A stretch of 64,000 nt of DNA from an uncultured Dehalococcoidia bacterium (GCA_958296245.1 OY282458.1:234886-298885), one strand, 5' to 3'; counted from the stretch's first letter, positions 1 to 64,000 are shown. Notes: generated from the sequence alone by a model not told the origin. Numbers and translations: made by a program.

Positions 1-4
1 TGAC

Positions 5-178
5 GTAACTGTTCGGTCTTCGTGAGATACTTCTCGACCGGCGTAGCCCCGGTAGAGCAGACGTCTTAAGATCCCAACCCGCCCCTTGGTAACTGGGGGC
101 ACAGCCCCCAGCCCCCCTGTCAGAAGGGAGAATCTCCTCGACTCCCCCCCTCGGGTCTCACAGAGCCTGAACAGTTTC
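5..178 (+). mobile_element. MITE-like element, family A
   Basis: Starts GTAACTGTTC and ends CTGAACAGTTTC (imperfect terminal inverted repeat). Core CCGCCCCTTGGTAACTGGGGGCACAGCCCC and GGGTCTCACAGAG are shared with 46841-47003. Confidence 0.75.
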
Positions 179-203
179 CGATGCTTTCCGATACACACGC
201 TTG

Positions 204-233
204 TTGACAATACTCAGGGTTGTATGGTAGGGT
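204..233 (+). promoter_or_regulatory. putative sigma70 promoter of rpoBC
   Basis: TTGACA (204-209), 18-bp spacer, extended -10 TGgTAGGGT (225-233). Confidence 0.5.
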
Positions 234-378
234 ACTTCGGTCGCCTTATGTTCCATCACTGTTGCCTTTTCCCTTTCACCGGGCCGCGCCTTGGGTGGCG
301 TGCGCCTTCTCTTGGGTCCTCTACACTACAACGAGCCTTCTAGGTCGAAGCCTCACGGCTTCAGGAGCGTAGCAACGT

Positions 379-3300
379 ATGGCATCTACTGCCGCGCGAG
401 TCACGAATGGTTCGAACAGAGCCGAGCACACGTACGCTAGGGCCCCTCGGGTTCTCGACGTACCCAACCTCATCCAGGTACAGATCGACTCCTTCGAGTG
501 GTTCAAGTCGGAAGGTCTGAAGGAGCTCTTCGAAGAGATAACCCCCATCGAGGACTTCCCCGGCGGGCGTTTCGAGTTGAGCTTCTTAGAGCACAGGTTC
601 GAAAAGCCGCCGTACACGGAGGACGAATGCCGGGAGCGTGAGTCCACCTATTCGGCGCCGTTGCACGTTACCGTAGAGCTTCATACCAAGGCGCCCGGCC
701 CTGCCGAGGGAGAGAGGAAGCTACAGGACCTGTTCATCGGCGACATCCCCATGATGACGTCGACCGGGACGTTCGTAATCAATGGGGCCGAGCGGGTTGT
801 GGTGAGCCAGCTCGTGCGGTCCCCCGGCGTCTACTTCACGACGAGCGCGGACACGACCACCGGCCGCCTGCTGGCCTCCGCCAAGCTCATTCCCTACCGC
901 GGGGCTTGGATGGAGTTCGAGTCCAGCAACAGGGACGTCATATCCGTAAAGGTGGACCGCAAGCGTAAGAGCCCCGTGAGCATGTTGCTCAGGGCGCTGG
1001 GATACGCGACCGATCAGGAGATCGCGGAGCTGTTCGAGGACATAGACGTAGACCCCGATCACCAGTACGTCAAGGCGACCATCGATAAGGACACCCCGGT
1101 CGCGGACCAGGAGGAGGCTCTACTCGAGTTCTACCGCCGACTGCGGCCCGGAGAGCCTCCCAGTAAAGACAACGCCAAGAACCTGCTCGAAAACCTGTTC
1201 TTCAACCCGCGCAGGTACGACCTGGGTCGGGTGGGGCGGTACAAGCTGAATCGCAGCCTCGGCCTCGACATCGGCCCTGAGGACCGTACGCTGTCGCCGA
1301 AAGACATCATCAGCTTGCTGCGCGCAATGATCCTCATCAACAGGGGCGAGCGCGAGGCGGATGACATAGACCACTTGGGCAACCGGCGCGTGAGGGCGGT
1401 CGGAGAGCTCATCCAGAACCAGGTCCGGATCGGTCTGCTGAGGATGGAACGCGTGATAAAGGAGCGCATGACCACTCAGATGGACCCGGGGACGACCACT
1501 CCGGCGGCGCTGATCAACATAAGGCCGGTGGTGGCTGCCGTAAGAGAGTTCTTCGGCGGGTCCCAGCTCTCGCAATTCATGGACCAGACCAACCCACTGG
1601 CGGAGTTGACTCACAAGCGGAGGTTATCGGCTCTGGGGCCGGGCGGCCTGTCCAGAGAGCGGGCCGGGTTTGACGTCCGGGACGTTCATTTCTCGCATTA
1701 CGGCAGGATATGCCCGATCGAGACGCCGGAAGGCCCGAACATCGGCCTGCTGGGGTCTATGGCTACCTATGCCCGCACCAACGAGTACGGCTTCATAGAG
1801 ACGCCGTACCGCACGGTATCCAAGGAGATCGGCAGCGGCGACCCTAGCCTTGTGGGCCGCCGCGTCAGCGAGACGGTCAAGGACGAGAGCGGCAGGTCGA
1901 TACTCAATGCAGGCGGCCTCGTGTCCAAAGGCATACGTACCCGAATATCCAAGCTTCCTGAGCAGACGATACAGGTGGCGCCGTACGTGTCGTCGAACCG
2001 CGAGGACATCGTATACCTGTCCGCCGACGAGGAAGAGCGCGTGCGGGTGGCGCAGGCCAACTCCCTACTGGACGCCCAAGGGCAGTTCTTGGACGATAGA
2101 GTGGAGACGCGGCACGGGGATTCCGTGTACATGGAGAGCCCGGAGAACATCGAATACATGGACGTGTCTCCGATGCAGCTCGTCAGCGTATCGACCGCGC
2201 TGATACCGTTCCTCGAGCACGACGACGCCAACCGGGCGCTGATGGGCTCGAACATGCAGCGCCAAGCGGTGCCGTTGCTGCGGCCGGACCCGCCCCTGGT
2301 GGGCACCGGAATGGAGCACCAGGTGGCGCGAGACAGCGGCCAAGTCGTCGTGTCCAAGGCCTCCGGGGTTGTCACCGAGGTATCGGGCCAGAGGGTGACA
2401 GTCACCACCGGCGACGACAAGAATGAGGTCCACAAGCTGCAGAAGTTCGTTCGCAGCAACCAGGGCACGTGCATCAACCAGCGTCCCATCGTGAGGCAGG
2501 GCGACTTGGTGAAGACCGGGGACATACTGGCAGACAGTTCGTCCACCGCGTTTGGAGAGCTCGCGCTTGGACAGAATACGTTAGTGGCCTTCATGAGCTG
2601 GGAGGGCTACAACTTCGAGGACGCGATCATCATCAGTGAAAGGCTGGTCAAGGAAGATCGGTTTACTTCGATCCACATCGAGAAGCACGAGGTGGAGTCA
2701 AGAGACACGAAGCTCGGGCCGGAAGAGATCACGCGCGACATCCCTAACGTCGGTGAGGAGAGCCTCCGCAATCTGGACGAGGAAGGGATAGTCAGGATAG
2801 GGGCAGAGGTAAGCCCCGGCGACATCCTGGTGGGTAAGATCACCCCGAAGGGGGAGACCGAGCTGAGCGCCGAGGAGAAGTTGCTGAGGGCGATCTTCGG
2901 AGAGAAGGCCAGGGACGTCAAGGATACGTCTCTCCGCGTGCCCCACGGCGAGCGGGGGAAGGTGATCGAGATCAGGGTCCTCAGCAAGGCCAACAACGAC
3001 GAACTGCCCCCCGGCGTCAACAAGCTTGTAAGGCTCTGGGTAGCGCAGACGCGCAAGATCGCCGAGGGCGACAAGATGGCGGGACGGCACGGGAACAAGG
3101 GGGTAATCTCCCGAATTCTGCCCGAGGAGGACATCCCGTTCCTTCCCGACGGAACGCCCCTGGACATCATCCTGAACCCCATAGGCGTACCGTCTCGTAT
3201 GAACCTCGGCCAGGTCCTCGAGACACACCTTGGCATGGCGGCAAAGACGCTGGGGTTTCGGGCGGTCACCCCGGTATTCGACGGGGCGCGGGACGTATCC

Positions 3301-4149
3301 GTCGAGGACGCCTTGGCGCTTTCGTGGATCATCGAGAAGTCGGGGGCGGTGGACCCGAGGCCGTTAGAAGGCACGGGCCAATCGCTCATCGACCTAGGCA
3401 TCGTTCGGGCTTGGCTCGGCGAACGGGGATACGATTACGACCAACTGTTCAACTCCCAAGCACCGGGTGAGGCGTCGGATGCCGGGCTCCGTATCTGGTT
3501 CCAGGAGGAGAGGGGGCTGGACGTTTCGGACAAATCGACGGGGGAGCTCAGGGACGAGATGCTCAGACTGAACCGAGAGGAGCAGGTGGCTGCCCCGGTG
3601 CTGGGCAAGTCCATCCTGTACGACGGTCGAACGGGTGAGCCGTTCGACCAGCCGATCACGGTAGGCTACATCTACATGATGAAGCTCATGCACCTAGTGG
3701 AAGACAAGATCCACTCGCGGTCGACCGGCCCTTACTCGCTGATCACGCAACAGCCACTGGGCGGCAAGGCGCAGTTCGGAGGCCAGAGGTTCGGCGAGAT
3801 GGAGGTGTGGGCGCTGGAGGCGTACAGCGCTGCCTATAACCTCCAAGAGATGTTGACCGTCAAGTCCGACGACGTCGTCGGGAGGGTCAAGACGTACGAG
3901 GCCATCGTAAAGGGTGAGGACATCGTTCAGCCGGGCATCCCGGAGTCCTTCCACGTCCTGCTGAAGGAGCTCCAGAGCCTTGGGCTGTCCGTAGAGCTGC
4001 TGTACGAAGAGCCCGACCACCTCGCCCTTGCGGAAGGCGCGGTGGGGGACGGCAACGGCGGCGTGCAGCGCCTGGGAGATGGTGCGGGGTTCGGTGGGCT
4101 TGGGGAGGATGCCCCAGTGGTCCAGCTCCCAACGGTGCTCGAAAGTTAG
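379..4149 (+). CDS. rpoB: RNA polymerase beta subunit
   Basis: Motifs [55 protein letters not shown]. Confidence 0.99.
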
Positions 4150-4270
4150 AAATGGCGCAGGGGGCTAGGCCGCCGGTGACGAGGGGCGGCACGGCCCGAG
4201 GGGAGCATCCGGCCTGAGCCTGCCGGCCAAGCCGGTTCGGTATCCAACGAGTCTGACAGGAGAATGCCAC

Positions 4271-8293
<4,023 letters not shown>

Positions 8294-8329
8294 ACGGCTC
8301 CGCACCGGCAGTCTGCGGGAAATACGGGC

Positions 8330-8425
8330 GCGCGCAGAGGGGCGGATCCCCTTTGACGGAGTTCTGAGGATAGCCCTCGGATACAAGCCCGTGACCCCTT
8401 CCTGACAGGAACAGGAAGGGGTCAC
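8330..8425 (-). repeat. multi-hairpin repeat, family B; probable bidirectional terminator between convergent rpoC and pgl
   Basis: Perfect hairpin GTGACCCCTTCCTG...CAGGAAGGGGTCAC (8391-8425). The reverse complement aligns with 48499-48592. Confidence 0.65.
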
Positions 8426-9537
8426 GGGCCCGGAGCGAAGACGTGACAGCCCGGGGACGGGACCGAAGTTTGGCAGCCCGTCGCCTCCAGGGCGCCGCTC
8501 TCCTGGTCGATCCGGAACGTGACCACTGTGTCCGTGTGTTGATTACCGACGACCAGATACCGCCCCGTTGGGTCGATGGCGAAGTTGCGCGGGGAGCTGC
8601 CCCGGGTATGTTCGTTGCCTGCATGTTCCAGCTTCCCGGTGCGCCCGTCTATCCGGTACGCGGCGATGCTATCGTGGCCGCGGTTGGAGGCGTAGAGGAA
8701 CCTTCCTGAAGGGTGGACGTGCAGGTCGGCCGGGTGGTTCGTTCCGCCGAAGCCCGGCGGTATGGTGGCAAGGGTCTGAAGTTCTGTGAGAACCCCGGCC
8801 CGATCGTCGTAGGCGAACGCGGTAACCGTCGAATCCAGTTCGTTGACCACGTACGCGCGCCTTCCGCTGGGATGGAAGTCGAAGTGCCTGGGCCCGGCTC
8901 CGGGCGCAGTCGTCACCCAAGGCGCGGGGTTTGGCGAGACCCTGCCGGACGCCGCGTCGAGACCGTAGACCATCACCTTGTCCAGCCCGAGGTCCGGCGC
9001 GAGGGCGTGGTTGTTCCCGGGGTCGACGAAGAACGAGTGCGGGTGGGGTTCTTGCTGCCGGTCGGGGTTTACGCCGGAGCCTTCGTGCCGGATGCCGGCC
9101 GTCGGCTCGCCCACGCTGCCGTCGTCGTTCAGGGAGAAGACGGCGATACTGCCTCCGCCGTAGTTGGCAACGAGCAGGAGCCGCGCCGTCTTGTCGAGGC
9201 TGAGGTGACACGGCAGACCCCCTCCCGACGCAACCCGGTTCAGGAGGGTAAGCCTGTCCGTCCGAGGGTCGACTCGGAACGCGCTAACGGCCCCCCCGGG
9301 ATGCTCGGCCCTGTTCCAAACCTCGTGGACACTGTATAGCAACCTCCCGTTGGGGTGGAAGGCGAGGAAGCAAGGATTGTCGGGTACGCGGTCCGATCCC
9401 GTCACTTCCAGGCCGCCTGTGGCTGCGTCGAGGCGCAGAGTGTATATGCCCTCGCTCGCGCCGGTCGGGTGCTTGTCCCCGTGCTCCTGAGTGTAGGTAC
9501 CAACGTACATCGTTAGCGAACCGGCTTGTGTACTCAT
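8422..9537 (-). CDS. pgl: 6-phosphogluconolactonase / lactonase, 7-bladed beta-propeller family
   Basis: YVGTYT, ANYGGGS, HPH, PDLGLD, GPRH, SNRGHDS motifs. Start moved to the ATG after GGAGGA. Confidence 0.85.
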   Translation of the reverse strand: MSTQAGSLTMYVGTYTQEHGDKHPTGASEGIYTLRLDAATGGLEVTGSDRVPDNPCFLAFHPNGRLLYSVHEVWNRAEHPGGAVSAFRVDPRTDRLTLLNRVASGGGLPCHLSLDKTARLLLVANYGGGSIAVFSLNDDGSVGEPTAGIRHEGSGVNPDRQQEPHPHSFFVDPGNNHALAPDLGLDKVMVYGLDAASGRVSPNPAPWVTTAPGAGPRHFDFHPSGRRAYVVNELDSTVTAFAYDDRAGVLTELQTLATIPPGFGGTNHPADLHVHPSGRFLYASNRGHDSIAAYRIDGRTGKLEHAGNEHTRGSSPRNFAIDPTGRYLVVGNQHTDTVVTFRIDQESGALEATGCQTSVPSPGCHVFAPGP

Positions 9538-9613
9538 GCTTCCTCCTTCGGCCGAACATTCTTCGGCAACGCGCTTAGTGTGCCCCGGGGCGGCCATGCG
9601 CGTCAAATACCAA

Positions 9614-9674
9614 GTGCCGCCCCGATCTGGTGTGCCGCGTCTCGTACGGCGAGTTTACCCCAAACGGTCATCTC
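9614..9674 (+). other. 61-bp ectopic copy of ligD 3' coding sequence
   Basis: 60/61 identical to the reverse complement of 39515-39575 (CRPDLVCRVSYGEFTPNGHL). Confidence 0.9.
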
Positions 9675-9799
9675 TCCCTCTCCGACATGGGGTCTGGGGC
9701 TGTGCCCCAGTTACCAGGGGCGGGTGGGTGGACCTTAAAGATGTCTGCTTTATCGGGGCTGCGCCAGTCGAAGATGGCCTCACGAAGTCTGAACAGTCA
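9675..9799 (-). mobile_element. MITE-like family A, partial
   Basis: GGGGCTGTGCCCCAGTTACCAGGGGCGGGTGGG...GCTTTATCGGGGCTGCGCCAGTCGAA...TCTGAACAGT is the reverse complement of the family A left half. Confidence 0.75.
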
Positions 9800-9830
9800 T
9801 AGCTTGACGGGGGCCTGCCCGCTGTCCGTC

Positions 9831-9839
9831 TGATATAAT
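9831..9839 (+). promoter_or_regulatory. extended -10 promoter of tig-clpP
   Basis: TGaTATAAT upstream of the AGGAG RBS and TTG start. Confidence 0.55.
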
Positions 9840-9867
9840 TGAACCCAGCCTCACGTAGGAGCTCCGG

Positions 9868-11223
9868 TTGAAGATAACTCAAGAAGAGATGGTAGAGCGC
9901 CAAACGGTGCTCCACGTCGAGCTTGAGGACGAGGATCTCGAACCCTATCTACAGCGCGTATACCGCAGGGTCGCCCAGCGGGCCGCGATACCGGGGTTCC
10001 GCAAAGGCAAGGCTCCCCGCGCCGTAGTGGAGCGGTTCCTAGGCCCCGGAGGTCTTCTTCATGAATCGCTCGGCGACGCCGTCCCCGCCCTTGCCGACCA
10101 GGCCGTATCCGCCCGTCAGCTCGAACCCGTCGTTCCGCCTCACTTGGAGGTGGTCGATACTGAGCCCGTTACCATCAAAGTCACCGTAGCGGCCAAGCCC
10201 GGCATAGACTTGGGCGAATACGGCAGCATCCGGCTGGAGGAGGACGAGATCGAGGTTGAGGATGAGCACGTCGAGGAAGCCATCCGGAACATGCAGCAGG
10301 ATTCGGGCTCCTGGGAGCCGGTCGAACGCCCGGTCAAGCCGGGGGACATGGTGACTCTCGACGTCACCGGGACCGTGGAGGGGCGCGTCGTCTTGGAAGA
10401 GAAGGACACCGTCTACAATGCCGAAGACGGCAGCAGCATCCCCTTTCCGGGGTTCTCAGAGAACCTCGTGGAAGCTGTGGCAGGGCGCCCCAGGGAGTTC
10501 TCCATTGCCATTCCGGAGGACTACGCAGACGTAAGCCTGGCCGGGAAGTCCTGCGACTTTACGGTTACTGTCAGCGAAATCAAGGAGCAGCGGCTCCCGG
10601 ACCTGGATGACGAGTTCGCCAAGGGCGCCGGGGACGGTTACGAGTCCATGGCCCAGCTTCGCGAGGCCGTCGAAAGAGACCTGAGGACGAGAGCGGAAGA
10701 GGCGGGGAAGAGCCGGTACAGGCAGCGAGCCGTAGAGGCTCTGCTCGAAACGGCGACTGTGGAGATGGCCCCGCTCCACGTAGAACATGAGCACCGGCAC
10801 GCTGCGTACAACCGGGCCCGCTTCGTGCAGAGCCTCAACTTGCAGTATGACGACTACCTCCGCTATAGAGGCAAGACGAGGGAGGAAGATGAAGAGGAGA
10901 TACGCGAGGCGGCCATGCGTCACTTGACGCAGTCCTACGCCATCCGGGAGCTGGCGGAGAAGGAAGGCATAGAGGTCAGCGACGACGAGATAGACGACAA
11001 GCTCCAAGAGGCGTTGGACTCGGGAGGCGAAGCCGTGGCGCAACTCCGTGAAGCTCCGGACCAAGAACGAGTACGCGAGTCCGTACGCGCCTCGCTCCAG
11101 GAAGACAAGGCTATCGACCTACTTACAACTATCGCGCGGGGGGAGGCGCCGGAAGAGAGGCCGTCTGAGGAACAGGGCGAGGCGGCGTTAGATGAGACGG
11201 CGCCGGAAGAAAAGACTGGATGA
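9868..11223 (+). CDS. tig: trigger factor
   Basis: Ribosome-binding signature [14 protein letters not shown]-like middle domain, tig-clpP-clpX order. Confidence 0.96.
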
Positions 11224-11270
11224 CGGCAGAACCCCGTTGGTGGGATGTTGAGAACTCCAAGGAGGAGGCA

Positions 11271-11903
11271 GTGAAGTTGACGACCCGTCCTGAAAACCTG
11301 ATCCCTATGGTGGTTGAGAGCGGCGCCCGCGGGGAGAGGGCCTATGATATCTACTCGCTGCTGCTGAAGGAGCGCATCATCTTCCTCGGGACCCCCATCT
11401 CCGACCCGGTGTCCAACGCGATAATCGCCCAACTGCTCTTCCTCGACAGAGAGGACCCCGAGAGAGACATCCACTTCTACATCAATTCGCCGGGCGGCGT
11501 CATCACCTCGGGCCTGGCTATCTACGACACGATGCAGCTCATCCGACCCGCCGTGTCCACTATATGCATAGGCATGGCTGCCAGCATGGCGACGGTATTG
11601 CTCTGCGCGGGCGCGCCCCGCAAGCGCTTTGCCCTCCCCAATGCGACAGTGCACATGCATCAGCCGATCTCCGGCGCACAGGGGCAGGCTTCCGACATAG
11701 AGATCCACGCCCGCGAGATACTGAGGATGCAGGACAAGATGAGGCAGATCATCTCCGGCCACACCGGACAACCGTATGAAAAGGTCGCCAGGGACACCGA
11801 CCGCGACTATTATCTGAGTGCCGAAGAGGCTAGGGAATACGGACTGGTGGACGACGTTCTCTCTGCCTCGAAAGAGGAAGCCACTGCCGGGGCGTCATCC
11901 TGA
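11271..11903 (+). CDS. clpP: ATP-dependent Clp protease proteolytic subunit
   Basis: [25 protein letters not shown] (catalytic Ser), HQP. GTG start after GGAGGAGG. Confidence 0.98.
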
Positions 11904-11954
11904 GCTTAGGCAAACCCCGCTCAAACGGTATAGCAGGCTTACGGGTACGGAGGG

Positions 11955-12354
11955 CAGACCCTGTGAGACCCGGCGGGAAAGTCCGGAGGTTCTCCCCTTC
12001 TGGGCAGGGGGCTGGTATGCAGGCGAGACGCCTGCGCTCCAGGCCGGAGGTTCTCCCCTTCTCGGCAGGGGGGCTGGTATGCAGGCGAGACGCCTGCGCT
12101 CCAGGCCGGAGGTTCTCCCCTTCTCGGCAGGGGGGCTGGTATGCAGGCGAGACGCCTGCGCTCCAGGCCGGAGGTTCTCCCCTTCTCGGCAAGGGGGTCT
12201 GGTATGCAGGCGAGACGCCTGCGCTCCAGGCCAGAGGTTCTCCCCTACGGCAGGGGGTATGGGGGCTGTGCCCCCGGTTACCAAGGAGCGGGCGGGATCA
12301 AAGACATCGAGGCTACGCCAGTCGAAAAGGACCTCACGGACTCTGAACTGTTAC
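11955..12354 (-). mobile_element. MITE-like family A carrying an internal tandem array of four 62-63 bp REP-like units
   Basis: Family A ends (CAGACCCTGTGAGACCC ... CTCTGAACTGTTAC). GCAGGCGAGACGCCTGCGCTCC at 12019, 12081, 12143, 12206. Confidence 0.8.
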
Positions 12355-12469
12355 GTAAAAGTACGAAAGAGTTCTTCCGCAGCCTGATAGAATAATAATG
12401 ACGCGCCACGAAGACCACCGCAGGCCGGGCCCGATGGCCGTACTGCGAAGAGGACGGCGAGAGGGCTAA

Positions 12470-13768
12470 ATGCCTGCACCGCGAGGCGAGCAGAGCAACA
12501 ACTATACCTGTTCGTTCTGCAGCAAGGCGCAAAACCAGGTCAAACGCCTGATCGCCGGGCCTGACCGGGTCTTCATCTGCGACGAATGCGTCGGGCTGTG
12601 CGGTCAGATCATCTCCGAGGAGAGCCCCACCCCACTACACGACGCCAGCCGCCTGATGGCAAAGGGCATCAGCCCTAAGTGGCTCTATAACAAGCTCGAC
12701 GAGTACGTTATCGGCCAAGAGCGGGCCAAGAAGGTCCTCAGCGTCGCAGTCTACAATCACTACAAACGCGTCTGGTCCAAACAGCGCTATTCCGACGTGG
12801 AGCTCCAGAAGGCCAATATCCTACTCCTTGGCCCTGCGGGCTCCGGTAAGACGCTGCTGGCCCAGACGCTGGCCAAGATCCTCGACGTCCCATTCGCAAT
12901 AGCCGACGCCACGTCGCTGACCGAGGCGGGGTACGTCGGCGAAGACGTGGAGAACATCCTCCTCCAGCTGATCCAAGCCGCCGACTTCGATATCTCGCGC
13001 GCCGAGCAGGGCATCATCTACATCGACGAGATCGACAAGATCGCCCGCAAGAACCCCAACCCGTCCATCACGCGCGACGTGTCCGGGGAGGGGGTGCAGC
13101 AGGCGTTGCTGAAGATAGTGGAGGGCTGCGTCGCAAACGTGCCGCCCCAGGGCGGGCGCAAGCACCCCCACCAAGACTTCCTTCAGATACATACCGACAA
13201 CATCCTGTTCATGTGCGGAGGGGCGTTCGAGGGCCTGAGCGAGATGACGGAGTGGCGGCTCTCCAAGGACAAGGCAACCATCGGATTCCAGGCCAACGCC
13301 TCCAAGCCGCCCAACGCCGAAACCAACGGCCATTTCCTCAATCAAGTCACCTCGGACGACCTGCTCAAGTATGGATTCATCCCCGAGTTCGTGGGCCGGC
13401 TCCCGGTAGTAGTCAGCCTCGACGGCTTGGACAGAGAAGCCCTGGTGCGTGTCCTTACCGAACCCAAGAACGCAGTCGTGCGGCAGTACCAGGAGCTCTT
13501 CAGGATGGACAGCGTCGAGCTGGCGCTCACGGATAGGGCGCTCGAAGCGGCGGCGGATGAGGCTCTCAAGCAGGGTACCGGCGCCCGGGGGCTGCGCTCC
13601 ATCTTGGAGCGGGCCCTGCTCGACGTGATGTACGAGTTGCCCACGCTGAACGACATCGCCCGCTGCGATGTCGACGCGGACGCAATACTTGGAGCCGAAG
13701 ACGTCCTGCTCTCGACCTCGACCGGCAAGGCGCTGAAGATGCCGTCGCGAGCGAAGAAGTCAGCCTGA
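12470..13768 (+). CDS. clpX: ATP-dependent Clp protease ATP-binding subunit
   Basis: C4 zinc finger CSFC...ICDEC, GSGKT, GYVG loop, [12 protein letters not shown] loop. Confidence 0.98.
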
Positions 13769-13908
13769 CCCGCTTCCGGGATTCGGCCCGAGCCCTACGC
13801 AGCCACTGGCCTACTCCTCGACACGGCGGCCTCGAATGGGCGCGCCGCGCATGACGCAGCGGCAGGACAGCGCGGCGCGGTCGTATCCCCAGGAGCATTG
13901 CCCCTCCG

Positions 13909-14784
13909 ATGAAGATTCACCTCGTAGACGCCACGTACGAATTGTTCCGGGCGCACTTCGGGTCCCCTCCGGCCGCGGCGCCGGACGGACGCCCGACCGG
14001 CGCCGTCCGAGGCTTCATACAGACCATGTTAGCCCTGCTGGCGCAGCCCGGCGTCACCCACGTAGCGTGCGCGTTCGACCACGTCATCGAATCGTTCCGC
14101 AACGACCTGTTCGACGGTTACAAAGACGGCTCCGGGGTCCCGCAGGTCCTGGCGGAGCAGTTCGATACCGCCGAGGAGGCCGCCGCGGCTTTGGGGTTGG
14201 TCGTCTGGCCAATGGTCGAATTCGAGGCCGACGACGCCATAGCCACGGCGGTCCATAGGTGGAAGGACCATCCGGAGGTAGACCAGATCGTTATCTGCTC
14301 GCCCGACAAGGACATGACCCAGCTCGTCCAGGGCGACAAGGTGGTGTGTCTGGATCGACGGCGCGGCTTGGTCGTCAACGAAGACGCCGTTGTGAACAAG
14401 TTCGGCGTCCCGCCGGAGTCCATCCCTGACTACCTGGCCCTTGTAGGCGACTCCGCCGACGGCATACCGGGAGTCCCGCGTTGGGGAGCCAAGTCGACGG
14501 CGCAAGTGCTGGCTAGGTACGCGCACGTCGAGTCGGTGCCCGAAGATGCGGCGGACTGGGACGTGTCGCCCCGAGGCGCTGCGTCTATGGCGAGGCAGTT
14601 GACCCAGCGGCTCCGCGAGGCCCTTCTCTACCGGAGCTTGGCGACGCTGCGCGCGGACGTGCCTCTCACCGAGTCCCTCGACGACCTTCGCTGGGAAGGT
14701 GTGCCGCGTCGTCGCTACACCGACCTTTGCCGCCGCCTTGGTCTGCTTCGCCTGCTGGACGCCCCAGCCAGATGGTCGGAATGA
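13909..14784 (+). CDS. stand-alone 5'-3' exonuclease / flap endonuclease (PolA N-terminal-like)
   Basis: LVDA, FEADD, DKD, H3TH motif LVGDSADGIPGVP. Confidence 0.9.
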   Translation: MKIHLVDATYELFRAHFGSPPAAAPDGRPTGAVRGFIQTMLALLAQPGVTHVACAFDHVIESFRNDLFDGYKDGSGVPQVLAEQFDTAEEAAAALGLVVWPMVEFEADDAIATAVHRWKDHPEVDQIVICSPDKDMTQLVQGDKVVCLDRRRGLVVNEDAVVNKFGVPPESIPDYLALVGDSADGIPGVPRWGAKSTAQVLARYAHVESVPEDAADWDVSPRGAASMARQLTQRLREALLYRSLATLRADVPLTESLDDLRWEGVPRRRYTDLCRRLGLLRLLDAPARWSE

Positions 14785-14806
14785 CCGCGTAGCATTGTCA
14801 TGGCGT

Positions 14807-14831
14807 GAGATATAGTTCTAGACTATATCTC
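14807..14831. promoter_or_regulatory. perfect inverted repeat (operator-like) upstream of the glycosyltransferase cluster
   Basis: GAGATATAGT-tctag-ACTATATCTC, AT-rich, overlapping a possible TTGTCA...TAGACT promoter. Confidence 0.45.
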
Positions 14832-14863
14832 TCACACCATTCTGGGCCTGGTGGAGCACCGCA

Positions 14864-17284
14864 GTGAAGTTGCAATGGGATTTGATTCAGCCTGACAATC
14901 TGCGGCGCGCCCTGACCGCGCGCTATCAGAACATAAGTACAGGGAGGGGGGAAATTCCTTCTTCCCGGTTGCGCAACGGGCTGTTCGCCCTATTCGTCGC
15001 CGGCGTCTTGGCCTACAGCGCCGGGTTCGCCTGGTACATGCTGGCCCGCTTCGACCTTATCAACCTCATCCGCGACGTCAACGGCGACGACTCCTTCTAT
15101 TACTTCCAGATTGCATATAACCTCGCCTCGGGGAACTTCTCCACCTTCGACGGCGGCATCACCCAGACGAACGGCTACCATCCCATCTGGTTGCTGCTGA
15201 TCACGCCCTTCTACTGGGTGTTCGACAAGGAAGCGGCGCTGTTCGGCATCAAGGCGTTTGAGATCATGCTCATCGCAGGCGGGGCGGCGCTGGTCGCCGT
15301 GGCCGCCCGGCTGGCGCGCCTGCCTTGGATTCTGCTGTTCGCCGCGCTGCCGCTGCTCTACCAGTACCACGGCTTATTTCTTGGACTGGAAGCGGCCGCC
15401 GCACTGTTCATGTTGGGGCTGTTCTTCTTGGCCGTGATGCTCTACGCGCGGGACCCGGCGCGGTGGAAGTGGCCGCTGGCCGCCGCCGCCTTTGCCCTGC
15501 CCTGGGTGCGCCTGGAGTACGTAGCCATATCGCTGGCGGTGACAGCGGCGCTCGGTCTCATATGGTGGTCGAGGCGGGGGGAATCACCCTCACCCGTCGA
15601 GGGAGAGGGGGCAGCTTCCTTCTCATCGCGGGAGTCACCCTCACCCCAGCCCTCTCCCTTGAAGGGAGAGGGGGCAAGGCTTGGCGCCCTATCTGCGCTG
15701 GACGCTGTGGTTCCGCTGCTGGGCGCGGTCGGCGGCATCCTGGTGTACTTCGCATACAACGGGCTGGTGTTCGGAGGCGTGACGCCGGTGAGCGGCGCAA
15801 CCAAGCAGATGTGGTCGCAAGCCCGGTGGGATAACGAAGGCGGATACAGCTTCGTTCAGAACTTCCGGGATGTCTTGCAGATTCCCGTCTTCGACTACGA
15901 GCTGCTGGCCGCGCTGGAGGTCTGCGCCTACGTCGTTCTGGTCTGGTGGCTCGCCCGCCGTTCCAAGAACCGGAAGGACTGGCTGCTGTTTGCCTTTCTG
16001 GTCTGCGTGTTCGGCCTGGCGGTCGGCCACCTCGCCAAGTTCGCGCAGACCGTCCTCACCATACACCCTGTCTATGGGAGCTATGTCTGGTACTTCGTCC
16101 CGGCGTACCTGATGATGGCGCTCATCATTCCCGTAAGGTGCTATATCGCTATCCACTTCATCCGCCGTTTCATCGGATCGAGGTGGCCATGGGCAGCCAA
16201 CATTCTGAGCGTGGGCATCGTGGTTGTCGGAGCGTACTTCCTGCTTGCGAATGCGGACTTCATGGGGCCATTCCGGTATGCTGACCGGGCAAGCGAGTCA
16301 ACCAGCCGCGAATGGGAGGTTACTTCTCATATGGGTGTGCAGGTTATGGACCACGTGCTGCCCGATGGCAGCGTGGTAGGGTCGTGGTCCGCTGGCGTCA
16401 TCGGGTACTTCTCGCGCTTTCCGGTGGTGAACCTAGACGGTCTGGTCAACTCCTACGACTACGCTCAAAGGGAAGGAAGCGACACCACCACGTTCCACCG
16501 GCGTTACGGGATTACCCACTTCGCCGACGTCTGGCCCGTCATTCAGGACGTGGACGCGATGCTGTTCGAAGGGCCGCCGTATCACCACTCTCGCCATGGT
16601 GAGCTCCAATTCAATATCGGGCTCGCCGAGCCGCCGGAGACGTCATCGGACGGGAACAATCGTTCCGACTGGTTCTGGGAACGGATGGAGCCGCACTTCG
16701 ACTATCAATCGGGCGATGTCGGAGTGATCGTGGACGGACGGATGGCGCAGGCGTTCGCCAGAGATTGCGCGCCGGACGAGCTGGCAGTGTGGTCATGGAC
16801 TGGCGCGGCTGAACCGTTCCCCAAAGCCTGGACGCAAACGAAGACGGGGCTGTGCGTGGACGCGCTCGTGCTGCCCCGCGACGCCTCCCCTCCGGTGCGG
16901 GCGGATGCGATGACGGCCGGCGATTACTTGGCAGACTTGGTCGGAGACCGCGAACCGGTAATCCGCTCCGACTGGGACGTGTATCTCAGCGAGAACCAGC
17001 TGTCGTACGTGAAGGAGACGTGCGCCCCGGCGGATACGGAGGCGTGGTTCTTCCTGGCCCTGTGGCCGGTGGACGTGAACGACCTCCCCGACCGGCGCCG
17101 GCAGCACGGCTTCGACAACCTGGACTTCCGCTTCGACCAGCGCGGCGTGATATTCGATGGGAGATGTATGGCGGCGGCGGCTCTCCCTGAGTATGACATT
17201 GCCCGCATCAGCACCGGCCAAGTACGTGTTGTGGACGGCGGTTACAACCACCTCTGGGAGGGGGAGATACGGCTCAATGAGTAG
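14864..17284 (+). CDS. GT-C-type integral membrane glycosyltransferase-like protein with shared C-terminal domain
   Basis: Many TM helices, DD motif in first loop ([12 protein letters not shown]...TNGYHPIW), AGVIGYFS...NLDGLVNS. Confidence 0.7.
15584..15676 (+). repeat. REP-like palindromes inserted in frame in a CDS
   Basis: TCACCCTCACCC...GGGAGAGGGGGCA twice, translating as SPSPVEGEG and [13 protein letters not shown]. Confidence 0.7.
16952..17284 (+). repeat. shared C-terminal module, copy 1
   Basis: EPVIRS.WDVYLSE...C...[19 protein letters not shown]...GFDNLDF...C...LPEYDI...WEGEIRL, also at 19095-19448 and 21131-21463. Confidence 0.95.
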
Positions 17285-19448
17285 CGGCCCAAGCGCAGCG
17301 ATGAAGGGACCGACGTCGAGCGGGCCGCTAAAGGGCACATCCCTCAGTCTCATTCTGGCCTGCCTGCCCTGGCTGGCGCTGTTGGCCTGGCTGGCCTCGG
17401 TGTCGTGGTTCCTGACCGACGACGCCTTCATCAGCTTCCGCTACGTCCGCAACCTGCTGGAGGGCCACGGCCTGGTCTTCAACCCCGGCGAGCGGGTGGA
17501 AGGCTACTCCAACTTCCTGTGGGTGCTGGAGCTGGCCGCCATCTGGCGGGCGCTGGGCGCGGCCCCGGAGGACGCGGCGCCGTGGCTGTCGGTGGCCTTC
17601 ACCGCCGGAACAGTCGGGGCGCTGGCATGGTGGGTCTATCGCCTGCCCTCGCTGCGAAACAGAGGACTGGTCGGCTGGATGGCCTTGGGGTTGGTGTGCA
17701 GCAGCGCGACTTTCGCGGTGTGGACCTCGGGCGGCGGGCTGGAAACGCGGCAATTCACATTCTTCATCGTAGTGGCCGTCGTCTGCCTGAGCCTCTACCG
17801 CGACAGGCGTGCCGGCCTGCTGGCGGCGTCGTTCAGCCTGGCCGGTGCGGCCCTGACCCGACCGGAAGGCCCATTGATTGCCGTGTGCTGCTTCGGCTGG
17901 TTCGCGGCGCAGCGGATGGTCGACGCCAAGGGGATGCGGGTGAGCTGGCGCGAGCTGACGTATCTGGCGGCGCCCTTCGTCATCGTAGTGGCGGCCCACT
18001 TTCTGTTCCGCTTCGCCTACTACGGCGAGTGGCTGCCCAACACCTACTACGCCAAGCACGTCAGACCATGGTACGAGTCGGGCTTCCGCTACCTGTGGTC
18101 GGCGGCGCTGGAGACGGGGCTGTACCTTCTGATTCCACTGGCTTGGGCCGCTCTGCGGCATCGGTGGCGGGACACCCGCGACGGGACTTATGCCCTGGTG
18201 CTGCTGCTGATCGCCGTCCACATGGCATACGTGATGCGGATTGGCGGCGACCATTTCGAGTATCGCCCGCTGGACTTCTACTGGCCGCTGCTGGCGCTGC
18301 CGGCTGCTGGGGGGATTGCCTGCATCGGCTCGCGGATCGCCGCCTTCGATTGGCGGCGCATACCCCACTCCCACCGACTCCGGCGACCGGGAGCAAGGAC
18401 TTGCGCGCTCATCCTGTTCATCCCCGTCATCTTCTACTGCGGCGCCATACAGGCAGCGCTATTCTTCGAGGGCGCCAGGATTGACAAACGAATCTGGAGA
18501 CTTCACATAGAGCTCGACGAGCGCAACGCCCGCTGGCTGCTGGCCGCGCCGGGGATGTCGGCGTTGACCGCTATCTCCAACGACCTGCGCCGTCAGTCTG
18601 TCGAGCAGGATGTCGCTTCACCATTCGCGGAACACCGCGAGTTCGCCAACGAGCAGATGCGCTGGTGGCAGCCCTACGAGAATATGGAGCGGGGAGTGAT
18701 TCCTGAAGACGCGCTGATGGCAGGCGGAGGTCTCGGCAGGTTCTATTACCTGCCGGATCTGAAAGTCATCGACATCTTCGGCTTGACCGATGCGACCGTG
18801 GCGCGCAATCCTGTCACAATGCCCAACCACCAGCGCGCAATCGCCCACGATCGCCAACCGCCGCCCGGATACATAGTGGAGCGCGGCGTCAACTTTACAG
18901 TGCATCCTGCGGCCTCCAGCGAAGCCGAGGCTCTCGACCGAGGTCAGTACGCCGTGAAGGTCGGCCCCGGCCTGTGGATGCCCTTCGACTCCTTCGACCA
19001 TGATTGGGTCGCGGCGAGCTTCGCCGGACACGACTTGCGGAGGGCCGTTGCAGAGCCGGTGGGCGATTACATGGCAAGACTGATCAGAGACAGCGAGCCG
19101 GTGATTCGCTCCACCTTCGACGTATATCTCAGCGAAAACACGCTGACCTACGTCAAGGAGACGTGCGCCCGCGCCGACACGGAGGCGTGGTTCTTCCTCG
19201 CCCTGTACCCGGTTGACGTGAACGACCTGCCCGACCATCGCCGGCAGCATGGCTTCGACAATCTGGACTTCAATTTCTACGGGAGCGGCTTGATGTTCGA
19301 CGGGAGCGGCGTGATATTCGACGGGATATGTATGGTGACGGCGGCTCTCCCTGAGTATGACATTGCCCGCATCTTTACCGGCCAAGTACGTGTTGTGGAA
19401 GGCGGTTTCAACCACCTCTGGGAGGGGGAGATACGCCTTGAGCAGTAA
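17277..19448 (+). CDS. GT-C-type glycosyltransferase-like protein (AftB-like N-terminal motif) with shared C-terminal domain
   Basis: [52 protein letters not shown] overlaps the previous stop and follows GGAG. Confidence 0.75.
19095..19448 (+). repeat. shared C-terminal module, copy 2 (with 21-bp internal duplication)
   Basis: Aligns with copies 1 and 3. The extra GSGLMFD comes from a tandem ACGGGAGCGGC.TGAT.TTCG. Confidence 0.95.
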
Positions 19449-21463
19449 CCGCCGCGGCCTGCGGGGATTCGCGCTGAATCTGTGGCGCGCCGTCAGGGCG
19501 CGCCATCAGAACATAAGTACGTGGGGGGGGGTATTTTCTCCCTACCCGTTCTCCGGAACGGCTGCTCCTTGCGGCGTTCGTGTGCCTGCTCGTAGTGGCG
19601 GCGGGTCTGCGCTTCTATAACCTGCCGGAGGGATCCGTATCGCATGACGAAGCGGTTGCCGCCAATAATTCGAGGGGCGCGCTCTCGGAGGTAGTCTCCA
19701 ATACCCGCCATCGCAACTCCTCGCCTATCCTGTATCCCTTGGCGCTGTGGGCGGTCCAGAAAGTGGATGTCTCCGCCTTCAGCGTCCGCGTTCTGCCGGC
19801 GGCGTCCAGCGTTCTGACCGTGGCGGCCTTGCTCTTCCTGCTCCCTCGCGCCGGGGTTGCCCGGTGGGCCGCGTTTCTGGCGGCTCTGCTGGCGACTCTT
19901 TCGATTGCCGCCATAGAGCACGCCCAGGATGCGCGGGAATACTCCATCGACGCGCTGTTGGCCGTGCTGATGGTAGCGGGGCTGCTGTGGTATCTGCGGG
20001 ACGGCAGGAAGGCCCTGCTCTGCGTTGCGCTGTTCCTAGCGCCGTTGCTCCAGTACGGCTTGGTCCTGTTCGGCGCCGCTGTCATTGGCGCCGCTATCGT
20101 TCTACCTCCTCCCTCGACCTTGGCGGCGCCGGAACAGGATTCATACATAAGCCGGATTCGCAATTGGCTCGAGCGGCGCATCGCTCTGGTCTTGCCCGCG
20201 GCGTGCTTTCTGGCTGGGTGCGCCATAAGCTACGCGGTTACTTTGCGCTATCAGTGGTGGGAAGGGGGCTGGGGCTATCTATCGGCGTCTTACTATCAGG
20301 GAGGATTCGATGCGCCCGCGATCTTCGAGTTTTCGATTGATGGGATTCGGAGGTTATTGACGCTTCATTTGCCGGAAGCCGTTGCCGTATTGGCGGTTGG
20401 GGCATTGGCCCTTATGCTGATGGCATCCCTGAAGAGGCGGCGATTCGATGCCATTGCAATCTTGGCCCTGCTTGCCGTTGGCATCGCCCTTTTCGCCGCC
20501 CTGCTGACTCTGTATCCCCTGGGCGGGATTCGCCACAACCTCTATCTGGGGCCGGTCATCTTTCTGGCGGCCGGCGTCTCCATCCATTGGACGGCGGATA
20601 GTCTGGCCGCGCTCACGCGCCGGGCGTGGCTGGCTCCGGCGCTGGCCGTTGCGGCGGCTGGCACAATAGCCTTGGCCGGGGTGGGCGCGATGAGGCAGGA
20701 CAGTCCGTATGTGCAAGGCTGGTATGAGAAAGGCTACAACGCCAAGGCCGTTCTCGCCTTTCTGGAAGAGAATGTGGAAGAAGGAGACATGGTTTACGCA
20801 AACATGTGGACAGCCCCTTCTATGAAGTTCTATCAGGATGTGAAACCGAGCAACTACCACTATGCAAAGGTAGAATGCTGGAGGGATTTCGGAGAGTGTA
20901 TCCGGGAAATGCTTCGGTTAGCCGTCTCGCGCCCCAATGTTCCAGATAGAATCTTCTTGGTCCACGGCAACAAATCAATACTGGAGGAGTTGGGGCTGCT
21001 GGGAGAGCTAATTTCAGTTGAGCTTGTCACTGACGGAGATTTCAATGTCTCTCTGATTGCGAACGTCAAAGAGTCCATCGAATCGGCTTACAAGACGTTC
21101 GTATCCGCCTACGAGGCGGTTGTATCCGGCGAACCGGTAATCCGCTCCGACTGGGACGTGTATCTCAGCGAAGACACGCTGGTCTACGTCAGGGAGCCGT
21201 GCGCCCCGGCCGACACGGAGGCGTGGTTCTTCCTGGCCCTGTACCCGGTTGACGTGAACGACCTTCCCGACGATAGCAAGCGGTACGGCTTCGACAACCT
21301 GGACTTCAAGTTCGACGAGCGCGGCGTGATATTCGACGGGATATGCATGGCGACGGCGGCTCTCCCTGAGTATGATATTGACCGCGTTAGCACGGGCCAG
21401 TACGTGCCCGCGGAAGACGGTTACCACCACTTCTGGGAGGGGGAGATACGGCTTGGGGAGTAG
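19438..21463 (+). CDS. ArnT/PMT-like (GT-C) glycosyltransferase with shared C-terminal domain; 5' end frameshifted at a G9 tract (intact ORF 19580-21463)
   Basis: LRFYNL...SHDEA, R.YS motifs. The TTG-19438 frame ([15 protein letters not shown]) resembles the first GT's N-terminus ([15 protein letters not shown]) and joins the main ORF if G9 (19523-19531) is G8. Confidence 0.7.
21131..21463 (+). repeat. shared C-terminal module, copy 3
   Basis: Aligns with copies 1 and 2 at both DNA and protein level. Confidence 0.95.
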
Positions 21464-21636
21464 TCGAAGGGCCGTATTGGACCCGCACGTCTACCCGACA
21501 AGGCTACGTTGAAGCAGTAGCAGGCCGTCTGAGCGTCTGAGGTGTGGCGCTGGCAGGCCTCGGCCTCTATAATTCAACCAACCCCCCACGCCTAGCGACG
21601 TCGGAGCGACAACCGGTGGGTGAGTTGATAGAAGAC

Positions 21637-22341
21637 ATGCCGTCAATCCTGCTGGCAATAGCCGCCGGATACCTACTCGGGTCGATTCCGCTCGCCGACC
21701 TCATCGCCCGGAGGCACGGGGTGGACATCTTCTCGGCAGGCTCAGGCCTAGCCGGCGCGTCCAATATCCTCCGGACGGTTGGCCGGGTCCCGGCCGTGAT
21801 AGTCTTCGCCGGGGACGTGGGCAAGGGCGTGCTCGCCGTGGTAGTGGCCCGCTACCTTGGGGTAGAGAGTCCGTGGCTGCTGCTCCCGGCCGGCGCGTCG
21901 GTGGTGGGCCACTGGCGCCCGGTGTTCAACGGATTCCGTGGAGGCGATGGGCTCGCAACCCTCGGGGGCATCATCGTTGGGATGTTCCCGGTGTTAGGGA
22001 CGATCAGCGTCGCCGTCGCGTTGCTGGTGGCCCTGGGCGCTCAGCGCCTGCCATTCAGTTCGCTGTTCAGCATCGTGTTCGGCTACAGCACCCTGGTGGG
22101 GCTGAGCTTGGCGTACGACGACTACAGCGCCATAGTGGGGCTGAGCCTGGCGTACGACGGCGACACCGCGTCGGTGCTCGGCTTGGGAGGGGTTGCGGGT
22201 CTGGTCTTGGCCCACGCCCTGCTAGGTCACCGGAGGCGGCGGCAGGGCGCCGCCTGGGGGGATGCCCGCGGCGACCCGGAATGGGGCGAGGCCGGGGAAG
22301 GCGAGGCCAGGGACACCGAGGGCGCCGCGGGAGGTCGTTAG
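21637..22341 (+). CDS. plsY: glycerol-3-phosphate acyltransferase PlsY family
   Basis: GYLLGSIP, GSGLAGASNILR, D.GKG, GHWRPVF.GFRGG.G.AT. Confidence 0.85.
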   Translation: MPSILLAIAAGYLLGSIPLADLIARRHGVDIFSAGSGLAGASNILRTVGRVPAVIVFAGDVGKGVLAVVVARYLGVESPWLLLPAGASVVGHWRPVFNGFRGGDGLATLGGIIVGMFPVLGTISVAVALLVALGAQRLPFSSLFSIVFGYSTLVGLSLAYDDYSAIVGLSLAYDGDTASVLGLGGVAGLVLAHALLGHRRRRQGAAWGDARGDPEWGEAGEGEARDTEGAAGGR

Positions 22342-22348
22342 CCGCCTG

Positions 22349-22579
22349 CTACTGTATGCCGATGCAAGTGGTGGTGCGCAGAACGCCTTGCACCGGGTGT
22401 ATGGAGGCGGCCACCGTATTGCTGATAGCGTTCAGGTCCTCCCCGACGATCACCGCCAAGACGTCGTAGGGCCCGGTGACGCGAGAAGCCTCTCTCACGC
22501 CCGGGTCGTCCTTGAGCTTCTCAACGAGGCCCCTAGAATGTCCCGCGGACATCTCGATTAGCACATAAGCCGTGACCAC
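22349..22579 (-). CDS. Lrp/AsnC ligand-binding (RAM) domain protein
   Basis: AYVLI...VTGPYD...GV.RTTTCI, no HTH. GTG start after GGAGG. Confidence 0.85.
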   Translation of the reverse strand: MVTAYVLIEMSAGHSRGLVEKLKDDPGVREASRVTGPYDVLAVIVGEDLNAISNTVAASIHPVQGVLRTTTCIGIQ

Positions 22580-22806
22580 GCGATACCTCCGTGTCCCAGT
22601 GGGCGATAGGCCTCTCAGCATACCCTGTCGGGCCGTAGAGGGACAAGGCCATGTCCCCGTCGTCAGGGCCTTTCCAAAGTCTTGGAGCCCAGCGGCCCAA
22701 CGCCTTTGTAGTGCGCTGGGGAATCCCGGTACCCCCAGTAGCTTGCCTCACGCCCCGGCGCGCCATAGACTATGTTGAGAGTGAGCACCGGCGGGGGTGG
22801 ATTCTT

Positions 22807-23631
22807 ATGGACTCCTTCTGTGAGCGGCTGTCGCGCGCCGTCGACGCCAATAGGAGCCTGCTCTGCGTGGGCCTCGATCCCGACCCTGCACTGCTGCCGA
22901 CTCCGGACGTCGCCGGGTTCAACCGCGCAATCGTCGACGCTACCAAGGACCTCGTGTGCGGCTACAAGCCCAACCTGAGCTTCTACGAGGCCCTCGGTGT
23001 GGACGGGCTGCGGGCGCTGGGAGAGACCTTAGACCACATCCGCAAGTCCGCTCCGGCGGCGGTCGTCATCGGTGACGCGAAACGCGGGGACATCGCCTCT
23101 TCCAACGCAATGTACGCCCGCTCCCTGTTCGACGTATGGGGGTTCGACGCAGCCACGGTGAACGCATACACAGGGGGCGAATCGCTGGCGCCCTTTCTCG
23201 AATACGGGGACCGGGGCGTGTTCGTCCTGTGCCGGTCGTCGAACCCCGGCGCGGGTGACCTGCAGGACCTGCAGGTCGCCGGGGGGCGGCAAGTCTACGA
23301 GGTGGTCGCCGAGCGGGCGGCGGCCTGGAACGGGCGGGGCAACGTTGGGCTTGTCGTGGGAGCAACATACCCCGATCAGCTCAGCCGGGTGCGCACGCTG
23401 TGCCCAGGGCTTCCGGTCTTGCTGCCTGGGGTCGGCGCCCAGCGCGGCGAACTACGGGCGGCGGTGCGGGCCGGCGTCGACCCCTGCGGCAGGGGGTTGA
23501 TCGTGAGCAGCTCCAGGGGCATCCTCTACGCCTCCGCGGGGAGGGACTTCGCCGCCGCCGCAAGGGGCGCGGCGGAGCGTCTGCGCAACGAGATCAACGA
23601 CACCCTGGAGCAGGACGGCATGGGCCTATGA
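22807..23631 (+). CDS. pyrF: orotidine-5'-phosphate decarboxylase (subfamily 2)
   Basis: LCVGLDP, YKPN, DAKRGDI, SNPG, VVGATYP, PGVGAQ, SSRGI. Confidence 0.96.
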
Positions 23632-23822
23632 CCCAGCTCGGGTTGGGGGACGTCGTCAGGCTGAAGAAGAGCCACCCGTGCGGGGGGGTCGAGTGGGAGG
23701 TGGTGCGCGTGGGCGCGGACATCAGGGTCAGATGTACAACCTGCGACCGCCGGGTGATGATGCCCCGGTCCGCCTTGGAGAAGCGCCTCAAGGCAGTGTC
23801 CAGCAGGCGTCCGGCGGTCTGA
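23628..23822 (+). CDS. DUF951 family protein
   Basis: [31 protein letters not shown] overlap with pyrF. Confidence 0.9.
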
Positions 23823-23945
23823 CGGCCGCCCCCCGCCGCGCGCCCCTGCCCGGAAATTCCGGGGCCGTCCCCAAGTTTGACATGCCGTTGGGCCGCACTT
23901 AGAATGAAATCCGGTGAATGAAATCCGGTGATGGGAGGGATTGCC

Positions 23946-24515
23946 ATGCAGCAGATGGACATCGACAGCATCAGGGTTAGTCTCGTCAACTACCAGCGGG
24001 TGGTCATCCTCCGGGCCAAAGGGTCCAATCGCTGCCTGCCCATCTGGATCGGACCTGCCGAGGCGGATTCCATTACCATGAGGCTCCGGAACGAGGAAGT
24101 GCCCCGGCCTATGACGCATGACTTGGTCCAGTCGATCATATCCAGCTTGGGCGCCTCGATTGGCCGCATCATCGTATCCGACTTGAGCAACGACACCTTC
24201 TACGCGAAGATCATCATCCAGTGCAACGGCTCTCAGATCGAGATCGACTCGCGGCCCAGCGACGCCATCGCGCTGGCCGTCCGGGCCGACGCGCCCATCT
24301 ACGCCGACGACACGGTGGTGGAGATGGCCGGCGTGGATGTAGACGAGGATACGGGCAAGCCCGTATCCCCCGACGCCGACGCCGAGCGTGAGGACCGCGG
24401 CATGAACGAAGACGAGCTGAAGCGCCTGTCGGCCTTCACCGAGTTCATCTCAGAGCTGGACGTCGACGACATCGGACAGGGCAAGAAGCCCCCTCACAGT
24501 CACGGGGCAGCGTAG
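23946..24515 (+). CDS. bifunctional nuclease family protein (DUF151)
   Basis: LPIWIG..EA, PRPMTHDL, TFYA, IDSRPSDAIALA. Confidence 0.93.
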   Translation: MQQMDIDSIRVSLVNYQRVVILRAKGSNRCLPIWIGPAEADSITMRLRNEEVPRPMTHDLVQSIISSLGASIGRIIVSDLSNDTFYAKIIIQCNGSQIEIDSRPSDAIALAVRADAPIYADDTVVEMAGVDVDEDTGKPVSPDADAEREDRGMNEDELKRLSAFTEFISELDVDDIGQGKKPPHSHGAA

Positions 24516-24556
24516 TCCCGCCACCCTCCGTCATCGGTACGGCATCCCGCCCGAAG

Positions 24557-24645
24557 TCCAGCAGACTGAGGGCCAGTTCCCCTTTGCCGGGAGCCCCGTA
24601 TCCCTCCAGGCACAACTCCCTCCCTGTCTGAGGGATGGGATTCCG
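24557..24645 (-). repeat. degenerate family B multi-hairpin repeat between convergent genes
   Basis: GAGGGCCAGTTCCCCTTTGCCGGGA and CCCTCCCTGTCTGAGGGATGGGA resemble 8333-8425. Confidence 0.4.
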
Positions 24646-24656
24646 TCGGCGGCCTG

Positions 24657-25541
24657 CTATGCAGATGCGGCAGTTGCCGCGGCGTGCTGCTCGTCCGCGT
24701 GGTAGGAGCTCCTGACCAGCGGCCCCGATGCTACGTGGCGGAACCCGAGATCCTTCGCCTGCGCCGCAAGGGCCTCGAAGTCCTCGGGCGTATACCACTT
24801 CGCCAAGGGCGCGTGCTTGGCCGAGGGGCGCAGGTACTGCCCGATCGTGAGCAGGTCGCAGTCCACCGCCCGCAGGTCCCGCATCGTGTCGACTATCTCG
24901 TCCCAGGTCTCCCCCAGACCGACCATCATCCCCGACTTGGTCACAGCGGCCGGGTCTATGGCCTTGGCCTTGGACAGCAGCGCGAGCGACTGCCCGTAGT
25001 CGCCCTTGGGTCTGACCCGCTTGAATACCCTGGGCGCCGTCTCGATGTTGTGGTTGAGCGTATCGGGCCGCTCAGCCATCACGGCGGCCAGCGCGTCCCA
25101 GTTGCCGCAGAAGTCCGGTATCAGCACCTCGACCTTGCACTCTGGCAGGCGCTTCCTGATCTGCTTGATGCACTGGGCGAAGATGAAGGCGCCGCCGTCG
25201 GGAAGGTCGTCCCGATTGACCGCCGTGATGACGGCGTACTTCAAGCCCATGCTCGCCACGCTCTCAGCAAGGCGCCTGGGCTCGTCAAGGTCAAGTCCGA
25301 CGGGCCGCCCTGAGGTGACGGCACAGTAAGCGCATGCCCTGGTGCAGATGTCGCCGAGTATCATGAACGTCGCCGTGCGGCGCTCCCAACAGCCGCCGAT
25401 GTTGGGGCAGCGCGCCTCCTCGCATACGGTATGCAGCCGGCTGCCCCTGACGAGCTCTCGCAGCTCAAGGTAGTTCGGGCCTCCCGGCATCCGTACCTTC
25501 ATCCACCGGGGCAACCGCCTCTGGGGTTGGGTTCCGTCCAC
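24657..25541 (-). CDS. lipA: lipoyl synthase
   Basis: CEEARCPNIGGC, CTRACAYC, NHNIET, GQYL, VRSSY. Confidence 0.98.
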   Translation of the reverse strand: MDGTQPQRRLPRWMKVRMPGGPNYLELRELVRGSRLHTVCEEARCPNIGGCWERRTATFMILGDICTRACAYCAVTSGRPVGLDLDEPRRLAESVASMGLKYAVITAVNRDDLPDGGAFIFAQCIKQIRKRLPECKVEVLIPDFCGNWDALAAVMAERPDTLNHNIETAPRVFKRVRPKGDYGQSLALLSKAKAIDPAAVTKSGMMVGLGETWDEIVDTMRDLRAVDCDLLTIGQYLRPSAKHAPLAKWYTPEDFEALAAQAKDLGFRHVASGPLVRSSYHADEQHAAATAASA

Positions 25542-25636
25542 TCTCTCGTTCAGCGCAACGATTCGGGATCACCTCTCTCGTCGGATAGGCGCTGGCTAGG
25601 ATATGCCGGGCCGGAGCCTTTTTCAACCCGGCGCTG

Positions 25637-25691
25637 GGTAACTGTAACCTCTCTGAACTTCCCCCGGGTCTCACAGAGCCTGAACAGTTCC
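25637..25691 (+). mobile_element. internally deleted family A element
   Basis: GTAACTGT...CCCCCGGGTCTCACAGAGCCTGAACAGTTCC. Confidence 0.6.
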
Positions 25692-25942
25692 ACCGGTGGC
25701 CCCACCCTGACGTTGATGTTAGTATTCTACGCGATGATCCACGACGGGCGCGCCTACTGCTTACCCGACCTGCGCGGCAACGCGGGGTCCGCCGACGCGG
25801 AACAGTTCCGCAGACACCCGCAACTCGGCATAGCGGCTCACTTCCAGCCCGCTTGGCGCTCCGCGGACAGGCGGCCCGCCGACAACAGCAATCTCACTGA
25901 CCCCGTGCGGCTCGCCCGCGACTGACACACAGGAGGATCCCA

Positions 25943-26671
25943 ATGGCCACCGATAAAATGAAGGTTATGATAGTAGGGGCCCATCCCTCCGACCCATTCG
26001 CCAACGTGGGCGGCACCGTCGCCAAGCACGTCAAGCGCGGCGACGACGTGACCCTCGTCACCCTCACCTACGGGTTGGAGGTCCACACGGAGTACCTGAT
26101 CGGCCGGCCCGAGGCAGAGATACGGGACACGGTGCGGCAGAAGGCCATGGAGGCGGCGGCCATCGTCGGCGTCGAGGACTTCCGGTTCCTGGACTTCGGC
26201 GACACCCCGCTCGTCGCCACCAGGGAGAACCTGCTCGTGCTGGGAGAGCTGATACAGGGCGTCCGCCCCGACGTACTGATCAGCGCCCACTACCCGTTCA
26301 GGGAGACCCAACAGGGAGGCGACCACGGAGTCGCCGCCCGCATGGTCGAAACGGCGCCGTCGTGGAGGTACCACAACGGCAAGGAGCCCCACAGACCCAA
26401 GTCGATCTGGTTCCCGTACACGGACAACCTGCTCGCCTTGAGGCATCCCCTCTACAGGGTCCCCGACACCTACGTGAACATCGCCGACACGCTCGACCAG
26501 AAGATCGAGGCCTGCATCGCCACGTGGAATCTCCCGCCGGAGAAGCACGCCGGCATCGGCGACCTGCTCCGGGGGATGGCCGCCGAGCACGGGCGCGCCG
26601 CCGGCATCGAGTACGCAGAGCCGTTCGAGAGCCCTTGGCTGGAGCGCACCGCCGTGGAGTACCTGAGCTGA
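25943..26671 (+). CDS. PIG-L / LmbE-family metalloenzyme
   Basis: AHPSD, GGT.AK, LT.G, RPDV, DH, K..C, YAEPF. Confidence 0.85.
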   Translation: MATDKMKVMIVGAHPSDPFANVGGTVAKHVKRGDDVTLVTLTYGLEVHTEYLIGRPEAEIRDTVRQKAMEAAAIVGVEDFRFLDFGDTPLVATRENLLVLGELIQGVRPDVLISAHYPFRETQQGGDHGVAARMVETAPSWRYHNGKEPHRPKSIWFPYTDNLLALRHPLYRVPDTYVNIADTLDQKIEACIATWNLPPEKHAGIGDLLRGMAAEHGRAAGIEYAEPFESPWLERTAVEYLS

Positions 26672-26713
26672 GGCCGGGAGATAGCATCGGAGCGGCTTCG
26701 TAGAAGGGCGGTC

Positions 26714-26827
26714 CAACTTCAGACTCTGTGAGGTTCTCCCCTCTGGCATGGGGTCTGAACGGGTGGGGACGCTGCTTTATCGGGGCTGCGCCAGTCGAAA
26801 AGGACCTCACGAACTCTGGACCGTTAC
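26714..26827 (-). mobile_element. MITE-like family A
   Basis: TTCAGACTCTGTGAG...GCTTTATCGGGGCTGCGCCAGTCGAAAAGGACCTCACGAACTCTGGACCGTTAC. Confidence 0.75.
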
Positions 26828-26927
26828 GGGCGGTTCTGATGCTTGCGCGGGCCAGGTGCTCATGGTACGGTTGATCAACCGTGCCGTTTATGCGCAATCA
26901 TGTCACTTTTTGTCTGGCATGGCATCT

Positions 26928-27170
26928 ATGGAAGTACTGACGAAGATTACAGATGGCGGCAGGGTCGTCGTGCCCTCGGCATTCCGCAAGGCGCTTGGCC
27001 TCAGTCCCGGGGACGCCGTGCTCATGGTGTTGGAGAACGAGGAGGTGCGGCTGCTGACCCCGGACCGTGCGATACGCAGGGCGCAGGAAATCGTCCGTCA
27101 GTATGTACGGGAGGGCCGGAGCTTGGCGGATGAGCTCATCGAGGAGCGGCGCGAGGAGGCTTCCGCGTGA
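26928..27170 (+). CDS. vapB: AbrB/MazE/SpoVT-family antitoxin
   Basis: KITDGGRVVVPSAFRKALGLSPGD, overlaps the PIN gene (GTGA). Confidence 0.88.
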   Translation: MEVLTKITDGGRVVVPSAFRKALGLSPGDAVLMVLENEEVRLLTPDRAIRRAQEIVRQYVREGRSLADELIEERREEASA

Positions 27171-27550
27171 GCGAGGTCGTCCTAGACGCCTCGGCGATGC
27201 TGGCGCTCGTGAACGGCGAGGCGGGCAGCGAGCGGGTGGCGCCGATGATTCCGCGAGCCATCATGAGCGCCGTGAACGCGGCGGAGGTCACCGGGAAGCT
27301 GGCTGACGCGGGCCTGCCGGAGGATTCGATAAGGGCGGTCGTGGGCGGGTTGGGCGTCCGCATAGTAGCTTTCGAGGACGTGCAGGCGTTCGAGGTGGGG
27401 CTGTTGCGCTGCCGGTTGGCTAGGTCCGGTCTCTCGCTGGCGGACCTATGCTGTCTTACGCTGGCCCGCAGGCTGGGCGCGCCTGCGGTAACGGCAGACA
27501 CGGCCTGGCAAGACGTCGACGCCGGCGTGGAGATAGTCACGATACGCTGA
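27167..27550 (+). CDS. vapC: PIN-domain toxin
   Basis: VVLDASA, NAAEV, LSLAD, TADTAW. Confidence 0.92.
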   Translation: MSEVVLDASAMLALVNGEAGSERVAPMIPRAIMSAVNAAEVTGKLADAGLPEDSIRAVVGGLGVRIVAFEDVQAFEVGLLRCRLARSGLSLADLCCLTLARRLGAPAVTADTAWQDVDAGVEIVTIR

Positions 27551-27600
27551 GCGCCGCGCCGGGCTCGGGAATCCAGGCCCGCCGGATATTTTTTGTCACG

Positions 27601-27674
27601 ACGCGGAATCCCCCGCCGGAGAAGCACGGCGGCATCGCGGCCTGTTCCACGGGATGGCCGCCGAGCACGGGCGC
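27601..27674 (+). pseudogene. decayed copy of the 3' part of the PIG-L gene
   Basis: Aligns with 26522-26596 (CCCGCCGGAGAAGCACG.CGGCATCG...GGGATGGCCGCCGAGCACGGGCGC). Confidence 0.85.
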
Positions 27675-27724
27675 ATCGGTTAGGCCGCGAACTTGAAGTG
27701 GCGGCTTGTCATGGCTAGGCCGAG

Positions 27725-28633
27725 CTAGGCGGCCCCCGCCTGCTGGAGCGCTTGGCCTACTATGTCCACGCCCACCGATTCGCTCCACGCGGCCAGCAGG
27801 TGGTTGGAGACCGGCCCCGGCTTGCCGTCGCCTATCTTGCGCCCGTCCACCCGGGTTACGGGCAGGACGCAGAAGCTCGTGCTGGCGAAGAAGGCCTCGT
27901 CGGCGGTGTAGACGTCGTAGGGCTGGAGGTCCTCCTCGCTCACTGGGACGTCGAGCCGCCCGGCTAGGTCGAACACCGTAGCCCTGGAGACCCCCTGGAG
28001 AATGGCCGTGTCCGTGGGCGTCCTGATCACGCCGTCCGTGACGATGAAGACGTTATAGCCGGACCCCTCCGTGAGGCTTCCCGCGGCGTCCCTCAGTATG
28101 GGCCACGCGCCCGGGTCGCGGTCGTTGGCCTCCAACTCGGCGAGGTTGAAGTTCATCCTGCTGTAGTGCTTGACCTTTGGGTCGAGGGCCTCGGGCTCAT
28201 AGCTGCGAGCCTTGGTTATGGCGCCGTGGGCGCCTGTGCCGTAGTAGTGAGCGTACTTGTCGAAGACTATCGGGGTGACCCTCACGCAGACGGTCGGGGG
28301 GCCGGCGTCCCACGCGTACCTGCCGGGCCCCCGCGTCACGAACTGGTGGACGTTGACGTCCCCGCCCGGCGGGCGGAGCGGCTCGTTGCGCCGGATCGCC
28401 TCCTCGCTGATCTCGACCATCTCGTCGGCGGTGACGTCCGGCTCTATGCGGACGTACTTCAGCGACCTGTACAGGCGGTCAACGTGCTCCCTCATGCGGA
28501 AGCTCTTGCCGTCGAAGGTGCGCTCGACGTCGAAGACTACGTCCCCTACCAGGAAGCCCCTATCGAGGGGGTCTATCCTCACGCCGCCCGCCGGCACCCA
28601 TTCCCCGTTGAAGTAAGCCGTATACTCAGCCAT
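27725..28633 (-). CDS. class IV PLP aminotransferase (IlvE/D-amino acid transaminase-like), paralog 2
   Basis: DRG...GD.VF, H.DRL, KVKH, TEGSGYNVF, LQGVSR, ADEAF. Confidence 0.9.
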   Translation of the reverse strand: MAEYTAYFNGEWVPAGGVRIDPLDRGFLVGDVVFDVERTFDGKSFRMREHVDRLYRSLKYVRIEPDVTADEMVEISEEAIRRNEPLRPPGGDVNVHQFVTRGPGRYAWDAGPPTVCVRVTPIVFDKYAHYYGTGAHGAITKARSYEPEALDPKVKHYSRMNFNLAELEANDRDPGAWPILRDAAGSLTEGSGYNVFIVTDGVIRTPTDTAILQGVSRATVFDLAGRLDVPVSEEDLQPYDVYTADEAFFASTSFCVLPVTRVDGRKIGDGKPGPVSNHLLAAWSESVGVDIVGQALQQAGAA

Positions 28634-28654
28634 CGGTTGCCCTCCGCCGAGCCG

Positions 28655-29566
28655 TCACACGTTAGCCGCGAACCTGAGCGCCTGGTCGACGACGTCTATT
28701 CCCACAGCCTCGCTCCAGGCAGCGAGCAGGTTCTTGGTCATGGGGCCGGGGCGGCCGTCGCCGATGGGCCGCTTGTCCACGTAGGTGACGGGCAGTATCG
28801 AGAACGGCGTGCTGCTGAAGAAGCACTCGTCGGCCGTATAGACGTCGTAGGGCTGCAGGTCCTCCTCGGAGGCGGGGACCTCGAGCTGCTTAGCCAGGTC
28901 CAGCACCATGTCCCGGGAGATGCCGGCAAGGATGGCCGTATCGGTGGGCGTCCTGATCACGCCGTCCGTGACGATGAAGACGTTGTAGCCGGACCCTTCC
29001 GTTATGTTGCCGTCCTTGTCGGTGAGGATGGGCCACGAGCCGGGGTCGAGATCGTTGGCCTCGACCTCGGCCAGGCTCATGTTGAGCCTGCTGAGGTGCT
29101 TGACCTTCGGGTCGAGCGCCGCCGGCTCGTAGCTCCGCGTCCTGGTTATCACCCCGTGCATGCCCTTGGCGTAGTGGGGGGCGAACATGTCATAGCCCGC
29201 GAGACTGTACTTGATGTACACGTTGGGCGGACCCGCGCCCCACGCCCTCGGGCCGCCGGCGCCCCTGGTGATGATGTGGACTATGTTCATGTCCTGCCCT
29301 TCAGGCCTCAGGTGCTCGTTGCGCCGGATGCCCTCTTCGGACAGGTCGTACATCTCCTGCTCGGTCAGGCCGGGATCGACGCGCACGTACTTGAGCGACT
29401 TGTAGAGCCGGCGGACATGTTCCCTCATGCGGAAGCTCTTGCCGTTGAACGTGCGCTCCACGTCGGTCACCTGGTCGCCGAGGACAGTCCCACGGTCGGA
29501 GGGGTCAGGCGCAATCCGGCTCATCGGGAGCCACTTGCCGTTGTGATAGCCAACAAACTCGTCCAT
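28655..29566 (-). CDS. class IV PLP aminotransferase, paralog 1
   Basis: Same motifs, highly similar to 27725-28633. Confidence 0.9.
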   Translation of the reverse strand: MDEFVGYHNGKWLPMSRIAPDPSDRGTVLGDQVTDVERTFNGKSFRMREHVRRLYKSLKYVRVDPGLTEQEMYDLSEEGIRRNEHLRPEGQDMNIVHIITRGAGGPRAWGAGPPNVYIKYSLAGYDMFAPHYAKGMHGVITRTRSYEPAALDPKVKHLSRLNMSLAEVEANDLDPGSWPILTDKDGNITEGSGYNVFIVTDGVIRTPTDTAILAGISRDMVLDLAKQLEVPASEEDLQPYDVYTADECFFSSTPFSILPVTYVDKRPIGDGRPGPMTKNLLAAWSEAVGIDVVDQALRFAANV

Positions 29567-29607
29567 TTTTGCCGCCTCCCGGATCCCAAAGGGTTATGGT
29601 GCGCGGG

Positions 29608-29616
29608 ATTATAACA
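29608..29616 (-). promoter_or_regulatory. extended -10 promoter for the aminotransferase pair
   Basis: TGtTATAAT on the minus strand ~40 bp upstream of the ATG. Confidence 0.55.
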
Positions 29617-29750
29617 GGTAGGACACGCCGTTGAAGCCGATTCTCGACCCCGCCGCGGCTCCGGGTGCAGCGTCCCCAGCGCGTCGAGTCAACCCGGAAG
29701 CGGAGCAGCGCCGGGAGGGCGTGCCGCAGGATGCCGCCGTGGGGGACCGT
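29611..29750 (-). pseudogene. decayed tandem copy of the histidine phosphatase 3' end
   Basis: Translates VPHGGILRHALPALL/FRVDSTRWG/FNGVSYL versus the gene's VSHGGILKHVLSALL/FQIDSTRWG/FNDASHL. Confidence 0.85.
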
Positions 29751-30391
29751 TACAGATGGGAGGCGTCATTGAAGCGGTTGATCCGCCACAGCCTCGAGTT
29801 CATCAGCGCGCCGCCACCCTCGCCCCAGCGCGTCGAGTCGATCTGGAAGTCGAAGATCGCCGTATTGCCGACGTCGATTCCCCAGTACCTTGGGGTGCCG
29901 AGCAGCGCCGAGAGCACGTGCTTCAGGATGCCGCCGTGAGAGACCATCAGGACCACCGCGTCGTCATCGTGGTCACGCAAGACGGTCTGGACGACGCGCT
30001 CGCCTCGTTCTCTGCGCTCCCTGAGCGGCTCGGCGCCAGGGATGCTGCTCGTCCCACGCTCCTCCAAGTCGAGACCGGGGTATTGCCGCCTCGCCTCGTC
30101 CAAAGTGAGGCCCTCGACTATGCCCATGCCTATCTCCATCAGGTCGTCCCACTTCACAGGCTCCACTGCCCACAACCCGGCCATCGCCGACGCCGTGTCC
30201 AGGCACCGCTGGAGAGGGCTACAGTAGAAGTTCGTCGGCGCGAACCCCTCAGAGTCGAATCTGCCCCTCAGCGCCGCCGCCTGTTCCCACCCGGTCGGCG
30301 AGAGGCCGAACGCCGGAGGCGGCGTCTGCCCTTGGAATCTGTATTCGACGTTCGCATACGTCTCGGCATGACGCACGAAGACCAACCTCAC
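29750..30391 (-). CDS. histidine phosphatase family protein
   Basis: VRHAET, SPLQRC, L.E, VSHGG, FNDASHL. Confidence 0.92.
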   Translation of the reverse strand: MRLVFVRHAETYANVEYRFQGQTPPPAFGLSPTGWEQAAALRGRFDSEGFAPTNFYCSPLQRCLDTASAMAGLWAVEPVKWDDLMEIGMGIVEGLTLDEARRQYPGLDLEERGTSSIPGAEPLRERRERGERVVQTVLRDHDDDAVVLMVSHGGILKHVLSALLGTPRYWGIDVGNTAIFDFQIDSTRWGEGGGALMNSRLWRINRFNDASHL

Positions 30392-30705
30392 TGCGGGGCC
30401 TCCGGGTAGTAGCCATATGATTCCAACCGCTCCCGGGCCGTCCGGCGCTCAGCGTCGGTGAAGAGGCCCCGCCACCTTTCCCGCAGGACGAGGGCCTCCA
30501 CGGAGAGGTCTAGTCGTCCGAGCTCCCAAAGCCTGGTCATTCCCGCCTGGGGTTCCGGCGTGCTGAGCAATCGCCTAGCGGTCTCCAACCCGCAGTGCTC
30601 CCCTAGCATTTGCACAAGATACGTAGGCCGGTAGCCGATCTTGGCGGCGTTTGGATATATGGCGGCCATCGCCTGATCGAACCCGCCTTCCAGCCCCCGT
30701 GTCAC
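30388..30705 (-). CDS. conserved hypothetical protein
   Basis: Overlaps both neighbours. Recurrent pattern AM..IY...GY.PTY..QML...LWE.GRLDLSVEALVL...W..LF. Confidence 0.7.
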   Translation of the reverse strand: MTRGLEGGFDQAMAAIYPNAAKIGYRPTYLVQMLGEHCGLETARRLLSTPEPQAGMTRLWELGRLDLSVEALVLRERWRGLFTDAERRTARERLESYGYYPEAPQ

Positions 30706-31289
30706 CTGCCCCCTCCACGCTCGGCGGTCTCACTGGCCGGAAAGACCCCGCCGGCCTCGTCGGCCTCCAGGAGCGCCGCGAACTCGTAGCCTCGTCTCCG
30801 TATCTCCTCGCTGCCGCCCTCGCGCCGGTCCAGTATGCACAGCACCCCGACGACCTCACCCCCCTCCGCCTCCACCGCGTCGATGGCGTGGAGCAAGCTT
30901 CCCCCCGTCGTGCACGCGTCGTCAACCACGGCCACCCTCTCCCCGCGCGCCGGCGGCCCCTCGATGAGCCGGCCGCGCCCGTGGCCCTTAGCCGCCCCGC
31001 GGACGATCATCGCGTTGACGGGAGTCCCTTGGACGTGGCTCAACACCGCAACGGACGCCACTATCGGGTCGGCCCCGAGCGTGGGCCCGGCTATGGCCCC
31101 GGCGCCGAGGTCCAACGCCATGTGCAGCATGGCACTCCCGATAAGGTGACTCCCCTCGGGGTCGAGGGTGAGCAGCCTGCCGTCGAAGTAGAAGCTGCTC
31201 GTGCGGCCCGACGAGAGGGTGAAGCAGCCGAACGTGAGCGCCCTCTTCGAGGTAGCCAGCCTCAGGACAGCTTCCCCGTAGTCAGTCAT
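30702..31289 (-). CDS. pyrE: orotate phosphoribosyltransferase
   Basis: FTLSSGRTSSFYFD, KGHG, VVDDACTTGGS, DRREG. Confidence 0.95.
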   Translation of the reverse strand: MTDYGEAVLRLATSKRALTFGCFTLSSGRTSSFYFDGRLLTLDPEGSHLIGSAMLHMALDLGAGAIAGPTLGADPIVASVAVLSHVQGTPVNAMIVRGAAKGHGRGRLIEGPPARGERVAVVDDACTTGGSLLHAIDAVEAEGGEVVGVLCILDRREGGSEEIRRRGYEFAALLEADEAGGVFPASETAERGGGR

Positions 31290-31866
31290 CCGCGTAGAGT
31301 CCATTAGCGACGATATATTCGTTCACGGCGTCGGGGACCATGTAGCGAACCGTCCGTCCGCTGCGCACCCGCCTCCGCACGTCGGTGGCGCTCACGCCTA
31401 TCGGAGGGCACTCCACAGCCGCGCACCTCCCAACACCCTCCAGGGAAGGAGGCATCCGTCCAGCCGTCCCCGGGCGCGCCACCACGGCGACGGTTGCGAG
31501 CTGGAGTATCCGGCGAGGTCTGCGCCATCGGTCGAGATCCGAGACCGCGTCTCCCCCAACGACCAAGTATAGTTCCGCCTTGATCCTGCCTGCAACCTCC
31601 TCCAGCGTGTCCACCGTGTATGTTGGCCCCTCGCGCTCCAACTCCATCGGGGAGGCCTCGAAGCAACGGTTCCCCCGGATCGCCAAGTCCACCATCCTAG
31701 CGCGGTGGCGCGCCTCCGTTACGTGCGTTCCCGCCTTGAGCCAAGGTCGGCCGGCCGGCATGAACATCACCTTGTCCAAGCGGAGTTGCTCCCTGGCGCG
31801 CTCCGCGGCCACGAGATGGCCTACGTGGATCGGATCGAAGGTGCCGCCGAAGACGCCTACCCTCAA
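31282..31866 (-). CDS. nadD: nicotinate-nucleotide adenylyltransferase
   Basis: FGGTFDPIHVGH, TYTVDTL, GGD, SATDVR. Confidence 0.97.
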   Translation of the reverse strand: MRVGVFGGTFDPIHVGHLVAAERAREQLRLDKVMFMPAGRPWLKAGTHVTEARHRARMVDLAIRGNRCFEASPMELEREGPTYTVDTLEEVAGRIKAELYLVVGGDAVSDLDRWRRPRRILQLATVAVVARPGTAGRMPPSLEGVGRCAAVECPPIGVSATDVRRRVRSGRTVRYMVPDAVNEYIVANGLYADD

Positions 31867-33117
31867 CTATTCCCACTCCCACCCTACCGGGCCTACGCGC
31901 GCTCTGTCGCCGGTGGAGATGCCTGCCCTCTCCAACGCTGCTACCACACCTTGCCTCCTGAACTGGTCCATGAGCTGCAGCATCGCGGCTCCGTCCCGTT
32001 GATCGGCCATCGCCGCGAGCCGCTCTGCCGGCCTATACTGCACCCGGTATACATTCCCACTGCGCGTCACCCTCGGACGCTGTCGGGGCTTATGCGGCCT
32101 CAGGACGGGGGGAGATCCCGACCCGGACGCCTCAGGCGCCTCAGCGCGCAACCCTGCCAGCGCCGCGGCCACGTCTCCGAGGAGCTCATCCACACCCTCC
32201 CCCGTGGCCGCGGAGATGCCGTGTACTCTGGTCCCCGGCCGCACTGACTGCACCTCCCCGACCCGCGCAGCCGCTTCAGGCAGATCGATCTTGGTTACGG
32301 CTACGACCTCGGCCTTGCGCTCCAGTCCTCCCCCGTAGCGCCTGACCTCATCCCTCACCTGCAAGTACGCGTCCATTGGAGCCGGCACGGTCCCATCCAC
32401 CAAGTGGACCAGAACCCTGGTACGCTCAGCGTGCCTCAGGAACTGGTGCCCAAGTCCAACGCCCCTGTGCGCTCCCTCGACGAGCCCGGGGACATCCACC
32501 ATCACGAAGCTCAAGTCGCGCCAGCCCACGACACCCAGCACAGGCTCCAACGTGCTGAATGGGTAGCTCGCAACCCTTGGACGCGCCGAACTGACGCGCG
32601 CCAGCAGGGTCGACTTGCCCGCGTTCGGCGCTCCTACGATCCCCACGTCGGCCAAGAGCTTCAATTCAAGACGGATACTCCGCTGCTCCCCGGGATCTCC
32701 CTCCTCAGAGAGGAGCGGGAACCGATTCACCGCAGTGGCGAAGCTTGCGTTCCCCCTCCCGCCTCGGCCGCCGGCAGCAACGACTACCTCAGCTCCGGGC
32801 GTCAGCATGTCCGATATCTTCTTGTCCGCCGCCCAAACCTCAGTCCCAACCGGCACAGACACGTCAACGTCGCTCCCATCTCCCCCACGGCGCTTACGCC
32901 CCGTACCGGGCCCCCCGTCACCTGCATTTATCTGCTTCCTGTATCCCAGCGGCAGCAGGGTTGTCTCCGCAGGTGAGCATACTAGGCGGACGGATCCCCC
33001 GTGTCCTCCGTCCCCCCCATCAGGCCCGCCTCGGGGAGTGAACTTCTCCCGTCTACCAGAGACAGTTCCATTCCCGCCGGCTCCTCCCCGTACTATTATG
33101 GTTACTGAATCAATCAC
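31867..33117 (-). CDS. obgE: GTPase Obg/CgtA
   Basis: Gly-rich Obg fold GGPDGGDGG, GAPNAGKS, YPFSTL, DVPG, TKID, C-terminal OCT domain. Confidence 0.98.
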   Translation of the reverse strand: MIDSVTIIVRGGAGGNGTVSGRREKFTPRGGPDGGDGGHGGSVRLVCSPAETTLLPLGYRKQINAGDGGPGTGRKRRGGDGSDVDVSVPVGTEVWAADKKISDMLTPGAEVVVAAGGRGGRGNASFATAVNRFPLLSEEGDPGEQRSIRLELKLLADVGIVGAPNAGKSTLLARVSSARPRVASYPFSTLEPVLGVVGWRDLSFVMVDVPGLVEGAHRGVGLGHQFLRHAERTRVLVHLVDGTVPAPMDAYLQVRDEVRRYGGGLERKAEVVAVTKIDLPEAAARVGEVQSVRPGTRVHGISAATGEGVDELLGDVAAALAGLRAEAPEASGSGSPPVLRPHKPRQRPRVTRSGNVYRVQYRPAERLAAMADQRDGAAMLQLMDQFRRQGVVAALERAGISTGDRARVGPVGWEWE

Positions 33118-33129
33118 GGAACCGAGTTA

Positions 33130-33360
33130 GAAGAACCTTTTTTCCAGTAGTAGTAATAGGGTGGTCGGTGGGTTGTATAACTGCGGGGGATCCCATGCCG
33201 GACTCTGCCTCGCTGTACGGTTGGTTGTTGGGTTGCTGTACGGCGGGTGTTGGATAACTGGAAATCGTTGCCGTTGTGGTCTGGGGTCGGCTGGGTTTAT
33301 CGAACAAGCGGGTAGGTTATCGAACAGAATGATGCGACTTATCGAACAGAATGGCGACAG
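33130..33360. other. probable replication origin oriC
   Basis: Intergenic, downstream of dnaA. DnaA-trio-like CAG TAG TAG TAA TAG (33145-33159). Box-like GGTTGTATAA (33171), TGTTGGATAA (33248) and TTATCGAACA at 33297, 33317, 33339. Confidence 0.8.
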
Positions 33361-33380
33361 GACGGCTCTTCTGTCGTTCC

Positions 33381-34727
33381 CTAGAGGGCGTTCTTGATGG
33401 CCGCGATGTCTTGTCTGAGTCGGCCATCCTTGTCGAGTTGGCTGCTGATCTTGTGGTGGCCGTGTAGGATCGTGGATCGGCTCTTGTCGCCGAGGAGCGC
33501 TCCGATGGTGCTTAGGGAGAGCCCGGCTTCCTCCCTGAGTAGGTAGATGGCGACGTGGCGCGTTCTTACCGTCTTCTTGTCCCGCTGGCGGCCGGCGATG
33601 GTGTCTACGTCAGTTGAGAAGTAGTCGGACACTGCGGCGATGATTGACTCGTCGGAGACCTTCTTGCTTGCTGATCCAGGCAAGTCCGCGATCGCCTTAT
33701 CGACGAGGTCGACGGTGATCGGCTCGTTGGTCAGTTGCGAGTACGCTATGACTCGGTTCAGCGCCCCCTCCAGCTCACGTATGTTCTTGTGGAAGCGCTG
33801 GGCTAGGTCCTCGAGGACTTTGGGCTGCAGCTCGTAGCCTCCCAGGTCAGCCTTCTTCTTGAGGATGGCGAGCCGGGTCTCTAGGCCGGGGGGCTGGATG
33901 TCGGCGACGAGCCCACCCTCAAGGCGGGACTGGACCCGGCTCTCCAAGAGCGTGAGTTCGGACACGGGCCGATCGCTGGTTATGACAATCTGGCGGCCGG
34001 ACATGTGGAGAGAGTTGAAGGTGTGGAAGAAGCCTTCCTGCGTCTGCTCCTTGCCGATGATGAACTGAATGTCGTCCAAGAGCAGCATATCCACTGAGCG
34101 GTAGCTGGTCCGGAACTCATCGGCCCGTGCTTCGCGGATCGACGAGATGTACTGGCTGGTGAACTCCTCGGTTGTCAGGTAGACCGGCTCCAGTCCCATC
34201 GCGGCCGCTGCGTGGCCGATTGCGTGGAGGAGATGAGTCTTCCCGAGGCCGACGCGGGAATAGAGGAAGAGCGGGTTATAGCTGGATCCCGGATTTTCGG
34301 ACACCGCACGGGCGGCGGCATGGGCCAAGTCATTCGACTTGCCCACGACGAAGGAGTTGAAGATGAACTTCGGATTCAGAGTGGGGACCCCGTGGGAGGT
34401 CCCGTTGACGGAGGGGCGCGATGCCCCGTTTTCGGAGACCGCAGCCGGCGCGGGTGAGGCAGCCGGCGGCGTGAGGGGGCCTATGGTGAAGCGCACCTCC
34501 GCGTTGCGGCCAATGACCCGCTGTACTGCCCGGGCGATGGTGGAGTACAGCCGCCTTTCCAGCATCTCGGCGACGAACGGATTGGCTACGCCCACCACGA
34601 GCTCGTTGCCGCTGCACGATAGCCCGACGGTGCCCTTCAACCAGGTCTCGTAGCAAGGCCGGGTCACCTCTAATTGTAGCTCCCCGAGGACGGCGTCCCA
34701 GGAACCGCGGGCGTCATAAGTCGTCAA
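33381..34727 (-). CDS. dnaA: chromosomal replication initiator
   Basis: FVVGKSN, YNPLFLY, GLGKTHL, LLDDIQF, QEGFFHTFN, NIRELEGAL. TTG start inferred from GGAG. Confidence 0.98.
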   Translation of the reverse strand: MTTYDARGSWDAVLGELQLEVTRPCYETWLKGTVGLSCSGNELVVGVANPFVAEMLERRLYSTIARAVQRVIGRNAEVRFTIGPLTPPAASPAPAAVSENGASRPSVNGTSHGVPTLNPKFIFNSFVVGKSNDLAHAAARAVSENPGSSYNPLFLYSRVGLGKTHLLHAIGHAAAAMGLEPVYLTTEEFTSQYISSIREARADEFRTSYRSVDMLLLDDIQFIIGKEQTQEGFFHTFNSLHMSGRQIVITSDRPVSELTLLESRVQSRLEGGLVADIQPPGLETRLAILKKKADLGGYELQPKVLEDLAQRFHKNIRELEGALNRVIAYSQLTNEPITVDLVDKAIADLPGSASKKVSDESIIAAVSDYFSTDVDTIAGRQRDKKTVRTRHVAIYLLREEAGLSLSTIGALLGDKSRSTILHGHHKISSQLDKDGRLRQDIAAIKNAL

Positions 34728-34969
34728 GAGGCAACTCTCCCAAAAGTCATGGTCGGCTGGGCGGCGTATGCCTTTGCTGAGGACGCCGTGCCCGGCAGAG
34801 TCAGATTCTAGCACGGGGCTTGCTGGGGAAAGCAAGCCTTGAGGCCAGAACTTTTCGGGGCTTTTTGGACAGAGGTTGTATGGGCCGGGAACGCCTGTAT
34901 ACAGCGGCTTAGAGGCATGCGGCGCAAGGCGGCCCAGTGTAGGATAGCGACGGATAATTCATGAGTTGG

Positions 34970-36055
34970 CTAGTCGTGAAGGTAGTCCCAAAGGTCATCG
35001 AAGGCGGTGCCGCTGAGAGGGTCGTCGGCCAGCGCGGACGCGGCTGCTCCGCCGCCGCCCTCCGTGGAGAGAATGGCCGCGGCTGCCGACAGGCCCCGCC
35101 GGAGTTGGGACGCGGTGACGCCGATTTCGGACGGGCGGCGGCGCACCATGCACGTGTCGAGCCATGAGGGGAGCACCGACGACCTGCCCTCGCAGAACCA
35201 AGCCACGCACTGGGCGCCGAGGGCCACCAGCTCGCCGTGTACCCAGTTGGAGCCGTTGGCCTCCTCGGTGGCGATGGCGAAGGGGTGGTCGGCCATGGGA
35301 GCTGCCGGGTGCCGGAGGAGCAGCGCGTCGCGCTCTTGGATCGCGTTGACGATCAGATCTATGCCGGCGGGGGTGAGAGACCCGTCGGCCGTCAGGGTAG
35401 CGGGGAACTTCGTCAGGATCCTCCCGAAGCTCGCCAGCATAGGCGCTGCAGCGGTCTCGTCGAAGACGGGGCCGACGCCGGCAGCGGCGTTGCGGCGCCA
35501 CTCAGCGATGCCGGAATATCCGCAAAGCACGTCTCCAAGGCCGGCCGTGTTCAAGTGCTGGGGCGCTTGGAGCACGATTTCGTAGTCCACGATGATATCT
35601 TCGAAATCGATCCAAGGCCAATTGCTCACGGATCCGACGATCTTCCGCCCGTCCCAACGGGCGAAGAATCCGTGGATGATGGCCCCGGTGGAGACGATGG
35701 TGGGAGCCGCTATCAGGGGCTTCCCCTTCTTCAGGGCGACGTACTTCGCCGCGTCGAGGGCGACACCCCCGCCAAGGCCTACCACCAGGTCGCTGTCGGG
35801 CAGCCCCTCGGCGAGATCGTCCAGGTGGCCCCAGTCGAGCCAGCGGGCGTAGGCAGCGCCGTCGGGACTCCGCGCCAAGTGCCCCTTGGCGGCTCGGTAG
35901 GCGCTCGGGGTCGTAACCACAACGTAGCTGCGCCAACCCGCGCTGGCAGCCCGCAGCAGGCCGCTCCCTAACCGGATTTCGTAGCCTGAGGCGGGCGTGG
36001 CCGAGGCCGCCCCGCTCCATCCTCCTCTGGGGATGCCCCGGATCGACGCGCTCAT
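34970..36055 (-). CDS. glycerol-1-phosphate dehydrogenase-like / DHQ-synthase-Fe-ADH superfamily oxidoreductase
   Basis: GLGGG..LDAAK, PT..S, G.GD, DH, HGE.V; start uncertain. Confidence 0.75.
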   Translation of the reverse strand: MSASIRGIPRGGWSGAASATPASGYEIRLGSGLLRAASAGWRSYVVVTTPSAYRAAKGHLARSPDGAAYARWLDWGHLDDLAEGLPDSDLVVGLGGGVALDAAKYVALKKGKPLIAAPTIVSTGAIIHGFFARWDGRKIVGSVSNWPWIDFEDIIVDYEIVLQAPQHLNTAGLGDVLCGYSGIAEWRRNAAAGVGPVFDETAAAPMLASFGRILTKFPATLTADGSLTPAGIDLIVNAIQERDALLLRHPAAPMADHPFAIATEEANGSNWVHGELVALGAQCVAWFCEGRSSVLPSWLDTCMVRRRPSEIGVTASQLRRGLSAAAAILSTEGGGGAAASALADDPLSGTAFDDLWDYLHD

Positions 36056-36104
36056 CCCTCCGGACCTACCCTCCGGCGCCGTGGGAATGGGCTTGAACTG
36101 AGCA

Positions 36105-37100
36105 TCACCTCTGAAGGTCTGGCCCGCCAAGCTCGGGCAGCACCACCGACAATGGCTCCTCGCCTTTGTCGACCCGTGCGGCGTTCTGGACTGCGAAGGC
36201 GAGGCTCCGGTCGTTCGCCTCTTTAGCGAACGACGCAAGGTGCGGAGTGACGGCCACGTTCTCCATGTGCAGCAGTGGGTTGCCGGGGTCTGTCGGCTCC
36301 TGTTCGAGAACGTCGAGCCCCGCGCCCGCAATCTTGCCCTCTGTCAGGGCCTCGATCAGCGCCGCCTCGTCTATCACGGGGCCGCGGCCGACGTTGATGA
36401 GGAAGGCGGTCGGCTGCATCAAGCCCAACTCGCGGGCGCCGATCAGGCGCCTAGTGCGCTCCGTGAGGGGTACGTGGATGGTGACGACGTCGGAGGTCAT
36501 GAGGAGCTCGTCTAGGGCCAGCCGGGCAACCCCTAGGGTGCGCTCCAACTCGCCGGGTCGTGGGGCCGCGTCGTAGTAGTAGAGGGTGCAGTCGAACCCG
36601 CGCAGGCGCTTGGCCACCTCCTGTCCGATCCGGCCCAGCCCGACGATCCCCACTGCCTTGCCGGTCAGCTCGCGCGCTGACGAAGACCACTTCTGGAGGT
36701 CGCTACTCCACCGCCCCGCGTTGACTGAGGCGAACTGGATATCCAGCTTCCGGCATACCGTGAGCATGAGCGCCACGGTATGCTCGGACACTGCAACGGC
36801 GTTGCCGCCGCCCCCGTTGGCGACCCGCACGCCCATCTCCGCAAGCGCTCCTACGTCGATGCGGTCGGTCCCGGCGCTGCCGACCTGCACCAACTTGAGT
36901 GATGGGACGAGCCTAGCCAGTCCGACCAAGTCTTCCGCACCCGAGCTGATAACGGCCGCGGCGCCCTTCATCCGCTTGGCCTGCTCGCCAAGCGATTGGG
37001 TCGAATCTACCCAGACCATATCGACGTCGGCGGGCGCGTTGGCGCGGAATTGGGGCATGCGCTGTTCATCGGCGGTCAGTACGAACACGGTGGTGGTCAA
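36105..37100 (-). CDS. D-isomer-specific 2-hydroxyacid dehydrogenase
   Basis: AVSEH, GLGRIG, HVPLT, NVGRG, LDV..EP, TPH. Confidence 0.93.
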   Translation of the reverse strand: MTTTVFVLTADEQRMPQFRANAPADVDMVWVDSTQSLGEQAKRMKGAAAVISSGAEDLVGLARLVPSLKLVQVGSAGTDRIDVGALAEMGVRVANGGGGNAVAVSEHTVALMLTVCRKLDIQFASVNAGRWSSDLQKWSSSARELTGKAVGIVGLGRIGQEVAKRLRGFDCTLYYYDAAPRPGELERTLGVARLALDELLMTSDVVTIHVPLTERTRRLIGARELGLMQPTAFLINVGRGPVIDEAALIEALTEGKIAGAGLDVLEQEPTDPGNPLLHMENVAVTPHLASFAKEANDRSLAFAVQNAARVDKGEEPLSVVLPELGGPDLQR

Positions 37101-37127
37101 TTTCGAGACCTCCGGGATAGAGGGTGA

Positions 37128-37940
37128 TCAGTGCTCCATGATCAGACCGCCGTCGATGTTTATCGACTGGCCGCTGATCCACGATGACCCCTCGGTGCAC
37201 AAATAGGCGATGAGGTCCGCCACCTCCTCGGGACCGCCATTGCGGCCCAAGGCGGTCCTCTCAGCGAGGCGCTGCCATTCGTCGGAACGGCCGAACCCGT
37301 CCATGCGGGCGGTATCCACGGCGCCGGGACAGACACAGTTGACGTTGACGGCGTGCGGTCCGAGCTCGCGCGCCATCGTCTGGGTCATGCCGACCATGGC
37401 GAAGTTGGCGGCGCAGTACGCCATCGCGTTGGCGCCGCCGCGCTTACCCGCCACCGACGCGATGTTGACGATCTTGCCGCCCTGCCCCTGCTCGATGAGT
37501 ACCTTAGCGACGGCCCGGCTGCAAAGGAACGATCCCATCACCTTTACGGCAAGCACCCTCTCGAAGATCCCCGGGTCCACTTCCACCATGGGGACCCGGT
37601 CAGCGCCTATGGCCATGGCCGCGTTGTTTACGAGGATGTCGACGCGCCCGAGCTCGGTGAGCGTCCGGGACACTACGTCCGCGACCTGGCCGTCATTGGT
37701 AACGTCCAGGGTTGCGGTGATGGCGCGGCGGCCCAGCTCCCGCACCTGGTCTGCCGTGCTTTCGACGTCCCTCCAGCCGACCTCCTTCTCGTCGTCCGGG
37801 AACGTGGCGGGGTCTCTGCCCGTCCCGGTGACTACTAAGTCGGCCCCTAGTCGGGCCAGCGCCAGCGCCGCCGAGTTGCCTATACTGCGGCGCCTTCCCG
37901 CTGCGGTTACGATGGCCACCTTGCCGTCAAGCTCGCCCAT
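37128..37940 (-). CDS. short-chain dehydrogenase/reductase (atypical motifs)
   Basis: NNAA, IVNIAS, YCAAN (YxxxK Lys absent), CPG, SGQSINIDGG. Confidence 0.88.
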   Translation of the reverse strand: MGELDGKVAIVTAAGRRRSIGNSAALALARLGADLVVTGTGRDPATFPDDEKEVGWRDVESTADQVRELGRRAITATLDVTNDGQVADVVSRTLTELGRVDILVNNAAMAIGADRVPMVEVDPGIFERVLAVKVMGSFLCSRAVAKVLIEQGQGGKIVNIASVAGKRGGANAMAYCAANFAMVGMTQTMARELGPHAVNVNCVCPGAVDTARMDGFGRSDEWQRLAERTALGRNGGPEEVADLIAYLCTEGSSWISGQSINIDGGLIMEH

Positions 37941-37996
37941 TGCGTCCTCCCGTGCATTCCATCAGGCTGCGGAAGCAACCCCTCTTGACGATTCTC

Positions 37997-38186
37997 CGGG
38001 ACCCCTTCCTGTCAAGGAAGGGAGGGATTGTAACTGTTCAGACTTCGTGAGGTCCTTTTCGACTGGCGCAGCCCCGATAAAGCGGACGTTTTGATCCCCA
38101 CCCGCCCCTTGGTAACTGGGGGCACAGCCCCCCCCTGCCGGAGGTCAAGCTGCCGGCAAAGGGACTTCGCCCCTCTGCACATCCCG
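37997..38186 (+). repeat. family B repeat interrupted by a family A MITE (38030 to ~38145)
   Basis: CCCCTTCCTGTCAAGGAAGGG, then GTAACTGTTCAGAC...GGGGGCACAGCCCC, then CCGGCAAAGGGACTTCGCCCCTCTGCAC. Confidence 0.7.
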
Positions 38187-38460
38187 GGGCCCCGCAGCTT
38201 GCTTAGGTCCCTGCTCGGCCAAGAATATCACAAGCCGCGCATGTTGCGGCACTAGACTGCCAGCGTCCGCGCGAACCCGCTCGGGCAGCCCGACCCTTGC
38301 AGAAGAACACCTAACCCTCGGCCAGAGGGATATTGCTCACCGGCCTTATATGGCTGCCGTGCTTTCTATTTAGAAAGTCCTTGGGCGAAAGCCTTCAATC
38401 CGCCGGAACAGACGCCCGATTTTCGTTTGTGCGCCTCTTGTACATCAGCGTGAACAGGCA

Positions 38461-39324
38461 CTAGCCCGGACGGGCGGGCGCCTTCTCGGGCGATGGTTGG
38501 GCCGCCGCCCGCTCCTCGGCGGCCGCCTCGGTCTCCCGCGCCCCGGAGGCTGACTTAGCCGCCTCGATGCTGGCGCGCAAGGCCTCCATGAGATCGGAGA
38601 CCTTGCCCTTGACGGGAGCAGGCGCCGCGAAATCAGGCTCGCGGGACTCCATCTTGGCCTCTATGACCTTCTCCAGAGCGGCGCGGTACTCGTCCCGGTG
38701 CTGCTCCGGCTCGAATCTCCCGGCAAGCTGGTCTATGAGCATGTTCGCCATGGCCAACTCTTGGTCGCTTATGGTTACCTCCGCCTCGGGTAGATTCAGC
38801 TCGTCTGTGGACCTGATCTCGTCCGGCCAGAACATCGTCGACATGACGATCCCGTTGTTCACGGGCCGGAGGCTGCATAAAAGCTCTTTCTGCCTCAGGG
38901 AAACCTTGGCGATTGCCACTCGCCGGCTGGCTTCCAGCGCCTTCTTGAGCAGGTAGTAGGGCTTCTCCCCGACCTTATCGGGCTCCAGTACGTAGCTCTT
39001 CTCGTAGTAAACGGGGTCGATGTCGGCGAGGTCGATGAAGCGGGTGACTTCGATCGTGTGCCGGGACGCGACGGGCAGGTCCCCGAAGTCGGACGCCGCC
39101 ATGACGAGGTATTGGCCCTTGGCAGCCTCGAATCCCTTGACCACGTCGGCCAGCTCGACGAACTCCTCGTGTTCGGGGCACCAGCGGCGGTGCCTCAGCC
39201 GCGTGTGGCAGGAGTTGTGCAGCGTGACGAACGCAATGTCCTTGCTGTTCGTGGCCGGGTATAGCTTGATGGGAATCGCCACCATGCCGAAGCTGATGGA
39301 ACCCTTCCAGATGGACCTTGGCAT
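38461..39324 (-). CDS. ku: non-homologous end joining protein Ku
   Basis: MPRSIWKGSISFGMV.IP.KLY.AT, VKGFE, DEIR, DLMEALRAS. Confidence 0.97.
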   Translation of the reverse strand: MPRSIWKGSISFGMVAIPIKLYPATNSKDIAFVTLHNSCHTRLRHRRWCPEHEEFVELADVVKGFEAAKGQYLVMAASDFGDLPVASRHTIEVTRFIDLADIDPVYYEKSYVLEPDKVGEKPYYLLKKALEASRRVAIAKVSLRQKELLCSLRPVNNGIVMSTMFWPDEIRSTDELNLPEAEVTISDQELAMANMLIDQLAGRFEPEQHRDEYRAALEKVIEAKMESREPDFAAPAPVKGKVSDLMEALRASIEAAKSASGARETEAAAEERAAAQPSPEKAPARPG

Positions 39325-39421
39325 CGTACACCTCCGGGTGCGCTCAGCAGCGTTGCCCCTCCGGCGCGCCCATCTCGGCGGCGCGCCTTCCCTGCACCGA
39401 GTCCCCGCACAACTCTACATT

Positions 39422-40387
39422 CTATCGGAGCGAGCCAGGCCAGGAGGGGGCGTCCTCAACCCTGCAGTCGTCCGCCGGCTTGTCCTCCCGCAGCCCCAAG
39501 TACACGGGGTAGCGGAGATGGCCGTTTGGGGTAAACTCGCCGTACGAGACGCGGCACACCAGATCGGGGCGGCACCAGTACGCGAGCCTGTCCTGGGGGG
39601 GTGGTGTCTCGAAGGGGCACCCCTTGCTGACGAGCCCCTGCAGCAGGGAGTGGACGGCGCGGGCCTCGTCGTCAGGGAAGCCCTCGCTGACACGCCCGGC
39701 GTACCGCAGCTGCCGGCCCGGATCGTAGAGGCCCAGTATCAGGGAGACGAACGGCCGGGCGCCGCCGTCGAAGTCGTACCCGGCGATCACGAACTCGCAT
39801 TCCCTGAGCCGCTTGATCTTCTGCCAACTGGAGCTGCGCGCGCCGGGAAGGTACGGACTGGCCTTTTCCTTGGCCATGACGCCCTCGAGGCCGTGCTCAC
39901 AGGTGGCGTCGAAGAACGCCTTGCCGTCGCCCTCGATGAACTCGGATGCTTGGGCGACGTCGTTACCCTCTAGGACGCTGGCGAGCAGGCGCTTGCGCTC
40001 GATCAGGCGATGCCCGATCAGCGGCCTGCCGCCCACGAACAGCGCGTCGAAGGCGATGTAATGCACCCGCGGGTGCGCGGCGTTCCCCCGGAGACGCTCC
40101 CTTAACAAGGAGTAGCTCGGTCTGCCGTCTGCGTCTAGGCAGACCAGTTCGCCGTCGAGCACGGTCCGATCGGCGGCGACGGCCTGAGGCAACCCGCGTA
40201 GATCCGGAAACCGCTTGGTGAGGTCCTTCAGGTTCCGCGCCTGCAGGCGCAGCCTGCCGCCCTCGAGGAAGGCCAGCGCGCGCATGCCGTCCCACTTGAG
40301 CTCGAAGATATGGGCGGGGGAATCGAAGGGCCGCCGCGTGAGGCGGGCCAGCATGGGCCGGATGGTAGCAGGCAACCCCTTCGCCAT
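39422..40387 (-). CDS. ligD: ATP-dependent DNA ligase (LigD ligase domain only)
   Basis: ELKWDG, LDGE, AFD, EGVMAK, WQKIK, LRYPVYLGLREDK; adjacent to ku. Confidence 0.9.
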   Translation of the reverse strand: MAKGLPATIRPMLARLTRRPFDSPAHIFELKWDGMRALAFLEGGRLRLQARNLKDLTKRFPDLRGLPQAVAADRTVLDGELVCLDADGRPSYSLLRERLRGNAAHPRVHYIAFDALFVGGRPLIGHRLIERKRLLASVLEGNDVAQASEFIEGDGKAFFDATCEHGLEGVMAKEKASPYLPGARSSSWQKIKRLRECEFVIAGYDFDGGARPFVSLILGLYDPGRQLRYAGRVSEGFPDDEARAVHSLLQGLVSKGCPFETPPPQDRLAYWCRPDLVCRVSYGEFTPNGHLRYPVYLGLREDKPADDCRVEDAPSWPGSLR

Positions 40388-40528
40388 CGTGGTGGGACTA
40401 TTCAAGCAGCAGACCCCACTTCCCGCTGAGTTTTAGTGCAATGTTACGGCGGAAACGTTACGGTTCGCAAGTGTTAGGAAGCAGACAGGACCACGAGGGT
40501 AGTTTGCTCTACATATACATATGGGGGG

Positions 40529-40594
40529 AAGCTGTTCAGCCCCTGTTAGACCCAAGGGGAAGTCCAAGAGGTTCTTCACTCGTCTGAACAGTTC
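40529..40594 (-). mobile_element. minimal family A element
   Basis: GCTGTTCAGCCCCTGTTAGACCC...TCTGAACAGTT, both terminal repeats present. Confidence 0.55.
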
Positions 40595-40610
40595 CCTAGG
40601 TGGGGTTCGC

Positions 40611-40665
40611 TTGACGGGCGCAAGATGTAGTGGTAACTTCTGCATTCCGGCACGATAAATTGTGG
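40611..40665 (+). promoter_or_regulatory. nrdR-nrdJ promoter with tandem NrdR boxes
   Basis: TTGACG-17bp-TAACTT. GCGCAAGATGTAGTGG (40618-40633) and GCACGATAAATTGTGG (40650-40665) are 32 bp apart and fit acaCwAtATaTwGtg. Confidence 0.75.
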
Positions 40666-40805
40666 TTGGTCGCGTCTCCAGGTGCCCTGAAGGCTTCTGG
40701 AAGTACGGGGTGTGCAGATGCGTCTCTGGCAGATATAAGTTACTTCCCCTTCCTGACTGGGAGGGCCGGCGGTGACGGTCCAAGAGGTTTCCCCGCAGCC
40801 TGCCG

Positions 40806-41369
40806 ATGCTGTGTCCGTTCTGTAGACACGACGATTCGAAGGTTATCGATTCGAGGGACTCGGCGGGCAGCATCCGCCGGAGGCGGGAGTGCGCCAATTG
40901 CGGCCGGCGCTTCACAACCTACGAGCGGGCCGAGGCCAGGTCTCTGCGGGTTATCAAGCAGGACGGCCGGCGAGAGGAGTTCAGCCGGGGAAAGCTTCTG
41001 GCCAGCCTGGCCAAGGCCTGTGCGAAGCGTCCGCTTCCAACAGGGACACTCGAAAAGATAGCAGAGGATATAGAGACACATCTCATGGACACCGGCAGGT
41101 CGGAAGTCTCGACGAGGGTGGTCGGCGAGTCGGCGGTGGAGCGCCTCAGGGATCTTGACCCTGTAGCCTACATCCGGTTTGTCAGCGTGTACCGAGATTT
41201 TCAGGACATAGAAGTGTTCAAAGAGACCATCGAGGCCCTGCTCAGTTCGGAAGAACCCAGAGAGGCCAGCAGTCAACTCGCCCTACTGCCGGAGGACACG
41301 ACCATCCCCCGCCGGCCGGCCAGACGCCGCAGGCGCAGGCCCTCGCCCTACCAGGCCAACAGACCATAA
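40806..41369 (+). CDS. nrdR: transcriptional repressor NrdR
   Basis: CPFC, VIDSR, IRRRRECANCGRRFTTYE, ATP cone, VAYIRF.SVY. Confidence 0.98.
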   Translation: MLCPFCRHDDSKVIDSRDSAGSIRRRRECANCGRRFTTYERAEARSLRVIKQDGRREEFSRGKLLASLAKACAKRPLPTGTLEKIAEDIETHLMDTGRSEVSTRVVGESAVERLRDLDPVAYIRFVSVYRDFQDIEVFKETIEALLSSEEPREASSQLALLPEDTTIPRRPARRRRRRPSPYQANRP

Positions 41370-41457
41370 GTTCTTGGATATATGTTATGTTACCTAGTGT
41401 CGAGACACTAGGCAGCCACGGGCGAGCGGGATCCCATAATCCCACAGGAGTAGGCGG

Positions 41458-43863
41458 ATGTTGAAGCAGAGCACCAACGGGGCCGGCGCCCGGACCGCCG
41501 GCAGCAGGGTAGATATCTCCGGTAACGCCAAGGTCGTCTTGGAGAAGCGCTATCTGCGCAAGGACCGTGACGGAAGGATAGTCGAGGCGCCGGAGCAGAT
41601 GTTCCGGCGGGTCGCCGCCGCAGTGGCCCACCCCGAGCGCGTCTACGGCTCCTCCCCCGGCTCTGCCCAGGACTGGGAGGACCGTTTCTACGACGTCATG
41701 GCCCGGCTGGAGTTCCTCCCCAATTCCCCCACACTGATGAATGCCGGCATCAACCAGGACGACGGCACGGGGAGCGGCACGCTGTCGGCCTGCTTCGTCA
41801 TGGGTCTCGATGACTCCATGGACGGGATCATGACGACGGCCAAGGAGATGGCCATGGTGCAGAAGTTCGGGGGCGGCACCGGCTTCGCTCTTTCGCCCAT
41901 ACGCCCGCAGGGGTCCCACATCCAGACGACCCACGGCAAGGCCTGCGGCCCCATATCCGTGCTAAAGCACCTCTCCTCTGTCTCCAAGTTGGTGACTCAG
42001 GGCGGCAAGCGCGACGGCGCCAACATGGCCGTCATGGACATCCACCACCCCGACATCCTGGAGTTCATCGACTGCAAGAAGGTCGAGGGGGAGATTCACA
42101 ACTTCAACATATCGGTCGGCGCCACCCACGAGTTCATGGAGGCCGTCAGGGCCGGAACGAGCTATCCCCTCAGATTCCGAGAAGACCCTGCCGACCCCCT
42201 CTCGCCGGTGGTGGAGGCGGGCTGCCTAGACGCCAAGGAGGTCTTCGACAAGATAGTCCATGGCGCGTGGCGCAACGGCGAGCCCGGGATGATCTTCCTC
42301 GATTGGGTGAACCACAAGAACCCCACCCCCCATATCGGCCCCATGACCGCCACGAACCCGTGCGGCGAGCAGCCGCTGCTCCCCTACGAGTCGTGCAACC
42401 TGGGGTCCATCAATCTGGAGAGGCTCGTCGTGGAGACGGGCGGCCAAGTCGACGTCGACTGGGAGCGCCTGGGGCAGGTCGTCCGCGTCACGACGCGGTT
42501 CCTCGACAACGTCATCGACGCCAACTCCTACTCGGTGGACAAGATAGAGCAGATGACCCGCAGTACCCGGAAGATCGGTCTGGGGGTCATGGGCTTCGCG
42601 GACCTGCTGGTCAAGTTGCGCATCCCGTACGACTCCGAGGAGGGGCTGGACCTGGGGCGCAGGATCATGCAGTTCATCCGCAGCGAGGCCGATGGGGCGT
42701 CGGTCGAGCTGGCGGAAGAGCGCGGCGTCTTCCCCGCCTTCTCCGGCAGCATCTACGACGCGCCGGGCCAGCCCAGGATGCGCAACGCCTGCCGCCTAAC
42801 CGTGGCGCCTACCGGCACCATCTCCATGATCGCCGACTGCTCCAGCGGCATCGAGCCGCTCTTCGCCCTTTGCTACCACAAGCACAGCATCTTGGAGGGC
42901 GAGAGCCTGCTGTACGTCAACAAGGAGTTTGAAGATGCGGCGCGGGAGGGTGGATTCTACAGCGAGGACCTGATGCGGTTTCTGGCCGATGGCGGCTCCC
43001 TGCAGGAGCGCGGCGACGTGCCCGAGTGGGCCAGACGGGTATTCGTCACGTCGGCCGACATCTCCCCGGAAATGCACGTCCGTATGCAGGGTGTCTTCCA
43101 GGAGAGCGTCGACGCCGCCATATCCAAGACCATCAACTTCCCCAACAGCGCCACCGAGGAGGACGTCAGGAGCGCCTACGTGCTCGCCTGGGAGCTGGCT
43201 TGCAAAGGCATCACCGTATACCGCGCCGGCAGCCGGGAGGCCGAAGTGCTGACCGCCGGCGCAGACGACGAGGCGGGGGAGTCCGTCGAGGAACCCGCGA
43301 GCCCCCAGCGGCCGGTGCTGGTCGAGCGCCAGCGGCCATCGGTTATTCGCGGCGTCACCGAGCGTGTCAGAACCGCACACGGCAACTTGTTCGTCACCGT
43401 CAACGTGGACGAGGAGGGCCAGCCCTTCGAGGTCTTCGCGACTCTGGGCAAGGCAGGCAGCACCGAATCGGCCCACCTAGAGGCGGTCTCACGACTGGTG
43501 ACTATGGCGCTGCGGGCCGGCGTCGACCCGGACGAGGTCACCTCCCACCTCAGGGGCATCACCGATGAGCCCGTCTGGGACGACGGGACGCTGATCAGGT
43601 CGGCCCCGGACGCCGTTGCGTTGGTGCTGGGCCGCCACCTCGCCGACGCCGGTGACGATGCTCAGCCCCTCAAGGGGGTTGCTGCCCCGGGCCGGTCCGT
43701 CCAGCCGGCGATGTTCTCGGCGAGCACGTTCGGCGCGAAGGGCGCCAACGGCCGCGCCGCCATATCGACCGGCCCCCGGTGCCCAGACTGCGGCGCCGCC
43801 TCGCTGGTGTACCAGGAAGGCTGCAAGCGCTGCCCCGAGTGCGGCTTCAATAAGTGTGAGTAG
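41458..43863 (+). CDS. nrdJ: adenosylcobalamin-dependent (class II) ribonucleotide reductase
   Basis: PNSPTLMNAG, LSACF, TNPCGEQPL..YESCNLGS, APTGT, ISKTIN, C-terminal TSCPD-like and zinc-ribbon domains. Confidence 0.95.
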   Translation: MLKQSTNGAGARTAGSRVDISGNAKVVLEKRYLRKDRDGRIVEAPEQMFRRVAAAVAHPERVYGSSPGSAQDWEDRFYDVMARLEFLPNSPTLMNAGINQDDGTGSGTLSACFVMGLDDSMDGIMTTAKEMAMVQKFGGGTGFALSPIRPQGSHIQTTHGKACGPISVLKHLSSVSKLVTQGGKRDGANMAVMDIHHPDILEFIDCKKVEGEIHNFNISVGATHEFMEAVRAGTSYPLRFREDPADPLSPVVEAGCLDAKEVFDKIVHGAWRNGEPGMIFLDWVNHKNPTPHIGPMTATNPCGEQPLLPYESCNLGSINLERLVVETGGQVDVDWERLGQVVRVTTRFLDNVIDANSYSVDKIEQMTRSTRKIGLGVMGFADLLVKLRIPYDSEEGLDLGRRIMQFIRSEADGASVELAEERGVFPAFSGSIYDAPGQPRMRNACRLTVAPTGTISMIADCSSGIEPLFALCYHKHSILEGESLLYVNKEFEDAAREGGFYSEDLMRFLADGGSLQERGDVPEWARRVFVTSADISPEMHVRMQGVFQESVDAAISKTINFPNSATEEDVRSAYVLAWELACKGITVYRAGSREAEVLTAGADDEAGESVEEPASPQRPVLVERQRPSVIRGVTERVRTAHGNLFVTVNVDEEGQPFEVFATLGKAGSTESAHLEAVSRLVTMALRAGVDPDEVTSHLRGITDEPVWDDGTLIRSAPDAVALVLGRHLADAGDDAQPLKGVAAPGRSVQPAMFSASTFGAKGANGRAAISTGPRCPDCGAASLVYQEGCKRCPECGFNKCE

Positions 43864-44437
43864 CAGACGTCTTTGATTCCCGCCCGGCCCTGGTAACTTG
43901 GGGGCACAGCCCCCCTGCGAGAGGGGATCCCCTCACAGAGTCTGAACAGTTACGCGAGTAGGGGTTAAGCTCATACCCCGAGACGGCGGGCCGCGGCGAC
44001 ACCAACGCCTTGCTGGATATTCTTGTCCAGAGCGGCTGGCGCGGCAGGTAGCGGCGTCTTCGATTCCCACCCGCCCGCCCCTTGGTAACTGGGGGCACAG
44101 CCCCCCTGCGAGAGGGGATCCCCTCACAGAGACTGAACAGTTACGCGAGTAGGGGTAAGCTCATACCCCGAGACGGCGGGCGGGCGCGGCGACACCAACG
44201 CCTTGCTGGATATTCTTGTCCAGAGCGGCTGGCGCGGCAGGTAGCGGCGGCTTTGATTCCCGCCCGCCCCTTGGTACTTGGGGGCACAGCCCCCAGCCCC
44301 CCTGCGAGAGGGGATCCCCTCACAGAGTCTGAATAGTTACGCGAGTAGGGGTAAGCTCATACCCCGAGACGGCGGGCGCGGCGACACCAACGCCTTGCTG
44401 GACATCCTTGTCCGGAGCGCTGGCGCGGCAGGTAGCG
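43864..44437 (+). repeat. three tandem ~191-196 bp units (family A right half plus ~105 bp flank)
   Basis: CTCACAGAG.CTGAA.AGTTACGCGAGTAGGGG at 43932, 44123 and 44319. Confidence 0.9.
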
Positions 44438-44443
44438 GGAAGG

Positions 44444-45622
44444 CTACTTGAAGAGAGGGGCTGGGCGCTCTATTAGCTGCTGGAGCCTGCGCAGGAAGCT
44501 CGCTGCCACGGCTCCGTCTATCACTTGGTGGTCCACGGTGAGGCTTACGGTCATCATCTCTCTCACGACGACCTCGCCCTTCCGGACCACCGGCTTATCC
44601 ACCGAACGCCCGACGCCGAGGATGGCGCTCTGGCCTGCGTTCAGGATGGGGGTGAAGCCGTCCACGCTGCCCAGGACGCTGATGGTGAAGGTGCCGCCGG
44701 CCACTTCGTCGGGCGACAGCGCGCCGCGCCTGGCCCTGTCTGCCAACTCCGTCGTCTCCTCCGCCAGCGCCTGAAGGCCCTTGCTCTCCACGCCGCGCAC
44801 GACCGGTACGATGAGCCCTTCCCTGAGAGACACCGCCACGCCTATGTCTATCCGTTCGAACCGCAGTATCGCGTCCCCGGACAGGACCGTGTTGAGCCGG
44901 GGGTTGCTGCCGAGCGCCCCGGCGCAGGCCTTCATTATCACGTGCGCGATGCCGATGGTCGCTTCCCCGTCGGCGGACGCCTCCTTGCGGAGGGCTTGAG
45001 CGTCGGTCACGTCCAACTCCAGGAAGAAGGACAGTTGAGCGGTACCTGCAAGGCTGCCCTTCATGTGGCCGGCTATCGACTTGCGCATGCCCGCCAGCGG
45101 GGTCGTCTCGGACGGCTCAGGCAGCCCCGGAGGCAATGCCGGTGCGGCCGTCTCCTTCTGCTGTCCCTCGAAGGCGCGAACGTCGGCCTCGACGACCCTG
45201 CCGCCCGGTCCGGTGGGGGTGATCTTAGAAATGTCCACGTCGAGCTTGGCCGCCAGCCTGCGGGCCCCGGGGGTGGAGCGCACGGCAGAACCGGCAGGTC
45301 TGCCGGGGTCGGCCCGCCTCCGGGCCGCACGCCGGGGAGGAGGCGCGGCTGAGGCCTGTCTCTGCGGCGCCTCGGGGACGGCCTCACCGTCGGCCAGCAG
45401 GTATCCCAGCAGCCCGTCTACGGGAACGACGGCCCCCTCCGCCACCAGCGGGTGGAACAGGCCTGCGCCGGTGGCCTCGAGATCGTAGTTGATCTTCTCG
45501 GTCTCTATCTCGGCGATGACCTCGCCCTGAGACACGGCTTCGCCCGCCGCCTTAGCCCAGCGGGAAACGGTACCCTCTGACATCACCATGCCGAGCTTGG
45601 GCATCACGATCTCGACGGCCAA
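44444..45622 (-). CDS. dihydrolipoamide acyltransferase (E2)
   Basis: Lipoyl domain ETEKI, PSBD TPGARRLA...TGPGGR, catalytic DHQVIDG. Confidence 0.93.
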   Translation of the reverse strand: MAVEIVMPKLGMVMSEGTVSRWAKAAGEAVSQGEVIAEIETEKINYDLEATGAGLFHPLVAEGAVVPVDGLLGYLLADGEAVPEAPQRQASAAPPPRRAARRRADPGRPAGSAVRSTPGARRLAAKLDVDISKITPTGPGGRVVEADVRAFEGQQKETAAPALPPGLPEPSETTPLAGMRKSIAGHMKGSLAGTAQLSFFLELDVTDAQALRKEASADGEATIGIAHVIMKACAGALGSNPRLNTVLSGDAILRFERIDIGVAVSLREGLIVPVVRGVESKGLQALAEETTELADRARRGALSPDEVAGGTFTISVLGSVDGFTPILNAGQSAILGVGRSVDKPVVRKGEVVVREMMTVSLTVDHQVIDGAVAASFLRRLQQLIERPAPLFK

Positions 45623-45631
45623 TTGAATCTC

Positions 45632-46684
<1,053 letters not shown>

Positions 46685-46840
46685 TTTCTTCTTCCCTCAC
46701 CTCGATCCCCTCCGCGCGGAGAGGAGAATAGGGGCCTCTATCTTGCGCCGGCCGCCCACGCTCCGTGGATACTGTCGCGTCGCGGCGGCCCTGCATAAGA
46801 TACCACATCACCCCCGCCTCCGACTCTCAGGGGGGCGAAC

Positions 46841-47003
46841 GTAACTGTTCAGAGTTGGAGAGGTCCTTTTCGACTGGCGTAACCCCGATAAAGCATACGT
46901 CTTAGATTCCCACCCGCCCCTTGGGTAACTGGGGGCAAGCCCCCCAGCCGGAGGGGAGGGTTGGATTTCCCCCATCCGGGTCTCACAGAGACTGAACGGT
47001 TAC
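46841..47003 (+). mobile_element. MITE-like family A, most complete copy (163 bp)
   Basis: TIRs GTAACTGTTCAG / CTGAACGGTTAC. Flanks GGCGAAC / GCCGAAC may be a degenerate target duplication. Confidence 0.8.
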
Positions 47004-47151
47004 GCCGAACAGGTTCTGGACAGGCAGGGCGCCAGGGTTAGCTTGACGTTGGTCAATGCTTCTGCCCCCCTAAGCCAAGCGCCGATGGGGAGGCGATTCG
47101 GTGCGCAACAGCAAGGCCGCTGTGGCTTCTGCTCCATCCGGGGGCGCGGGG

Positions 47152-47964
47152 CTAGGTGACGCGGAGGATCTTGTAGCGCTGCTTGCCCCTGGGCGTCGAC
47201 ACTTCGACTTCCTCTCCGGGGATTTTGTCTATCAGCGCTTGGCCCACGGGGGAGGCGCCTGAGATCTTGCTCTCCCGGGGATTGGCCTCCAGGGCGCTGA
47301 CCACGGTGTACCTTACCTCCCTGCCGGAGGTGAGGTCCTCCAGCTTCACCTGCGAGCCTATTCTGACTGCCTCGCCTTGGCCTTGGACTGCGGGGTCTAC
47401 TATTACGGCTATCTCCAGGATGCGCTCTATCTCCCGTATCCTGGACTCGACCAAGCCGAGATGCTCCCTAGCCGCCTCCAGAGGGGCGTTCTCCCTCACG
47501 TCCTTGTCGGCTGCCGCGCGTCGGATCTCCTGGGCGATAGGCCCCCTCTGGGCCCGTTTCTCCTCCAGCTCTTCAAGGAGTTGACCGTGGGCCTCGGGGC
47601 TCAGCACCTCCCGTTCCGGCTCCTGCCGCACAGCGCGCTTGGACTTTGCGGCGGTCCTAGGAACGCGCAGGTGTTGAGCGAGCTTGACCTCGGTGAGACC
47701 GTTCTTCTGTGCGAACGACAGGAACCGCTTCACCTCCTGGATCCGTTCCACGGCCCGGTCTCCGCCCCCCAAGCCCATCGTGTCATGGCCGAACTGGTCT
47801 ATCTCGGAGGGCTTCAGCTCCTTCATGAGCCTGTCGCCGCCTGCCCACCGGGCAAACCTCATTACGTGCTGCTGTTTCGAACCGTGGTCTTTTTTCTTGA
47901 GGCTGTTCAGGTAGAGGCCAACGGCGTCGACGAGCGAAACCGGCCCGCTGAGAGTAGATTCCAT
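47152..47964 (-). CDS. greA: transcription elongation factor GreA with ~110-aa N-terminal extension
   Basis: DVRENA tip, RIREIE, V.IGS, KISGASPVGQAL, TPRG. Confidence 0.88.
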   Translation of the reverse strand: MESTLSGPVSLVDAVGLYLNSLKKKDHGSKQQHVMRFARWAGGDRLMKELKPSEIDQFGHDTMGLGGGDRAVERIQEVKRFLSFAQKNGLTEVKLAQHLRVPRTAAKSKRAVRQEPEREVLSPEAHGQLLEELEEKRAQRGPIAQEIRRAAADKDVRENAPLEAAREHLGLVESRIREIERILEIAVIVDPAVQGQGEAVRIGSQVKLEDLTSGREVRYTVVSALEANPRESKISGASPVGQALIDKIPGEEVEVSTPRGKQRYKILRVT

Positions 47965-48063
47965 ATTCTCCTCTTCGATAGTATGCCTGCGCCGGCGGCC
48001 GTCCCGCCGGTCCATCCCATGCGTCACGGAGTGGCCCGGGGCTGGGCAGCCGTCCCGGAGGCC

Positions 48064-48459
48064 TCAGGAGGTCCTCGTCTTGCGGAAGGAGTTCTTGACG
48101 GATATCTTGTCGCCCTGGAAGGTGAAGATGTCACAGCCGCGTACCTCGATCGCGTTGCCGTCCGGCCCCGTTGCTTTGAATGTCCACTCGGAGGCTCCGC
48201 GGTCGCCAGCCACGAAGTGGCTATCGTCCACCCACTGACCGTCCGGAAACAGGTCCAGCACCTTCTTGTACCCTTCCCGCACCTGTTCGCGCCCCACGAA
48301 ACGGGCGCCGTCAATGTCTGGGCCGATGGAGAGCTGGAACATGCAGTCGTCCGACATGAATGACATGAGGTCGTCGAGGTCGTGTCTGGTCCATGCGTCC
48401 GCGAACTTTGCCAGCGTCTCCACCGTCACTTGATTCTCTACGCTCGTGCTCATCGACAT
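48064..48459 (-). CDS. SnoaL/NTF2-like protein
   Basis: FADAW..HDLD.LM, FPD..W, GDRGASEWTF, GCDIFTF. Confidence 0.88.
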   Translation of the reverse strand: MSMSTSVENQVTVETLAKFADAWTRHDLDDLMSFMSDDCMFQLSIGPDIDGARFVGREQVREGYKKVLDLFPDGQWVDDSHFVAGDRGASEWTFKATGPDGNAIEVRGCDIFTFQGDKISVKNSFRKTRTS

Positions 48460-48498
48460 TCCTCCTTTGGATAGGCTGCGGGAGCTTCCTTGCAGCCA

Positions 48499-48592
48499 TC
48501 CCTTCCCGGTCAGGAAGGGGAATTAGACTAAATCCGAGGCATACCCTCAGACTCCCGGCGAGGGGCTTAGGCCCCTCTGCTCACCCCGTAAT
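48499..48592 (+). repeat. family B multi-hairpin repeat
   Basis: CCCTTCCCGGTCAGGAAGGGG, CCGAGG..CCTCAG, GGCGAGGGGCTTAGGCCCCTCTGC. Confidence 0.65.
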
Positions 48593-48596
48593 TGGG

Positions 48597-49955
48597 CTAG
48601 AACATGGTCAGGTAGCGGTCGATCTCCCACTGGGAGACCCGGCTGTGGTACTCGCGCCACTCAGCCTCTTTCAGGTTCACGAACTCGTCGTAGATGGGGC
48701 CAAGCGCTCCTTGGACGACCTCGTCATTGCGGAGCTCGACCAGCGCCTCGGCCAGGGTCTGGGGCAGCTGCCGGATGCCCCTGCGCCGTATCTCCTCCAG
48801 GCCCAGATCGTACAGGTTCCCCAGGTTGGGCTCGCCGGGGTCTAGCTTGCGCCGCACACCGTCGAGGCCGGCCGAGAGGTACGCCGCCATGGCCAAGTAC
48901 GGGTTGCACGCGGCCGAAACGGTGCGGTCCTCGAGGTGGCCGGGCCCCGCGGTGCGAATCATCTGGGTCCTGTTGTTGTCGCCGTAGGAGACGAAGGCAG
49001 GCGTCCACGTGAACCCCGACCTGGTGCCGGTCAGGCCGGCGCCCACCTGCAGCCGCTTGTAGCAGTTGACCGTCGGCGAGTTGACGGCGCATAGGGCGGG
49101 GGCGTGCTCGAAGACGCCGCCGATGAAGTGGTACGCGAACTCCGAGAGGCCAAGGCCCTTCCTGTCGTCCTCGTCCAGGAAGAGATTGTCGCCGGAATCG
49201 GCGTCAGCGACGTGGAAGTGGATGTGCCCCCCGCTCCCGGTCCGGTCCGCGAACGGCTTGGCCATGTGGGTGGCGACGGCGCCGCGCCGCTGTGCGTACT
49301 GGCTCGTCATCATCTTGAAGAAGGTGTACCTGTCCGCCGTCGTCAGGGCGTCGCTGTAGACGAAGTTGACCTCGTATTGGCCGTTCGCGTCCTCGTGGTC
49401 CGACTGGTACACGTCCCAGCCGATACGGGCCATGCCGTCCATCAGGTCCCTCAGGTAGTCCATTACGTTCGCAATGCCCTTGAAGTCGTAGCAAGGCTTC
49501 TCGAGCGTATCGACGTCGTTCGGGTCCCACACCGAAAGGGAGCCGTCCGCGTTCTTCGTTACCAAGAAGTGCTCCGGCTCGATGCCGACGTTGAAGACGT
49601 AACCCTCGTGTCTGGCGGAGGACAGCACCCGCTTGAGGTTGAGCCTGGGACAGTACACGTGGGGAGCGTCGTCCACGTAGAGGTCGGACGCGAAGCGGGC
49701 CAAGCCCTCCGTCCACGGCGCGACGCTGTAGGAGTCCAAGTCGACCCGGGCCATCATGTCGTGAGAGTGCGGCCCCTGCCCCAGCCCCTGCACCGCCGCC
49801 CCGCCGAACCCCGCGCCTTCGCCTGCAACGTCGTCGAGGTGGGACGCGGGCACCATCTTGACCTTGGGCGCCCCGTGTATGTCGACGAACTGGACGAGCA
49901 GGTATTGGACCCCGTCGTCCCGGATGCGTTGTCGGGCCTGTTCCAAGGTGTCCAT
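48597..49955 (-). CDS. glnT: GlnT-type glutamate-amine ligase (possible gamma-glutamylmethylamide synthetase)
   Basis: G.EPE, KPCYD, YQSDHEDANGQYE, KPFADRTGSG.H.H, NNRT.MIR, EDR. Confidence 0.8.
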   Translation of the reverse strand: MDTLEQARQRIRDDGVQYLLVQFVDIHGAPKVKMVPASHLDDVAGEGAGFGGAAVQGLGQGPHSHDMMARVDLDSYSVAPWTEGLARFASDLYVDDAPHVYCPRLNLKRVLSSARHEGYVFNVGIEPEHFLVTKNADGSLSVWDPNDVDTLEKPCYDFKGIANVMDYLRDLMDGMARIGWDVYQSDHEDANGQYEVNFVYSDALTTADRYTFFKMMTSQYAQRRGAVATHMAKPFADRTGSGGHIHFHVADADSGDNLFLDEDDRKGLGLSEFAYHFIGGVFEHAPALCAVNSPTVNCYKRLQVGAGLTGTRSGFTWTPAFVSYGDNNRTQMIRTAGPGHLEDRTVSAACNPYLAMAAYLSAGLDGVRRKLDPGEPNLGNLYDLGLEEIRRRGIRQLPQTLAEALVELRNDEVVQGALGPIYDEFVNLKEAEWREYHSRVSQWEIDRYLTMF

Positions 49956-50166
49956 CGCGGTCTCCTGAGGCTGTCCCATGAGCATACGTTCGGGGTGACA
50001 ACTATAGCATCGGGTATATAGGGCCGCAACCGCCGCAGCGCCAGCGGCCGCCCTCGGGGTGTCATTCCGAACGCAGCGCCGGCGGAGTGAGGAACTGAGG
50101 CCTCTGGACAGTTACGCGCCCCTGTGAAGGAGGCCGCGGCGGACGCTTGGGCATCGCGGGTGACGC

Positions 50167-51219
50167 TCACAGCATCGCCTCGTTGAGGTCCACGCCGAAG
50201 CCGGGCCTGTCCGGCGGCGTCAAATAGCCGTCAACGGCCCGCGGCTCGCCCAGCCATAGCTCGTCTGTGGGCGGCGTCCACCGCTCCGGGTGGGTCTCGG
50301 CCAGGTCGTCACAATCCGTGGCCGCGATGAAGTGCAGCCCCCATATCTCGCCGCCTCGGTGCGGCGCCACCGGCGCCCCGTGCGACTTGGCCAGATCGAG
50401 AATGCGGAGACCTTCGGTAATGCCGCCGCACCACGTGATGTCCGGCTGCCAGATGTCCAGAGCGCCGGCCTCGGCCACTGCCTCGAAGCCGAAGCGGGTG
50501 AACTCATGCTCCCCGCCGGCAACGTTGATGGGCTTGATCAAAGGCCGCACCGCCGCCTGCTCCCGCAGCAGGTCCGGCGTCAGGATGTCCTCGAACCAGT
50601 AGACGTCCAGCCCGGCCACCGCCTCAGCCATCCGGACGGTCGCCGCCGCATCCCAGGCCATGTAACAGTCGGTCATGATGAGCCCGTCTTCCCCGAACAC
50701 GCTCCGTGACCGTGCCGCCGCTGCAACGGTCTTCCTCACGTCCTCCTCCGTGCCTCCGCGTCCGGGTGCGAACTTGTTGGCCGTGTATCCCATGTCTCGG
50801 TAGCGCTCCATGTTCATGCCGGTGGCGTAGGCTCTGACCTTCCGCTTCCTGATCCCCCCCAGCAGCTCGTACACCGGCTCGCCCCGCGCCCTGCCGAGGA
50901 GGTCCCAGAGCGCCAGGTCGACGCCGCTTATAGCCATGACCGGGATGCCCTTGCGTCCGTAAGGAAGCGACCTAGCGTACATGAGGTCCCATAACCCTCT
51001 GACGTCGTCGGTGGACTCGACAACGCGCCCGAGCAGCAGTTCACGCAGGTGGCTGTTGACGATCTGGCAGGACGGCGCGCCGCCGCCGCCGTACCCGAGA
51101 CCCCACGCGCCCGTGTCGGTCTCTACCCGGACGACTATCTGCCAAAAGTGCGATTGCCAGGCTCCTTTGGGCCGCCGCGTCCACTTGGGGTAGACAGCCC
51201 TCACGTCGGTTATCCTCAT
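50167..51219 (-). CDS. mandelate racemase/enolase superfamily, L-rhamnonate dehydratase-like
   Basis: YGRKG, ISGVDLALWD, DCYM, WFED, GEHE, QPD..WCGG, PH. Confidence 0.88.
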   Translation of the reverse strand: MRITDVRAVYPKWTRRPKGAWQSHFWQIVVRVETDTGAWGLGYGGGGAPSCQIVNSHLRELLLGRVVESTDDVRGLWDLMYARSLPYGRKGIPVMAISGVDLALWDLLGRARGEPVYELLGGIRKRKVRAYATGMNMERYRDMGYTANKFAPGRGGTEEDVRKTVAAAARSRSVFGEDGLIMTDCYMAWDAAATVRMAEAVAGLDVYWFEDILTPDLLREQAAVRPLIKPINVAGGEHEFTRFGFEAVAEAGALDIWQPDITWCGGITEGLRILDLAKSHGAPVAPHRGGEIWGLHFIAATDCDDLAETHPERWTPPTDELWLGEPRAVDGYLTPPDRPGFGVDLNEAML

Positions 51220-51378
51220 ACCGTGCGCTCCACGGGCCGGTTGCCGTAGGGACATTTGTGATGGATAAGAGAGTGCGTTTGCAAAGTAAGCCCCCCTAAG
51301 TTAGTGGCCCAACATCATTGTATGAGCATTCCCGCCCACCCGCCCTATGTGGAGGTGGGGGACACCCCCACGCCCCCG

Positions 51379-51675
51379 GCGAGGGGCTGCGCCCCTCTGC
51401 ACAACCCCCCGAGGGTGAACACAGGCAGCCACCAACAGGCTATGTGCGAGGGGCTGCGCCCCTCTGCACAACCCCCGAGGGTGAACACAGGCAGCCACCA
51501 ACAGGCTATGTGCGAGGGGCTGCGCCCCTCTGCACAACCCCCGAGGGTGAACACAGGCAGCCACCAACAGGCTATGTGCGAGGGGCTGCGCCCCCTCTGC
51601 ACACCCCCCGAGGGTGAACACAGGCAGCCACCAACAGGCTATGTGCGAGGGGCTGCGCTCCTCTGCACACCCCCC
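51379..51675 (+). repeat. tandem array, 66-67 bp period, five hairpins with four identical spacers
   Basis: GCGAGGGGCTGCGCCCCTCTGCAC at 51379, 51446, 51512, 51578, 51645. Confidence 0.92.
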
Positions 51676-51867
51676 GGGGAGAATCCTCCTGGTATCGAGA
51701 CCGGCAGCGCACCGCCTGCTCCACGAAGGCGGCCGGCAGCAGCATGGGCCTCGAGGCTGCTAAGTCACGCCGGCACTGATGCTATCATGTCCGCTCAGCA
51801 ACAGCCGGAGGACGTGAGGAATGCCCATAATCGACGGTGGGTCAGCGCCTGATGCGCTTCTCGACCT

Positions 51868-53772
51868 ATGATCTGCCCTTGGTGCAGTCACCGGAATCTG
51901 CCGCGAGCGGAGCTTTGCGGCGATTGCGGCCGCGACCTCAGGGCCGACGCCGTCTGCGCTTCATGCTCGACCCCGAACCCCGCCGACCATAGGTTCTGCG
52001 ACGCCTGCGGCTCGGCGCTGATCGGGCAGCCGGGCTGCACCCCGGTAGGGAATTTGCCAGCAGCGGAGGGGCCGCCTCCCCCCACGACTCGATCCGCCGC
52101 CGCACAGGCGCCCGTAAGGCGGAATCCATCCGTCGGATGGCCCAAGTTCCTGGGGCTGCCCGAACCTGGCATAGTCTGGGACCAGCCGGCGCCGAGGTTG
52201 CGCTGGTCATGGGGCGGCATCCCGGCTTGGGCCGCCCGGAACAGGGTCGAGTTGGCAGTGGTCGTATTGCTGACCATCGCGGCTGGGGCCATACGCATCT
52301 ATCGCGTGACGGAGGCGCCGGGGGGGCTGCATGGGGACGAGGCGCTGACCGGCTTGGATGCCCTGCGCGTAGTCAGGGAGGGCTGGATAGGGCCATACGT
52401 TGACAGCGCCCTCGGGCAGACGTCCGGGCCGCTCTACCTCACGGCGCTGGTCTTTGCACTGTCAGGGCCCACAGCGTTCACGCTGCATCTGTCGATGGCT
52501 TTGTTCGGTGCCGTTACCATCCCGGCCACCTATTTCCTGGCGCGAATCGGCTTCGGTCGCTGGGTGGCGCTGTTTGCCGCCGCAGCCCTCACCTTCTCGT
52601 ATTGGCACGTCTTCTATAGCAGGGCTGCATTCATGCTGATCGCGATGCCTCTGATGACCGCTTTGGCGGCGGCGGCCATCCTGATCGCCCTGAGGTCGTC
52701 GACGCGCTGGGCCTGGCTTCTTGCCGGAGTGCTGCTCGGTTTGGGCGTACATTCGTACAACGGCTATCTCATGTTCCTAGCGATAGTCGCCGTTCTCTTC
52801 GGCGTGGTGTTGGTCCTTGGGAGGGATAATCTGAAGCCTTATGCGGCGGGAATCGCAATCCTCGCCATTGGATCCGTCGCCGCGGCGTTTCCGCTGATCC
52901 ATTTCGCCTACTCCGATCCCGGATCCTACGCCCAACGTTTTCTAATCGCTTCTGTCCACCGTGAGCCGAAGCTCCAAGCCGCGCAGACCGTGGGGGAGAG
53001 ATTCGAGTATTTCGCTGGCCGTGTATGGGATGCGGCGATTCTGCCGCTGCATCACCCCGATATCGACTTCGTAGACGGCCTGGGAGGCAGAGGCGCCATG
53101 GACCCTATCCTCGGGTTGTTGGCGTACGCCGGGTTCGCTATTGCAGTTGCGAAATGGCGCAGTCCGCCGCACCTCTTGTTGGCGCTGGCCTTCGTGTTTG
53201 GGCTGGGCGTGCTGCTTCTTGGAAGGGAGAACGTGGGGGAGCTTCGCCGTTCGTTCATCATCGTCCCGTTCGTATATATATTGGCGGGCGTGGCCGTGGT
53301 CGCAGGCGGGCGGTTGGCTGCCCGGTCTCTCGGCGTCAGGGGGAAGCAGTTGGCGTATGCCGGGGGAGCGGTGGTCCTCGTAGCGGCGGCGTCCCTGAAC
53401 GTGTGGACGTACTTCGGTGGGGTAGTACGGGAAGAGCACATGGGCTGGGTCTATGCCTCGGACCTGGTGGACGCCCTCGATTCCGCTCACGAGCTGGGCG
53501 ACCCGGGGAGAGTCTACTTCTACTCGGAGCGCTGGCCGTATGACTACGAGACCAGGCTATTCCTGTATCCCGATACGCCGGGGACAGACCGTTCCAGGGA
53601 GTTCGGCGAATACTCGCTGGATAGACTTGATGAAGGGCCGGCGACGTACGTCCTGCTTCCGCCGTATGCAGAGGAGATCGACGCACTTCGGGAGAAGTAC
53701 CCAGGAGGCGAAGCCGTCGAGGAGTACGGCAAGGACGGCGTCATGCGGTACGGCATCTACCGCCTACCGTAG
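51868..53772 (+). CDS. ArnT/PMT-like GT-C glycosyltransferase with N-terminal double zinc ribbon
   Basis: CPWC..CGDC..CASC..CDAC, then HGDEA, WH.FYSR and many TM helices. Confidence 0.8.
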   Translation: MICPWCSHRNLPRAELCGDCGRDLRADAVCASCSTPNPADHRFCDACGSALIGQPGCTPVGNLPAAEGPPPPTTRSAAAQAPVRRNPSVGWPKFLGLPEPGIVWDQPAPRLRWSWGGIPAWAARNRVELAVVVLLTIAAGAIRIYRVTEAPGGLHGDEALTGLDALRVVREGWIGPYVDSALGQTSGPLYLTALVFALSGPTAFTLHLSMALFGAVTIPATYFLARIGFGRWVALFAAAALTFSYWHVFYSRAAFMLIAMPLMTALAAAAILIALRSSTRWAWLLAGVLLGLGVHSYNGYLMFLAIVAVLFGVVLVLGRDNLKPYAAGIAILAIGSVAAAFPLIHFAYSDPGSYAQRFLIASVHREPKLQAAQTVGERFEYFAGRVWDAAILPLHHPDIDFVDGLGGRGAMDPILGLLAYAGFAIAVAKWRSPPHLLLALAFVFGLGVLLLGRENVGELRRSFIIVPFVYILAGVAVVAGGRLAARSLGVRGKQLAYAGGAVVLVAAASLNVWTYFGGVVREEHMGWVYASDLVDALDSAHELGDPGRVYFYSERWPYDYETRLFLYPDTPGTDRSREFGEYSLDRLDEGPATYVLLPPYAEEIDALREKYPGGEAVEEYGKDGVMRYGIYRLP

Positions 53773-53874
53773 ACGCCGGGGCCGGTCTCGCAGGGTAGAG
53801 CTACGAGGGTGTTCGGCCGCTTGTTGTGGGGTGGAGGCGGGTATACACTGGGCCGGCTGGGCAAGGAGGGCGGG

Positions 53875-55254
53875 GTGATCAGCGAAAGCGCCGGATCGGT
53901 TCGCGAAGCGGCTCTCAAGTATCTGTGGATGCACAACCGGAGTTGGGTCCAGACCGGCGAGGAAGGTGGGCCGCGGGTCATCACCGGGGGCGATGGAGTC
54001 AAGGTCGTCGACTCCGAGGGCCGGACGTGGATCGACGTAAATGGGGGCTACAACTCCGTGAACGTCGGCTACGGGCGCTCCGAGATCGCCTGCGCCGCGT
54101 ACGACCAGATGCGCCGCATCGCCTTCTACCCCGTCGGGACGGCAATCCCGCCTACCGTCGAACTCTGCGAGAGGCTGGCCGGAATAACGCCCGGCACGCT
54201 GTCGCGCGTATTCCCCGTTAGCGGCGGCTCTGAGGCAAACGAGACGGCCCTGAAGATTGCGCGCGCGCACGCCCGCCGCATAGGCGAGCCCGGCAGATAC
54301 AAGGTCATCAGCCGTGAAGGCTCCTACCATGGCGCGACCGGGGGTGTGCTGTGGCTCGGCAGCTCTGCCGTCTACAGGAGGCAAGACTTCGAGCCAGCCT
54401 ACCCGGGGATGGTATATGCCCCCCAACCCAATCCATACCGTTGCCCCCTGGGCGGTAGGACCCCTTCCGAGTGTGCGGAGCGGTGCGCGCGGGCCGTGGA
54501 AGACCTAATCCTCTTCCATGGGCCCGAGACGGTACTGGCTTTCATAGGCGAGCCCGTTGCAATCCCAACGGGAGCCGCTGTCCCCGGCGATGAGTACTGG
54601 CCGATGATCCGCGACATATGCAGCCGGTACGGCGTGCTTTTGATCGACGACGAGGTCATTTGCGGGTTTGGTAGGACGGGTAGGTGGTTCGGCATCGAAC
54701 ATTGGGACGTGGCGCCGGACATCATGACCATGTCCAAGGGCATATCAAGCAGCTACCTGCCCCTGGGCGCCGCCGTAGTCAGTAGAGAGGTGGCGGACCT
54801 GTTCGTGGGCAAGGACAGGAGCCTAGCTCACGTCTTCACGTCGGCGGGGCATCCCGTCGCCGCGGCAGCGGGCCTGAAGAACATCGACGTCATCGAGTCG
54901 GAGGGCCTTGTCCAGAACGCGGCTGAGGTCGGGGCATACCTCAAGGACCAGTTGGAGGGGATGAAGGCTGACCATCCGATCATCGGCGACGTTCGCGGGT
55001 TGGGTCTCCTTGCGGCTGTGGAGCTCGTGGGCGACCGGAAGACCAAAGCCAGGCTGGAAGACCAAGACAGGGTATGCGAGCGGCTCAGCGAGAAGTTCGA
55101 GGAGCGCGGGTTGCTGCTGCGTTCTTCCCGAGGACTGATCGCCATGGGGCCGCCCCTCTGCATTACCAGGGCCGAGGTAGACGAGATCGTTCACGCAGTC
55201 GACGTCTCTCTGTGGGAGGTCGAGGGAGAACTCGGCTTCCCCGGCAATGTCTAA
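53875..55254 (+). CDS. class III PLP aminotransferase, paralog 1
   Basis: GSEANE, SYHG, EP, DEVICGFGRTG, SKG. Confidence 0.93.
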   Translation: MISESAGSVREAALKYLWMHNRSWVQTGEEGGPRVITGGDGVKVVDSEGRTWIDVNGGYNSVNVGYGRSEIACAAYDQMRRIAFYPVGTAIPPTVELCERLAGITPGTLSRVFPVSGGSEANETALKIARAHARRIGEPGRYKVISREGSYHGATGGVLWLGSSAVYRRQDFEPAYPGMVYAPQPNPYRCPLGGRTPSECAERCARAVEDLILFHGPETVLAFIGEPVAIPTGAAVPGDEYWPMIRDICSRYGVLLIDDEVICGFGRTGRWFGIEHWDVAPDIMTMSKGISSSYLPLGAAVVSREVADLFVGKDRSLAHVFTSAGHPVAAAAGLKNIDVIESEGLVQNAAEVGAYLKDQLEGMKADHPIIGDVRGLGLLAAVELVGDRKTKARLEDQDRVCERLSEKFEERGLLLRSSRGLIAMGPPLCITRAEVDEIVHAVDVSLWEVEGELGFPGNV

Positions 55255-56656
55255 ACCGAATCGTGAGACCGGCCCTGAGGCGGCGATGATGCAACACGTG
55301 GACACCGAATCGCTGCGGCGCTCCGCTTTCGAGCACCTCTGGATGCACAACGCCGACTGGGCGCAGGTCGCGGAAGAGGGCGGGCCGCTCATCATGGTCG
55401 CCGGCGACGGGGTGAGGGTAACCGACTCCGCAGGGGTGACGTGGTTGGACGCTCACGGCGGTTACGCGTCCGTCAACGTCGGGTATGGGCGGACCGAGAT
55501 CGCGGATGCCGCGCTCGAGCAGATGAAGCGGCTCGCGTACTTTCCTCAGGGCGCAACCACCGAGGCGTTGGTCTGGCTCGCCCGGAAACTTGCCGAGATC
55601 TCCCCCGGAAGTCTGGAGCGTACCTGGCCGGTTACGGGCGGCTCCGAGGCTAACGAAACGGCGGTCAAGATGGCGCGCGCCTACCACAGGCGCAATGGGG
55701 AGGCGGGGCGGTACAAGGTCATCAGCCGTAAGGGCTCCTACCACGGCGCCACCGGCGGCGTGCTCTGGATGGGTGGAGGCCCGGGCCGCCGGCCGGACTT
55801 CGAGCCCGCCTACCCCGGCATGGTCTACGCCCCTCACCCGGGACACTACCGCTGCGAACTGGGCGGCCGGGACCCGTCCGAGTGTGCGTTGCTCTGCGCG
55901 AAGGCCATAGAGGACCTGATCATCCTGCACAAGCCCGAGACGGTCGCCGCCGTGATCGGGGAGCCTGCCGCCAGTGGAAGCTTGGTGCCGAGCGGCGAAT
56001 ACTGGCCCGCGGTGCGCGACATATGCAACCGGTACGGGGTCATCTTGATCGCGGACGAGGTGGTGTGCGGGTTCGGTAGGACGGGCAAATGGTTCGGGAT
56101 GGAACATTGGGGCGTCGTGCCGGACATAATGACCGTAGCTAAGGGGATGACCAGCAGCTACCTACCTATGGGAGCGGCGATCGTAAAGAGGGAGGTTGCA
56201 GGCGCATTCGCCGGCGAGGCCGACCTGTTCAGCCAGGCCCTGACCTTCGGAGGGCACCCGGTCGCTGCCGCGGCGGCGCTCGAGAACATCAGAGTCATCG
56301 AGCGTGAAGGCTTGGTGAGCCGATCCGCGGAGATGGGGTCATACCTGCTCGAGGGGCTCACTGCTCTGATGGGGAAGCACTCGATAATAGGCCACGTCGG
56401 GGGGCTTGGACTGCTCATCGGCATGGAGTTGGTCAAGGACCGGAGCGCGAAAGAGCCGTTTCCCCCCGAAGCCCAAGTCGAAGACATGCTGCGGAGGAAG
56501 TTCCGAGACCGGCGGATAATCTTGGTCTGCGGGCCGTCCGGCTTCAAGCTCTGCCCGCCTCTGTGCATTACGCGGGATGACGCGGACCAACTGACGACGG
56601 CCGTCGACGAGGTCCTTGGCGAGCTTGCGAGCGAATTGGCTGGTATGATCAGCTAG
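55247..56656 (+). CDS. class III PLP aminotransferase, paralog 2
   Basis: GSEANE, SYHG, DEVVCGFGRTG, AKG, TFGGHP. Confidence 0.93.
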   Translation: MSKPNRETGPEAAMMQHVDTESLRRSAFEHLWMHNADWAQVAEEGGPLIMVAGDGVRVTDSAGVTWLDAHGGYASVNVGYGRTEIADAALEQMKRLAYFPQGATTEALVWLARKLAEISPGSLERTWPVTGGSEANETAVKMARAYHRRNGEAGRYKVISRKGSYHGATGGVLWMGGGPGRRPDFEPAYPGMVYAPHPGHYRCELGGRDPSECALLCAKAIEDLIILHKPETVAAVIGEPAASGSLVPSGEYWPAVRDICNRYGVILIADEVVCGFGRTGKWFGMEHWGVVPDIMTVAKGMTSSYLPMGAAIVKREVAGAFAGEADLFSQALTFGGHPVAAAAALENIRVIEREGLVSRSAEMGSYLLEGLTALMGKHSIIGHVGGLGLLIGMELVKDRSAKEPFPPEAQVEDMLRRKFRDRRIILVCGPSGFKLCPPLCITRDDADQLTTAVDEVLGELASELAGMIS

Positions 56657-56743
56657 CCGGCCGTTTTCGTCCAAGCCGCCGTTAACCCTCTCCGGCGCGA
56701 CAGACCGCGCCGGAGACATATATAACCCGAACAGGAATTAGTA

Positions 56744-57400
56744 ATGCCCATCTTCAAGTCATCGACGGAATCCGAGAGCAGACCTGATAACCACCAAGCG
56801 CCTCCGAGGGTGGCAATCTTCATAGACGGGAGCAACCTCTATCACAGCCTGACTGAGAACTGCAAACGCTACGATGTTGACTTCGGCGCCTTTGCCGCCA
56901 AGCTCATCGGAGACAGGCAGCTCTTCCGCACCTACTACTACAACGTCTTGCGCGACCAGGAGAGGAACCCACAAGCGTACCAGGACCAGCAGCGGTTCCT
57001 GAATGCGCTGGGCAATACGCCCTACCTGGAAGTCCGGCTAGGCACGTCCAAGATGAGGGGCGACGTCTCGGTCGAGAAGGGCGTCGACATCATGATCGCA
57101 ACCGACATGCTGCGCATGGCCTGGCGTGACACCTATGACGTGGCGGTGCTGGTAACGGGGGACGGCGACTTCGCCTACGCGGCGCAGGCGGTCAAAGACC
57201 TGGGCAAGCACGTGCAGATTGCGGCGTTCCAGGCCAATTTGGCCCTGGAGTTGGCCCACGTCGCCGACGAACGCGAGGTGCTTACGCCGGGGTACTTTGA
57301 TGACCTGTGGAGCCGGCGCCGGGGCGCTGAAACGCGCCCCAATGGGGACGGCCAACGCCGGGCGTGGCACTTCCCCCGGCTCCGCAACGACCGGTCATAG
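56744..57400 (+). CDS. NYN / LabA-DUF88 PIN-like protein
   Basis: FIDGSNLY, EKGVD, TGDGDF, GK.V. Confidence 0.92.
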   Translation: MPIFKSSTESESRPDNHQAPPRVAIFIDGSNLYHSLTENCKRYDVDFGAFAAKLIGDRQLFRTYYYNVLRDQERNPQAYQDQQRFLNALGNTPYLEVRLGTSKMRGDVSVEKGVDIMIATDMLRMAWRDTYDVAVLVTGDGDFAYAAQAVKDLGKHVQIAAFQANLALELAHVADEREVLTPGYFDDLWSRRRGAETRPNGDGQRRAWHFPRLRNDRS

Positions 57401-57423
57401 CTGAGGGACCCCTCAGAACTCGG

Positions 57424-59121
57424 TCAGAAGGCGTCGTCTGCGGTGGATATTGCGTCCAAGTCCGCCCTGGTGTAAGAGCCGAGGCTCCGGAAGTCGAAGT
57501 CCGTATAGTTCTTGATCCATCGCATGGCGACCTTACAAGCCTTGCGGTAGCGCTCTTCCTGAGCGGCCGGATCCGAACCGGCGCCGCCCCCGGCTTCGGA
57601 CTTCCTGATGGCCAGGATACTCTCCAACTCTTCATGAATCAGACGCTTGACCAAGGGGAAGTCGTGGGATTCGCCTGTCTGTGCGTCTACCGTGCCGTGC
57701 AGGACGCGCTGCGCGATTTGCGCTACGGACATCCTGCCTGTGGCCAGGTCTTCCATCAGCGGACCGTGCAGCCCGGGGTTGCCTTCCTGGCTGTCGATGC
57801 CCTTGGCGCCGCGGCCGTTTAGCCATCCTTCGAGGTACTCGATGACCATTCTCACGTTGCGCCGGGTTCCGTCGACGGTGATGGGGCCGTCCGGCACCTC
57901 GACCTTGACGGGGTAGTTGTCCGGCTCGCTCATTTCGGGCGTCGGCTCCCATCCGGATCCTCTCAGCTCTTTGAATGGATCGGCGGCGGTCTTCATGTGG
58001 AAGATGTGCGCCACCCAGCCCCTGAGGAATCCCTGCCGCGCCTCCCACTCCTTGTCGGCGCGAATGGAGGCGCGGGCAGCGTCGTTGACCTCTTCGTTCC
58101 TCGACGGCAGCGCGGTTGCCATGCCTCCGATGGGCACGGCGCCGCGCTTCAGGCATACGGCGACCAGCCGCCTGAAGATGTTGGCGATGAAGTCGGTGGT
58201 CTTGACGTCTACCCCAAACCGGTCCGGCCATACGTAGTCCGGGTCTGCCATGACGAATTCGAAGATGCTCGCCTTGAAGTCCCACCTCGCGGCGTTTAGG
58301 CCGGCTGCATACGGTCCGAGGGCGTACAGCATCTCCTCCATCTGGTAGGCGGCCGGGAGAGACTCCACCAAGGGGATGGCCCTGATTACTGCGCCGGGCG
58401 GCGCCGGCAGGCGTTCCAGGCTGAAATCGAAGAACTCCCTCCAGAAGCCGGCCTCCTCCGCCGATTCGAGCTTCGGCAGGTAGAAATAGACCCCCTGGCC
58501 TCGCCTCATCTGTGCCAGGCCGGCATGGAACAGCGTCAGCGCGGTTCCCAGGATGGCCGCCGGGACAGGCTGGCCGTCGATGGTGACGTCGGGTTCGTCC
58601 AAGTGGATGCCGCGTTCGCGGTGCATGAAGAAGGGCAGGTCCCCTGACTGTACCGTGTAATGGCGCTCTCGGCGTTGGTCGAAGTAGTCGAGGGACCCCT
58701 CGACGGCAGCAAGCCTATTGCGGGCAGCGGTCACGGTGTCTACGAAGCGGTGGCCGGCGGCGTCCTCGTCGTCGTCCAAGTCGCCCTCAGCCCGGACGCC
58801 CCCGGGGCCGGGGTTCAGGGCATTGATGAACATGTTGGTGATCGATGCGGGGCCGGTGATCTCGATGCCTGGCCGACGCAGGTCCTCCGGGACAGGCGGC
58901 ACCTTCCAACCCCCGGTGTTGGCTTCGGACTCGGGTAGGTGCGACGGCAACTCCCCCTTGCTCAGGGCCCTGGCCAGGACCTCGGCGCGCTTCAGTCTCA
59001 GGGCATGTATGACCGGTGTGAATCTGTCGTGCAGGGCGGCCAGGTACTCTATGAAGCCTGCCGTGAAGAGATCTTGCGCCCCCGGCGCCGGCTCGTAGGT
59101 AACCCTTTCGGTTGCGGCCAT
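57424..59121 (-). CDS. malate synthase (divergent)
   Basis: EITGP, D.ED, R.RG.HL.E, YFYLPKLES, LNAARWD, GGM, WVAH, LMEDLAT. Confidence 0.88.
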   Translation of the reverse strand: MAATERVTYEPAPGAQDLFTAGFIEYLAALHDRFTPVIHALRLKRAEVLARALSKGELPSHLPESEANTGGWKVPPVPEDLRRPGIEITGPASITNMFINALNPGPGGVRAEGDLDDDEDAAGHRFVDTVTAARNRLAAVEGSLDYFDQRRERHYTVQSGDLPFFMHRERGIHLDEPDVTIDGQPVPAAILGTALTLFHAGLAQMRRGQGVYFYLPKLESAEEAGFWREFFDFSLERLPAPPGAVIRAIPLVESLPAAYQMEEMLYALGPYAAGLNAARWDFKASIFEFVMADPDYVWPDRFGVDVKTTDFIANIFRRLVAVCLKRGAVPIGGMATALPSRNEEVNDAARASIRADKEWEARQGFLRGWVAHIFHMKTAADPFKELRGSGWEPTPEMSEPDNYPVKVEVPDGPITVDGTRRNVRMVIEYLEGWLNGRGAKGIDSQEGNPGLHGPLMEDLATGRMSVAQIAQRVLHGTVDAQTGESHDFPLVKRLIHEELESILAIRKSEAGGGAGSDPAAQEERYRKACKVAMRWIKNYTDFDFRSLGSYTRADLDAISTADDAF

Positions 59122-59223
59122 TGACGTCCTCCGATAACTGGCTGGAAACAGGCCATATGTTAACACGGCGTGCGGGTCGCAACTTTCGTCATCGACCTAC
59201 GGGGCCGCCGTTCCGCGAGGCGG

Positions 59224-59508
59224 TCCAGACCCTGTGAGACCTGAAAGGGAAGTCCGGAGGCTTCCCTCTGGGCAGGGGGTCTGGGAGCAGGCGAGACGCC
59301 TGCGCTCCAGGCCGGAGGTTCTCCCCTCTGGGCAGGAGGGGGTTTGGGAGCAGGCGAGACGCCTGCGCTCCAGGCCGGAGGTTCTCCCCTCCGGCGGGGG
59401 GTCTGGGAGCAGGCGAGACGCCTGCGCTCCAGGCCGGAAGTTCTCCCCTCCGGCGGGGGTCTGGGGGCTGTGCCCCCAGTTACCAAGGGGCGGGTGGGGA
59501 TCAAAGAC
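59224..59508 (-). mobile_element. MITE-like family A with an internal array of three REP-like units
   Basis: CAGACCCTGTGAGACC start. GCAGGCGAGACGCCTGCGCTCC at 59287, 59350, 59409. GGGGGCTGTGCCCCCAGTTACCAAGGGGCGGG. Confidence 0.8.
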
Positions 59509-59584
59509 CGTCGCTGCGCCGTGTTGCGGGCGAAGGAGCGGGGCGGCTATAGTTAACCAACTGATCGATTAGGAGGTTCCCCGC

Positions 59585-60745
59585 ATGGGGAGGCCGTGGA
59601 TGAGCGGCTTGGTCCGCGCCCAGGTGGAGGCGCTCCACGGCAGCGGAGCGCGCTTTGCCCTCTGCGTTACGGGAGGCGGAGCGAGGGCCGTCTCCTGGCT
59701 GATAGGCCTCCCCGGCGCTTCTCGGAGTGTCCTCGAGATACAGATACCTTACTCACCGGAAGCCCTCGATGCGTATCTGGGACATAGAGTTGATAACGCG
59801 GTTGCGCCCGAGACGGCTGCCGACATGGCCAGGACGGCTTACCGCCGGGCCCAACGGCTGGCCCAAGCCGGGGACACAGCCGCAGGCATCGGATGTACGG
59901 CCGGCATCGCCACCGACAGGCCGAAGCGCGGCGAGCACCGGTGCCACGTGGCTGTCTGCTCCGGATCCGGCGTGACCACGTACAGCCTGCGCTTTGTGAA
60001 GGGGTTGAGAGACCGCGATGGGGAGGACGATCTGGTCAGCCGCCTCGTCCTGCGCGCGGCTGCGGAAGGCGTTGGGGCTCCTTCCAGCGTCGAGCTGGCC
60101 TTGGACTATGGGGACGTGCTGGAGGTGACCCTCGAGAATGCTGCCGTCTTGGTGGAAGCATTGTCGCGGGGCTGTGCTCGAAGCGCCGCCGTAACCGCCG
60201 CCGGCAGGATATTCGCCGACCGTCCGGTCGCTGGCGGGGTGCTTGCCGGGTCGTTCGACCCCTTGCACGCCGGCCATGAAGGGCTGGCCGTCACCGCGGC
60301 CCGCCTCCTCGGCCAGCCCGTTACCTTCGAGCTGTCGATGACCAACGTGGACAAGCCCGCGCTCGATCTCGCAGAGGTGCGGCGCAGGATAAGCCAGTTT
60401 GCCGGCAAATACGACGTCGTGGTCACGAGGGCCACGCGGTTTTCGGACAAGGCGAGGCTTTTCCCCGGCTGCACCTTCGTAGTGGGCTGGGATACCGCCG
60501 TCAGACTGGTGTCCCCGCAGTATTACGAAGGGGACCCTTCCCGGATGACCCGGGCGCTGAACGAGATACGAAGCTTCGAGTGCCGGTTCTTGGTGGCGGG
60601 CCGCGCCGGGCCGCGCCGGTTCCATGCGCCCTCTGAGATCGAGGCGCCGCCAGGGTTCGAGTCGATGTTCTCGCCCATACCGGCTTCGGACTTCAGAAGG
60701 GACGTTTCGTCCACTGAGATCCGCGTTGCAGCCGGAAGTCCCTGA
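59585..60745 (+). CDS. CinA-C-like domain fused to an HxGH nucleotidyltransferase-like domain
   Basis: TGGG, PGASRSVLE..IPYS, GSFDPLHAGH, NVDKP, G.DT, SSTEIR. Confidence 0.75.
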   Translation: MGRPWMSGLVRAQVEALHGSGARFALCVTGGGARAVSWLIGLPGASRSVLEIQIPYSPEALDAYLGHRVDNAVAPETAADMARTAYRRAQRLAQAGDTAAGIGCTAGIATDRPKRGEHRCHVAVCSGSGVTTYSLRFVKGLRDRDGEDDLVSRLVLRAAAEGVGAPSSVELALDYGDVLEVTLENAAVLVEALSRGCARSAAVTAAGRIFADRPVAGGVLAGSFDPLHAGHEGLAVTAARLLGQPVTFELSMTNVDKPALDLAEVRRRISQFAGKYDVVVTRATRFSDKARLFPGCTFVVGWDTAVRLVSPQYYEGDPSRMTRALNEIRSFECRFLVAGRAGPRRFHAPSEIEAPPGFESMFSPIPASDFRRDVSSTEIRVAAGSP

Positions 60746-60760
60746 GGTACTTGCACCCCA

Positions 60761-62218
60761 ATGAGCTTTAGAGACGTCCGAGAGTTCGTTTCGTTCCTCG
60801 AGGACAGGGGCGACCTTCATCGCATCAAGGCTCCGGTCAGCCGCGACCTGGAGATGGCCGAGATCGCCGACCGCGTGGTGAAGTCCGGCGGGCCGGCGCT
60901 CTATTTCGAGAACGTGGAGGGCTTCGACGTACCGGTGGTCATGAACCTATTCGGCTCTGAGCAAAGGGTCGCGTGGGCCCTGGGCGTCGACAAGCTGGAC
61001 GACCTTGCTGAGAGGACGCGAGACCTGCTGGGCATACTGCGGCAGGGCCCGCCGGCCGGTCTGGGCGACAAGCTCCGCGCGCTTGGCAAACTGGCGGGCG
61101 TCGCCAGGGCGCAGCCCAAGACGGTGTCGCGAGGCCCTTGCCAGGAGGTGGTCGTCACCGGAGACGACGTCGACCTGAACAGCCTGCCGGTCATCAAGTG
61201 CTGGCCGATGGACGCAGGCCGGTTCGTCACGCTGCCCCTGGTGATAAGCCGTGACCCGGGCACCGGCCGGCGCAACGTGGGCACGTACCGGATGCAGGTC
61301 TTCGACGGCAAGACGACGGGGATGCACTGGCAGACGCACAAGGTGGGAGCCAATCACTACAGGGAAAGCGAGCGGCGGGGCCGTGAGCGGCTCGAGGTGG
61401 CGGTAGCCATCGGCGCCGATCCTGCGACGATGTGGGCCGGCTCGCTGCCCGTGCCGCCCGAGATCGATGAGATCATGGTCTCGGGGGTGCTCAGAGGCCG
61501 CCCGGTTGAGATGGTCAAGTGCAAGACCGTCGACCTCGAAGCGCCCGCACGTTCGGAGTTCGTATTGGAGGGGTACGTCACGCCGGGGGAGCTGCGGAGC
61601 GAGGGGCCGTTCGGCGACCATACCGGCTACTACTCGGCAGCCGACGATTACCCGGTGCTTCACCTCACCGCCATAACGCACCGCCGGAGCCCCATATACG
61701 CGACGACGGTTGTCGGGAGGCCGCCGTCGGAAGACTACTTCATGGGCAAGGCCAGCGAACGGCTCATGCTCCCCGCCCTCCAGCTCACGCTCCCGGAGGT
61801 CGTGGACGTGAACTTCCCCGCCGAGGGCATCTTCCATAACCTGCTGCTGGTGTCCATCAGGAAGGAGTACCCCGGCCACGCCAGGAAGGTGATGTTTGCG
61901 CTGTGGGGCCTTGGTCTGCTGATGCTCACCAAGACCATCATCGTCGTCGATCATGACGTCGACGTACAGGACCTGTCCGAGGTGGCGTGGCGGGTGACGG
62001 CCAACATAGACCCTTCCCGCGACGTCGTCTTCGCGGATGGACCGGTGGACGACTTGGACCACGCCTCCCCGTCGCCCAAGTTCGGGAGCAAGATGGGCAT
62101 CGACGCTACGGCAAAGGGCCCCATGGACGGGCGGACGAGGGAGTGGCCGCCCCTCATTGAGATGACGGACGAGGTCAAGGCCTTGGTGGACTCCAAGTGG
62201 AGCGAGTACGGGATCTAG
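60761..62218 (+). CDS. ubiD: UbiD-family decarboxylase (menaquinone futalosine pathway type)
   Basis: GGPALYFE, NVGTYR, EGPFGDHTGYY, KEYPGHARK, GSKMGIDAT. Confidence 0.92.
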   Translation: MSFRDVREFVSFLEDRGDLHRIKAPVSRDLEMAEIADRVVKSGGPALYFENVEGFDVPVVMNLFGSEQRVAWALGVDKLDDLAERTRDLLGILRQGPPAGLGDKLRALGKLAGVARAQPKTVSRGPCQEVVVTGDDVDLNSLPVIKCWPMDAGRFVTLPLVISRDPGTGRRNVGTYRMQVFDGKTTGMHWQTHKVGANHYRESERRGRERLEVAVAIGADPATMWAGSLPVPPEIDEIMVSGVLRGRPVEMVKCKTVDLEAPARSEFVLEGYVTPGELRSEGPFGDHTGYYSAADDYPVLHLTAITHRRSPIYATTVVGRPPSEDYFMGKASERLMLPALQLTLPEVVDVNFPAEGIFHNLLLVSIRKEYPGHARKVMFALWGLGLLMLTKTIIVVDHDVDVQDLSEVAWRVTANIDPSRDVVFADGPVDDLDHASPSPKFGSKMGIDATAKGPMDGRTREWPPLIEMTDEVKALVDSKWSEYGI

Positions 62219-63096
62219 GCCGGGCCGAGCCCCGCCCGCTGCTGCAGCGGCTACGGCTCTTCCCTGGGGCCGTGCGTCTCCAGGAGACGGCGTTCGCCCT
62301 GCCGTTTGCGTATTCCGGCATGGTCTTGGCGGCCGGAGGGCTGCCTGCGTGGGGCGAGTTCATCTGGATCACGGTGGCCATGGTGAGCGCGCGGACGCTG
62401 GGCATGTCGGCCAACCGTCTCATCGACCGCCGCCTCGACGCCCTGAACCCCCGCACGGCCCAGCGTCACCTTCCCGCCGGCCTGCTGGGCGCGTCCGACG
62501 TGGCGGCGCTGGCGCTGGCGGCCGCCGCGATCTTCTTCTTCGCGGCGTGGAGGCTCAACACCCTGGCCCTCGCACTGGCGCCCGTGGCCGCAGCCTATCT
62601 CGTGCTCTACCCGTACGCCAAGCGTTTCACCTGGACGGCCAGCGTCCTGTTGGGCTGGGCCCTAGCCATCGCCCCGTCGGCGGCGTGGATAGGCGTGCGC
62701 GGCAGCCTGGGTTGGGAGCCGGTGTTGCTGTCGACCGCCGTCGCCATGTGGGCGGGAAGCTTCGACATCCTGTACCACGCCCAAGACGTGGGGGCGTATG
62801 AGCGCAACGGGCTGCACTCCGTGGCGCGTAGGTTCGGCCTAAAGGCGGCGTTCCGATGGTCGAAGGTGATGGACACCCTCGCAGCCGCGTTCCTCGCCGC
62901 CGCCGGCATCGCCCTGGGCCTGAGCTACCCCTACTACGTGGGGTGCGCCGTTGCGGCGGGGCTGATGGCCTACAAGTACCGGATGGTATCCCCGGACGAC
63001 CTCTCCCGCATGGACGCGGCGTTCTTCCGTGTGAACGCCTACGTTTCGGCAACCGTGTTCGTCTCGGTGCTGGCGTCGCTGCTCGTGTCCGGGTAG
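62197..63096 (+). CDS. mqnP: UbiA-family prenyltransferase (MqnP-like)
   Basis: FALPFAY, NRLIDRRLDALNPRT..RHLP.G, YAKRFT, FDILY..QD. Confidence 0.88.
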   Translation: MERVRDLGRAEPRPLLQRLRLFPGAVRLQETAFALPFAYSGMVLAAGGLPAWGEFIWITVAMVSARTLGMSANRLIDRRLDALNPRTAQRHLPAGLLGASDVAALALAAAAIFFFAAWRLNTLALALAPVAAAYLVLYPYAKRFTWTASVLLGWALAIAPSAAWIGVRGSLGWEPVLLSTAVAMWAGSFDILYHAQDVGAYERNGLHSVARRFGLKAAFRWSKVMDTLAAAFLAAAGIALGLSYPYYVGCAVAAGLMAYKYRMVSPDDLSRMDAAFFRVNAYVSATVFVSVLASLLVSG

Positions 63097-63226
63097 GGAG
63101 ACTGTGATGGGTGGGATCACAGTCCCCCCTAGATGTTTCGATGAAGCCAGCCCCAGCCGCAACACACCGCGTTCAGGTTATACCAGTTGGCTGTGATGGC
63201 GCCGCAAACCACAGGGCCACCGCAAC

Positions 63227-64000
63227 CTATGGCTGTTCCAGATAGAAAATTCTGGCAGCCTGATATGCGGAGTGCCAAGCCTGATTGTCCTTACCGGTGC
63301 GGTTTGCGTTCTGGTAGTTGGTGATCGACTGCCTAACCGATCCTTTGAATATCTGGTCGGCCAACCCGTCGGCGATTAGCTCCTGTGGCTTGAGGTGCTT
63401 GCCCCAAATCCAGTCGCCGTTATCCTCTTCAAGCATGGCGCGGAAGGACGCCAGGATCGGATAGATGTAACCGGTGGGAATGTCGTAGCCTGTGGTTTTA
63501 CCAATGAAAGGTAGGTCCTTGTGCCTCTTCAGTACCTTTACCCCAGACAGCCTCCCAAACTTCCCGCCAGTCGCATTGTACTGATCGGGCAGATAGTACT
63601 GGATGCTGTCCCACATCTCCAAGATGTCAGGGGCAATCCTGAGCAGTTTCTTGTACTTTGCGGAGTGCTCGTCGGACGCGAACCTCTTCAGGCAGGTTTC
63701 CTTGCCTGAGTATGTGGCTATCGGATGATTGTTGTCCGAGAACGAGCCCTTGTCCAGAGCCGTCAGCATACCTATCACTTCTCGGACATCTTGCTCTCCA
63801 CCTTCGTTTTCTTTCCAGCTTATGAGATCCGTCCTTCCTCTTCCGATGGCATTCTTCAGATCGTCAAAGCGCCCCTCGAGGTTCATCAGACTCTTCGAGG
63901 CGACTTGCTTGGAGGTGTTACGAGCATCTACAACGTTCGGAATGTCCTCCTGATCGAGACCTGTGAAAATCTCCAGGTTGCAGTAGCCCTCCAGACTGGC
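63227..64000 (-). CDS. AIPR-family protein, 5' end outside the window
   Basis: Frame stays open to the edge: LEIFTG...VDARNTSKQV..KSLMNLEGRFD; GYIYPILASFR; lower GC than neighbours. Confidence 0.7.
   Translation of the reverse strand, partial: ASLEGYCNLEIFTGLDQEDIPNVVDARNTSKQVASKSLMNLEGRFDDLKNAIGRGRTDLISWKENEGGEQDVREVIGMLTALDKGSFSDNNHPIATYSGKETCLKRFASDEHSAKYKKLLRIAPDILEMWDSIQYYLPDQYNATGGKFGRLSGVKVLKRHKDLPFIGKTTGYDIPTGYIYPILASFRAMLEEDNGDWIWGKHLKPQELIADGLADQIFKGSVRQSITNYQNANRTGKDNQAWHSAYQAARIFYLEQP

Follow-up and report, generated by a model that had tools for sequence, protein, structure and literature searches.

Three membrane proteins encoded side by side in the genome of an uncultured Dehalococcoidia bacterium carry unlike cores and end in one near-identical C-terminal module, and this locus raises the question of what a common ending does on enzymes that are otherwise different. 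An initial annotation of the stretch analyzed here (the window, 64,000 nucleotides) had suggested that the module may be both an extracytoplasmic docking or sorting tag and a recombination anchor that lets glycosyltransferase cassettes be added, swapped or deleted while they stay translationally coupled.

The three-gene array and its site

The features of the array, all on the + strand, are as follows.

14785-14863, +, left border of the array, a unique intergenic stretch
14864-17284, +, gene 1, core family A, polytopic membrane protein with DDSFYY (open frame)
16952-17281, +, module copy 1, with beta-sandwich fold and Cys pair (alignment, structure model)
17255-17279, +, junction between genes 1 and 2, GGGAGGGGGAG inside the W-E-G-E codons, followed after 10 nt by the gene 2 ATG
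17277-19448, +, gene 2, core family B, AftB-like GT-C with DDAFISFRY (open frame)
19095-19445, +, module copy 2 (alignment)
19438-19531, +, junction between genes 2 and 3, with TTG start, shared leader and G9 run (start at the gene 2 stop)
19580 (probably 19438)-21463, +, gene 3, core family C, PMT/ArnT-like with HDEA (open frame)
21131-21460, +, module copy 3 (alignment)
21464-21556, +, right border of the array, unique sequence

The most likely start of gene 2 is ATG 17277, which overlaps the end of gene 1, rather than 17157. For gene 3, 19580 is the first start codon of the assembled frame, and the true start is probably 19438. The open frames and alignments agree with the earlier description of three enzymes in a row sharing one C-terminal module. 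Over the last ~115-135 residues, copies 2 and 3 are 76% and 66% identical to copy 1; pairwise module identity among the three copies is 66-76%, mean column identity is 79%, two Cys are invariant, and copy 2 is longer than copies 1 and 3 by a 7-residue insert. All the DNA strings that had been quoted as shared between copies were found exact in their places: a 41-nt string twice only, at 16952 and 21131 (0/100 shuffles matching), GAGTATGACATTGCCCGCATC at 17189 and 19353, and TGGGAGGGGGAGATACG three times only, at 17255, 19419 and 21434.

The comparison of cassette content across relatives that had been proposed for this locus revealed a difference in a genome of the same genus (G001). Homology to G001 ends at 14784 and returns at 21557 upstream of plsY; in G001, plsY lies directly after exo53 and the three-gene array is absent at that site. 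The array is an indel relative to this genome. The left border contains a near-perfect palindrome (14804-14835), neither a repeat of border sequence nor a copy of the palindrome was found elsewhere in the genome, and no recombinase was found at the array borders. An integron-type gene cassette array was set aside, the borders being without a repeat found elsewhere in the genome. The main cluster also encodes GT4, GT2, a Wzy_C-like protein, a sulfotransferase, a methyltransferase and a GFO/IDH/MocA oxidoreductase, and the array is one among several paralogous arrays, not a unique cassette site.

Distribution of the module

When the module was searched as a profile HMM through the genome, as the initial annotation had advised, it was not confined to the array: the 32 matches comprise 29 copies on 24 open frames plus remnants, and ~1% of the genes in this small genome carry the module. 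At least six core types carry it, including a PQQ dehydrogenase-cytochrome c lipoprotein. In public data, 2,381 protein clusters have the module at E<=0.001, 843 of them at E<=1e-30, with 1-10 copies per protein in tandem. The last module ends <=15 aa from the C-terminus in 258/268 proteins, and the Cys pair is kept in 765/769 module copies; family D is without both residues, which were lost together. Module-only open frames also occur in other genomes, such as one of 142 aa in L059.

Related loci in other genomes were searched for with a 3-row module alignment as the query. The module-bearing genomes are labelled Chloroflexota, Proteobacteria, Nitrospirota and others, and whole genes with an amino-acid identity of 72-82% are present in genomes that carry other phylum labels. 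Among the sampled class relatives, the module was present in 2/301 genomes, this genome counted. The domain had not been recognized in the initial annotation, and library searches bear this out: none of 28 module copies gave a Pfam match better than E 0.12, NCBIfam gave no match on the module, and the best scores in the ESM Atlas were <=0.83, all to entries named "hypothetical protein". The module defines a domain family of >2,000 clusters that is missing from curated libraries.

Fold and location of the module

The AlphaFold2 model of the module (pLDDT 86.4, pTM 0.79) has eight strands arranged as a beta-sandwich. Structure prediction followed by Foldseek had been suggested as a check, and it gave a confident beta-sandwich but no match against PDB at E<=0.001; in a wider search the best solved folds were only generic, namely Ig/FN3-like domains of GH2 enzymes, FN3, CBM56 and CBM9, all at Z<=7.6.

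The proposed extracytoplasmic placement is supported by family F, in which GSDH, cytochrome c and the module follow one another behind a lipoprotein-type signal peptide. Because the module directly follows the cytochrome c domain in a lipoprotein and its Cys pair is near-invariant, it is placed outside the cytoplasm. Further module partners are Wzy_C, Polysacc_deac_1, an SGNH hydrolase and PMT/PMT_2. Like a CBM, the module is a beta-sandwich appended to carbohydrate-active enzymes, with fold matches that are generic. It is therefore from analogy and from the kinds of partner enzyme that the best reading derives, in which the module would be an outer-face Ig-like glycan-binding or tethering domain, as in other GT-C enzymes.

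Enzyme cores

An acidic motif (DD, DxD or DE) stands just past the first membrane helix, with invariant D75/D76 in family A, D48/D49 in family B and D23/E24 in family C, and we infer that it is located in the first outer loop. A crude hydropathy scan and the helices in a low-confidence model indicate that a soluble part comes after a polytopic membrane domain at the N-terminus, the hydrophilic tails being 255-336 aa long. None of genes 1-3 matched a curated family above its cut-off, and every curated match of the cores scored far under that limit. Gene 1, like family A as a whole, had no match in Pfam, NCBIfam or PDB sequence and profile searches, and the PDB sequence and profile searches with families A and C returned nothing at E<=1. 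Gene 2 matched NF041481 of NCBIfam at E 8e-9, with 34 bits vs a cut-off of 1050, and AftB (PDB 9dlf) at E 6.8e-5 over the membrane part only (residues 64-313). Gene 3 matched PMT of Pfam at E 0.13, and weak PMT matches were seen in 6/10 family C members.

The three cores had been called unrelated, which holds for the core of family C, separate from A and B in profile comparison, but is overstated for the other two: families A and B are distantly related, since hhalign joins the two at their DDxF loop regions with a probability of 95% (E 2.6e-8). From a 19-row alignment, a full-length model of gene 1 by AlphaFold reached a pLDDT of 39.3; the gene 1 core is putatively of GT-C type, tied to family B by hhalign only.

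The junction as a dual-coding joint

The terminal residues of the module read W-E-G-E-I/F-R-L-x-E/Q, and in arrays the same DNA also serves the next gene, providing its Shine-Dalgarno sequence and a start codon that overlaps the module end. The claim that the last codons double as the ribosome-binding site of the next gene was thus confirmed, and the start codon within them goes beyond it. A start inside the last codons of the module (TTG at -10 or ATG at -7, counted from the end of the stop codon) was found at 11/24 junctions in this genome and at 35/71 junctions in other genomes; no overlapping start follows module 3. At the junction of genes 2 and 3, TTG 19438 lies 10 nt before the end of the gene 2 stop and opens a 28-aa leader. 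A leader of ~28 aa is common to the unlike core families A, B, C, D and F, the N-terminus of gene 1 retains its 3' half (12 residues), and 11 of the 12 open frames with the leader motif genome-wide are at module loci. A 12-mer containing the anti-SD has three occurrences in the genome. The conserved DNA block runs from ~-316 to ~+20, with a mean pairwise identity of 72-86% vs 39-50% outside. Since the last codons carry the Shine-Dalgarno sequence and the start, and the shared leader follows, unlike cores are linked by a conserved joint of ~350-430 bp made up of the module end and the leader. This junction is a clean case of a coding end doubling as the initiation region of the next gene.

Tracts of G9-G11 occur in seven leaders, so that 7/22 of all genomic G/C runs of >=9 nt fall in 0.45% of the bases and homopolymer tracts stand in the 5' coding region of surface-structure genes, as at phase-variable loci. 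The G9 run at 19523-19531 ends the leader of gene 3, and at this run the leader falls out of frame with gene 3; some other leader-bearing genes are also out of frame at their G tract. A short-read contig over 19452-19586 aligned 140 letters on 135 bases, with 5 gaps and 0 other mismatches, such contigs being blind to minority variants. Frame-break signatures are also present at some other genomic G/C runs, and spurious open frames abound at 64% G+C. Long-read homopolymer error would explain the frame loss at the G tracts as well as phase variation would.

Recombination among the copies

The DNA similarity among copies had been described as mosaic, and genome-wide the paralogs are indeed mosaic. 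Gene 1 alternates between paralogs at 93-100% identity, and tracts of 96-100% identity lie inside cores too and are not concentrated at the module. Among the three window copies themselves the signal is only nominal, with uncorrected run-length p values of 0.022, 0.038 and 0.077 among 105 pairs, 4 of which were at the permutation floor. Groupings in the module tree are at odds with core family: in one named genome the modules from A, B, C and F cluster together, and an AU test rejected monophyly of the family B modules (p 0.0015), the tree having only 115 columns and the group having been set from N-termini but tested after the tree was seen. Core-family labels change 21 times on this tree vs a shuffled mean of 42.6. 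The DNA of window module 1 is 86% identical to module 2 vs 73-82% to family A paralogs.

Regarding the proposal of swappable cassettes at this locus, recombination is evident from the mosaics, the tree and the absence of the array in G001, but the module is not established as the anchor because recombination tracts also lie within cores. The fusions of core and module are common to several phyla and are therefore too old for swapping at this locus to have produced them. The best explanation is a large, recently recombining set of envelope carbohydrate enzymes whose genes are shared across phyla; a selected role of the module or joint as a recombination anchor would be plausible. The region recruits ~2,600-2,900 short contigs in the sampled runs, most of them 90-95% alike, and consensus polishing of the metagenome assembly could have produced part of the mosaic pattern. 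Module-to-module joints in short contigs (e.g. 17220 to 19395 and 19038 to 21195) were rejected as deletion variants, given their 90% likeness, short sides and a paralog-rich metagenome.

Proposed model and alternative explanations

Considering the above results, we propose a modular frame consisting of a ~28-aa cytoplasmic leader, a variable core and at least one disulfide-bonded beta-sandwich of ~115 aa, which would lie at the outer-face C-terminus. Most cores would be GT-C membrane glycosyltransferases using polyprenyl-phosphate sugars, and the module would tether each enzyme to a common surface glycan in the manner of an Ig-like carbohydrate-binding domain, in an organism whose genome gave no PBP transpeptidase domain. 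The joint would couple translation along the array and would also supply homology for recombination, either as a by-product or as a selected trait. On balance, we favor this reading, somewhat better than evenly, namely an envelope enzyme set with one frame, a glycan-binding or tethering module, and a dual-coding joint that couples translation and offers recombination homology.

The joint, i.e. the 3' end of the module with the leader, might instead be kept chiefly as portable homology by which enzyme cores are added, swapped or deleted and the surface glycan is diversified, the protein function of the module being secondary. The conserved DNA block between unlike cores, the same leader and module flanking both GT-C cores and a dehydrogenase, and module remnants or leader fragments at array edges (2018644-2018787, 2035059-2035200, 1608041-1609174) all fit this explanation, as do the mixing of core families on the module tree within genomes, the closeness of window module 1 to module 2 and the indel relative to G001. 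However, a near-invariant Cys pair and a confident fold over 2,381 clusters indicate protein function, near-identical tracts occur inside cores also, no breakpoints are mapped to the joint, module identity partly follows core family, and the borders hold neither recombinase nor repeat; we therefore hold this explanation to be rather unlikely. It is least probable of all, and hardly credible, that much of the mosaicism and the broken frames are assembly or polishing artefacts of a multi-copy family whose biology is merely that of an expanded paralog family. Thousands of short variant contigs are recruited, short-read contigs break at 14933 and 21450, frame breaks coincide with G9-G11 runs and have counterparts at some other G/C runs in the genome, and one short-read contig differs by its 5 gap positions over the G-run region. 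Yet the architecture, joint and leader are repeated in many independently assembled named genomes, the tree incongruence across genomes is independent of this assembly, and error-free contigs, perhaps from the source sample and hence not independent, span both array borders.

The remaining explanations concern the module as a protein. Up to 10 tandem copies and a near-obligate extreme C-terminus are unusual for a CBM, and could point to anchoring instead, with the module as an anchoring or sorting domain that, after processing or by non-covalent contact, fixes the C-termini of envelope enzymes to an outer structure such as an S-layer. It would then be closer to cell-wall-binding repeats or C-terminal sorting domains than to a CBM that binds the acceptor. 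The conserved terminal motif and the module-only open frames speak in its favor, as does the finding of no PBP transpeptidase domain in the 98% complete genome. Against it, the carriers are mostly polytopic membrane proteins, for which sorting is unnecessary, and belong to genomes with the Chloroflexota, Proteobacteria, Nitrospirota and other labels, whose envelopes are unlike; no sorting-domain family was matched in Pfam or NCBIfam, and the terminal motif is also accounted for by its role as ribosome-binding site and start codon. We regard anchoring as quite unlikely, and the sorting tag of the initial annotation fits poorly with polytopic carriers bearing up to 10 copies. Beta-sandwich domains often mediate protein-protein contacts, and the same module is carried by enzymes of one pathway type encoded side by side, so a docking unit that assembles its enzymes into one glycan-building complex was also considered; tandem repeats within one chain are needless for simple docking, and we consider this very improbable.

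Beyond the favored reading of a tethering module with a dual-coding joint, a wider picture may be tentatively drawn, which we rate as possible but less probable than not by a good margin: a cross-phylum pool of envelope-enzyme cassettes, each bracketed by the dual-coding joint and its leader with a slippage-prone poly-G tract. Coupled translation, the shuffling of whole enzymes within and between genomes, and on/off switching of single enzymes would then together generate surface-glycan diversity combinatorially. Should both recombination and phase variation prove real, uncultured bacteria would have a new means of altering their surface sugars.

Comparison with known systems

GT-C enzymes with C-terminal binding domains are already known. 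The combination seen here is that of one unnamed domain on unlike cores, in ~1% of genes, near-absent in the sampled class relatives and yet present with its cores at 72-82% identity in genomes labelled as other phyla. In the parts of the literature searched, no prior description of this combination was found.

The C-terminal domain of type IX secretion is a small beta-sandwich at the extreme C-terminus, as the module is. A T9SS-like sorting domain was nevertheless rejected, since the module has no family match in Pfam or NCBIfam, its carriers are polytopic with 1-10 tandem copies per protein, and they occur in taxa outside Bacteroidota. CdiA-CT/Rhs orphan cassettes carry variable tips after a VENN or PxxxxDPxGL motif, and share with the present loci a conserved coding segment between variable parts, which is potential swap homology, and cassettes in arrays. 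Unlike in those systems, whole enzymes vary here rather than toxin tips, no swaps were observed, and the conserved part comprises a folded domain together with the start and leader of the next gene. Phase-variable glycosyltransferase genes with poly-G tracts include lgt of Neisseria and the LOS and capsule genes of Campylobacter; here too, genes for surface-glycan transferases have runs of 9-11 G in the 5' portion of their coding sequence, but the hosts are uncultured environmental bacteria and homopolymer error is an equally good explanation.

Closer to the favored reading of a tethering module, the C-terminal domain of mycobacterial EmbC is reported to be a lectin-like CBM (PMC3044687). The arabinofuranosyltransferases EmbC, AftD and AftB are GT-C enzymes with an extracytoplasmic C-terminal lectin-like domain that binds the acceptor. 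The membrane core of gene 2 is AftB-like, whereas the module has no detectable sequence match or specific fold match to their C-terminal domains. In the GT136 GT-C enzyme ORF12, which serves O-antigen ribosylation in Citrobacter youngae, the published account describes a periplasmic C-terminal Ig-like CBM that binds the O-polysaccharide acceptor, and an enzyme that works at the outer face and uses a polyprenyl-phosphate sugar (PMC11127046). The likeness is a polytopic GT-C core followed by a beta-rich Ig-like C-terminal domain. Unlike ORF12, the enzymes described here carry one near-identical module on several unlike cores, including a non-GT core, in up to 10 tandem copies, with a Cys pair, and with the translation-initiation region of the next gene written into its end.

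The window array and its shared module

Three adjacent open frames of the window end in one C-terminal domain of about 115 aa, hereafter the module; the enzyme part before it is called the core.

14864-17284, plus strand: open frame of gene 1, ending in the module
17157-19448, plus strand: open frame of gene 2, ending in the module; start placed at ATG 17277
19580-21463, plus strand: open frame of gene 3, ending in the module; leader begins at TTG 19438

The initial annotation had proposed a shared module on these genes, and this was borne out by alignment, in which the other two copies (C-terminal ~115-135 residues) were 76% and 66% identical to copy 1, with two invariant cysteines. The DNA strings that it had quoted were all found exactly, a 41-mer at 16952 and 21131, a 21-mer at 17189 and 19353, and TGGGAGGGGGAGATACG at 17255, 19419 and 21434; chance would give none of the three. 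The array is flanked by housekeeping genes, with tig, clpP, clpX and a 5'-3' exonuclease gene upstream and plsY and pyrF downstream. At its left border, between the exonuclease gene and gene 1, lies a near-perfect 32-nt AT-rich palindrome (window 14804-14835) that occurs once in the genome. A UbiA-family prenyltransferase gene is located 40 kb downstream of the array (window 62296-63033); some lipid-linked pentose donors of GT-C enzymes are made by UbiA-family enzymes.

Module copies and core families in the genome

The module had been noted in the window array, where it is indeed present, and its distribution proved wider, being genome-wide. A profile built from the three window copies gave 32 matches in the 2.69-Mb single-contig genome (G000, contig G000:C1), which were assigned to 29 copies on 24 open frames and two remnants. 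The biggest group of carriers lies at 1.98-2.05 Mb, with lesser groups at 0.56, 1.60 and 2.66 Mb. BLAST of the parts preceding the module defined six core families, and a 1084-aa PMT_2-type protein (genome 1978634-1981888) with four tandem module copies belonged to none of them.

Core families of module carriers (BLAST of pre-module parts)
Family A: gene 1 and four others
Family B: gene 2 and two others
Family C: gene 3 and five others
Family D: three members
Family E: three members, loose relatives
Family F: two members

Family F holds no glycosyltransferase; its proteins combine a PQQ-type glucose/sorbosone dehydrogenase, a cytochrome c and the module, with a lipoprotein-like signal peptide and a Pro/Thr-rich linker in front. 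The two genes are adjacent (G000:C1 2659261-2663614), and they share both the leader and the overlapping TTG start with the glycosyltransferase carriers.

Besides the carriers, the main cluster encodes transferases of the GT4 and GT2 kinds, a sulfotransferase, a methyltransferase, a sugar oxidoreductase and a protein resembling Wzy_C. Between its module-bearing genes lies a PstI-type restriction-modification pair (G000:C1 2038045-2040838), with an endonuclease of PstI/BsuBI type and a methylase of Eco57I type, and a G18 run lies at a GT4/GT2 gene boundary at its edge (G000:C1 2049606-2049623). Directly 5' of the first gene in some arrays stand remnants of the module's 3' third (G000:C1 1608041-1609174, 2018644-2018787 and 2035059-2035200).

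Module fold, conservation and location

Pfam contained no family for any of 28 module copies (best E 0.12), and NCBIfam gave no match on the module. When 1.84 billion representatives were searched exhaustively with a profile, 2,381 proteins matched at E<=0.001 and 843 at E<=1e-30, with at most 10 matched stretches per protein. Among the 782 copies in 268 proteins examined, the cysteine pair was complete in 765 of the 769 having residues at both positions, and in 258 of the 268 proteins no more than 15 residues separated the end of the last copy from the C-terminus. Both cysteines are jointly missing in family D, as expected of a disulfide pair.

AlphaFold2 with a 28-row alignment confidently predicted an eight-strand beta-sandwich (pLDDT 86.4, pTM 0.79). 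Foldseek of this model returned no solved structure at E<=0.001, and a wide VIA search gave only matches of a generic sort (immunoglobulin/FN3-like domains, GH2 accessory domains, CBM56 and CBM9), none above Z 7.6, which is inside the range that VIA itself labels common. Fusion partners elsewhere include Wzy_C, polysaccharide deacetylase, PMT/PMT_2, SGNH hydrolase and GSDH with cytochrome c. The maturation of c-type cytochromes takes place outside the cytoplasm, and the module of family F directly follows cytochrome c; the module is therefore extracytoplasmic. The domain family is large and new; its kind, a beta-sandwich carried by glycan enzymes on the outer face, is a known one.

Relationships of the cores

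Matches of the cores to curated families were weak. Gene 2 resembled mycobacterial AftB (PDB 9dlf, E 6.8e-5), with a match to NF041481 far under the family cut-off, and searches for family A gave no family or PDB match. In a profile comparison the first helix and DDxF loop of family A aligned with those of family B (hhalign 95%, E 2.6e-8), so that cores 1 and 2 are, judged from their profiles, distant relatives. Family C was set apart from both by profile comparison, and weak PMT matches were obtained for six of ten sampled members. Acidic pairs are invariant inside each of families A, B and C. Gene 1 also carries an in-frame insert of ~100 nt (window 15560-15700), absent from paralogs, its sequence being a hairpin-like unit present twice (CACCCTCACCC...GGGAGAGGGGGCA) and coding for a Ser/Pro/Gly/Glu-rich loop; one such unit is held by the paralog at genome 2027417-2027486.

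The junction, the shared leader and poly-G tracts

The unusual part of the finding is the dual-coding joint, where the 3' end of the module overlaps the start of the next gene, together with the leader of ~28 aa that these next genes share. Counting downstream open frames of at least 200 aa, an overlapping start was found in 11 of 24 post-module junctions of this genome, lying 10 nt (TTG) or 7 nt (ATG or TTG) ahead of the end of the preceding stop codon; loci from other genomes have it at 35 of their 71 junctions. GGGAGGGGGAG stands a few bases 5' of this start, the distance being 7 nt for the TTG form seen most often and 10 nt where gene 1 meets gene 2 in the window. Mean pairwise DNA identity across 16 junctions was 72-86% between about -316 and about +20 relative to the stop, against 39-50% beyond these limits. 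The leader consensus from overlapping starts, L-[SN]-S-N-G-N-G-L-[RQ][10 protein letters not shown][TA]-A-R-Y-Q-N-[MI]-S, is common to families A, B, C, D and F, with family-specific sequence coming after it. A strict form of the motif occurred genome-wide in 12 open frames, nine with the module, two fragments next to arrays and one apparently by chance. Gene 2, most probably starting at ATG 17277, has a shorter leader variant that also precedes family B genes in two genomes, and no overlapping start was found 3' of the end of gene 3.

The 24 leader zones cover 0.45% of the genome and contain 7 of its 22 G/C runs of at least 9 nt. All seven are poly-G on the coding strand, 9-11 nt long, in module-bearing genes; by our reading three are in frame (genome 1607906, 1997625 and 2015215) and four out of frame (254408, which is window 19523-19531, 2028100, 2034975 and 2659273). 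Phase-variable transferase genes classically have this arrangement, and the tracts and frame breaks may reflect phase variation; homopolymer error in the long reads explains them equally well, and signs of a broken frame were also seen at certain other G/C runs of the genome. The leader of gene 3, from TTG 19438, falls out of frame with its core from the G9 run at 19523-19531. One short-read contig placed 140 letters on the 135 bases of 19452-19586 with no mismatches and five gaps; a net +5 in this stretch would bring the leader into frame with the core.

Recombination and mobility

Recombination among module carriers is well supported. In sliding windows of DNA identity (positions in open-frame nt), gene 1 is 93-97% identical to the gene at 2025812 over nt ~110-480, 95-99% to that at 2030323 over ~1000-1730 and 92-100% to that at 2032675 over ~1810-2030, and in the module region merely 73-85% to any of these paralogs. 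Gene 3 shows similar paralog switches. Module DNA identity is 73-89% whatever the core family, and window modules 1 and 2 are 86% alike, with module 1 less close to every family A paralog. In a run-length permutation test 4 of 105 module pairs reached the floor (p 5e-4), two of them crossing families; the three window pairs gave uncorrected p values of 0.022-0.077.

A tree of 73 terminal modules, made by a quick method from 115 columns, required 21 changes of core family, with a minimum of 6 and a shuffled mean of 42.6. The A, B, C and F modules of one genome clustered together, and A and B modules of non-Chloroflexota genomes formed a group with 99% support. A single clade of family B modules was rejected by the AU test (p 0.0015), the group being set by N-termini yet tested once the tree was known. 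The same-genus genome G001 has tig-clpP-clpX-exonuclease-plsY with the array absent, homology to the window ending at 14784 and restarting at 21557, and a search of the genome found no repeat marking the array borders. The joint may act as a selected recombination anchor.

Distribution and abundance

Counting this genome, the module occurred in 4 of 41 order-level relatives (32, 25, 2 and 2 matches) and in 2 of 301 genomes evenly sampled from the class; one same-genus genome had zero matches. All data come from metagenome assemblies, and the 41 loci found by a pattern scan of species genomes are all in metagenome-assembled genomes, titled Dehalococcoidia, Tepidiformaceae, Candidatus Entotheonella, Latescibacteria, Gammaproteobacteria/Pseudomonadales, Gemmatimonadota and Nitrospirales. 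Of the 54 carriers in these loci whose pre-module part has 300 residues or more, 51 belong to the core families of this genome. As examples, identity for family A is 77% in a Gammaproteobacteria record (647 aa) and 82% in an Entotheonella record (626 aa); for family B it is 73-76% in Nitrospirales, Entotheonella and Latescibacteria records, and for family E 74% in a Gemmatimonadota record. Because core-plus-module fusions are common to several phyla, these sequence comparisons point to their probable horizontal spread in a common setting.

In four sequencing runs of one sample (X1-X4), summed word depth was 2-12 on the array flanks versus 120-8,300 inside the array, a depth that derives from ~2,600-2,900 short contigs, mostly 90-95% alike, and is no copy number. 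The short-read contigs break at both array ends (window 14814-21495). This fits a module family that is very abundant and variable in the sample.

Proposed function of the module

Every partner enzyme of the module acts on glycans. In G000, which is 98% complete, no PBP transpeptidase domain was matched and a single Mur-ligase-type match was obtained, and the organism may live without peptidoglycan. Considering these partners, the lack of a PBP transpeptidase match and the precedents among GT-C enzymes, we read the module as a putative glycan-binding or tethering domain, which would hold the enzymes on one shared surface polymer. Its nearest precedents are GT-C enzymes carrying C-terminal carbohydrate-binding domains. 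The Ig-like domain of the GT136 GT-C enzyme ORF12 binds the O-polysaccharide acceptor in vitro (PMC11127046), and in EmbC normal chain extension requires subdomain II of the C-terminal domain, a lectin-like CBM (PMC3044687).
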